Part shown: one piece after another, positions 1-64,000 of the stretch
How the letters are laid out: the number at the start of each line of letters is the position of its first letter
Numbering within the stretch: position 1 is the stretch's first letter
Assembly: GCF_009834535.1 (NCBI RefSeq)
Contig: NC_045696.1
Coordinates: forward strand, 32,924,001-32,988,000
DNA from: Camelus ferus
Lineage: Eukaryota
Length of the DNA stretch: 64,000 bases
Reading direction: 5' to 3'
Notes under the pieces: generated by a model
What the model was told of the DNA's origin: nothing
Seen by the model: the letters and a program-made list of their open reading frames with translations, nothing else
Database searches by the model: none
Program-made: the position numbers and the translations under genes

Positions 1-3000
1 TCTTTGGCGTCCATCTCATGGCTTCAAAATTTAATCACACGTTGACTCTCTGGAAACACACAAGTGGTTGTCTTGGAAATGAGACTGAATATATTTGGTT
101 TTGTTTTTGAAACAACAAGCTGACTCTCGGTAATCTCCACTGCTGTTACTTAGACTGGGCATCTGTGGTGTGTTGGGCACTCAGTCATTTTCAATTAAAT
201 GTTCTTGTGTCTTGTGAAAGTCCCACGAGAGCTTGCAGAACCATAATTATAGATCCATAGAGGAAATGTACTTCTTGAAGCAATTTTCTGGCAACAAAAA
301 CCAATTATTTTGAGGGATTAGGTAAATGTTCAGTGGGAAACTCTAACACTAAATTTTCTCAATATGTTTAAGACACCACTGTGAAATGATGCTGTCATAT
401 ACTTGACTAGATTTTTAAGATGTGCACTTTTGGGCTCATGGTTTAAAAATTTATCTTTTTTTTATATATTAATTATGAGATTACATCTAAGTATTTTACT
501 CCTTATTTGAAGATCTGTAAACATTGCATTTGTGTTTATGTAAAAACAGTCATCAAAGTGGGAATTAAGGAAAAGTATAGAAACAAAAATCACACTTAAC
601 TTTAAAAAAAGCTGAAATACTGTGCCTCATCCTTAATTTAAAAAAGTGTTAACCCATTGCTCAGCAAGTGCCATTCAATTAGGTGTTTTTTTCTCTTTGC
701 ATTTTTTTTTCCATGCAGTGTCATAATGTTAGAGCTAATATCTTTCTGGTGATCACCAGTCAACTTACTGAGATGTACATTGTTCTGTGCTGGTATATTT
801 TGACTATCACTTTTGCATAATATATGAAGAAAACAAAATGTGGAAAACAAAATTAATTAAAAATTACTGTAGATATTTAGTATTATTTCAGTTAATGGTG
901 ATACCAAGAAAATTCCTAAGTGGAAAGCCATTTATTCATATTCTAAAGAAATTTTCTTGCATTATATGTGTTTTTACAATGCTTGGTGTGTATTGTTTCA
1001 CTTTTCCAAATATAACCTCAATCATACAGTCACCCCTAAACTTTGAAGTCTGAAAAAAATTTGAACAGCAATGAACGAAGTTGTAGAAAATATGAACATT
1101 TACAGATGTCTTCAATTAGAATAGGGGGAATCTGTTAGTGATGGATGATGGTTTTAAAGCCCAGCCCTCAAATTCAGAATACCAAAAATATCTGGGAAGC
1201 TTAAAGGAAAGGAGAAAGAAAAGAGATAGACAAAATTTTTAAAGCAGGAGAAAAGAGCAGTAAATTTGAAAATTGTTGGTTTTATTAACATCAATTATGG
1301 TGAACCTGGGTTTTGGGGACATTCAGGTAAAGAACATGCTAAGTCCTGGTCACTTCAGTTCCTCTAAAACCATCACTGACTGCCCAGTAATGTATGTTCA
1401 AACTAGAGATCTTGGCTCCAAAAAAGCAGTTGAATGACTTGAAGTATGTTCTGGTTAATACTATAGAAAAATTTGATCCTTTGAGAAGGATTTCATCCAA
1501 ATGATTAAAATCCTTGCAAACGTTTTAATCTTAAATTTCATTTATCTTCAGCATTTACTCACATGGAGCATTTAATTCCCCAGCTACCAGATAAATGATG
1601 TGCACTTACTTTTACTTTTCCAAGACCATTGGTTTTAATATTAGAAAAGAAACAAGTCATGGAGCAGAAGCGATTCTATAATGGTGACGCAGTGTTTAAC
1701 CTAAGTATGAGACCTTATAAGGTTAATTAGCACAATTTTATAGTAGTGAAAGTAATGGATTGTAGAGTAACTTTTATATGGAAAATAGAACCCCATCATT
1801 GCAACGTGCCCTTGAACTGAATGGTTTTCAGGGATTAGGATGCTTGTAGATATATTTTATATGGTATCAAATTGTCCTTATAATGTATACAGATTGATAA
1901 AGTAGCAGATTCTGGGAAACTCAAACTCAAGTTCTTGATTTAAAAAACATGAGATGTTCCAAAATCTAGCTTAGTCAAAGGCAATTTCAAGGAGTTATTA
2001 AGTTTCAAATAAATTGAAAATAATATTTTCTTAAGAATTTTTTTAAACTATCATAGAGTCTTTAAGCTTAATGTACATTACACAGAGGGACTTACTATTG
2101 CTTGGATGAGGGAATGAATGTTTACTCAAGATTTCTTGATCTTTTAACCAGGAATTATTATTCTGTGTTCAAAGAAAAAAATGTTAACTATAGATAAGGC
2201 ATGGGTAATTGTTTTGCTTTAGCACAGTCCTTGAGAGATTAGCTTAAGCATTTGTCACAGTCTTGAATATTTTTCCTTCAGTGCTAAAATCTGTCACTCC
2301 TTCAGGATCATAGCAATCTTATCTTTTCTGGGGATAATCTTTTATTTTTTGCACCACAAATTGGCTGGAATTATACAGTGTGTGGTATGAATGCTTTGTT
2401 TCTCAGAAGTGTTAAAATAATCATCAGTGAACGGTACCTTATCGCTAAAAAGTGGTCCAGGATTTCACAGCACTCTCAAAAATGCCATTATTTTCAAGTC
2501 GTCTAAAGAGCACTTACCTCTTGCATATAGGTTATTTTCTATTCTTTTCTACAAGCTTCTAAACTTGTAGGCAAGAAGAACCTTAAGAAATCAGAATCAA
2601 GTAGCCTATGCTCAGATTAATCAGAATAGAAGAAATCCATTTCTTGTTTTCTACTGAGGTTTTAAATCTAATGATGACGTTAACATTGATGTTATTGTCC
2701 CGTCTAAATCTCATTCTTAATGTAAAGAGACTCCTCCTACTTGACACTATACTAGTGTAATAGTTCATTTCAGGAATTTACATGAGTAGATAAATTTAGA
2801 GTCAGACCTTCCACTTGCAATTCAATAAGTAGGCTTGAATTTTCCACTTCAAAGTGACTTTATTACTGCATTGAACACCTTTGACCCTGTCAGAAATACT
2901 GATGGTGATATTTAAGTGGGGGCTTTCATTGTTGAGCTTTTCAACAGAAATCTCTGGGATTCTCAAACTGCAAATAGAAAAAAAATTCATTGCTTTTCAT

Positions 3001-3689
3001 AACAAGAATTGTACAGCTATGGGAATTATCTATTCTGAGTAAAGACTAACCCTTAAGAATTATGAAGATATAGCAAGATTGAAGAATACACCCAGAAACC
3101 ACTAACACCAGAACAGAGGGGAAACCAATGAGAAAAAAAATTGAAGAACCGTTTTACTCTTTCTGTCACACACACACACAGATAAACAAAGAGATGCTTA
3201 TTAAATGAGTCAATAAAAATAATTTCAACAGGTTAGAAACACAATGGAAAATTACACATTTAAAAGAGAAGTAAAGAATTTTCTTCTTCTCTTTCTCTCT
3301 CTCTTTTTTTTAATCTCTTCATTTACTGTGTTTTTCCAGCCCTAAAATTTGAAATATTAGGGCAGAGCTCCATTAACAAATGATGATACCAGCTGTACCA
3401 AAGTACAGATTTTGCAAAAATAATTATTTTAAATATTACATTGAAGAACTATGGAAGGCAGAAATGAGTTGATCTAATCCTATATTCTAAACATTTATGG
3501 TAATATGTGAGATATATTTCCACATATCAGAAAAACAAAAACTTTTTTTTAAGTCATGAAATACTCGAAGACACGGTCATGAAGTGTATTTTACTTTAAA
3601 ATTGCCTTTCATTGTCTTCATGTGCGTTCTTAATGATGACTTCAAGAAGTTTTTAAAAAAATCAACCATTTACTCTCTGATTTTTTTCA

Positions 3690-4110
3690 GTTTAGATGTT
3701 CTGATAGAAAGACAGAGAAGATGGAGAAGTTGGTTTCATCAGGGCTGGGAATTAACCATTTAAGCACAATGGATGGGAAAAGAAAAACATATTGATTGCA
3801 CAGTAATACTGATTAAAGAGAGATGTAAAGTTAGGAGAGGGTTGAAGAAGAAAGGTAAATTATGGGTTCAGTAGTTATGATTGGAGGTTTTGATGATGAG
3901 CTGAATAGTGAACTGAAAAGATTGGAGGTTATGGTTGAAAAAATAGAAATATTTAAGGTAGTGAAGCAATGATAATGACAAAGTGTAGTGTGTGATCGTG
4001 GCTGAGTAGGACTAACAAAATGATTATTGGATGTGAGAGGTTCAGAGAACTGGGAGGTCAAGGTATTGGATGGATTATATATGTAAATGTGTAAGTCAGT
4101 GAATGTTTAA
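3690..4110 (-). mobile_element. Degenerate LINE-2 fragment
   Basis: Purine-rich sequence resembling antisense L2 (e.g. gagaactgggaggtcaaggtattggatggatt). Boundaries approximate. Confidence 0.55.
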
Positions 4111-4149
4111 AGAGATTCTTTCTTTTCTGATAATGTTAATTTCTTTTGA

Positions 4150-5290
4150 CTTCTCTAAGATGTATTGAACTACATCGTCTTTCTATCCTCATCACCTAAG
4201 AAAGAGTATTCCATGATGTTTGGTAATTTGCTCTTTTGTTTTTTCTCTTATTTTTGGACCTTTGCTTGGCTCCAATCTCTCTGTAAAAAGAATTCCAGTC
4301 CTGCCTTCTGCTCTGATTTCTCATTTCCTTATTGTTGGCTGGAGATGTATTTCTTGATTTTCTTCTGGCACTTGAATTTGGTATTCCTCAAACTGAAATT
4401 ATTAACTTTTCCTTTCCTCTGTTTCTCAGCTTGTTTCCAACCTGGTTTATGTTGTGTTTTTCATTTGGTTGATTGGTTGATTGGTCTTGCATTATTATTT
4501 TTTTCCTATTTAGGACTAAGAATGTTCTTATGAAACAGACTAGACGCCATAAAGAGGGTTCCTCTTCTCTTTTCATTAGCACCATACATTTTCTGGCTCC
4601 AAAAAGTTTTGTCTCCTTTCCCAAGAGCTTTTCAAGTATCTTCTGTTATTCTATGCTTTCCTTTATTATCACTCCAACTTCATGTAAAACTTTTTCTCTC
4701 TTCAGATCTCTCTATATATGGTCTCTTCATTGAATTTTTGTTTTTCAGATAAGTCCAATTGGTGTTCTTAAGGGAAACTCTGATAAGGTATATTTACTCC
4801 TCAAAAGCCTTAGCAAAATATTTTCATTATTCACAAAAGTCTGAAATTATTCACCTGATACTCAAGGCCAGGGTTGAGTGCATTGCTAAAAAATGTTCAG
4901 GTTTAAATGTACAGGTTTGTGTTTTATCCCCAGACATCTCTGTTCCAAATTTTTTTCATTTATTTGCTTTTGTTCATTCTCCTCTTTGTGACCAAGATGT
5001 TTACTACCACATTCATTCTGTATTCCCTATTAATGGTATCATCAGTCTTTAGGCCTAATACTAAAATAGTACTTTTTCATGTTCACCTTTTTGTCCCATA
5101 AATATTGTCTTGGACTGAGATTCTTATGAACATTTTGGTTGTGTTCCTTAATATCAACTTACATCTTGACTTTTGATTTTATTACTCTCAACTGAGTTAT
5201 CATATCAAGTGCTTTTAACTTTGCCCTTTATTAGCTTGTTATCTTAGCACTAACAATATTACCTATTAACTCTATACTCTTCCCTGGCAT
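4150..5290 (-). mobile_element. Possible very old L1/HAL1-type fragment
   Basis: Sustained T-rich strand asymmetry and weak resemblance to antisense L1 5'/ORF1 sequence. No diagnostic motif. Confidence 0.3.
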
Positions 5291-5876
5291 TCACCATATT
5301 TGAATTCATCTATTCAACAGTATGGCCTCTGAAAGGCAGGATTCCTAACCAAGGTTGACTCTTGAGTTGGCATCTTCCATTTCTGCCCCTCAAAATCCTG
5401 CCATAATTAAAGACATGAATCAAGAGTTATATCTTCCGTAAGGTTTCAGGCGGTTTCAGACAAAGCTGTGCCACATTGGTGACACCAGGTACAAAGGTAT
5501 AATTCCAGGTATCTCTGTGCAAGGCTGCTCCAATAACCCAAAGGCAGACCTCCAGAGACCAGCAGGTATGAGCCATTTAGGCACAGAATCTGGGGCACAG
5601 GACCTGCCATATATCAGTGACTGCTGTAATGACTTAGAAAATCAGTTCCTTAATACATGTGTGCTTAGTTAAGGAGAATAGTATTAAATTATATTTGCTA
5701 TACCTTCAAGTCTTCTGAGTGAGTACATTATGGTTTTTTGGGTACCTTATAGATGTTACTACATGGTTATCCACAAAATGGGTGTCAGATATTTATAAGT
5801 TGCTTGATTTACTTAATTCACAGAATATGTAATGTTTCGTATATTTTTTGTCTGTACATATGTTTAAATCCAATAG

Positions 5877-6055
5877 GCCAGAACCTGTTTTGTGGACGAA
5901 GGATGGTGGAGAATTACCGGATCCTGACCGAATGGTTGTGAGCGGTAGGGAGCTAAACATTCTTTTCCTCAACAAAACGGATAATGGTACATATCGATGT
6001 GAAGCCACAAACACCATTGGCCAAAGCAGCGCAGAGTACGTTCTCATTGTACATG
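5877..6055 (+). CDS. CADM2: CADM2 internal exon (179 nt), C-terminal half of the third Ig-like domain: PEPVLWTKDGGELPDPDRMVVSGRELNILFLNKTDNGTYRCEATNTIGQSSAEYVLIVH
   Basis: Acceptor ...ccaatAG at 5875-5876 and donor CATG|GTGAGT at 6056. Ig hallmarks: core Trp (LWTK) and D-x-G-x-Y-x-C (DNGTYRC), plus sequons NKT and NGT. I recognise the peptide as CADM2. It lies inside ORF-track entry 5848..6138. Confidence 0.97.
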
Positions 6056-9000
6056 GTGAGTACTTTTTTTACATTATTATAGGTGGAAGAATAAATGACC
6101 TGAAAAACTGCCTAAATTTATCACAATCTTTAGAATAATAAACAGATTTAAGCAGGTTTTCTCTTTCTTTCAGAACCACTTCTCATAAGTGTAAATATCT
6201 CCAAGATTCACAGTTAATATGTTCTATCAAACTAATAAAATAAGATACAGCTAGAAATAAGAATTATTTTTGTGAAATATTTTCATTATAAATATAATAC
6301 ATAATATTTGGTGAATAGTAAATCATATTAATGGTTTTCTTTACATTTTACAAATAAAGCCTAGTTATAAATCAGAATCATGAAAATTGTATTTCCCTTA
6401 TGTTAATTTTTGGTAGTATTATAAACATACATCTTATAATCACTATTACTAGTTTCACAAAGAGTGATAGCATGTCATTGAGATTAGCAAGACAGGTATA
6501 CATGATTAATGATAACTGCATTCAGTTCTTACGAACAATAATTTGAAAAGCCCAAAAGACATTTTTCCTCCTCTACACTAATCTCACAATTTGAGTAAAT
6601 ATAACAAAATGACAAAAAGAGATACCAGTACCCAAGATTAAGAGAAACTCTGTTTTTCCCAGCCTCCAAAAGCCATGACAGGTTGTTCACGAGGTAGCTT
6701 TAACGTACTGTTAGATTTTGCTGAGCATTTATAAGCTTGGTAAATATCACAATAAACAAAACTAGTCAGATTTCTTTACTGCAGGACTTCTCAGAGTTTA
6801 TTTACATGATACAATGTGAATCTCCAAGAGAAAAATTCATTAGAGATTGTAAAATTTTTCTTATGTGTTTCACCACCAAGAAATCCTTTTCTAAGACTAA
6901 TGTGTTCTCCACAATATTACAGCATTTGAATGAATATTGTGTGAAAATTATGCAATGCTGTAATAAATCCAGTGGATCTTAGAAATTATGAAGTATATTT
7001 ATTTGACATCTCTCCCTTGAATCTTAGTATAAAATACTATAAGAAACTTAGGTTAATTCTATGCCTTTCCAAAAAGGAATTTTGGGGATAAGAGATTTAA
7101 TTTTAGGGAAAAAATAATCCTGTTTGTGTTTTTTTCAAGGTATTTGTTTTGTTATGATACAGTCCAAAATTGGAGAAATAATAATATAGATTAACATATA
7201 ATATTAAATAAAATACAAACTTCTTATTTTCAAACTGCTTTAGTGTATACCATCTCTCAGCTCTTAACCCTCGGTCACTGAAGGCAAATGAACGCTTGCA
7301 GTGAATATTACTGTCTACATATGAGCATCTTGAAGATAGTAGGCTGAGAAAGTCGTTTCTAACATCTTATGAATTGTGCAAATTCCAACTTTTGGGAAAG
7401 ATCAGCCTAAATCAAATTAGACTGATAAATTGGAATTGAATGCAGTAACCCCCCGTAGACACACTCTGCCAGGCTCCCTGCTAGAGGGAATATAACAACC
7501 ACTGAGTGTGTCAAGAAGATAAGTTAGATCCTTAGAGCAGGATCTAGGAGTAGCTTTAGTTCATGCTGACCTGGATGTTTAGATCCTACAGTCACATAAG
7601 TGAAGTCTGATTCACACTCAGCTTTCTAAGTGCGTCTCCCATTTTGGGGGAACCTGAGGGCACATTGTATTAGCATGTCAGTTTGTGTCGAAAGCAATAT
7701 GACATAAAAATACAGAGAATTAGAAGGGAAGTGACAGAAAAAATAATATACTTAGATGAAAAGTATGTCATTCTTTTTTTTTTTTTTAAGTAATTCAAGT
7801 GGGGAAAATTAATATGTTCTCCCAGTGTTTGCAAGCTAGCCAACGGCATGGTTTCCTAAATAGCCAAGCTACCTTTAGGTCATTGGCAGTTGACATATTT
7901 CTAATAAATACTTCTCTAAGCACTTTGTAAGAAGTCATTTTTGGCTTTACTTTTTGAACTACAATTCATCAAAAGCACCCCATAGATTAATGCTATTCCT
8001 GCTGCTAGATAAATGCTGTGAAGTTCAATAGTGGTTTACCTAGGATTATTGACACAAGTAATGAGAGGCTCGATGAAACAGTGAAACAATATTACACTGT
8101 GTTTAAAAAGGGCTCCAGTTGGGTTCATTACAAAATAAAGGGTCCCCCCAACCTTTACACACAGGGTATAATGTTTCATTAGTCACTGGCTGTATAAACA
8201 TAAAAAGGTCCTCTTCTGTTAATGGTTTGGCTGTTTCAAAACCTGACTAAATGATGAAATTTGAGTGGCATTCCTATCTATAATGAATGCTGTATGCATT
8301 TCAGAATGGAGTGATAAGTGATCATTTGTGAGAACTTTACCCTTTTATCTTGTACACCAAGTTTGATTTTACATTAGCTGTGATAATTTAATGAAGCTCC
8401 AGCACAGAAGGGCCTTTCATGAGCTGAGACCGTGTCTTTGACTCCACCACAGTTACCTAGGTCCTATTGATTCTTAACTTGATGGAGGTCTGAGCACTTT
8501 GCTGTGAAATCATCTGTTATCTAGATGGCATCCTAATGGTTAGATTTTATTCTTTGGGTGTCAATGAAAGTGCATTATTTAAATGTTATCACATTTAATT
8601 GTTAACAGCACTGACATTTTGTGTTATGGACACTGGAGGGTTTTTTCCCCCCTCCTAATTACACCTTTGCAAATTTCAGCCTTAGAACTACAGACGGTAA
8701 TTTGAAACTGCTAGTCTGAAACTCACCCTCAATGAAAGGCCTAACGAAACTCAGCATACAACTGCCTCTAAGATAAAGCATTATACTTTTGAAATATTTG
8801 CACTGTGGAGAGTCTATTAGGAAAGAAGCTCATTTTTCATTAACAAGTTCAGCAATGGAAAAATTAATCTGCTAAATTGGTAGCCATAGTTATGCTATGA
8901 ATTCCTGTCAGCACAGTAGCTTTGAGTTTTTTTGTTTCTGTATAAAAATATTGAAGTTATTTGCATGCTGTTATTGGTATTTGCTATTTATTTATTTATT

Positions 9001-12000
9001 TAGAATGCTAATTACTTCCATATTAGTGGTTTTGAAATATGCTATTCCATTGCTGCTTTTACTTTTTGGAGAACTCAGGTCAAGAGAAATATTCATTCAC
9101 CAAATAAATATTTAGCACTTATTCATGGAGTGCAAAGGCACTGTAGGAGCAAAGATGATTAGCACTCAAGAAGTTTAAACATGGAAGATAAGCATTTGAG
9201 TAATTGTAATATAAAAATAGAATAGTTATGAGAAGATGGATATACAATGATGTAGATGTTCAGATTTTGTGACAACATGGTCCAAGTGTCTGGAATTAAA
9301 AAAAGTTAAAATAAACCAGTACTGCTAGATTATTCATAAACAAATGGCATACATTATAAATGGAAGCACCCACCAGTGCCAGGTACACAGACATGCAATA
9401 AGTCAGAGTATCATTATTATAATATTACTAGTAGTCTTACGATATCTAAGGCAGTCTCAGTCCAGTGCTCTGGTATAATATTTAGCTAAGAGTTGCATAC
9501 AATTTACTACCCATAGTCTTTCCTGAATGGTACCCAGATCGTAAATTAGGTTATTCCTATTGAAGAATGAGAAAATTCTAAATTCTTGTTAATTAAGCAT
9601 TAGAGAAACTCTTAAAAATTCAACAGTGTAGCAAATTAGCAATACAGAGAGAACATAGTAAAAGTTATAATCACTCTTGTTTCTCTGATGAAACATCTAG
9701 TTCAGAGAGTTTGGGTAAAATACCTTCTCCCCAAAGAAAGACTACCCATATTTGCATCTTTTAGTATAGAGATCATAGAAGATACCTATTTATCACACAA
9801 GAAATTGCTTCAGAGAATTACAGATGACTTGAGACTAATCTTATTTTGTGGTTTGAAATAATTCAAGATTTTATGTTTATGTGTCATCCATGGATTAAAA
9901 AATACTATTTTGAAAGCATCAGAAGCATATAGTATGTGGGAAATTTTGAAAGAATATCTATAAAGAGGGAAAAACCAAATTATTACATCCCCTCAACTCC
10001 TAAACTTCTTCCTCAACTATCCCGATGGCTTTTACCTCCCTTTATACTCATGCTGGAGAAATTCACAGCCTCGCCTCAATATACAGATGGAAGATGGACA
10101 GAGATGCTGGAACTCTTTAGTATCATCTCAAGTCTCAAAATCCCCCCCCCCACCAGGATTCAGGAAGAAATACAGTAATACAAGTAAAAAATAATAATAA
10201 TAACATTTTTTCTTCTACACTAACAGCAGGTCCAGATCATAAGAAAACCCACTGCACTTAGCACCCACCTCAGGCTTGTCTCAGACAGTCATGGCAGAGT
10301 TCAGATGCACTATTCCAGAAAGTTTTTCAAGATACTCCTCCATCACTCTTCAAATTTACTTTTCCTATTAACATAGTAACCCTTCCATGAAATTTGTAAC
10401 TGTTTCGCCACTACTTTTATTCCATTACTTCATAGTTTTTCAACTTATGTAAATAAGATTTTACAACAATTCATTACTTCATTATTTTAAATCTTGCTCT
10501 TCTTATTTTGAATAAAATTATCTACTGTGCACTTTTTCCACATTTTCACTTTATGTGTACATATTCTGCTTTCCTAGCAAAGTTCATCATTATAGCCATA
10601 CAAAAACAAGTAAAATTCTCTATAAGTAGTATTATTATCATAGTAGAAAGTGAAATAGGATAAAAAACATGTTCATGCAATGCCAGTCAGTTTACTGACA
10701 GTTGCTGACTTTGTATCCCTGAAATACCACTTGACAGCCATGGTTGGCTTGATTTGTTCATGTATCCATTGAAATGAATACTGATGAAAAATGTGATGTT
10801 GCTTTTTATTTGTTTGTTACTAGGATAATTTACCTCAGAAATAACACATATATAGAATAGGATCCATGCCATTTTATTGTTAGCTAGTAAAGAACAATTA
10901 TAAAAAGGGTGTTTCAGATTTTTAATTTTTATAGTAAGAGAGACTCCAGTTTAGTGAAAGGTATCAAGTTATTAAATATGCCTTTCCAGCTTAAAAAAAA
11001 TCGATACAACTGCTACTTTCATTTCACTCTGCTTTTATTGTTGATAATAAATGTCAAAAATAAACAGAGACAGAAAGTTGTACAGCAGGATGTTACAGAC
11101 TGCTGCATCAAACCAACCTTCCGAGTTCTGTGGTGCATTCATTTAGACATCTGTCTCTTTCAGACACTATAGGTAAAGGCAGATTCACTTTCCATCCCAG
11201 ATACTGATTCCCTCTTTCAGTTGATTTGCTTACCATGGGAGAGAAGCAAACTGAGTCATAGAAGGTAGCCTTTCTTTCACTTTAACAAACATTTCTAAAC
11301 CATCTCATTTCTTTCAAATATTTAACTAATGTGCAAGATACAAATTCAGTTGCTTTATGGTTATTAGTACGGACCCTAAAGTTAACAAAATAATCAATAT
11401 AAATACAGGTGAATGCCATAATAGTTATGAAGCAGGTGAGGAATATCATAAAATAATATCCTAAATTGGTTTTTAAATTTGTCTTACTCTGGAACTAAGC
11501 AAATATGATTATGATACATACTATCCTAGTCTCAGAGTATCTAGTTTACATACTCATCTTATGGTTATCAGTGATTTGAAAGCTAATGAGAACTCTCATC
11601 AATTAAAATGAAAAATGTACTTCTGTGCTTCATAGTAAATGTGTAGCTAGACTAAAAGGTTGGCAATCACACCTACATTTACTATTACAATTACCCAGCA
11701 ATGAAACATTTAGAAATATTGAGAGTCTACATGAATTTCTTTTTTTGCTTAGTTGTACTGTTAGGAAAGGTGATACAGTCAGGATGGAGGTAAGAGAGTG
11801 AATCTTGGAGCTCAGATAAGTGGTGGGAGGTGGGAAAGAGAAACCTGGATTACGGACAGATGTACAGCCTAGCAAACATTAAAAAGAGATTCAGCTAAAA
11901 TCTGTTTCCTCACATAGAAACAGACCTACCAGTTGGTAAATTAATTCTGTATGCTCATAATGAGCATTTTTCCTTTGGAGATGCTCTCTTTAGAAGCAGA

Positions 12001-12879
12001 GATGGAAAAATATACGGTGTAGGAAGAAAAGGACAGAAAAAATATCCATATGGAACAACAAACATCACACTAAGGGAAGAGCCCTGTGGTTGCTGCTCTC
12101 ATCTCTGGTTGAGAGTTTCCAGACAGTACACTAGTTGGATGAGTCTTAAAACAGTACTTTCTTTAATCGCAGAGATAAAATAGAGCATTTCTGGACATGA
12201 ATAAGCAGGGAGAGCTGTGATGCCTGCAGGAAAGGCGTACCTCTGACTGGATGAATATGCTGTTGCACTCTGCAGAGGGAAGTGGGATGGGATCAAATAG
12301 TGAAGACAGGAGCACTGCTTTCGTTACAAAATATTTTGAAAGGGGATGTGTGCAGACATACTCAACATGGAGTTGACACTTCATTTCATTTCTCTAAGAC
12401 GAGCATAAAGTGGATACAGTTTCAACTTTCAGGGCAAAAATTCAGATACCACTCAGAAATAAATGTTTCTATCCTACCTAGATGGACCACTAACTGAAAT
12501 GTCCATGAGGAAAACCCTCATTCCTGCCCGAAGGGCAGAAAGACTCTATCATCCAGCAAGTCCAACATTTAAAACATTTTTTCTTGCACTATTTATATAT
12601 GATCTTTTCTATCAATTACAGAAAGATAAATGAAACATGAGGATTATACGCATGGCACTTAGATTTTCTGAATTTTTTTATGTGCTAAAAAGGTTAGATT
12701 ATGATTTTACAAAATGCACAAAGCTCTTCTACCCAAGTATATATGCATTCATTCATTAGAGAATTAAAGCAATATTCAGTGGTCCATGGGGGAAATATTG
12801 GCATTCCTTTTTAGAAACAAAGGCATGCTTAACCAGATTTTATATAAAACCTGCTCTGTAGCTTCTTACAATGTAGTTT

Positions 12880-13400
12880 TTACACACATTGTAGCAACAT
12901 CACATGCTTATTCTGGAGTCTGGGAAATATCCTTGATTCTGCTCTGCCCTTCTCTCTCCAATTCATCAGTAAGTTCTGCCAACACTATTTCCAAACCATT
13001 TTCCCAGAATGACTGCTTCTTTCCACCATCTTCTCTAGCCTAGACTATTGAAACATTGTCCAGTGGCTTCCCTGCTTCCACTTCTCCACACAGTTGCAAT
13101 ATATAAATATTTTTAATACATATTACTTCATATCTTCCCCAATTTAAATTTATCCAAAGGCATTTCATCACACTTACTATAAAACCCAAATCCTTATTAC
13201 CCTAGCTTACCAAACCCAGCATATATAAAACTTCTTTGAGGCATGGCCTGAAAATTCACATCCCAATGCTATACTATCTAATAGTTTACCATTTCAGGAA
13301 ATCTTTCTTGAGTAGCTACTATATATAAAGTGGTAGGCCATGCACTGTAGTTCCTATAATAAATAAATAAATACTCTCAACTGTGCCTGGGCTTTTTAGT
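12880..13400 (+). mobile_element. Degenerate LINE-2 fragment
   Basis: L2-like words: ccaccatcttctctagcctagactattg, ttccctgcttccact, ataaaacccaaatcctt. Confidence 0.6.
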
Positions 13401-16400
13401 AAAAATATACCAGTGAGGTGTTTTCACTCATATGTTTCGCCGTGATGCAATTTCACAGAGGTTTCAAGGTCCTCTCACTAATTGTAATAATCCAGGAGAC
13501 ATAGCCAGGAGAATATGAAATTCCATAATTAGAAATATATTACTTTGTCGAAATGTTCGCTTCTTTGTTGAACCTATATTTTAAAAGTAAATAATTTGGG
13601 GAAGGTTATCAATTTGTAACAGTAAATTCCATGTGGGAGTCAGTTTATTAAATAAGCTTTTCTAAGGTTAAGAAAGATCTTGCTTTTTGTGAGAACTCTG
13701 AACTCCAGGGATACCGGTGATAGGAGGGAATATGGAAAGTGGAACTCAATAGGTATTTTTCACAATTCGACTTAACATTATTCTTAGTGTTTATTAGGGA
13801 TTATCTGCCATGGTGCATCAAAGAGTCTCTATTTATTAATATGCATACATAAAAGTATCTGTAGATAGCCCTCGTTGGTTTTGTTAAGCTATGGAATAGT
13901 AAGTTTATAATTTTTTTGAATCATTCTCACATTCTCATTTAATTTTCATTAAATAAGCTTTTATATTACAATGTTAAATATTATATTTGGATGCAATTAC
14001 TACATTTAAAAATTGTCAGACAACAAACATGTATGTGAAAACTAGAATTCACTAAAATTAGTGCTGTGTCATAACTTCCAATTTAGTGGCAGCATTTTTC
14101 AACTTATACATGTTTGTAATATAGGATAGTAGTACAACTTAGTTAAGCCCTAAGGATATTCAGTTCAGGATTCCATATCCCAGTGTTACTCATTTATGGA
14201 ATTTGTGTATTAAATATGAGGAGAAATCAAGTTAAAGCGAGAAATAAATCTAAGTTCCCTGATGAGAAGTCTATATAACAATATAAATATATAACGTGTA
14301 TGTTAAGCAGCTATTTTGCACAATGGAAAATAAACATTGGAAAAAAAATAAGATCAAGCAGAGAAAGTTTAAGAGAGGTTTGAATCATAGCATGACATAT
14401 TTAAATAAGGGTGACTTGATGAGAAGAGTGATTTTTGTCCCCTAAAAAGTTCACTGACATTAGCATTTCTTATTATCACATTCATATTACCATTAATTTT
14501 TTCCAAGTGCACATGAGATTATCTTGAAGTTGGGAGAGATACATAATTTACAGTTATAAGTTACCATATAAGCTTACTTTATTGCATTTTTAAATCTGAA
14601 CCAACACCTTTAGGGACTGTATGAATCTTCTGAAGTTATGTAAATTTTTTTACATTTACTAATTTCTTTGAGTGAAGATGTTTTGCTTTTAGAAGATCAA
14701 CTGTAATCCATCACTGATAAAGAAGCTGGTCCAAAAAGATTGTATAAATGACCAGGTCTAAACTCAGTGTTTTAGATGAAGAAGCATAGATACATAGGGA
14801 TTAAATTATAGGCAAAATGTCTCTCATCTATTTAATCACAGAACCTAGATGAAAAATCCAAACATCCAGATTTCTCAATCAGTGTTTTTCTACTCATCAG
14901 ACTTCCTCTTGTGTATATTTATCTTTGATTTAAGGTTTTCGTTTAATGAGTGACAATGATAGTCTCCCAAAGGAAACTGAAATCCTTACAGAAGTTAAAG
15001 TATTAGATCAAATCATCTGGTTTCCTTTTTGTTAAATTACTTTTAGGAAGGAGCTTCCAGAATGAAAGTAGGAGGAGCTAAATAATGTAGAATCCCCTAC
15101 ATCAAAGGCATGTTTTTCCCCTACTTTAAATTTCACTTTACATTGTCAGTTTGGAGTGGAAAAGAGGATTTTAAAAGAAAAAAAAAAAACACAGTTTTTT
15201 TTTTTTTCAAATAACAGACTGGTTTTATTCATAAACTTTTTTTGTAATTACATAGGACTGTTGGTTACCGCCTACAGTTTAAAATTGCAGTACTTTTCAT
15301 TTTTCATTTTTCAAGAACAGCTTTTTTTTTATATTGTATAAAGATTCCATTTAGTATGTGAAGCCAGTGGAAGCTATCAGAGGAATGAAAAGGGATTCAT
15401 TCAAATCTAATTTTTAAAAGGGCTCTTTTTTATGAAGCAGATGAGGTTCTCATAGGGCTCTGGAGGAGGAGGCATGCTCTGGCGAGCTGAGGCCTTGTCA
15501 ACCTGGTGGTTGTCATTTGAGTAAGAGCCTTGGTGCTGTTATCCATTCTTATGCTATAATCCAAATAGGCTGCTACAGGTAGCTGACCATAATGGGAACA
15601 GATAAACGTTCTTCTCTGCACAGGCAAAAAAGCAAATACAGTAAACTTTTCCTCTTACAATTGCTTCCTATGGCAGTGCAATTATCAGTAAGGTTGAAGA
15701 TGCCCTATTATTTTTTTAAATTAAGAAATATGAATAGCTTCTATCAAAAAGACACTTCTTGCCTTAATACTTCTTGTACACGTTGAGTTCTGACCCTTCT
15801 GTATCTCCACTAATAATCCTTGGTTTGGATTCACTCTTGATTACCCTGGGTCCCCCCTGGGGGAGTAAGTGATACGAAGCAGAAAGGAAGTAGACATATG
15901 GAGTCCAGGCTAAATGGTAGCAGTTTTTCTTGCTGTTGAATACTGGTCCTTGGAGAGAAATAAGCAACTTGGGCTTTGGGACTCTTTAGACTTAATTTTG
16001 CTTTGAAAATCCATTCTGAATGGGCCAGAATGCCATTTTTAAAAAGAGAAGCTGCCACAAAACAAAACAGGTTGACAAGTTAGAAATTATTGTACACTGC
16101 ATTTGTAGAGAACAGAACATACCTTTAACCTGAAAAGCTCGTTATTGGGGAAAAGGTGCTGTACCACTCTTCAATTTATTGTATACAGCGCTTGTTGGAA
16201 CTGATTTTATTTTGACAAGGTTATACAGGATCTGTTGTGCTCTAATAAGCTCCAATAACAAAATACGGTTGCATTTTTTGAATTCTTTCATTAGAATGTG
16301 AAAAAAGGGGCCCTTTTTCTGTTATTTTGAATTGGGAGTTATGATTTAGAGCTCTAACACTTTTAATAATACTGAAAGTCTGCATTCAGAATATAAGATT

Positions 16401-16735
16401 TTTCAGTGTGCTTCATTTTTATTTTTTAAATAATCATTTAGATTTGAAGACTGTTATCAGGAATCCCTGAAAATTATTTCATACATGTAAAAGGAGGAGG
16501 GAGGGACAGTTTTTTGCAGAGGTTTACCATATCTAAGGCTCAATTACTGGTTCATGTTATTAAAAATTATACCATAATCTACTGACAACATTGCTTTTAC
16601 CACCAAAAGATGTATTATTTATAAAGCACCAGTCAAATACAAAGCGTAGAGCTAGATACCCTGAGGAAGCACAGAAGTATACCATGGAGTCTATTCTCTG
16701 TTATCTTATCATCTTGTTAGTTCATGAAAAAAATG

Positions 16736-16737
<2 letters not shown>

Positions 16738-16791
<54 letters not shown>
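16738..16791. repeat. (AT)27 microsatellite
   Basis: Perfect dinucleotide run read directly. Confidence 0.98.
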
Positions 16792-16793
<2 letters not shown>

Positions 16794-17049
16794 TGGACTT
16801 GTGTGCCAAGTGAATGTTACAACTTCCCAATTTTCAAGCATTAATTTCATGAAGAGGTTTTATATGTATTCTGTTTGCTGTGAGCTTTATTATTAATAAG
16901 AGTTAGAATAGTCAAGTGTGTTAATTGTTTATGTAAATTAGATAAAATTTTAAAATGTTACCATAGTGCTGCAATGTATTTTGATAGGTTTTCTCCACTG
17001 AGGTAGGGAGCAAGAGAGATGTGGAGCTAGTGAGAGGCACTTAGCTCTG

Positions 17050-17600
17050 GGTATGTTCAGAGTAGTGTGTCATGAATGTAATCATCATCGTCATGGGAGA
17101 GTGGTATTGGTAACAAAATGAGGGAAGCCGTAGATAAACTCAGAAAGCATCTAAAGGATTCAGGGAAGGGAAGTCAGCTGGGATTTATTTGGTCAAGTCT
17201 TCCCAGAACAGACAGGAATCAGGCAGAAACTTGAGAGTAGCATTCTACTAGGTGCATCAAGAAAAGGAAAGCTATTCTAAGATGAGACTAGACAATACTG
17301 AGAGACTGGGTCAGAGTAAACTTGTCCCAAGGCAAAATGACATGTTAAAAAACAAAGACATGTTGATTTATAAAGATTGAGCTAATAGTTTAATTGGAGA
17401 GATAGGTACATAAATACCATGTCATGGTGATAAATAATAAACATGTGTAGAGGTGTGTACGCAGTGCTTAAAAGCATTTGGTGAAAGATGTTAACTGTGT
17501 AGAATTGGGGGTTGCTTTACAAGTAAGATTATGTTTAAACTGGACTTGAAAGATGGACAAGAAAGGGAAAATTATTGTTGTGAATCAGGTTGTGGCTCTG
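17050..17600 (-). mobile_element. Degenerate LINE-2 fragments
   Basis: Antisense L2-like sequence (tttaaactggacttgaaagatgga, cagaaacttgagagtagcattcta). Approximate. Confidence 0.45.
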
Positions 17601-20600
17601 AGAACATGGCAGCAAAGAGAACAGAAAGAGCTGAGTCTAAAACTTAGGGAAAACGTTTGTGTCAGGGCAGAAATCTTGGGTGCTGGGCTTTGGCTTTTTT
17701 GTTTATGTTAACCTGGCACTATAAGCAATAAAGACAAGGAGTTAGACATATGTGCTCTAGGGAACTCTAGCCCCTGCTTTTCCAGAAAACCTTAACATTG
17801 AGATGTCTCAAGACAATGATGGGTACAGATTGGAGTTCATATCACAGTCATCTGGGTTTTAAGCAGGAGAGAGGGTGGACTGATGAATTTATCAAAACAA
17901 AGTTTAGCCATGGTCCCTGAACAAAAATTTTAGTTTCCTGATTCAATGACTTTGTTGTGTGAGCTGAAATTGTGTTTCTGCAAGTGAATAGGTTCTTACA
18001 GAAGTAACCCATAGTATTTACATTGCATATATTTGTAACGCAACATTCATTCACATGAATAACTTTTGCAGCCTACTTAGACTCTGCATTTATTATGCAA
18101 TTGTGCAGTTGACTAGATTTGGGGTTCTGTCTGACATTACTGAAATACTCCTGAATTTTCCTTTTACATTAGAGTGGCATTTTGTATATGTTACAAGCAA
18201 AATGAAAACTGTAATTTATTCTAATTCAACCTTATGTGTAGGTAAAACTATAAGCAAATATTTTCACGTCTTGGAACCTTTACTTTTCTCAGTTTCCTAT
18301 CAATAAAAATGCTCGTATTTTTCCCTTAAAAGAAATCCCTGATTTTACCATGGCTACTATAGTTTTCACCAAAATTATAAAGTTTTAGATAATGAATCAT
18401 AGACCTGTATGAATTCACTTTAATATCTTATTTAAACCATGAAGCTATTTTAGCAAGTCTTATCCGTTTTAATATACAGTGGGTAAGTAGTCACCTAAGA
18501 CTTAGTCTGCCAGTGAAAGATGTTAAACATATAATCACAGTTTCAGAGAAATTGGTGTAACGTATTTGTATACATTGTGATAAAAATTTTTACCAACTTG
18601 AAAGAAATTGTTATATAGCAGTCAAATTTCTTATTAACTAAAGTATGTTTTAAATTTTGATTTTGAGGAATTTTATTGCAATTTCTCTTGTTTGAATTTA
18701 AAATATATCTAAATAATTTATATTATTTAAATTATAATCTAAAATAAGTTCAATCTAATTATCTTCACTTTGTTCACTTCTCAAAATACCTTTTTTTATC
18801 CACCACATAGTTTATCAATGACTAACTTCATTACTTATGCCTTAGCATCTAGAAGCTGTATAATACAGCTAATATCTTTTGTAAATTATAAATGCTGAAA
18901 TTCTTATTTTAGCCATTATGTCAGGCAAATTCAACAGTATTTGATTAAATCAACAATTCTCCAAGGAAAATGACAATAAAAATATTGAGCCCATCTTTGT
19001 ATTATAGAATCAGAGATGAAATATTATATAGTTAATTGATTGACCTATCTATTAGATAGGTATCATTCTGAATTTTAATAAGTTGCTTACCATTAATTTT
19101 TCTTTTTTATTTATAGTTATCTTAGTGTCCATCTAAATATTCTTTAATAACAGAGTGTTAACCTGTAAGGCATATATTAAAATCTTCTAGAACTGACTAG
19201 TAATATTCAAAAAATTACTTAAAATATTAATATGACTGAAGAGTATCTGGCTTTATGAACTGAGTAAATTAATGTCGAACCAGGATTAAGTTACTTTTAT
19301 TTTGTGTGTGTGCATGTGTATAATTCTTCTGCATATAAATCAGTGTATTTTTATTCTTCAGAAATAAAAATGAGTATGCCTTAGAAGGGGAAAAAATGAC
19401 CTACATTTTATATCCTGTACTATATTTGATTGTATATTCTTTGTATTAACAGTATAATGGCTTTAAAAATGTACCAGACATGCTCAAAAATGAAGCAAAT
19501 GATTATTTGTGTTTCCAATTTCGTATTTCCTTATGAAAATGTAGCTCTATTGTCACAACCACTGTCTAAAAGGCCATAAGCAAATGCACCAAACCAGGAC
19601 CTTTTAAATAATTGTTGAATGATGCCAAATATTGCCACTTGCTTGGAGAATTGGAAACTAGAGAGATAGATGTTTGGATTTAGGAAGACAACTCAGAGTT
19701 TTACTAAGAGTTAACAACCAGGCAGATAAAATAAATGATCTTGAGATGGAAATGTTGGAAGAACCTCTCTTATCTTTAGGAAATACTCTCTGAAATACAA
19801 CTATATGTGTGTGTGTAATTTTGAGAGAAGGAAACGCTATCTCAGAGTCCTCTCATCCATTAAATGGGGATAATAATAGAAAACCCATAAATTTGTCATG
19901 ATCATTCACCACTGATCACAGTGAGAATTGCTTAGTGAGCCCTCGTGGCCTTACACCCTTTCTCAAAAAGTCTTAAATCAGGTCAAGATGGAGAGAGTTC
20001 ATAAGGAGATGTAGAGTATGTGAATCTCAGGTCAGGCTCACACAGCTTTCAAAGTAGCAGGATGTGTAGGCAAAGATTCATTTTGTTAGCAAGGAAATTT
20101 ATTGAAGGAAGTTGTAAGTTGTGGTCTTGAAAATATATCCTTCAGAAAATAAAAACTATATATTAAAGACAGAGAAGAATTTTTTTGAGCGGAAGTAATT
20201 AAATCTTTTAGTTCTGTATTAACTACTTGACCCTGCTGGAATTGTTTTTAAAAAGCGGACTTTTCTAGGCCCCCTAAAATATGTTATATGTTTATTATGC
20301 TGTGAACAAATTCATCTAATAATTATTTATTGACCTTCTAAACTGTGCTAGGTGACACAACAATGAAGTAGGCAGAGTTCTTCCATTCAAAGATTAATTG
20401 CCAAGTTGGGAGGCTAACACCAATAAAATCAGAGCAGGTAGAAAGTTTAGATAGAAGTACCACATAATTTCCTTAGTCTTTCTGAGCATTCCAACCAATT
20501 TGAGTTAATCTTACATTGTTGAATTGTAGCTGATTTTGATCAATCTCCTGGTGTTGAGTATTTAGATTATTTCAGCTTTGCAATTTCACAATAGAGTCGA

Positions 20601-23209
20601 AATAATTGCATGAACATTCATGTAGGTTAAAAAGAAAAAGCAGAAAATGAAGAAATCCTCTATTTTTGCAAAAATGAAAATATTTAAGATGTTTCAGAAC
20701 ACATAGGATGAAATAATGTTACTAGTGACTAAAATATATATAACAGTGACTGAGAGAGATTTCTTATTTGATAGGTCATTGGCTTGACCTAATAGTCATG
20801 TTGACCAAGGTGCTTTCCATCAAATTCTTCTCAGCCAGTTTGTTTTTAGGTACATGTGAAGTCAAGGGGGAAGAATGAAAGAGAATGATGAGCAATTAAG
20901 CAGAAGCCAGACTCTGAGTCAATAATGGGTGGTGTTATCTCATCTATCTGGACAGTTTAAAAGACTCTAGGGAAGTCCACTTAAAGTGGATTAACAATTA
21001 CTAAAACTACCCATTGTTTTTATGTTCTTTGAATATTAGCTGTGGTGGGGGGAAACCTATAAATCATGCATTTTCACAATTACACGAAGTAAGGATACTG
21101 TTTAGTTTATATAAGAATGCTCATAGTACCTGAAAATATATAGACACTCTCCAAAACAAATCAGAATTTATTGTTACCCATCTTGGTTGATAGGGAATAA
21201 GGAAAAGAAATCCGAACAATGCGTTTGTTTTTTTTTGCTAACTAAAAAATTAAATTAAAATGGTAAAATCTGTCATTTTCACTCCAGTTGTTAAGACTCA
21301 AATGATATAGCTAACTTTGAAACACTGCTTTTCAAATCCAATGGAATTTTAGTCTCACCCTTTGAGAGCAAATAATCTAATATTTTATAAAGTGTGATAG
21401 ACTTGGTAATATCAAGTTCTTTACATGGAGTTTTTCAGGACTAATATAATTATATGTTCTTATATTTGATAGACCCGGAAGATATTTCCCTCGGTGTTAA
21501 TTAAATACATATATTTTGAGATCCTCATGGTCAAATGATTTTGCTAACAGATAAAGGATACATTATTTTCTATGTTAGATATGCATGAAAATTAAAATTA
21601 CACATGCTTTTTAATTTAGAAAATGCTTTTTATTTACCTCCAGCCTGCCGAAACTATTTAGGAAAGCTTACAATGAAAATAAGACAATATTATACAAATT
21701 AGTAAACAAGAAGCATATGTGCACATATAGCATGTTTATTCATTTACACTGTTGTTAAAGTCAGTTCTACTTTATGATCATGGTGATCGCACTCCAGGCA
21801 ATACCCATTTTCTCTAGTGATTAATGTAGCACCACTGGATTTTCAGAAGGTTGTTTTGTTAATTTGACTGGCCAGGAAACATTTTCCCTGTTGAAAAACA
21901 GGTGTAAACATCAGTACCAAAGATAACACATGCTGTTGTTTGATGTCTCTAGTGTAGAGAATTTAGCAGGTTAAAATCTAAGGATGAGTAAGGCTATTTA
22001 TCAGAAGTGAAAGACTAGAAAAATTTTGGTGTAACTCAGAGACTTTGAGAAAATGACAGGAAGACTTTTAATAGCAAAATAATCTGTTAAGCACTCTGAA
22101 TATATAGGGGTTGTGTGGCAAACATGTGAAATCAAACCCCAGCACAGTAATTACAGGTAATTTGTGAATTGTCTCTAATTTCCTCACTGTGTAAATTATA
22201 TGCCCATCCACTTGAGACAAGATTTGACTCTGAGGATTTTACCGAGGTTTTCGTAGCTTGACACTGGCTATATTGTTTCAGTGTTCTCTATGCTGCTCTT
22301 CAAATTTTCAGCTGGTTTTGAGTGAAAGGCAGGAAACCCATTTCTGTTTATTATGTGCTCTGTATTGAAATCTCCTGTCAACTTTTGGCAACTTTGACTA
22401 ATTATGGATTAGGGATTGAATGTTATGGTTCAAATCTGTGTTCAGTAACCTCTCCTAGGTATGCCAAATGAAATAAATCCTCAACATTTCATAATACTGA
22501 GTTCCGTGCTAGTTGACTCAATACTTGTTAAAGACTCCTAGGTACTGCCAAATTGTTAGAAGGCGTTACCAGCTAACCAGGGTAAGAATTGCAAGACTCT
22601 AAGCCGTACATTAACATCATTTGTGAGAAAAGCAAAAGCAAAATAATAATAATAACAATTGGCTTCCTTTTTGTTTGTTTCTAAAGATTGCTTTCATCCT
22701 ATTTCTTATTAAGTTTTCCTAAAAAAAAAATCAAAAAGCATTTAACATGCATATACTCATCCATCGTTAACATTCCTTTAATCTTATATGGTGGTGTTAT
22801 TTGTGTTTATTTTCTGTTGTTTTGTTTCTTTGTTTACTTCTTTGACAAAGCATGTCATTTTTTGTTTTATCTATCTGTATTTTGCTACTGCATGTCAAAC
22901 TTTTTAAATGACTCAGCAGACAAATGAATTCTTGTCATTTTAAATTTCACTCTAAATATTGCAAACAATCTGCTTGTTCTCAGACATTGCTCCAACTTAT
23001 TGCTTTGGGTAGGAGCAGGAGAAACAGAAGTGAACAAAAAAATGACAAGAACTGGGAGGTACAGCCAGCTTTGTACCTGATAATCTGTTTAAGCCTGTTA
23101 AAGTGAAACCTAAATAAGATGTATGTATTTATAATTTGAATCATTTGTGTTTCTCTTTTGTTTGCATGATATGATTTTGTTTTATATTTTGTTTTTTTCC
23201 ACTCACCAG

Positions 23210-23329
23210 ATGTTCCCAACACTTTGCCTCCCACTACTATCATCCCCTCCCTTACCACTGCAACAGTCACAACCACTGTAGCCATAACAACCAGCCCAAC
23301 CACATCTGCAACAACCAGCAACATAAGAG
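23210..23329 (+). CDS. CADM2: CADM2 alternatively spliced mucin-like stalk exon (120 nt, phase 1-1): DVPNTLPPTTIIPSLTTATVTTTVAITTSPTTSATTSNIR
   Basis: Long U-rich tract, then ...actcaccAG at 23208-23209; donor AGAG|GTACAG at 23330. The frame is open and 19/40 residues are Thr/Ser. It matches the CADM2 juxtamembrane stalk segment as I recall it. The ORF track shows only its antisense (22980..23324). Confidence 0.93.
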
Positions 23330-25987
23330 GTACAGTATGCTTCTTTGTTACGGCCTGGAAAACACATTAAATGGAGCGTTAAAGGGTTTTTTAAAAAGGG
23401 TCGAGGAACTGAGATCCAATTTTACTGAATTATAAGAAGTAATTAAGTCACCCCAATTACTATCAGTTAGGGTTATTGGACTAAAATGTGAGCCAAGATA
23501 GTACATTATCATTTTTCTTAGTGTCATTTATGACTCTTGAAAATGTTTCAGAATATAAATTACAAATATATGGAGCTCTATAACATTGAGAATTTAAAAT
23601 GTTATCATGGGACACTGTTGTTTTGCCTTACCTTATAAATGCAAACAAAGAAATAAGATATTCAAGGATACAGAGATAGTTTTTGCTTTTTTAAGACCCT
23701 ATCAATGTTTATGATTTGTTATTCCTCTGCAATTAGATTAAAATACCTACATTCGTGAATTTATTCTAAAATTGACCTTATCCATGGGGTCACTATGAAC
23801 TAGTCACCACATGGAACTTTTAAGTAAATATTCAACATATTATCCTAAAGTGATCTGCTGAGTGGATCTACTTATTCTACTAACAGAATTCTCTAAAAGC
23901 AGAATGCTCTAGATTGCCAGAAATTGATAATTTGGCTCCATGAGTAATTTCTTGTATGTTTACTAATAAGTATCTTTGCTTCAAGGAGAACAACCTAAAA
24001 GAAACTGAAGTAATAACCCTAAAGGGCAAAACATAATTACATCATGGTTTAGAAATATGAAAAGGCATTTCTAAGTAGTGATTAAGTGGTTAGTAGATAA
24101 AGAAGAAATAAAAAGTTGTTTGAGCGCGTTATAGAAAAACACGTTTTAAACTTTATTTCTGCAGAAGCAATGTTCAGAGACAATTTGTCCTATTTAAGTC
24201 TGTCTTTTTCTACTTCTTATATGTGTTTTGTGTCATGTTGGCTATACTAATGCGTGTTAAGCCTAACTATTTTTAAATCATGGGTACTTTACAATAATAT
24301 ATATATCTAATTATAATTTCATCAAGGATAGACTTAACATTGTGTTTCTTTACTTTCTCTTGTTCCAGAAAAAAATATTTTAATATCTGTTAATTGTTAA
24401 TTTTTAATAATTGTGTTAACTCTATTATACAGTATATAAGATTGAGAGCTAAAGTTTGATGACAGTAGGAGTAAGAATTTCTCAAAAACACCTGTTATTA
24501 CTAAACAAGCTGTATTTGAGCTAAATCTGTAAGTAGAACGGTTCAAAGATCTTTCTCATAATTTATATTAAAATGGGAGGAAAATAATAAAAATGAAGAA
24601 GAAGGTAAAAAGTACTTCATGATATTATATGAAATGAAAGATATCTAAAGTTATACTTTGCTTTAATTTATTGTCTTTCTAAAGATTTGTACAGACGGTA
24701 ATTCAAATAAAGTGTGATTATTGCATACTAACAAAATCTCTGTGATAATGTTAAGTTCTGAATGTACAAACAAGTCCTTTCGATGGAAAAGGAGAGAGAT
24801 ATATTAACCTTTATTTTTTAAAAAGACCTTCTTATAACAAGAAAAGCCTAATAATCAATGGTTCCTTCTTTCTTCAACAAATGTTTATTGAGTACCTGCT
24901 ACGTATATATAGGTCTATGCCAGGCCCTAAAATTATGAAAATAAGAATTTTGTATCTAAAATCACTAGCAGTTAAATTAATGCATTTTCCCACAAATAAC
25001 CAGTGCCTATGCTTAATTAGTAGAAAGTATTTATGTTCTTTTTGAATATATATATTAGACTAAAATAAGAGAAAATGTCTTACTTCAAAGTGAAGTATTT
25101 TAACAACATTCTTTTATATTTGTTCACGTGCATCTTAAGTGAAGTCTTACCAATTTCATTTTAGCCAGCCTCTTAAAATGAAATCAGTTTTCTACTTTTT
25201 CAAGTAAATTTACTTTTTTTATAGGTTTCCTAAGATGTTTTATGAACTTTGACACCATGAAATTTAAAAGTGCTGAAAAGAGTTCATTCTTCACTCAAAG
25301 GAACACATGAATAAATAAAACTCTAAGAAGACATACACACACACACACACACACTTATCATTCCCTTTTTTTATTTAATAATTGAAAGAAAATATGTTGA
25401 AAATGGCACCAAGATATGTGAAAAGAAAATGTATTTTATAACAATTCATAGCATCTAATTTACATGAAAAAAATAGTAGCACCGACATTGAATGTTAGTC
25501 TGGTGTCTATTTTTTTCCCTCCTATCTTCAACAAACAAGTGGGGACTGAAGAAATCACCAAGCCCACTGCATGATGAATGGTCTAGTCCACATTTGAGGG
25601 AATGAGGGATTCAGTCAATACACAAACATTGTTATGATTTTTCTACTCTGTCCCTTTTAATTTATATGATATTTGTTTATTTAAGCATTCCCTATTAAAT
25701 TAGAGTCTTCAGATGCAATTATATTTTAAGTGGAATTCACTTATCTATAAATTAGTGAAAGATGTTTCAAAATTATGGTCAAATAATATCATAAAAAGAA
25801 TACGTGAAAAAAAAATAAGAATGTGTGGCCTAAGAAAAGCTGAGAGCTAAATATTTTCAGCTTGTAGATTTTTTTTTAAGTTTACTAATTTCATCCCTTT
25901 CTCTCATTCAGTAATCTGAAGTAAAATAACCATATTTAATTTTATTAGGTTTAAATGACATTTCTTTAAATTCCATAAACTATATTT

Positions 25988-25990
<3 letters not shown>

Positions 25991-26019
<29 letters not shown>
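25991..26019. repeat. (TA)14 microsatellite
   Basis: Read directly. Confidence 0.97.
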
Positions 26020-26022
<3 letters not shown>

Positions 26023-27007
26023 ATAAATGACCACAAATGAATCACTGTTCACTTCTCCATTTACACTCTTTCATCACCCCTGCTGTTGCTGAGTTTTCTA
26101 TACTAAGATACGATAAACATCCAATTTAAACAAATTAAAGAATTACAGCTATGGCTATATTAGAAATCAAGATAAAAGAGAGGAAAAGAAGCTGCTCAAA
26201 TGGTCAGTCATAACCTTGAGAATTTGTACATCTCTTCAGTTTGTACATGAAATGCATCCTTTGTGCAGGAAGAGGAGCTTCAACCATATGGGAGAAAGCT
26301 GGCAATTAGCAGTATCTTGTTACAAATAAAGGTGCTAAAACACAGAGAAGGAAGCAAACTTGAGCAGTCATGGGAAAGACAGAGAATAAGTGAGCCCTGG
26401 AGAATCTTTAGGTGTGAGCAGTGGTTTTTCTCTTTACAAAGGCTTTTGTCTTGAACAGTGCACCAAATTTAGCATCCACATTTTCATAAGAAACAGTTAA
26501 TTCCAAGATTGTCTTGAGGATTGGATAGTATCTAAAGTTCTGGCAATATAATCAGCAATCAGTGTATGACAATTTTGTTCAGTTCTTTTTAGTAAAACAA
26601 ATGTGTTTACATGTAGTTGCATCATACTATTGATAAAATGGTATATTTTCCCATAGTAATTCTAGTTTTAATTCTTGCAAAATTCTTTGGTGTTAGTGCA
26701 CTGATTACATTTTAATTTCAACCTATTTTTAAATGACTATGTGAAAAAATTAAAAGTTAAAAATGGCACTAGTGTATATGGAACTTACTATATATCCTCA
26801 AATATAATAATTTATCAATTTTCTGTGAAATTTATGGTATTCTTGATTTGTATCATAAATCTAAAATCTAAACATTTTATAAATCTCTTAAGTATTTTGC
26901 ATTACCGAAGTCCTTTACAATACATTTTAATTTCTGCTTTTAGAAATTGCAGTTTTTTTAAGACTAGTGACCTGATCAATCCTATCATCTAATTCAGAAA
27001 ATACATA

Positions 27008-27032
27008 CACACACACACACACACACACACAC
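27008..27032. repeat. (AC)n microsatellite; shorter (AC)/(TG) runs also near 3167, 25335 and 54333
   Basis: Read directly. Confidence 0.93.
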
Positions 27033-28044
27033 GTGCACTTATATACATATACTCTTATAAATGTTTTAGGGTTTTTTTAGGTCACTATAGTAAATTTTAA
27101 TCAGATAAATTTTAATGAATTAAATATGATCATTTATAAAATTGTTCCAAATGAACTGATGTGATTTCTAGTATTAATACTATTTTTTCATGGTTTGTTT
27201 AACTTGAAAACATTTTTTTAAATGTTTATCATATTGTATAATTTTAATTTTATAACTGTCTCATAATCTAGGAATTTTTAGCAGCACCCTCATTCACAGA
27301 TAATGATATAAAGTTATTGAAAATTCAGGAAACAAATATGAGACATAGGGACATGTACTAGTGATTATGTCTACTTATCATGATTTTTAAAATTAAAATT
27401 CACAAATGAATCTTTTGTACTTACCAAGAGAGAAAAACTCTTAAACTCTTAATTTGTTTAGGAGTTACCTGTTTCTGCCTTTGCAAGACTCTTAAGTATG
27501 CTACAAGAATAGAAATACATGGGAGGAACATGTGAAATATCTGATATACTGCCTCTCCTAAAACTGAGCCTGTTCAAATACATCATGAATTTTAATATAT
27601 TAGGGGAAAAAATCCTAAAATTGATGATGAAATTGTTTATATAATCTATGTAAAAATCCAAATAAATTATTGGTTCAAATATAGATTTAGTTTTACATCA
27701 GACTTTATAAATGGGTAAAATAATTTTTTGTTAATAAAATAATATCATTTGTCCTGTAATCTCAACCAAATTATTAGCTATAATGAGGTAATTGCATTGG
27801 AACCATATTTCAGAATGGCCATGCAAAATGAAAACAAAGGACGTATTTTTTTTAAAGGTAAGAAATCAGTCATTATCAAACTACCTCCAGTGAATAATAA
27901 AGACCAATCTCACCAAATCTATAGCTGGGTCCTATTGTATTGGTCCCAGTCTACTGACAGTGATGCTTTAGGTTAGGAATGCTTGCCTCGGTTCCCATTA
28001 CGTGTACGAGCCCCCACAAACATTTCCTCTACTAGGGCCAGTAT

Positions 28045-28504
28045 TGTGGTTGGACCAGCTTGAGTTCTTAATGTTATCACAGTATGCACTTCAGCAAGAA
28101 ACTGACAGAGAACTTTAAAGAACAAAATTTACTACTCACAGATCCTGGCGGACCACATAGCGAGGTCACAGGTAGAAAGAGAGAGAGAGCACAGGGTCCT
28201 GGGGCTCTGCCTTTATTAGGGTTCAAAGGTGGGGTGTTGAGTTTCATGGGTTCACTCTTTATTAGCGAATTTAAAGCATAAGAGTAGGAATTAGAGCTCA
28301 GGAAGGTAGAAGCCAGGTTGCTCAAAGTGATCAGTTGTCTAAGTTACCCAGGGCTTTCTGAAATAAAGAACTTCACAGGTGGGGCAGCCTAGTTCCTTAT
28401 CTGGATGTTTTGCTACAGCTGGCAATACGTTTATTCAAGATGGATGTCTTTTGAAATGGGTGCTTCCACTTACACAATCAATAGCTTAATGTCAAGCACT
28501 TACA
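28045..28504 (-). mobile_element. Solo LTR (about 460 bp), probably ERV1 class
   Basis: GC-richer block with TG...CA termini and flanking 4-mers GTAT/CTAT (3/4 TSD match). On the minus strand there is a TATA-like AATAAAGGCAGAGCCCC followed by an AGTAAA poly(A)-like signal. Confidence 0.7.
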
Positions 28505-31500
28505 CTATAGGTACTCAATTCTTCACAATTAGATTACACACTAATTTAGTTATTTATGTTTAAAAATACAACATTGAGTAAAATATTTTAAATTCTTCAT
28601 GTAAAGTAAAATGCATTTTAGCATGCTTTAGAATGAATATAGCTCCAGTCTAGAATTAAAGATCCATAATTTTTAGCCCATATGCTGCCATTGTAATTTT
28701 CAAATCATATAAATCATAAAACTTAACTATTTAAACGTAAGTGAATTTAGAGACCTGTTTGACCATTAAGTACAATCCTAAAATATTGCTCTTTAAAAGA
28801 TCTTCCCTATTTGAAGCAATCTTAGTGACTTGTAGAAAAAAATTGTATATCCACAGTTAAGCTATATGAAATGCAAATAAGTTGCTAAAGTATTTCCTTT
28901 GTGTCAGCATACAGAAATTGAGATGAATTGTACAATTCTACTCATATTTAATATGGGTATTTTTAATGAACTACAATTGCCTAAAATGTTGATTATGAAA
29001 TAGTATTTTTGTATGCAGATTTCTTTACTTCAATTATTTTTTAATTTCTCTGGTTTCAAAATACAATAAGCTAAGGTAAAATAAATACAAAATGCATATA
29101 TGTGCACATCAAACCACTATCTGAAGCATCTATTTAATTAAATCAGAATAAAAAGCAATAATGATCTGGCCCCTGCTTCTAATTTCTATTTCCTTTAGGT
29201 CAAAAGAAAAAATCTAGTCTATCTGTATTTTATTTTTATTTGATTTCATTAATGTGTTCCCTCCTTTCCTTTTTGGCATAGATACTTAAAAAAAAATAGG
29301 ATACAAAGAGATAAAGAAACATTTATCAGAATAAAAGAAAAAGAACACCAGCACTGAGAAAGAATGAATGGAGTAAAAATCATTATAGCTCTGCATTAGT
29401 CAAAATAAATGCATTCAAACAGAGCATCTGCAATGGTAAAATATATCATCTTGACACAGTTAAATCCCAAAGTGTGCAAATCAAGAAATTGTTTATGAGC
29501 TTGTATTATGAGTATTTAGCTATTAAAAATGTTCTAGTTTTATCGGTGGTAATAAAGCACAATTTGCATGGTGTTGTGAGCTTTCAAAAATTAAGTGTCA
29601 ATATGTTGGGCTTTTTTTCACTTGACAAAAATTAAGTAATAATTCAGTCTCCAGATGGTCCATATACAGGGACCTGCTTATCTGCAAAAAGACAGGTTTC
29701 CACATTAGGCTGTAAGTGTAGCTCAATTTCCACTAGTCTTTTTAAAAACAATAATTATTGTATAAAGTTGACTTTCAAAATTAAATATGTGAAACATAGT
29801 TCATCATGGAAATAGGATACTAAAATGCTTCTTACTTGGCAAGAACAAACACCACGTATGATCTATAATTGGAGGTGCTCTCAACCTTACTAAAAGTACC
29901 ATATTGTTAATACTGAAGGGAGTGGCTACAGTCTGGATATGAGTAGGGTTGCTGATTGGGTTCCCGGTCCTTTAGCCAGCTATGGACGCACACAGTTGAA
30001 TATTAGCAATGTTTCAGATTAGATTATTCCAAAATAGCACAGAATGCTAAAGTTATTCTTTCTATTCTAGTAGATCTTATTTGGAATAAGAATCACTTAT
30101 TACATATGACCATTTTTAAAACTAAATGGAGCATTTGCCTCTGAATTTTATGAAGTTGAACTCTGGCAAAGTTTGAAAATCTCTTAAATGTTACTTATTT
30201 CCTTATGGCATTTGGGAAATATTTGAGGAAAACTGGCATTCGTATTTTCTCTCCAGTACCACCTATTAAGGGAAGCATAACACTTATGCTCTATTCTATT
30301 TTCTAAGGGCATTCTTGTGGCTTGTGCAATTTAAAACATCAAACATTTTTAAGAGTTTCATTTTAAGCTTATTTATTTCTTGGCTTAGATCAGTTTAAAC
30401 AGAAATATTTGTTCCATTAGTTTATATTTCTTTTAAGTAAACAGTTCTAATATTGTTTCTACTTCTATAAGTGTAGAAGTATCTTAATTGATTTTATGGT
30501 AATAATTCTAGATTTAATATAATCTAATACTAGATACATTTCCTGCAAAACAACCTCTAAGAGAGAGAAGAAAATGTCCCCTAGTAGACTCTGTGCCATT
30601 GTCTTGAATTCATCTCTATATAATATGCATATACATATAAATATTACATTAAAATGTCCCATAATTATTATATTCCAGAAAGCACATTGCTATAAAATAT
30701 TAAGACTAAATGAGTTACTTATTATTAGGAGGATAATCTGTTTTATATTTTAAAAGCTTGGGCTACAAATATGAATAAATGTATTTCCCGAACATCTCTG
30801 AAATTATTTTAAAAATCATTAATAAACCAAACTGGTTGTGTCTTTCTTACTAACCAATGAATTAAATTTATGAGCTGTGCCTTTGAAGCTGAGAAGATTG
30901 CTGGCACTGCCTTTGCTTCTTTGACACTCCACATGAAACACAGTTAATAACCTCCCATGTAAGCTTGGAGAAACACCGAATTGATACTAATTATACCAAC
31001 TTTGGGATAGAAGGTGACCTTGACTTCAGCTGGAACTTTCTGCCGGGACAGTAAATAAGAGCAAATGCCACAAAGCATGACTTCTGCGAAGAGTCTAATA
31101 CAATCTATTAAATGTAAGTTCTTGGAATTGCAGTAAGTGCTGGGATAATTGTGATATTTTAAAACATCTCTTGCTTCACTACTACAGCAGTTTCTTATTT
31201 TTCTAGATTTTAAATAATCTCTCATTAGTTTTCTGTACTCATTTAAATTAAGCTGTGGCCAGGAAATTAAAAGCTACTTGATGCAAAGTGTGTGTGAGGG
31301 GACTGCAGGGCAAGGAGACAGAGTTTTCCAAATGGCTTCTCAAATATGTACGTAATATTTATACAATTTTAGTATCAGAATTGCTTATGCTGAAGCTCTG
31401 ATAATACTGACTCTTCAATAAGGAAATGTCTTTATAAAAGTATTAAGAAAAATGACTATGAAAAAGCAATAGTGCCAGTAGATACACAAGTTTAAACTAT

Positions 31501-32083
31501 TGCCAGAAAACCTGTCAAGACCAATGATGTGTAGCAGTTTCACAGGTAAAAATCTTAGTTCAGTGTTAAAAAAGAGTCAATAAAATTACTCTAAATGCTA
31601 AGAGGTGAGGGAGAATAGAAACTCAGCTCTCTTCACTGATATTGTTTAAAGAATTACATTAGTGTAAAGGGAATTCTGTTCAAAGTGTTCAGTATAATAA
31701 ATGGAATTACCTAAGACTAGTTATTTTTCCTTTTAGAAAAAACAGAGATGAACTCAACTATTTCCAGGGCTGTCTTATTTAACCCACTAGTAAGCAAAGA
31801 ATGCTGATCAATGAAAGTTTAAATAGGAATGGAGCACTTTGAAGCAACATGAGGAATTGCATTAGATTCACCAAGAAACGTATTTTTTTCAGAGGCATTT
31901 GAACCATTTTTGATGTCTAAGCCCAGGTTTCATAGGAAGGAAGCACAAATGCTCTTTCTAGGGTAGTCTGTGTTAAACTGGGTAAGTTACAATAGTCTTG
32001 ATACATTTTTTTTTTCTTTTTCCTTGAAGTCATTTTCCTTAAGTATTAATTATAAGATTATTACTTTTTCCTAGTATAGATAG

Positions 32084-32570
32084 TGTGTTACTCAGGATAT
32101 CAGCAGGGCCTGATGGCAGTCTCAAACGGGTGTAGCTGAAGAGTTTTTAATGAGGACACTTTCACAGACTTACAGACAGAGTTTGGGGAACTAGTAAGGG
32201 AGGAGGACAGTCCAGCTCGCAATAGTAAGATGCCAGCACTGGGCCTAAAGAGCCAGAGGAAGTGAGCAGGGTTATCTCAGTCAGAGAAGAACTGGAGCCA
32301 GAAAAGGGGCAGCTCGAGAAGAGCAGTGGTCACAGGACACAAACGGTATCTCACTCAACCAGGTGGGGATATTGGAGCAGGAGGGATAAATTTCACACCT
32401 CTTTCTTCTCTCATCGTCCAATAACTTTCTATTAGTTGAATCCCTCTGAAAATCAGAGATCAAGTAACCTGAGCAAAGCAGTGCACAGAAGTCAGGTTCC
32501 CAGAGCAAAGATCAAGGCACAAAAGGATGAGGGATGGATTTAGGGACCAGATGGAGAATGAACAGTGGAG
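32084..32570 (-). mobile_element. Old ERVL-class LTR (LTR33/LTR41-like)
   Basis: Begins tgtgttactcaggatatcagcagggcctgatggcagtctcaaac...gaagagtttttaatgagg, which resembles the antisense 3' end of LTR33-type elements. Confidence 0.6.
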
Positions 32571-34679
32571 ATACGTGTGTTTAGCACATTATCTAATTTG
32601 CTTAGAATATGTCGTCTAATTTGTACACTTAGGGTGATTTAAAATGTCAGATTTTATCTTAGTCTTGGATTTCTCTCATAGACATGCATATTATAAGTCT
32701 ATAATAGAAAACTAGTAATGGTGGTAAGAGAGCAGCCCTCCCAATTCACTTTAACACATAATTTCCCTTTCCAGGCTTAAGTTGGAGAGACAAGTGCTCT
32801 AGATGGTTGAAGGCAGATTACGAACCTGATAGGGCTGGCTTTGTTATTAGACACAAAGAAATGTTTTTAAAGTCTATTTTTATCATTTAAATAACCTACT
32901 TTCCAAGAGAAAGCCATTTTTAATCTTGGTATGAGGACTATCCGTCTAGTTTGTTGGGTGATGAGAGATCCCTCATTTGAAATATTTTCAAATCTACTTG
33001 TACGAACGCAGACTATATATTGGATTTGAACTAAGGGCTTTGAAAATATTAGTTGCGGGGAGGCAGAAGCTCTAAAAGTGAGCTAGCCATAAGTTAATAA
33101 TAAACTGATATAGATATGTCTTATTAACTTTCTATTTAAGGTATTTTAGTGTCAGTTAGACAAATAATTTTCAGTCCTGAGATAATAGCTTTTCAGCATA
33201 GGAAATCATTTTCTTGAGAGAAGATTTTAGAAAGAGCAATCATAGTCTTTAATATATAGCATTATCTCTATGCCTTTGATGTTTTTAAAGTATGTGTACA
33301 TTATTAATTGAGTTAAGTTGGTAGATTGGAAACATATAAAAGAAAACCAGTTCAGCTTGTTTTCACTCTGAAATATGTTTGTCTGTGCGACAGCTTGTGT
33401 CCCTTAGCATTTCCCTCTGATAGGTCAGAAAGTTTTGTTCCAAGTGGGATATTACAATAGTTTTTTAAAAGGACTAAGAAGAGCATTCTAATTTTTCTGG
33501 TATGTCTGTCCTCTCCCCTAGTTCTGAAAGTTAGCTGGAAATTCAGCACTACATCTCAGAATGCTGCTTTAGGGAACCACAAACAAATCTTCATATACTT
33601 TTCTCTCAGTCTTACAGGTTAAATCCAGATATGTTCCATCTTAATTCCAAGGTGAAAGAAATGAGTATGCAAATAAGAAGTAAATTCTAAGGGCTTCTCT
33701 TACTAGTTCATGTTCATATTTTTAATTTCTCTACTCAGTTTGGCAATATGTCAATGTAATTTTTCCATGTTAGTATATCAATGTGGGAGTTTTAAAGTAA
33801 CTTTTAAAATGATAGGATGCTTTAGTAAAAGCTAAAAATGGTAAAAGAAAAAAAACACAATTTAAACATATAGTTATCGATTCACTAGTTTAACAAAATA
33901 TGCCATATCTGAACTCATCATGAGATGGTGAAAGTAATTGCTGGGGGCAGGATATTTATGTTTCGTCCTGACTTGGCCTCTGGACATGTGATCTCAGGCA
34001 AGGAAATTCATTTCTCCTCATCCCAGTGGACTATGTGAATTCCAGGTGTGTCTCAATTCTGAGTCCTCCACCAGGATTTCAGGGACGAGTATAATTTTGG
34101 TTATTTTTTAATCAGAGCCTATAATTACCTATAATTTAATTGTAGGTAAAATCCCTTTGCCATTTTAAATAATTTCAGTAATTCCCTTAGCATTCTACAC
34201 TTCCAGCTTTTTATGTTTGAATGCTCTGAAAAGCTAAAAGAGTAAAAATGAATTATGAGACTCTGACCACTCACTGTATTTGGCCTTTTGGTCACCTTTC
34301 TCTAGCCATTGACCCATCTCTTCTCCCGTCACTTCCATTTGCACACTCATTTCCCTCCAGTGCTTTCTCTTACAAACCTTTATACACCTGAACATCACTC
34401 TACCAGTAAGATTTCCAACCTTACATTATGAGGTAAAGTAAACATTGAGTTCCAGCTATGATGGCCATAAAACTAATGTGTACAGTCCATTTTCACAATT
34501 CTGCTGTTGGGCCCGGGTCTCTCCTGGTCAGCTACTTTGTAGCCAAAGTCTACAGCTTAGACAAACTTTCTGATACTCTTTTCTATTGGAACTTAAGATA
34601 TCCCTTTTGACTGCATTAAAATGGTTATAGAAAAATTGTGAAGATTATGGCTTCTGGACTCATATTATCTAGGCTCTTT

Positions 34680-34880
34680 TTTCCACTTTGCCACTCATAC
34701 GGCTTGTGACTTTCCTTAAACTCTCTGTGCCTCTGTTTCCTGACAGAAAAAGCATAGAAAATAATAATAGTATCAGCCTTACAATGTAGTTTTCAAAATT
34801 GAATGTATTTTTACATTTAACTTGCTTTAAAAAATGCCTTGCTCATAACAAATACTTAATAATTGTTAGTTTTTATAATT
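34680..34880 (+). mobile_element. MIR SINE
   Basis: MIR core: ctttgccactc...ctctctgtgcctctgtttcc...aataataatagta...aatacttaataattgttag. Confidence 0.75.
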
Positions 34881-36589
34881 ATTAACCATTTTTTAAAAAT
34901 TTAACCATCTAAACAAGGTAGGATAAAAGTGACTGCATATTTGTTAGTATCAATGAGATGAACTGACAGTTGCTAGGTTAAGGCTACAATGTATGGTTAA
35001 TAGACCATCCTTTAAATCATGTAAGTCCTCTTTGAAATCTAAAATTTAAGGATTTCTGTGATTTACAGTCAATAAGATAAAACAGAGTCCCCGTGTACTT
35101 CCTTATTATTCAGTCCAACCAGATCAATTATCAAATGAATCAGAAACATAATTTTTAAACAAAAGTAATTTATTTTATAATTACTTTTCTAACTGAATAT
35201 TAACAGGCATTTAAATGGCCTTCAGTAGCAGAAATATCTAGTTTGGATCCCAGGTCCATGATATGCACATTATACCTTAAGCTCCAATTTTCTCATCTCT
35301 AAAATGATTGTATTAACTTACTTACAGGGTTATTTTAGGCATTAAAACAAATATTAATTTTCTGTTATTGTCATAATATGGATGATTTTCTAAATATAGG
35401 GGATTGTTATGTATTAAAGTTATATACTATTAATTTTTTTTAAAATTCAGGCTTGTTAATTGCAAGTGACACCATTTTCATGTTAAAATATTTCATCATC
35501 ATTAATTAGTGCAACTTAATATTCATCTTTGATATATTGACCCAATAGAACCAATTATCTTAAACAACCAATTAATAAATCCAGTTGGTTAAAATATATT
35601 TAAACTCCTCCAGTAAATTATTCTATAAAATATTTGGGAAATTACCTAAACACATTCAAGATTTAGCAGACTTATTTCTCATTGATTAGTTACATTTCAA
35701 AATTTATTTATCCTTCTAACAATTTAAATCATTTTTCTGTATTTCTCATTTTAAACAAGTTTATCATAGATAAATTAGTTCTAAAATGTTAAGCAAAATG
35801 AAGGAAAAGGAAGGTCATTCTTTATCCCATACTCTTGAAAGAAACTGTTATAGTTTGGGAATATTAGAAATTTTTTAAAAATCTACATGTTTATAGTATT
35901 TATACAAAAATTATTATGTGAATGTTATTTTGCATTTTATCACTTTTCTATATCGATTATCTTACTTGTCAATGATTATAATTCCACATCTCTTTTGATG
36001 TTTTCCTGAGTTTAAATGAACTTCTTCAAATGAAAGGACAAATATAAAAAAGTGTTTCGTTTCTCCAAATTCTGAAAATTGTAATTTTCAGAATGTTTTT
36101 TGTATTTAGTCAGCGTTAGTTTACCTATAGTGAAATATTAAACTGTAGATGAGTTTATGGTTCCAAATATATATTGAAAATATAGATAGACAGCAATTTT
36201 TAAAATTTTTTGAAGTCCAAAACAATTAAGAGATCCAATGAACATTATAGTAAAATAGTATTTTACCACTTTACTGAGTGGATTAATTTAATTAAAACTC
36301 AGTATTTTATAAGCTCTAAATATCTCAATAATTTACTACTCAGTATGTGGCAAAAATACCTATTTTGAAAAGGTATTTTTTAGAAGTCACACTCATTGAT
36401 TTCAGAATAAAATGAGAGATCTGCATTATTATTATCATGATAAACAGTTTAAATAATCTTCTACCCAATATTAAATTATTCACCTTAAAACTTTACTCTT
36501 TCTTAAGTGATACTCAACATTTATCTGATGTCAGGTTTATCAGCCACAATGTCCCTGAGTAATTCTTGTATTTATTGGGAAATTTTAAA

Positions 36590-36770
36590 ATGGTAGCAGA
36601 ATTACAGAATGATAGAAATAATCTTCAGAGCCATGCAGCCTACCTTAACCTTCACTTTCTAGGTGAGAAAATTGAATTGAAGAAAAATGAGATTTTTTTT
36701 ATGGCCATATGCCATTTGATGCTCTAACCAGGCCTAAAACCATATTCTCTGGAATCATTTTTTTCTTTGA
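36590..36770 (-). mobile_element. MIR SINE fragment
   Basis: Antisense MIR core: cttcactttctaggtgagaaaattga. Confidence 0.5.
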
Positions 36771-38899
36771 CAGTAATCCATGCTAGGTATTATTTTCCTA
36801 CAGACAAAGACATGGATTGACATTTTCTAATTTTATATGTAGTCCAAATTACATGATTTAGGAAGAGAAAAGGGAGAGAGATTTTTAAATAATATATATA
36901 CAAGACCTTATACACTTGAAAAAATCTTAATACTATAAAACAGAAATAAGGAGAATCAAAATTTGAGAATTTACGTTCTTTCAAACTATGCCACTAGGAA
37001 TCATTGACTCTTCAATCTGCAAAGGACTTTCCATTTTTTTCTTTTACTGATGATCACATAGCTAGTTTCAAAATTAGAACTAAAATTGGCGAACACGTAA
37101 TTCTATTCACTACACTGTACTTCCTTCCAAATAGTACAACAGTTTATTTAGAGAATCAAATAAAGAAAAACAACGGGTAAACTAATTTTTGTTGACCCAC
37201 TTGTACATGTGTGAAGGTCTTATTAGTATTCCTTTAGAAACATACAGATAACATGCTAGACCTGGCTAAAACCTTACTGTTCTGCAATATTCTGAGGAAC
37301 TTCCTAATTCTTTTTCATAACATTTAGCAAATACATTTTATACTTTATTTTCTATATATCCATACCTTAACCTGATGGGAACCTCATTTTTAAATCTGAA
37401 AAACAGTTGTTAGGATTAATTATTTCACTGGCTTTTCTTAAACATCTAGTTTTAGCAATTCATTAAATAAGTCTTAAAACAAGATAAAGGATTCCTAACT
37501 TCCTCTGAAAGTCCGGTCCTTATACTTACTGATCATTCCTGCTATTTTTATTAACTTCCTCCCCTAACACATTCTAGTCGGGAAAGCCTCATCTTATTAT
37601 CAGCATGGAACTGAAATTGTTTTGTCTTCCTTCCAGAAATGACCTCTCTGGAGTCTATCCAGGGTCAGGGCTGTCACTTTCTTCTCTCAGTGCAGTTTGG
37701 CTTTAAAATGAAAGTGTTGTGTTAAATTATACCTGAAGGTTCAGGTGTTCGAAAACTAAAGGGAGTCACTTCCAAAGTTTTATCTATGAGGCCCAAAGAA
37801 GATAAAACAACATAAATATAATTACCGGAGTAAAGAATTTACCTTCAGAATGAACTCTTAATGGAAGCTCATTGTATTATTTGCATAACTACAACTTAAT
37901 TTTGTTATTAGAACCACTAACTTTAACAGCGTCTTTTTGGCTATGTATCCATAATCTATAAACTGGGGGCCATAATTATAAATGTGGGAAGTGTTTAGAA
38001 ATTGTAAAATATCACAAGTATATGTTTCTCATTACTGTTTTATTTTTTAAACCTTTCTCAAACTCCTACCTGTCAGTAATCATTTTTTTTTAAGTGGGAA
38101 AAGAAAAACATAAATATTCTAAGAAAATCCCAAATAAAATATACTCATTTCTTTTTTTTTTAAAAAAAGGACCATTTAAAAAATTTAGTCAGTTGAAATT
38201 TTACCTCCATAATATTTAGTTAATATGTCATTTATGTAATATTGCTACAGTTGTGATATAATCATGTAAAATGGGGAGAAGGTGATGTTTTCACTTTCCT
38301 TAAACAATTCATCTTCTTTTTTTTACTTTTCATGTACCTTTTAAAATAGTCATGAAATTCCATGGTCTGGTCTTTATTTTGGTCAGGAGGAAAACGAATG
38401 TATCAGTGAATCGTGTGAGATCAGACTCAAGAGAAACGTGTATCATTTATCAATTTGTTCTTTAAATATTTATTGGAATCTTTATTTTGCATTAAAAATT
38501 CAGTATGATTAGAAGCATATGAGGTCCACCTTTCATTAAGAAGGATCACCCTACCTAAAAGGAGAGAAGGGTGAAGTGAATGTGAAGAGGTTTCTTAATA
38601 GAGGGGCCCCACCAGATATAGACAGTGTTAGCATAATTGAAATACTTAGGAAATGGTACTAGGGAAGCATACATGCATAGTTCTTTTCATTTTTGTTTGG
38701 AAAAATTCCCAATTTCATAGTGTGATAAAACAGATTGACAACTTAGCTTTTCTTATTTCTGCAGCTAATTTTCTAAATTTTGACACTTTTGTGACATTGA
38801 TGGCAAGGGCAATTTTACCCTCTCTGGGAGCCTGGGGAATAGGTTCCTTTAATAATATTTATATTTCTTCAAAATGTTTTTATCTGTAAGATAGGTGTC

Positions 38900-41800
38900 T
38901 TCAGACACAACTAGGGTTTGGAGATATAAAACATGAATGGAAGAGCAGCATGTGCGAGGCAACAGTATATAAATGGAGCATTACACAATCAGCTAGGCTA
39001 CAATTAAGCATAAAAAAGAAGCATAATGAAAGATAAGTCTTCATTTATTCATCCATGCATTTATCGATTCAGTAAGTTTTTCTATGGACAGGAAGGAGCA
39101 AATGATAAGAAGCTTAAAAGTTTAGAGTTTATTCAGGATGTGATGAGAAATAATTTAAGCAAAATGAAGAAAGTTTAGATTAAGCTTTGAAAGATCACTC
39201 TGTCATGGTGTGATGGGTGGAAGACTGGAGAAGACAGAAAAGGCAGGAAGCCAGTGAAGAAATCTAGGTAATTCAAGAGAAAGACTTGGAGAAGGACAGG
39301 AGCCAAAGACATGGAGAAGAGGGAAAGGTTTCAAGAAATATGGGAAAGTAAAATTGATAGATTTTGTTAATGATTAGGTAAAAGATTTTACTTTAAAGGG
39401 TAGGAAATCCCAAAATGGCTCTCAGGATTTTAAGTTGGATTTCAGGGTATTTGGTGCCTTCATCAGAATAAAGACTGTAAGAGAATAAAGAATAATTTTA
39501 TTGGGAAAAATGATATGCTCCATTTTAAACATGTAGTGTTTGAAATACCTTTGCAACAGCCAAATGAAGGTGTTTAATAACTAGGACATAAGATATGTCA
39601 TCTAGGATAGAAATGCAGTTTTCGGACTGACTTTTGTATAGATGAAGGGTAAGCCATAGAGGAGAAATATAACTTCAATAGAATGTGTGAATTAGGAAGA
39701 TAAGAATGCTAAAGTTTATACCCTGTAATTTAAAAAACAAATGATGAGAATCTAAGGGTCATGTTGAGAAATGCAAAGGTGTGAAGTTGTGGCCAGAATA
39801 GTGAGATGACAGCAGAGAGAAAAGTGTCACATGAGCTAGGGTGGGAGTTAGCTAGGGAGGCTCATAGCGCCAGCCGGCTCAGAAAGGCCAAGTGCGATAG
39901 CCTGTGAAATATATTTCTTAATTTGATTTATGCGGGGAGTGTTTGATGGATTTAGAAAAAAATAGTTTTATGAAATAATAGAATAAAAATCAGATTGCAG
40001 GACTTGAGAAGTGAATGGGAGGTAAAAAGTACAGCAAGTCAGTGAAAAAACAGAAAGTTTGTTATTTCAAGAATGTTGTCTGAGAAGAAAAGGAGATACC
40101 AAGCAGACAGAAGGCAACATAAAGTCAATTAACATCTTTGAAGGACAGTGTGAACTTAGCATTGCTTTTTAATGCTGTGAGAAGAGAGCTCGGAAAAAAA
40201 AAAAGTTGTTCAACATATGGTTTAAAAAAGATATATGCTGATAGAATAAATCCCTAAATATTCAAAATGGCATTATATATAAAATATTATTTTATAATAT
40301 ATATTTAATGTAGTATATATAGTAATATATAATATTTTTTAATGTAAGCATTAACCTTGAACACAAGGAGACATTCTCTGTACAATGAGACTGAAGAGAA
40401 AAGTTATTAATAGTAATGGACAGAGAAAAGTTTGCCAGCAATGGGAAGTATGATCAGGGAAAGTGGAAATTTAGTAAGAGATTTTACCCAATGGCCTGTG
40501 TTTTCTCTGTAAAGTAGGGGAGATAATTTTCCAAGATGGATAAAATGAGCATAGAAGGGATCTTTAAGAAAGTGGTCAAGTTTTAAAATGGTTGCTGTAC
40601 AAATGAAAAAGGAGATTGAGTAGGAACACATTGTAATTTCTGGGAAAGATGTCTTCATTCATTACACAAATTATTACAACATTCTCTAATTTGCTCCTGG
40701 AGGTCATCATAGGGAACCTTCCTAAGGAAGTGATATTTGCTAGACATGAATGATTTATGCAAGATGTGAAACTGAGGAATGGAGAGATGAGGAGGAAGAA
40801 CGAGCATTTCACAATCAGGGAACAGCAAATGCAAAGGTCCTAAAGTGATAAAGAGCGTGGCCATTAAAAAATCCAGAAAGAGTGTCATGGAGACTGGAAT
40901 GCAGATTGTCAAGAGAATGGTATGAAAGTGTGCAGTAGCTAGTTGGGTTAGATCCTGTAGAATCTTAAACTTATTTTAAGGATTTGAGCTAGTATCCTAA
41001 GAGTAATTGAAGAAAGAAATAGGGAAGGACGGAAGAAAGGAAGAGAGGAAGGGAGAGAGGGAGGGAAGGAGGAAAAAAAGGGAATCCTAAATTGGTTTTA
41101 AGCAAAATAACACTATAATCACATTTGCACTTAAAATATATTTCTGTCTGTCAGGGAACAAATATCTAAGAGGTGAGCAAGAGAGGACGGTGGGAGAAAG
41201 GTGAAGGAGCTATTGAAATAATTTTGGTGAGAGACGATAATGGTTTAGACTAGGATATTAGAACAATTGACAGAAAGGTGGAATAATTTAACATAAAAAT
41301 CTGTAGGTTTTCTAATTCTTTGGTTATATGGACTAAAGACCATCAATATGTCACAAGCTGGCTTACCAAACTTACCCAAATTTCTAGGTTTCTAAAATTA
41401 ATAGATGGTGGTGCTATTCACTGAGATAAGACACATTGGTGGTAGAAGTAGAATTATAAGCTTGTTTTGAACATATTGAGCTTGTTGTGTATTTGATATC
41501 CCCAAGTAGAAACAAAATATTGAATAGATAATTGAATATACAGATTTGTAGCTTAGGCTAGTTATTGGGCATATAGAATTGGCTAAAGCCAAGTTTGGGA
41601 TCATGTAGATAGATTATATAAGAACAGAAAATTCAGTCTTCAACTGGAAACCATGAACTTACAGTAGTTCAAAGTCACAAAGTTTTCTGATTATTTTCAG
41701 ATTTTTGAAAAGGCCATGTTTCAAATGAATGTACAGATGCTTTGATTGAAGAAGAAATGGCGTTGAGATTAGGCAAATTAGTGAAAGGAAGAGATCAAGG

Positions 41801-42300
41801 ATTCTCAGGAGTGATGGTTTTTAATCTAAAACATAGACTAATGGACTGGACAAACACAGATGAATTAACAAGCAGAGAGTGAGAGGAAAGGAGTATAAGA
41901 TCTTGAAAAGTAAGAGTTTATAGCCAAATAAAGAATATTAGAATTAAAAATTCTGAGGTGGAAAGCTTCTGAGTGATCCAGAGGGTGGCCATGTGAATGG
42001 TTTGCCCAACTCTGCTATAAGATCAGAATGAGAAAGGTTTTAAAGCAATGAAATAATGGTTAGATTAGAATTTAATGTTTAATACTAGGATATACAAGTC
42101 TGGAGCTAAGAGTTCATAAGCCATTGATGTATAGTTGTAGATGTATGAATGTCTCTTTCAGCTGAATATTGAAATTTCCCAGGGTCATTAAAGGACTTAG
42201 GTTTTGTGAACCTGACAGAAAAATTGTTCAAGAAAATTGGAAGATTCGTCAGTGGGTTAGAAACAGGTAAGAGTGGGTGGTAGCATGAGCCACCACCAAA
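38900..42300 (-). mobile_element. Long degenerate LINE-2, interrupted at about 40654-41620 by a second L2
   Basis: Continuous antisense L2-like sequence (gaaagatcactctg...aggcaggaagccagtgaaga; cagattgcaggacttgagaagtgaatgggaggt; ggaaaccatgaacttacagtag). Confidence 0.7.
40654..41620 (-). mobile_element. Nested LINE-2 3' segment containing a GA-rich tract at about 41010-41083
   Basis: Starts with the antisense L2 tail ttcattcatt, then cttcctaaggaagtgatattt...agggaacagcaaatgcaaaggtcct. Confidence 0.7.
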
Positions 42301-42849
42301 AAGGATAAAAGGAATCTGAAATATTGATAGACCCTGAACTATTTATTCTTCAGTTCAGGGAATTTTCTTCTTAATGGCAGAGTACTTGCGATAATTAATT
42401 TTTAATCACGTGAGCATGGATACAAAGTAAGAAGATGTATAAACATAAGGAGCAAATTTCATCAGCCTGTATTTGCCTGGTGAGCTGCCTATATTCTTCT
42501 ACAGGTTATACCTTTTGAATGAGCAAATCCTTGAGTCCTCAAGAATTAGTGTTACTCTTTGTTAGAGTTCTGAATTAACCTGCAAGAGTCTATTATTTGA
42601 GCTCCCTTTTCACTGATGCCATATTGACAGTGCACTATTATTAACACACTGTTTTCTCAAGAGTAGAAAATTGTACTAGTTTTATGCTTTCTCTAGTACA
42701 GTCATGATCCCACTGTGCCTCCTGGAGGTGATACACAACTCATCCTCATTCAGCTTCACTCACCTACGTGGAGGTCATCCTTTAGAGCTGCATGATCTCC
42801 AGGCTCGGTTAAGACCACCTGTCACCTTCTCCTGGGGAACTTCCTGAAG

Positions 42850-42972
42850 TTAAATTTCCTTAACTTTATTTTTAATATTACCCCTGGAGAACCGGTTATG
42901 TAGATCTAAGGTGGACTCGTAGAATCTATGATTTTTAAAGCTCTCTGGAACAGAAGAGTTTAGAAACTACTA
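42850..42972. mobile_element. MER5-like hAT-Charlie DNA transposon fragment
   Basis: gaatctatgatttttaaagctctct...agtttagaaactact resembles the MER5A terminus. Confidence 0.45.
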
Positions 42973-43239
42973 CTTCAAAGTTGGTTCATAAATGAGACTT
43001 TCAAAATCATGTTTCAATGTTGCCTTATTTTATCCTCAGAGTTTAGGTTCCCACTCAGTTTTATGGATACCTTGTTCTCACCACCATCTACTACCTACAG
43101 CAGGTTTCTAGTTATTATTTGTCATCAAACTTATAATGCAATAATTTAGTGTGAGAAAATTGAAAAATTATTTGAAAACAAAAGGTTTAAAGCAATATAA
43201 CATATTATTCTTTATGTATCCCTCCTCTCTATTTCAGAC

Positions 43240-43686
43240 TGTTGTGAAAAGACATCCTTCCACTTCAGGACTGTTTGTTTATCAAACGGCTTTAGGAGAT
43301 AGAGATAGTATCCCCCTCTTGGCAGAGGGCAGGTTTACCAACCAGCCAATAAAGATGATGTCACCCTCCAGGGCAAATGGCAAATATGGGGCAAGTCTTC
43401 TGGCAGTCCATTGTAAGGGACTGGGGATCTCTGTCCTCAGCTGATAAAAACAAACTGTGCACAGCAGCATCCGCTAGTCAACTCCTCCTTGCCCCCCCCC
43501 CCAGCACTTGGGGTAAAAGGGGAATCAACACAATCTGAAGTGCATGGGAGTTGCTGTATGGCAGTAAATTCCTTTGTCTCTAACCCAAGAGTCTCATACC
43601 TTCTGCCAGCATCTATGAAACGATAGCAGGTTACCTTGTTAGCTTGTAAGCAGGATACAATCTGAAAACATTCACAGTTCTTGACA
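43240..43686 (+). mobile_element. ERVL-class LTR (MER54/MER74/LTR53-like), sense to CADM2; 5' boundary uncertain
   Basis: Characteristic 3' end cttctgccagcatctatgaaac...ttgttagcttgtaagcagg...ttcacagttcttgaCA; AGTAAA at 43563. Confidence 0.65.
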
Positions 43687-43830
43687 TATCTGTAATTAAA
43701 AAGTGAGAACATTTATCTCATAGAATTGTTGTGATTATAATATTGCTGAGAGTATACAGACAATAAATGTAAAGTGTTTAGAATAATGCCTGGTATGTAT
43801 GGAATAATTTCAAAACACCTTACCTGTGAA
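43687..43830 (+). mobile_element. MIR 3' half
   Basis: atctcatagaattgttgtg...aatgtaaagtgtttagaataatgcctgg. Confidence 0.65.
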
Positions 43831-46800
43831 TAGTACTAGTATTAGTAGCCATAGAAACACCTGCACGCTCAGCATCACTCACAGGTACATGGCAAAAACA
43901 CACTGAAACTAAACTTCGTATCTTAAATAATGAATTCCTAACTTAAAACTCTTTGTCACATTAAATTAGGAACAAACTCAAATAACTGCTAGAATCAGTC
44001 AGGTGAAGTAAATTGGTAGGAACTGTGTGAAGCCAGAGTGAAGAGAAAAATCTTTCTCTGGAAGGGAGCAGCCCTTAGTGTGTCCGGCTGATTATTGTTC
44101 TGTGGGAAAATGATGGGTCCAGTGTTGCCAAATAATCTGATTTTAAAAGACACTTCATAATACTACAACATGCTAATTTATTGTGAAATACACTTTCATG
44201 TATATTTTGAGCCCATGGGTTCAAAATGTGTCCCCTCATGGGGTCAATCACAAGCCCCAACAGGTTGACAAAGATTTTCACCTCTAGTGACAGAATTGTC
44301 AGCATGGTGTCAGGAACCAGGAGAGGGGTCTGAGGTTAGAAATACATACTTCATCCCATTACACAGATAGTATCTTCACCATTCCTCCATTGTTGTTGGT
44401 ATTGACGACCATTCTGCTTTAGCACTTCCTTTGGTGGCAGCTTTCTATAGCAGCAGTCTTGTTCATTTGAGAATATGAACCCACCTCTTGGCTCTGGTCC
44501 CTCTGGCATCCTGCTGCTGCTCTCTCTTCCCTAAATCTAACAGCGGAGTAACAGGTTGAGCTTGACTGCATCCCAGATTCCAGCAATTTAGTAGTGTTTA
44601 TTTAACTCTGCCTATATTCACAGCGGATTTGACAAGGCTTATCAAAATATGCATATAGTACAAAGAATAGTAACAATTATACTGATGATAAAAAGTAGTA
44701 ACAATGGAGGGTATAATTGGGTAGGAAAAAGAAGGGAAGGAAGAATAAAGTGACACTGGGTAGTATTTATAGATTCCTCTTTACATATTCTAAGATTCTG
44801 CACACTGGTTAGGCATGGAACATACATTCAAACTGAGCCTTCTAGCAACCAAGGCAAAGGGAAAAATGGACTTATGGAGTTTTTTCTTTTGCATCAAGCT
44901 GTGAAGTACCAGACTTACCTCTTATTGCCTAATCCGCACTTTTCTTTTGCAAGAAAATGACGTTTGGGAGAGATTTAGATCAAAGAAAGAGCAAATAAAA
45001 GAGAATTTCACAGGTTATCAGACTTTGGCTGGTGATTTGAACCTCTCTAGCTGATACACTCCTAAAGAGTGTATAATACTGTCAAGCCCAAGGAAGTATT
45101 TGAATTACTACAAGAATTTTTGACCCCTCTAAGATTTTAGGTTTTCATGTTCTGTTCAGTTAATGTGGAGAAAAATAATGAAAGATCGTGACATTTTTAC
45201 CAAACTGCAAAAAAGACATTCTTATCGTGAATTTTAGGTGAATAGTATCTTGCTCTTTCTAGTGAACATCTCCTGCAAATTAATCTCAGACAGGCCAAAA
45301 TAGAGCTAAGAGGAAAATGTGAATTGTAGCTCAAGGAATTGGAAATAGATTTTGCTGACTTGGCTATGTGGTTTATAGCTTGGGAGTTCCTGGTTCATCA
45401 CATCATGAAATTCCAGCTAACCATGGCATTCTAACATCACATGTAAGATAATTTTGAATTTGAGAATCAATTTTGTTTTCCAAAATAGAGCGTTATTCCA
45501 AAGGGCAGTACAGCAAGATGTAAAAAATCAGTATCTTTTCTAGTCAATGTAAATCTTACTTTGTAGACTGGGAATGAAAGAAAAGTGCAGCTCTTTTTCA
45601 CTGTCACATTATAACATAAAACAAATTGGCTTTTATTTTTCCATTTAGTTACATTTTCATTCAAAAGAAAAACAGAACACTAAATCTTTAGTTCATTTAT
45701 ACAGAACATTTGAACATCATACACATCTGATTACAAACTGTAAAAAATTATGAATCATTGTAGAATCATTCTACTATATTATGTAATTTTGAAAAATGAA
45801 AATGGGATTCTCATCATTACATTCACTTTGCATAAATGTGATTTTCAAACAAAAACTACCAACCTTATGTGATGCTGAATTCAATGCTTGGGTAAGATGG
45901 TAGAAGGTAATTTGTAATCTATGCAAACTAAAATGACAGTTTCAAAAGACAGTGAAAATCTTTAGTCACCCAAGAGGATTTAAAGGGCTAAATTTTAATT
46001 TGCAGTCTTGATCCTTAATAATTAAAAAGCAAAGAGGTCCATTTTAATGTTTTTTCTAGTTCAAGGACAATTTGGTTCTAAATTGACCCAGGTGAACTTT
46101 ATGTAATTTGATTAATAAGGTTATCTTCTCACAAATTTGTGAGGATTATGCTTTGAAAAATGCTATTAATTTTTATCTTTTTTTCAGTTTTCAATTATAT
46201 GGAGTATCACTTACTAATGTTAAATTAACTAGTGTTCTCAGTATATCAGTGCATTTGAAACAAAACAGCCTTTCTTTTCCCCAAATGATCTCTTCTATAT
46301 GAGAAAAGAACAATTAGTATAGAACACAGGCTTTTTGGCAGTAACGACTTTCACTGAAGATAAACACATAAAGTTGTTTATTACGTATTAAAGGCTAAAG
46401 AGCTTGAAATCTAACATTTGAAGAAATGCTGACTTGGTGTTGTATAATTCTTTCCAGTATTCAAATAATCAAAAGCAAAATGGTGTCTGTGGTAGACCTA
46501 CACTGCAGTATTAAAATTACCTGTGCCCATAAATGGTAGAAAACATTTGTTCCTCTAGAACCTGATCTTCAATTATTTCAGAAGTTTAAGGGCAGAGAAT
46601 CTGTTTTGAAAGCTTTGGCAAATTAATTAATTAATTTAGTTAGCTTGTTTTCTTACCTTTTTTTTTTTTTTTAATGTAAGAAGGTAATTGTGTTTTTGGA
46701 GTTCCCATACCCTTACTTTGATATGTTGTTCGTTGTATTTTTTAAAGAGAAGTTTTAAGTGGTATTTTGTTAAAACTCCAAAATATGTTTATATGACTTA

Positions 46801-47489
46801 TTTTGATAAATTTTAGCCTGCTTTGGCATTTTCAGCACATGAAGTAGTTGACAATGCGGCTATTTAATTACAAAAAACTGATTTTTTTTTCCACAACATA
46901 AAAGGTAATTTTCTTTTCAAGAGCTGTTTGGAAACTTTTTTTTTTTAATTGTCAAATAAAGATTCTGAGACAAGTTTCTAAATGGATTTTATTGGTATTA
47001 CTTTTGAATTTTACATTTTCTCATTTATATTTTGTATTTAGGTAATACCTTAAATGATGGCTTTGTTTTTTGTTGATTGTCTTGGTAAAAGTTGCTTGAG
47101 ACTTGGTGATCCTTGCTCTTCCTTCTAAGACTACCTGGGAAATTTCTCATTAACCTCTGCTTTATTTAATCTTTTCAACCCTTTAATTTGAATTCATGTA
47201 AATAGCAATAAATAAAATAAAAATGGTCACTTCAAATTGATAATAGTATGAATTATCCAGATAATTATCTGGAAAACACATGTGAACTATTACTTGTTGT
47301 AGAAACATATAAGGAATTGCAATCCTTGACAGGCCAAATAATATTACAAATATAAATAAGCTGAATAATAGCAAAAAATAGAGTTGATCTGATAGACATA
47401 TATCCAATTTTGCCCTTCAAATAAGGATTTTTTTTCTTACATATGACTAAGCTTATTTTTAAAAAATCAATCATCTATTGAGTAGCAAA

Positions 47490-48790
47490 GAAAGAGCAAT
47501 CAGTAAAAGATAATGTAAAAACATGATTACAAATTATTTTCACTGGCACTAATTCAGTAATTCTAGAATACAATGACAATAGAAGAAAAAAATTAAGTGG
47601 CAATATAAACAATATTTAGAAATAAATGAGTCAAACATAAAGAATAAACCTTCAATTAAAAACTACTTAGAAAACAGCAGACTTATGAAATACGTAAGCA
47701 CTGTCTGAAATGTTATTCACAGGAAAATTCAAGCACTGAACATCTTCATTGGGAGAAAGAAAGAAAGGGAGGGAGGGAGTTAGAGAGGAAGGAAGGAAGG
47801 GAAGAAGAAAGGAAAAAAGACAGGAAGATGCAAATCTTAGAATATAATCAGAAAAAAATTTAATATAATAAAGTATAATAAAGGAAATAAAAGCAGAAAT
47901 TAACTAATTAGAGAGTAGGCCATAGGACTGATAAAGTCAGCAAAGAAGCCAATAAAGCTTTCAGACCACTAATTAATCCTTTCAAGAAAAAAAAATCATT
48001 AATATATGAAATTAATGAAGAGAATAAAGATTTCCAATAAAGACAAGATTAAAACAATTAAAAGAAAATGCACTCCATAACTCATAAAGATTTGAGAAAC
48101 TGTATGTAATAAGTATGTTTCTAGGAAAATATAAATTATAAAAATCTATTTAGTAGAAAATGTAAATAAATTTCTAGATACTGTGAAGGGATGTGCTTTT
48201 TATTATAGGCCTGTCAATTATATCAAAACTCAAAGAAATAGATGCTCTTTTTAAACACATCCCAAGCACAGAGGAAAAAGCAAAGATTTTTATTTCTTTT
48301 TATATAATGCCAGCAAAATATCAGTGGTAAAGTCTTATAAAGATAGCACAGAGGAAAAAAAAACTGGGAAATCAAATTTAATTTGTAAATATTGATGCAA
48401 AAATCTTAAATGAAATACTAGCAAAAATAAATCGGTAATATGTTAAAATAATCATATGCTTTAACAAAGTTAATTTATTATCAATAATTAAATATTAAAC
48501 TTTGGTTTGATATTAAGAAATCCATTTATATAATTAACCATATTAATAGGTAGTGAGAAATTCAGTAAAGTGAAAGATTACAAAGTTCAAAATTTAACAG
48601 CCTAGAAAACATAATGAAAGTTTACAGCCTTTTAATTGTAACAAGAATTGTGTATAGAACCTTAGAGAAAAATATTAATGCCATATACACTTTAGAGGAA
48701 CCCAAATGAACTGAATAAATAGAAAGATATACTTTAATGTTGAATAGAAATATAAAATATTATATAAATGTTAGCATATATTATTTTTTA
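47490..48790 (+). mobile_element. Ancient L1 ORF2 remnant, sense orientation
   Basis: A-rich strand; 48388-48423 translates NIDAKILNEILA, the conserved L1 ORF2 motif (NIDAKILNKILAN). No long intact frame remains. Confidence 0.75.
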
Positions 48791-49015
48791 TTTTTAGTCT
48801 GTGACTCTATAAAAAATGTAGCAATCAGCATTCTGTTAAAAGAGCAATCAGTAAAAGATAATGTAAAAAGATGATTACAAATTATTTTCACTGGCACTAA
48901 TTCAAAAATTCTAGAATATAATGACAATAGAAGAAAAAAATTAAGTGGCAATATAAACAATATTTAGAAATAAACAAGTCAAACATAAAGAATAAACCTT
49001 CAATTAAAAATTACT
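47491..49015 (+). repeat. Dispersed direct duplication, 177 bp: 47491-47667 and 48839-49015
   Basis: Manual ungapped alignment gives 170/177 identical. Confidence 0.95.
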
Positions 49016-52000
49016 GTAATTTTCTGTTTCCATGTGTTAATAGATCAATTTCAATATAAAATATCTTCTTTCTTAAGCATGAAGACATATATTTATTTTT
49101 ATATACTATAAATTTATTATAAATATATAAATTATAATTTGTTATTAAATAAATATATTTTATATCATAAAGTAAGTTTAATACTGTATTTAATATATCA
49201 GTGAATTAAATGCATATTGTAATAGAATAACAGACATGGAAAGGTTCTGGGAGCCATTCTGTTCGATATGCTTGACTTAAATTCATACCCATGTTGCTTC
49301 AGCCTGTTGTAGCTTGGTAGCACACGATGTATTACCATCTTTAAGAAAAGTTAATAATTTTATTATCTAAGTGAAAAAAATCATTTTATAGTTACCTTGA
49401 AAATTTTGTAATGTGTAACTAACTCATGTCATTCTGCAGGAAGATATTACTTCTTAAGCTCAATTATTTTATAATAGGTGGTAATTTATATCTTATTGAG
49501 ATGAAGAAATAGAGGGAAATACTATGTAAACATGTTATGAAGCTATTACTTACATATATGTGCAGATACCTACTTAACTATTTTTTATGTTTAATTACTA
49601 ATAAGCACCTTGTATGAGATAAACTGTTAGAATTATTTTCTGTGTTACAATCTATCACTTGAAAAGTTTCCAGATAAGATATGAGTAAGAGAAAATTGTG
49701 TACATATTTTCTCATTCTATAGCAAAAATTATTTTGAGTTTGAGGTTAATGACAGATAAGGAAAATTTCTGGTGAAAGAGGAAGGAAATATAATTAAATG
49801 ATAGTACAGTAATGTGCCACTAGTTGTAACTCTCATTTCTTTCCTCAAAGCATAAAAGCTACCACAAGGTTTTTTAATCATAGCCCACCAAATTATCATT
49901 CTCATCAGCCTGGAGTTACAAATGGGGGAAAGATGGAAAACTTAAAACTTATCCTTTTATTGTCTCTGAAAATAATTTCTAAAATCTTAACCTTCTGAAT
50001 TCAGTCTCTGGCATTTTATGATAATGTTAACACTTAGGGGAATCATTATGTTTTATTCATATTTAATGATGATTAATAGTCTTTGCTGTATAATCAAGAT
50101 AAAATAGTACAGTTCCTGAAAATTGTTCTTTTCTATAATAAAGAAAACAGAAATTACTAAGGACTCAATTAGGGATTTAAAATAAATTTAAAGTAACAAA
50201 AGGATTTATCTTAAAACTTTCATCTTTTTTGAAGAGATGAAGTTGGAATGAGAATATTTAGATAGAAAACAAGGTTAAATTTTTTTCCAGAATAAGAAAA
50301 TTAATCCTAAAGAAATAATACAGTAGTTATTTTCTAACTATTATATATCAAGCATTAGTGCCGATTGGTTTTAGCTGTCCTGCAGAACTATTTCTTTCCC
50401 CTCAAGTTAATACCACTCTGAACAAGCTGAAGAGAAACTGGTTTGCAAACTGGCACCTAAGTAAGTCTTCAGTTTGGAGTATCTTATAAGTGAATAATTT
50501 TATAATAACATAAGTAAGAAACAGACTAGAAAAGATATCTTTATAGGTCCTCAGACTCTTAATGATTTGATCAAATAGATATTATGCCCTATTCCTATTC
50601 TAGATATGTTTTGCTAATTAACTCCATGATATCTCAAAACTGTCTTTTGATTTCTGAAAAAAATGTATAAAGTACTTTTAATTGGTCATAAAATATTTAG
50701 CAAATACTATTACAGGAAAAAAAATTCTGTGTGTTATTGCAGTTGGCTTTGCATAAAAATCATGGTATGTATGCCCTGGAAAACTATTTCTTACATTTAT
50801 CCACTTCAATTCCTCTTTGAAAATCTGTGTTATTTAATTATGCTGCCCCACAGAGCAATATATTTCTTCCTATCATAGGGTACAGTGATGTACCCTAGCT
50901 AACAATAATGTATAAACTCATCGTGTGTATATGGCACAAGTCGTCTCTAAAACTGTTTTTTAAAGATTATCTCATCACTTCTTATATATTTACAAAAATA
51001 TCGGTGGAAAACATATTTATTTGGACCAAAGATAGATTACATTTAGGCTAAGATGTGACTTCAAGTAGGTGATGCAATTCTTAAGTGAAAACATTTCTCA
51101 TTTGAAAATATCAGATTAGTCTTAATAGCCCTGAAAAGTGCATATTTTCTGGAACTTGTCCGTAACAGCCTAAAATTTAGAGGACTTTTTGAGAAGTATC
51201 AATAGCTGAAAAAACTTGACCACTAGATAGCATTAGTATTGGCACAAAAACTAAAACTATTTGCAGTATTCAATTATGTTGTCCTTTTCATCATTATAAC
51301 CTTACTTTTATCAGAAAGTATAAATGAGGACCTACTTATACAACATAAGTAAAAGCTGATACCTTTACAAATACTCATAATAACCATTTTTATTTTTTCC
51401 GTATAAATATGTGTATACACACACACTCACTCTTAGAGGGTGTGCGTGTCTCCTCATTTTCTGACCTCCAAATGGTTATTTAACATATATAACATAGATG
51501 ATTCATTTTTTAAATATTTACAGGCCTCAGTCATATTCCTGGCTCTTAAGAATTTAGTTTGTTATTAATTTGGCTCACTTTTTACAGAAAACATACATAA
51601 AAGTGTACAGTCTCAAACATAAAATAAACTTTCTGCTGTGTTACTTTTTTTAGTGACCCTGATGGAAACATTCACATATAGGCTGCCCTTCCATTGCCAC
51701 ATAACTGAAACTAGGCTTCAAGGAATGGAAAATTTAGGGCAAAAACCAAGAAAATGATTTTTCTGGTTAAGATCTGCAGGGTGTTGACTTTTTACTTTTT
51801 ATTTTATCCTCATTCCCCTCTTTCTAGTTCATGTGCAAGGAAAACTAGGCTATGGCAAATAGTATAAAAGGGGAAAAATAGCAAAATCTCAAAAACTCAA
51901 TATGCTAAATGAATTTCCAATATTGGCAGATATTAATTGAGAAATTTTTCTCTTTTGAGTCCCAAAATATGTTTAAAAATGGTTAACACATTCTAGGTTT

Positions 52001-55000
52001 ATACATCGTATCCTGTGAGAGACAACATTCTCTCAGAATATCCTGTGATGAATTCTTTTATAGATGCTCACTATAGAAAAACCCGTAACTCAAATAGATA
52101 GTTATCCTGGATGAATCTTTAGCTCTTTGCTAATACCTTTTAGAGAATGACTTGCATCTCTGCTTTACTTCTGAAAGAAATGCAGTAACTGTCTTCCAGA
52201 GTTACAGTTCTTCTAAAGTTCTGTCTTCTACTTATAAATGACACTGACCATTTAGAAGGAGCTAGGTTTTAGAACTATCAACTGTCCCTTAATATCAGCC
52301 CCCATCTCAAAGTTTCACAAAGACAGGAATCTGTATTAAGAACAAATCTGGAGAATGCAAAGTCTGATTTAATTCTTTCCTTCCTTATATTTCCCACTAA
52401 ATCTCGGGTGTGACCAAAAGAGGTAAATCCATAGACATACCCCATAGTCTATTCTGCTCTTGTCTATGCTTCTATTTTAATTGAAATTTGCCCTCATTTT
52501 CCTCACTAGCCCAAAACTCTACTTGCTGCTTGCCAATGTAAAATTCACACTGTTTGATAAACTAAATCATATTAATTTATAAATAGGATACTGTTCACCT
52601 TAGAATCTTCTTTTTCCTGAATAGTTTCAGTGAGATGCAGCCTTTGGGAAGAATAGCCCTTTAATCATTGTCTAGTTGGCCCTATCATGATAGAGTGGCC
52701 CCTTTAACAGGTCTAAACCTTACTACATAAGTTCTGACCTACCTTTCACTTAACACAGGACAGATCACGTTTCTAATGTTATCACCCCAATGCATATTTA
52801 TGTTCTGAACTTTATTATTTTTCACTTGTCCTGGCTTAGAGCATCATGAATTTGAAACTCTACTGAGGGGTTATAATTAGAAGTTATGTAGTGAACAGTA
52901 GTTGAAATAAAGGAAAATGATATTCTTTCTAAAAGATACTTTATAGAACATTGTAGAACTCATCACATCTTCAGATAAATACTGAAATTATCTTTGGCCT
53001 GAGATCTTTTTAAATTAGGACTTTATTAGTAATTGGGAGTAATTATATATTGATTTGACATTAATACATTGACTCCACAATTGTCCATGCTCTGTAACGA
53101 TAAATCTGTAACAAAAACAAAAACTGGCTTTATTAGATGCCAACAAAAGCTTTGATCATGTTAAACATTTTTGCAAATATTTCTGCCAACAAGCATGTTT
53201 GGAGTTATTTCAGAGATCTTGCAAAACTGACTACATATTTAAGAGTCAAGTATAAAAATGAGTGATGCTCTATTAGTGTCAGTTTTCTTGACATTGGTCT
53301 AGAATATTAGCCTCTACTAGGAGCTTACACAAGCATCTTTCCTTTTTTAGCAAAATTTTTTCTTAAAGTAATCTTTTTTATAAGGCTATGGACAAACTAT
53401 TTTCTAGGAACTTAAAAAAATTATTCCTGGCTCATAGTCACCTAAAGTTCAAGTTATACTTATTTTTAAGATCTCTATACAAATGATTTTACCTTATCTT
53501 CCTTTCAGTCTTCATCTGATAAACATTTCCTTCATTCTTATGCGCAGATTTTGGGATAATGGTGGGGAATATATTAAGCTAATTTGTTTATTTGGGAAAG
53601 GGCAGGTAGATGTTAGGTTTTAAGTTTATAATGTATCATCTAAATTAAAAAATAAAATATAAAAATATGGTTTATATTACACAATTTTTATATGACAAGA
53701 TTTTGTTGACTTCTCTCATTTATTTCTTCTCAACCTTGCAATAACTGTGGTACTAAGCATGAGGAATACAGAAAAAAATGTTTACTTATTCATGAGGAAT
53801 TTAAAGACTAATAATAATGAAGACATAATTTAAACAAATAAACTCAATAAGTTTGAGATTATTTCTTAGCAACCCAAAAGAGTGATTATTTTTGAAAGAT
53901 ATGCAGGTGCTCATATGAAGTAAAATAATATTGATAATGATAATCAAATAACAATAGCTACCATTAATTATTTATTATATACTAGTGAATGTGCTGTTTT
54001 ATAAGATTAGAAACAGTTTCCAAGAAGGTAAGTTGTATATTCAAGGTTTTTCAACACAGGCAAGTCTGTGATTCAGATCCAGATCTGCCTGACTCCAGAA
54101 TTCTCTGCCTTTCATTACATTGCATTGCATTTTTGTATCTGAATTTAAAACATGGAAGATTGAGGACTAGAGGAGAACTTTGCTGTAGAAAGAAAGCCAA
54201 ACAGAGAGTCAGGACACTGGAGGTTTTAGCCCCAATTATGCCATTTGCTTGCTGTATAACTTTAGGTAAGTCATGCTTTTCACTGAGCTTGGTAAATTTG
54301 AGGTAATCATATCTGCACCATTGTTTCCTGTTTGTGTGTGTGTGTGTGCGTGCACACAGTGTGCAGACCAGTAGAAACCATGGTGTAAGCAATAAAGTCC
54401 TATAGAAATTAAGGTCTTCCACAGTCTCACAACTGTCACTGTCTTGCAGACATATTTTGTTGGCACTTTATCAGCCATTCCATGCTTTGTTAAATGATGC
54501 TATTCGGTATGTCTTTTCCCTGCCTTGCCATCTGAAACATTTCTACTTATGCTTGTAAACCTTGTACAGATGTCAGTTTCTCTGATAGACCTCTTTTATC
54601 CTCATCTTGTATGTTCTCACAGCTCTTCATAAAAGAGAGGGTTAGAGAACCTAGCCACTCTGCTGTTGTGATTCTTTTTGATCTGCCAGATTCTGCCAAT
54701 AGACCCTGAGCTGCTTAATGGATTTTCATTGCCTGGAAAAAAAAGGAGGTGCTCCATAAGTTTGTGTAGATACAAAATCAAGATATTAAAATTATAAACA
54801 TTGGTTTAAGTATATGTATTTTTATGGTTAATTTGGCTAAGCAAGGACCTGTCTTACAGCTTGTAAACAGCTTACAAAAGGAGAAACAACCCAGATGGAT
54901 TCTCCTCAACAGCATATTAGATTTATGATACTCAAAAAAACAAACAGAAGAATGAATAGAATTCAGACTCTTTGCTCTGAAAAAAGAGTGAATTAATATT

Positions 55001-56619
55001 AAGTAAAAGGATTGATCATCATTCATTTTAAAGTATGTTTTAGAGATTTTTCAATTTAATTGTCCAGTGTAGTTCCCTCACCTTGCTCCTCCCATTTCAC
55101 TCTTCTTTCCATAGCATTAGTTTATTCCTTTAGATTTTGTTGGATAACATTGAAATATTTATATACAACATACTTACTTCTGTTGAGTTTAAAGCATCTT
55201 CCAGGCAGTGTGTGTCACATATCAGAATGCATGAGTTTATCCCTATGATACAATGTTATTTATAATCCAAAGTAAAATGAGGGGGGGAAAAACCCTTACA
55301 CCCACAGTAGAGAGGAGATGATCATTTTTCATCCATCTTTTCATTGTGTTTATCATAAATCATTTTAGGACACACCTTTTCAATGCATAGCTGCTCTTAA
55401 TTAGACATATTGTCACAGGAAGTCTCATTTTCTTTTTGAGTGTTGCCACCAGCAGCAAAACATCCATTTCCTTATAATTGATTTTCAAGTTTATTTAAAA
55501 TGCTCCATGAGGCATAGCATAAGTGAAATGACTCATCATGTTTATGGGAATATCTTGAGGATAAAAGTTATCTTTGAGTGATTTTAGCGTATTAAATGTA
55601 AAATAGAAACATAGTTCTTTAAAATCTATTTTAAAATAGTTTTTACTGTATAGCTTTTAATTTTGGGGTTTTTTTTTTCAATTTTTAAATTACTGCTCTT
55701 TATAATAATATTAGTAGTCAATTCCAAAAACATCAATGAGAGGATCTATATGAATTAAATACTAGGCTAGGCTTTAGGAATGTACAAGAAAGTGAAAATT
55801 GACTTGTTCTCTCAGGAGCATCCCAAAGCAGTTTGGTAAATATCCATATCATCATATTATTGCAAAGAGGTTCAAAAGACCCAGGATACAGGTCATTCCC
55901 TCTACCTTATTTTAGAAAATTTTAATTCCTATGTTCTTTGATCAAAGAACTCACAGTCCATTTTGAAAAGTTAACATCTAGATACCAAGTTGTAATCCAA
56001 TGAATTTCTTTTCTAGAAATACTGTGTGTCTCACAAAGTTGAATTTCATTAACTTCATATAAAAATGTATATAGCAACAGCAAAGTAATGTTTTATGTTG
56101 ACTTTGTAAATGATTATGGAGAAGCAACCTACAGAACTACATGTGAATAATAAAGGGTGATTGTAGTATTTGAGTTAAAATAATCCTTTTGTGTAATATA
56201 TACTTACATACAAAAGTAGATTCAGTTACTCATTTAACAAATATTTGAGATGTAAGTCTTATAAATAACAGAAAAATGAGTAAGGCATTATTAATTACTT
56301 TCAAATAGTTTCCAATCTAATAAAGAGAAGCATAGCTAGCAATCACTATAAAAGTGAATTTTAAAATATCAAGAACCATAAGAGAAAATTGTTTGCAAAA
56401 TGCATAGCAGGTCACATAAAAGAGATTCAGACATTGTTCTAACATTATTTCCCAAAATGTATTTTCTTCTTTCATCCTTCTTCTTTTCTTAATACAAAGG
56501 CTCTTTGGAGCCAGGGTAGTGAAACTTACAACCTGCATATTTTACTATTTCCTATCCCTTTTATATATCTCAAACTACCTCTAGGTACTTTCAAATGGGT
56601 TAAACAGCTTGAAGACAAC

Positions 56620-56840
56620 TGTTACAGAGGAAAGAACATAAGCTGTGAAGCCTGACATAGCTGGATTAAAATCTTCATTTTTATATTGTAGCTGAGTGAG
56701 CAAGTTATATAATTTTCTTAACCATCAGTATTCTTATCTGTAAATTGGGGTAATCATTACCTCACTTGGATTAAATTATAGAAAACACCTATAGTACCCA
56801 ATACAATGTTCCAGTACATTAATGGCTGCTCCTCAATAGC
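56620..56840 (+). mobile_element. MIR SINE
   Basis: tagctgagtgagcaagttat...catcagtattcttatctgtaaattggggtaatcattacctcac. Confidence 0.7.
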
Positions 56841-56849
56841 ATGATTTTT

Positions 56850-57450
56850 ATCTCAGAGATATGAAAAAAGGATGAGTAGAGTCCTGACAACTGCAGTGGG
56901 GACTGGCTATGGGTGGATAAGGATACAATGAATTGTGGGAGCCATGTTGAAAAGCATGAGAAAGAGGCAGAAGATGAAATCCCCCTATGCCAGCTAGACT
57001 GGAAAATAAAAGCTTTGATGTCGAATAGAGGGAAATAAGCCTGGAGAGGATGAGTTTTGGAACATTCTTGTGATGAGTCTTAAATGCCACACCAACAAGA
57101 GATACTTAACTTCCTGGGCAATGGAGAACAATTGAGTATTTTTGGATGGAGAAGTGACATGATCATAATTGTGCTTTGAGCACATTAAATTTGTAATTGG
57201 CCTTTGAACAAAAGAGTGGAGAGAGTCTAAAGGCTGAGAGGCAATTTAAGATATGATTGTTCAAGTCAAAGAAAATGAGGATCTGGCATAGACTGGGGAC
57301 ATAGCAGAAAAGAGGAAGCTAATAGTATGGGAATGAATTAAAAGAATTTAATAGGTTGTTATTTATAGAGAACAAAGGAAAAGGAATATATTTTTAAATG
57401 CTGACAAGAAGCAGGAGAGAGGTAGTGTTATAAGATAATAGGATTTATTT
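56850..57450 (-). mobile_element. Degenerate LINE-2 fragment
   Basis: gggcaatggagaacaattgagtatttttg...aagtgacatgatcataattgtgcttt is typical antisense L2. Confidence 0.65.
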
Positions 57451-58589
57451 TGGAAAAATATTTAAATGGTGGTTGCCATTTCTTCTCAACACTCATCACT
57501 TTTCTTGGGCCAAGGATAATGGGAACAGGGAAAAGGTTCTTTGTCTCAATTCATCAACTTATTAATGAGTAAATAAAGGTTGAGAGGGTAAGTGGCTTGC
57601 CATTGTTCCCTCAGCTAATAAAAAGATTTTAAATTTCTGGATTCTAGACCACAACTATATTCATTACTCTGGGTTGGCTGTTAACATTCCAGAGAACATC
57701 TCAAGAGAAAATGCCTAGCATTATACTGATATTTGAAACTTGTATTTGGACTTTGGAGAGGTAAATTGTTATATGAGTCACCGACACGGAATCTACAGTC
57801 ATAGGGATAACATTGCCAGGAAAATGAGTACTAAGGGAGAGGCTATTTGAAGTTACATTATTGAGGAAGATGTATTTTTAGAAAGTAGCAGTGGAGAAAC
57901 AAAGAAAAAAGAATTGAATCTTGTTGATAAAAGGTAATTTAAAATGAGACAGATTTGTAAGTTAAGGAAGGAGAAAACAAAAAAAAATAAGAGTGATAAA
58001 GAGAGGTTTAATGGATAAGGGTTAAGAAATATCACTTGTTTTGGACTAGCTATTCCAAGAAGACGTTTGAGAGGATGTTTTTATTTTACTAATAGGAGAT
58101 GAAAGCAAAATTTAGTTCCTATTATAGTGGCCTGAAACATGGAGACAGAGAATACTTGTGCTGAATTATAGTGATACATTTTGGAATTGAGTTGCTGTTT
58201 ACAGGCATCATAAGAGAGAAGATTTGAATAGTCTTATAAAGAAAAAATGTCGCTGTTGAAATCTTGGAACCAGCTAACAAAAATGACCAATTTCAGTTTT
58301 TCTCTTTTCTGGATAAACACCTGGTGCTCTTAAGGACATTTCTAGCTCTGAAATTCAATGTGAATTGTAGTGATTATGATTTACTGTGCTTTTCTGCTGA
58401 AGAATTTCTCATTTACTGTTCCTTGGGACATCTGTCCATATCACATGATGTGGCAATTAAATACCAATGTCAAAGAAATTGTTTGACATACATTCAAATT
58501 TGACCACACAGGTGAGCGGGAGTTCAGTCACTGAGTTCTTGCTTTATAAGCCCAGAAACTCAGTTTCACCACATTGTTCACAGGTGATA

Positions 58590-59157
58590 AAACTGACTGT
58601 AAGAGGCAACACTGTAAGGGTTGAGAACATGTCTTCTTTGACTTTAAACCTAACACAGGGTCTTGAAAACAGAAGGCATTCATGAATGAATAAATAGATG
58701 AATGAAGGCATAGAACGTATATTTATCTATGCCTTAATGCACAGGTAATAATTTGTTTTTTTAAACCGTGTGAAGAAACTAGTATTTTAGATTTCAAATC
58801 TTTAGAAAATACTTTAAAAACTCGTGATGTGGTCAGTAAAACAAAAGTTACGGTATTAGTGTAAATCTTCTAGGTGTGTTGAACGAACATTTTAGGAAAA
58901 ATACTAAAGCAGAGATAGACATAATTAAGCTAAAAAAATCATTAATTACCCTGGATCATAACAGAGAGCTTATTGTGGACAATTTCTTAAATGAGAAGGG
59001 GAGGAAATCATAATGATAGATATGACTTAATGTATGTTGGGGACAGGGAGAGAAGAGGGTTGGATGAATGCCTTCTGTTTTCAAGACCCTGTGTTAGGTT
59101 TAAAGTCAAAGAAGACATGTTCTCAACCCTTACAGTGTTGCCTCTTACAGTCAGTTT
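58590..59157. repeat. Perfect 94-bp inverted repeat: arms 58590-58683 and 59064-59157, 380-bp spacer
   Basis: The reverse complement of the left arm matches the right arm at 94/94 positions (checked base by base). Confidence 0.97.
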
Positions 59158-60019
59158 GATGTAAGCAATCTTATCAACTTAGATATTTTCTATTCTCTAT
59201 ATGTGAATGAAAAGTCATTCCTCCATTGTTATTGAGTTTGACTAAATTTATAGTTTTGGGGTGGACATTGAGTAAAATTCACAAACCAAATTAGCAACAT
59301 ATAGACACTGTGATATTATGGCTTTTATATATTTCACAAAGAAAGCTCAAATATCCCTTTCATCTAATTTGAGATATAGAAGGCCACTGAAATTTTCCTG
59401 AATAAAACTGTTGGTAATTTGTCTGCCAGTTATCAAACGGGTACATAAAGTTTAAAAAACAGCTGGTTTTTCAAAGGACATCTGTGTTATGGCTAGACTA
59501 GACATTAAGTATTTAGTAAACAATGCTATAAAATATAAACTAGGCTTTTAAAGGATAAAAGTTTCTTCCTTGTCTTACCAATTGTTATAATAAAATGGAG
59601 CAAACAGCAATAACTAAAAGGAAATTTTTAATGCACTTCAGATGTGCCTTTTCTGATGTAGCTATAAAGTATATTAATAGCTTTGAAGAAATTAAAGTCA
59701 ATGAACTATATATATATATATAACCTTGTAGTAAAAGCATAAGATGGAATTGCTTTAACTCTATACTTATAACTATAAATGATAAGAATTTGTTATCATT
59801 TGATAATTCAGATGTGACCAAAAGATGATATTCTGATCAATTACTGGTTTGGAGCTGTACTTTGAAATGAAGCTCACATGCCCTTGATTTTACATTTAGA
59901 ACTTAGATTTTGTAAGAACACTAACTGGGCAATTAAATATATTCAAATATTTTGTAAACCATTTATTCAGAGCTAACTGTAATTTATATGAAATAATGAA
60001 TTTTTTTCTAAACTCCCCT

Positions 60020-62050
60020 TAAAACCACCCCCACCTTTCTCATTCCCTGCGGATTAACTTATCTCTTATTTTCCCCCAAATACTGAGGTTCTTTGATGAA
60101 ATGTTTCTTTATTTTCTTTGTATGTAAAATCATACTATATCAATCTCTTTCTTCTTATCTGATCTTATCTCTCATTTAAAAATAAAACTCTTTCAACTCC
60201 TTTATTCCTTAATGTCTGCTGCCATCTCATCTTTTCTCTCCACTCTCACAGCGCAAATATCCTCACCTTCTACTCGCCTCAGAACTCAGTGGTTCCTGAT
60301 AGACTTGGGCACCACTCCACAACCAACTTACATGACAAAGTCACCAAGGACTCCTGTGGTCCTAAACTTCATGATCTTTATCTTAACAAAATTTGTCAAA
60401 CTTTCCTACCTAAGTATTCAAGTATATATGAACTTTTCTAAGTGTAAACACATGTATCAAGTTGCTTTGTAGATAATAGGTAAATAAACCCTGTTGTAAG
60501 ACAAGACATTTTTTGAAGACTTGGTTTTGATTATATTTTTTACATAAAACACAACGTTCTTTCTTATGAATTTCTGGATTGATCAGTTGATGATACAAGA
60601 AGATATATTTCCCCCCCTGGCATTTGCTGTACTGATAGCTGATGAATATATTTGCATAAGTTTGGGAAGTTTTGTTTTAGCTGATCTTTCAGTGACATTC
60701 TTAAATATTCTTGAATATTCTGTACTTGTGTTATGTGAAAAAACACTTTTTTGTCTTCCAATCTCTCTAACATCTCTTAGTCTTCCTTGTGGGCTTCTAA
60801 TCCACTTTATATCTTCAAGTTTATATTCTTGTCCTTTTGTCTTTTCACTTCATCCCGGTGGAGACCATCTAGTTTAGTAGTTTCAGTGAGAATCACTGTA
60901 TGAATTACTCTCTATTTCCAATGTAGAACTTTCTGATGAGCTCCAGCTTTGTATGCTCAGTTATCCAGTAGAAGTTGACACTATTCTATAGATAATACTC
61001 CGTATGTCCTGAAACAGACTCATTGACCCTACTCCAGATTTACACTACCTCCTATATTGTGTCTCCTCACTTATCTGCTCTGAGTTTAGGTTTTTAATCT
61101 GCAAAGTAAAGATAATGAAACCTACTTCACACAAATGTATTAAAAGAGAAAATATATGTAGTATATTTTTTAAAGTGTCTGGCAGATGCTAAATACTCAA
61201 ATAGTTGAAATCTCGTTAACATTATTATTAATTACAGGGACTATATCTTGTGTATTACTGGGTCAAACATGTTGCCTGATACAGTTAAGGTTCTCTAAAA
61301 ATATTATTAGAGTGAATAACAGTAAATAAATGCATCAATACTGGTCTGAGAAGAAACAGCAACCACAAAAAAATTTTTTTTTCCTAACATCAAGTCCAAG
61401 ATCTCTGCCCCTGATGGAATCCCCGTAATTTCTCTCAGACACTGATCCCTTAATCATCCCCTTTACAGCTCGTATCTTCCAGTTCTCCATAATAACTCCT
61501 TTGGTGTTACCCTTAAATTATTTTCTGATTTCTCCTATTGCAAAATGCCCTAGGTCAACCTACCAATCTTCCTAGCTAGAATTCTACATTTTCCATGCCC
61601 CTGAAAAGCCTTGATACACTGAGTTTGTACCCACTGAAAATTTGTCACTCACTCATTTTAACCTTCTAATCAACTTTGGATCATTACCTCTCATCCCCAG
61701 TTCTCCAGGGAATCCACTGGTCTTTTTATAGTTACTGACCTTTACCGTTCAGTGTTATTTGATAACTTTTGACAAACACTTCTTTTTTATACTATTCTTC
61801 TTGATAATGATCTAAGCATCTTCCTGGGTTTTCTACTAAGGTTTTGACCGCTATATTAGCATCTTTTCCTACTTCCTGTTGCTAAATTTCTTCTGCTTCC
61901 CTCTCTACAATCTCTCCTTTAATTTCAACATCATGGCAATCAGACATCCTTTTCTTTAGTCTAAATCTCTCTCCAAAGTGTTACATTCAACTGCCACATC
62001 TCTGGTTAAACAATCTCCAGAACTCCAAAATTAGTATGGATGAAATTGAT
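60020..62050 (+). mobile_element. Degenerate LINE-2 fragments, with a MIR at about 61060-61230
   Basis: Pyrimidine-rich sense L2-like sequence (caaagtcaccaaggactcctgtggtcctaa; ttctgatgagctccag; tgataacttttgacaaacacttc). Confidence 0.55.
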
Positions 62051-62059
62051 ATTAAACTA

Positions 62060-62280
62060 TTCCTCTATCGGTTAGATCCAATTTATAAATTACTTTGCTA
62101 GTTTTGTATCGAGGGAAAGTTACTTAAACCCTCAGCATGTCTATATCCTTATCTGTAAGATGGGAATAAAACAGTATCTCTCTCATAAACAGTTACAGGG
62201 ATTAAAGGAGTCACTGCATGTGATGATCATGGAGCAGTTATGAACATAGAAGAGAAGCTGTTGTATGTGTGGTAGTTATT
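62060..62280 (+). mobile_element. MIR SINE
   Basis: gggaaagttacttaaac...cttatctgtaagatgggaataaaacagtatctctctcataaacagttacagggattaaa. Confidence 0.75.
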
Positions 62281-62531
62281 TTTAACAATTGCCTTTTGAT
62301 TTTAAGGGCTTTGTTTTTTTTTTTTTGCCACTGATTCAAATATGCAATATTTAGTTCTTTCTGACATCAGTCTTCACTATTCTGTTCTCTTTGCCAAAAT
62401 CCTAGTTCTGGTTCTTCTGTTCTCTACTTTGTTACTATTTCTATTAACGTTCTTAACTTATCTCTATACTTTTAGCTACTACTCTTTCTTGCAAGGACTA
62501 ACTTATCTTTTTATATACATTTAACAGACAG

Positions 62532-64000
62532 TTTTTTTTTCTTTTTCTAAGTAGAGTTGATTTACAATATTGTGTTAGTTTCAAGTGTACAACAAAGTGA
62601 TCCAGCTATACATATATTTTTTCCAGTTCTTTTCCTTATAGGATATTACAAGATTTTGGATATAGTTCCCTGTGCTGTACAGTAAATACTTACCACTTAT
62701 CTATTTTCTATATAGTGGTATGTATCTGTTAAACCCATACTCCTAATTTATCCCTCTCCCGCTTTCTCCTTTGGTAACCATAAATTTGTTTTCTATGTCT
62801 GTGAGTCTGTTTCTGTTTTGCAAATAAGTTCATTTGCATTGTCTTTTAGATTCCACATATAAGTGATATCACTTAATATTTGCCTTTCTCTGGATGACTT
62901 TACTTGGTAGGATAATCTCTAGATCCATCCAGGTTGCTACAAATGACAACATTTCATTCTTTTTTATGGCTGAGTAATATTCTACTGTATGTATATACTA
63001 CATCTTCTTTATCCATTCATCCATCAGTGAATATTTAGATTGCTTCTATGTTTTTGCTATTGTAAATAGTGGTGCTATGAACATTGGGGTACCTGTATCT
63101 TTTAAAATTAGTTTTTATCTTTTTTGGGTATATGCACAGGAGTGGGATTGCTGGATCATATGGTAACTCTATTTTTATTTTTTTTAAGAAACATCTGTAC
63201 TGTTTTCACAGTGGCTGTATCAATCTACATTCCTACTGACAGTTTAGGAGGATTCCCTTTTCTCCACACCCTCTCCAACATTTATCATTTGTAGAATTTT
63301 TGATGATGGCCATTCTGACTGGTGTGATGTGATACCTCATGGTAGTTTTGATTTGCATTTCTCCAATAGTTAGGAATGTTGAGCATCTTTTCATGTGCCT
63401 GTTGGCCACCTGAATGTCTTCTTTGGAGAAATGTCCATTCAGGTCCTCTGCCCGTTTTCTGATTGGGTTGTCTGGGGTTTTTTTTATATTGAGCTGTATG
63501 AGCTGTTTTATATTTTGGAAATTAACCCCTTTTTGGTCACATCATTTACAAATATTTTCTCCCATTTCATAGGTTGTCTTTTCACTTTGTTTATGGTTCC
63601 CTTTGCTGTGCAAACGCTTAAAAGTTTCACAAGGTCCCACTTATTTATTTTTGCTTTTATTTCTTTTATCTTGGGAGACTGATTTAAGAAAATATTGCTA
63701 CAATTTATGTCAGAGAATGATTTGCCAGTGTTCTCTTTTAGGAGTTTTATGGTCTCATGTCTTATATTTAAGTCTTTAAGTCATTTTGTTTATTTTTGTA
63801 TATAGTGTGAGGAAGTATTCCAACTTCATTGATTTACATGCCAATGTCCAGCCTTCTCAACACCACTTAATGAAGAGACTGTTTTTTCTCTATTGTATAT
63901 TCTTGCCTCTTTTGTCGAAGATTAATTGACCGTAGGTAGTGGTTTATCTCTGGGCTCTCTCTTTTGTTCCTTTTATCTGTATGTCTGTTTTTTGTCAATA
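62532..64000 (-). mobile_element. L1 3' end (poly-A tail, 3'UTR, disrupted ORF2 C-terminus), running off the window; cetartiodactyl-type 3'UTR
   Basis: T-run at 62532. The minus strand near 63260-63390 translates [46 protein letters not shown], the L1 ORF2 Cys-rich region. 3'UTR words include gttgatttacaat and atatagttccctgtgct. Confidence 0.93.

Follow-up and report, generated by a model that had tools for sequence, protein, structure and literature searches.

The DNA analysed here is a single stretch of 64 kb, called the window throughout, which contains two exons of CADM2, an adhesion gene of the brain, and, far downstream of them, an inverted repeat with identical arms. The gene had been named by an earlier reading made from the letters only, and this name was confirmed by the exon encoding the third Ig domain, through its identity to named CADM2 proteins; searches of the PDB and of the Atlas returned a generic Ig domain only. 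The second exon is rich in threonine and carries LPPTT at a site where the sequence is LLPTT in P0029 and LLSTT in P0028. The transmembrane exon, next in the named proteins, is absent from the window. The left arm of the repeat starts 35,261 nt downstream of the threonine-rich exon, and the repeat therefore lies on the sense strand of what is presumed to be the next CADM2 intron; calling it intronic, as the earlier reading did, assumes that the gene runs past the end of the window. Among the papers listed by a literature search on CADM2, introns and inverted repeats, none concerned this locus, as judged by titles and the openings of abstracts. The features on which the analysis is based are the following.

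5877..6055, plus strand: CADM2 exon encoding the third Ig domain, matching named CADM2 proteins with 100% identity along 59 amino acids.
23210..23329, plus strand: threonine-rich CADM2 exon of 120 nt, found by tblastn of P0028 and P0029; the last exon in the window.
58560..58596, no strand: small hairpin, imperfectly paired, with the opening 7 nt of the left arm as its 3' side (DNA fold of -6.6 kcal/mol).
58590..58683, plus strand: left arm, 94 nt, the likely template; exact reverse complement of the right arm.
58672..58714, plus strand: decayed tandem of period 16 with a GAAT-type tail, spanning the junction of left arm and spacer (TRF, 2.7 copies, 70% matches).
58684..59063, no strand: spacer, 380 nt, unique, with no Rfam family at gathering score.
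59063..59066, plus strand: first copy of GATG, three bases of which double as the inner end of the right arm.
59064..59157, minus strand: right arm, 94 nt, the likely inserted inverted copy.
59158..59161, plus strand: second copy of GATG, immediately after the right arm.

The two arms are identical at 94 of 94 positions and stand 380 nt apart, as had been described from the letters, and the whole unit (arm, spacer and arm) measures 568 nt. Among the 25 longest of the 110 inverted pairs found in the window, this pair is the sole long one that is not a microsatellite, the remaining long pairs being (AT)n runs. When a 6-kb region was shuffled 200 times, the exact inverted matches grew no longer than 22 nt (mean of the longest, 14). 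No third copy of either arm or of the spacer exists within the window, and no Rfam family was found at gathering score across the 64 kb; the ten weak matches around the unit (E up to 10) were all far below their own cut-offs. Exact 21-nt scans of metagenome contigs gave no match either, a result that carries no weight as evidence. The ends of the arms are sharp and the flanks are dissimilar past both of them: anchored extension stayed at background outwards (p from 0.145 to 0.51 in nine settings) and scored 0 inwards in all nine settings, while the 263-nt outer flanks showed no similarity (p 0.41). The two halves of the spacer are unrelated (p 0.74), so that the spacer has no internal symmetry.

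The left arm probably derives, on our assumption, from the 3' end of a LINE-2 (L2), now decayed, in sense orientation, an identity also proposed by the earlier reading. Tool support for it is weak and comes from one resemblance, between 58591-58603 and hsa-miR-708-3p (12 of 14 positions), whose position was chosen once the likeness had been spotted; with the best of three L2c-sense motifs, an equal or higher score is found in 1.25% of 4636 background windows. For the miR-95-5p motif, the left arm does not rise above background (0.29). A profile of L2 3' ends built from 11 hand-picked pieces of the window reached the end of the left arm at E 0.97 and was without power, because it recovered none of 11 held-out seeds at E<0.05. 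In Table 3 of PMC6433296, miR-708-3p is listed as L2c-sense. A separate candidate, the left arm as the 3' half of a MIR, was unsupported: a profile of little power, made from 8-9 copies in the window, missed both arms.

The question of which arm is the older was addressed at the junctions. The earlier reading had noticed that a tail follows the left arm and not the right one, and this was confirmed both by TRF and by counting GAAT. Across the inner end of the left arm the tandem reaches 19 of 27 matches, a value attained by 0.21% of 20000 random flanks, and three GAAT fall within the first 30 nt of the inner flank (0.095% by chance); the inner flank of the right arm gives 14 of 27 matches and zero GAAT. 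Because the old tandem spans their junction, the left arm and the spacer are old neighbours, and the models which make that junction new are therefore removed. Two models fit the tandem: in the notation of the four-point model, either the right arm was inserted (type 3-2-1-4) or the left arm and the spacer were laid down together as a backward copy (type 1-3-4-2). At the left outer junction, profile tests gave no ancestral signal, neither with the MIR-like profile nor with the L2-like one, which had recovered 0 of 11 held-out seeds.

The second mark concerns the right arm, which carries GATG at both of its ends. With a slack of 1 nt, 1045 of 20000 random 94-nt segments do as well, and the chance rises to 13% at 2 nt and to 23% at 3 nt. 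Direct repeats at the left arm or at the whole unit do not exceed 2 nt, and around the whole unit there is no target-site duplication (TSD) of 2-20 nt, with at most 2 nt when a slack of 3 nt is allowed. The sequence-only reading was thus correct in reporting no strict TSD and overlooked the direct repeat flanking the right arm. Since GATG stands on both sides, deletion of 95 nt restores a clean junction. The insertion of the right arm (type 3-2-1-4) is favoured over the type 1-3-4-2 because of this repeat and because the latter requires a fragment of 474 nt; with the tandem on the left only and GATG on the right, the right arm is likely the copy, as had been suggested.

The small hairpin at 58560-58596 was picked post hoc; among 20000 random positions, 0.75% have an inverted match of 7 nt no more than 40 nt away. 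It may mark the place where copying stopped or started, and it can be read under either of the two models. It is the last of three quasi-palindromes in series upstream of the left arm (58467-58489, 58515-58543 and 58560-58596), and the region 58467-58596 may be prone to template switching.

The origin that we consider probable, although well short of certain, is a single template-switch or microhomology-mediated repair event of type 3-2-1-4 which inserted the sequence of the left arm, in inverted orientation, at the place now taken by the right arm. Such an insertion had been raised by the earlier reading and is supported by the sharp ends of the arms, by the tandem on the left only and by GATG. 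During replication or break repair near 59063-59066, a growing strand ending in ATG would have left its template, and the freed end would have paired with a CAT at 58681-58683, its complement, which lies about 380 nt earlier in the sequence. Copying in reverse orientation would have proceeded for 94 nt and halted at 58590, at the edge of the small hairpin, and the strand would then have returned at its departure point or four bases earlier, so that the right arm would have ended up flanked by two GATG. The four-point model would class such an event as type 3-2-1-4 (or 3-2-4-1); in the terms of repair it would be a microhomology-mediated templated insertion, in the germline. The direction of copying is what we infer from a single genome, and the priming by ATG and the role of the hairpin belong to the same reconstruction.

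Events of this kind are well described. In a comparison of human and chimpanzee, types 1-4-3-2 and 3-2-1-4 together made up 31% of 794 events (PMC5453318), and a direct repeat is left behind when point 4 precedes point 1 (PMC7954356). The locus shares with four-point template switches a perfect reverse-complement copy of sequence from close by, abrupt ends, one inverted repeat and possibly the small direct repeat at the return point. It differs from them in its dimensions (94 nt copied from 380 nt away, against a median of 12 nt and templates within 100 nt) and in being known from one genome where the published events have a known ancestral allele. For ape template switches the copied length is reported with a median of 12 nt and a maximum of 128 nt (PMC7954356), for unmasked human sequence the copied lengths are given as reaching 97-180 nt per person (10.1101/2021.11.26.470150), and the published tools demand a template at most 100 nt away (PMC7954356, PMC8421209). 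Paired orientation reversals mostly span less than 400 bp (10.1101/2020.03.06.980458). The copy of 94 nt is thus below the reported maxima (128; 97-180), and the jump of 380 nt is above the 100-nt limit of the screens but below 400 bp. Against the proposed origin, a 94-nt copy made over 380 nt belongs to the far tail of the reported template switches, and the GATG repeat, expected by chance in 5-23% of cases, is a weak sign. The microhomology-mediated templated insertions (MMB-TI) of PMC8421209 offer a second parallel: about 100 germline events of at least 25 bp are reported per person, most with junction microhomology, which was present at 138 of 155 and 135 of 148 junctions in the human germline insertions described there. 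Common to both are an inverted insertion from a nearby template and, putatively, short homology at the junction (here ATG and the GATG repeat); that screen took templates within 100 bp, whereas here the distance is 380 nt and the homology at the junction is part of our reconstruction.

The event was described as recent by the sequence-only reading, and a young age is indeed supported, within a loose bound. The left arm contains zero CpG, and the absence of differences at 94 CpG-free sites limits the pairwise divergence to at most 3.2% (95%). At assumed rates of 2.2-1.0e-9 substitutions per site per year, the event is probably younger than about 7-16 My, and half of the age probability is spent by 1.7-3.7 My. 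A later conversion between the arms would make the event older than this apparent age.

The type 1-3-4-2 is the strongest of the competing explanations, although we consider it unlikely. It holds that the right arm is the original and that this arm and the spacer, 474 nt in all, were copied backwards, so that the left arm is new and the spacer inverted. It fully fits the tandem across the left inner junction, the 7 nt common to the arm and the hairpin 58560-58596 could be the priming homology, and types 1-3-4-2 and 3-1-2-4 account for 23% of the human-chimpanzee events in PMC5453318; inverted repeats are moreover described as flanking microinversions (PMC8755829). Yet the fragment of 474 nt exceeds the longest one reported in 10.1101/2021.11.26.470150 (318 bp), and the GATG repeat is left as chance. 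Under its mirror image, type 3-1-2-4, the new junction would be the left inner one, against which the tandem speaks.

Far less probable is an origin from a pair of old pieces in opposite orientation, such as two L2 ends, recently homogenised by gene conversion or by repeated template switching. The perfect identity within a decayed repeat would be accounted for in this way, the conversion of near-perfect into perfect repeats is described in PMC5453318, and some likeness is seen by eye 10-20 nt outside the arms. This likeness is however at background level in the extension settings (best p 0.145 of nine) and over the outer flanks, and the right arm has neither the tail nor any inward extension. 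Similarity which stops at the ends of the arms argues against conversion within an older and longer repeat, and the conversion alternative put forward by the earlier reading was left unsupported.

We give an equally small chance to an artefact of assembly or polishing, in which the right arm, or its perfect identity, would be absent from the DNA of the animal. In the stretch 56500-61500, 537 words were sampled and their shares recorded in 24 listed runs. Fourteen of these runs hold 0.96-0.97 of the words; they come from six studies, 13 from organism A and one from organism B, and 5 of them carry the mark of a possible source. For the two RNA runs, both from a single study, the shares of this 5-kb stretch are 0.61 and 0.56, where carry-over of DNA is possible, four further runs (X17-X20) give shares from 0.28 to 0.05, and X21-X24 next to none; small-RNA libraries do not figure among the 24. 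Nine of the 14 high-share runs have no mark of possible source, nor do three of the studies (P4, P5 and P6); the 5-kb locus is real. The shares are however blind to the arms, because two junctions amount to 60 of 4907 words, or about 6.6 of those sampled, whereas 3-4% of the 537 sampled words (16-21) are missing from every run, a larger number than two false junctions would remove. Two general properties count against it: an arm of 94 nt is shorter than the usual read length, and fold-back chimeras seldom resume the forward strand as early as after 94 nt. Comparable human events have, in addition, proved real (PMC5453318).

The arms, once transcribed, are predicted to pair. Both the minimum-energy fold and the centroid fold contain this pairing (z -17.7, with 0 of 20 shuffles as extreme); the stem has a mean pair probability of 0.995 in a context of 1.6 kb, and the duplex an energy of -174.6 kcal/mol. 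The stem of 94 bp proposed by the earlier reading is thus supported by the predicted fold, and such a duplex should form in the CADM2 pre-mRNA. The two arms offer 33 and 24 adenosines, 57 in total, and it is fairly probable that ADAR would edit the duplex as a by-product before the intron decays. Most lineage-specific editing sites are considered neutral in PMC4053846.

Whether this RNA has been selected, by giving small RNAs or by steering the splicing or editing of CADM2, is a separate proposition, to which we assign a probability slightly lower again than that of an artefact. The predicted duplex and its z score speak for it, as do the resemblance of the start of the arm to miR-708-3p, the two runs labelled as RNA, subject to the carry-over mentioned above, and the report that at least 18 human miRNAs arose from template switches, mostly in sense introns (10.1101/2023.04.19.537475). 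On the other side, primary miRNAs prefer a stem of about 35 bp, and the screen for miRNAs made by template-switch mutation (TSM) covered stems of 30-55 bp (same source); no Rfam family matches at gathering score, the nearest exon found is 35 kb away, and editing sites of this kind are mostly held to be neutral, as noted. A perfect pairing without compensatory changes is, moreover, uninformative on selection. No exon is bracketed by the arms, and a simple filter applied to 58400-59400 left no acceptor-like site, so that no cryptic exon is evident. Around the left arm, three donor-like motifs (58509, 58581 and 58742) fall within 240 nt, where the intron background is 0.7 per kb. A strong donor-like site in 58509-58545, one of five of its pattern in the 64 kb, stands about 50-80 nt upstream of the left arm, where a 13-bp hairpin relying on several G-U pairs has its foot; under the simple filter this site has no acceptor-like partner.

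The production of a miRNA from the stem is unlikely, because the stem has 94 bp, the loop has 380 nt, the sense piece comes first and no Rfam family is found at gathering score. The precedent of miR-28 and miR-151, invoked by the sequence-only reading, failed on geometry. In miR-28, miR-151a and miR-708 the two L2 pieces overlap each other over about 30 nt, the antisense one lying 5' of the sense one (PMC6433296, Table 1), and the hairpins are common to human and mouse. What the present locus shares with them is two opposed pieces, probably of L2 3' ends, in an intron, and the 12 of 14 positions in common with miR-708-3p; it differs by having sense before antisense, a loop of 380 nt between the pieces, a perfect stem of 94 bp and one arm that is a young copy, and thus it is not a hairpin of primary-miRNA size made of abutting L2 pieces. 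With the miRNA hairpins generated by TSM it has in common a perfect stem created in one step in a sense intron, but it falls outside the 30-55 bp used for them in 10.1101/2023.04.19.537475, through both its stem and its loop. It likewise has the arm-loop-arm anatomy, able to give hairpin RNA, of the entries of LIRBase, where arms above 400 nt are required (PMC8728187), against 94 nt here. That a copying error re-created in one step, within an intron expressed in brain, the sense and antisense L2 3' pair of the miR-28, miR-151 and miR-708 segment, and with it a lineage-specific regulatory RNA at birth, is a far-fetched proposition in our estimation. If true, the duplex would be cut into small RNAs able to target remnants of L2 in 3' UTRs by pairing, or heavy editing would shift the splicing of CADM2.

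Least probable of all is a MITE or another DNA transposon with terminal inverted repeats of 94 bp: the size of 568 nt and the anatomy of arm, spacer and arm would suit it, but no TSD of 2-20 nt surrounds the unit, neither arm nor spacer has a third copy in the 64-kb window, and the left arm continues into the tandem inside the spacer while the right arm has none.

The arrangement looks like an ordinary neutral scar of a slip in DNA copying, and no test pointed to a function. As such it matters little, being one more mid-sized template-switch insertion, although it could serve as a marker in phylogeny and would illustrate the range between the short four-point events and the large inverted duplications. 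It would gain greater weight only if the duplex gave small RNAs or changed the splicing of CADM2.

No tRNA-like match was found in the 64 kb and no young SINE was seen by eye, and the interspersed repeats of the window look to us mostly ancient (MIR and L2). The only other long self-match is a direct duplication, 47491-47667 and 48839-49015, of 177 nt with 7 differences (96%) and 1348 nt between the copies; it lies within an AT-rich, L1-like remnant and is probably an older local copying event. At the end of the window, 62540-64000 carries broken pieces of ORF2 on the minus strand, with no Pfam match, which we take to be the 3' part of an L1 on that strand.
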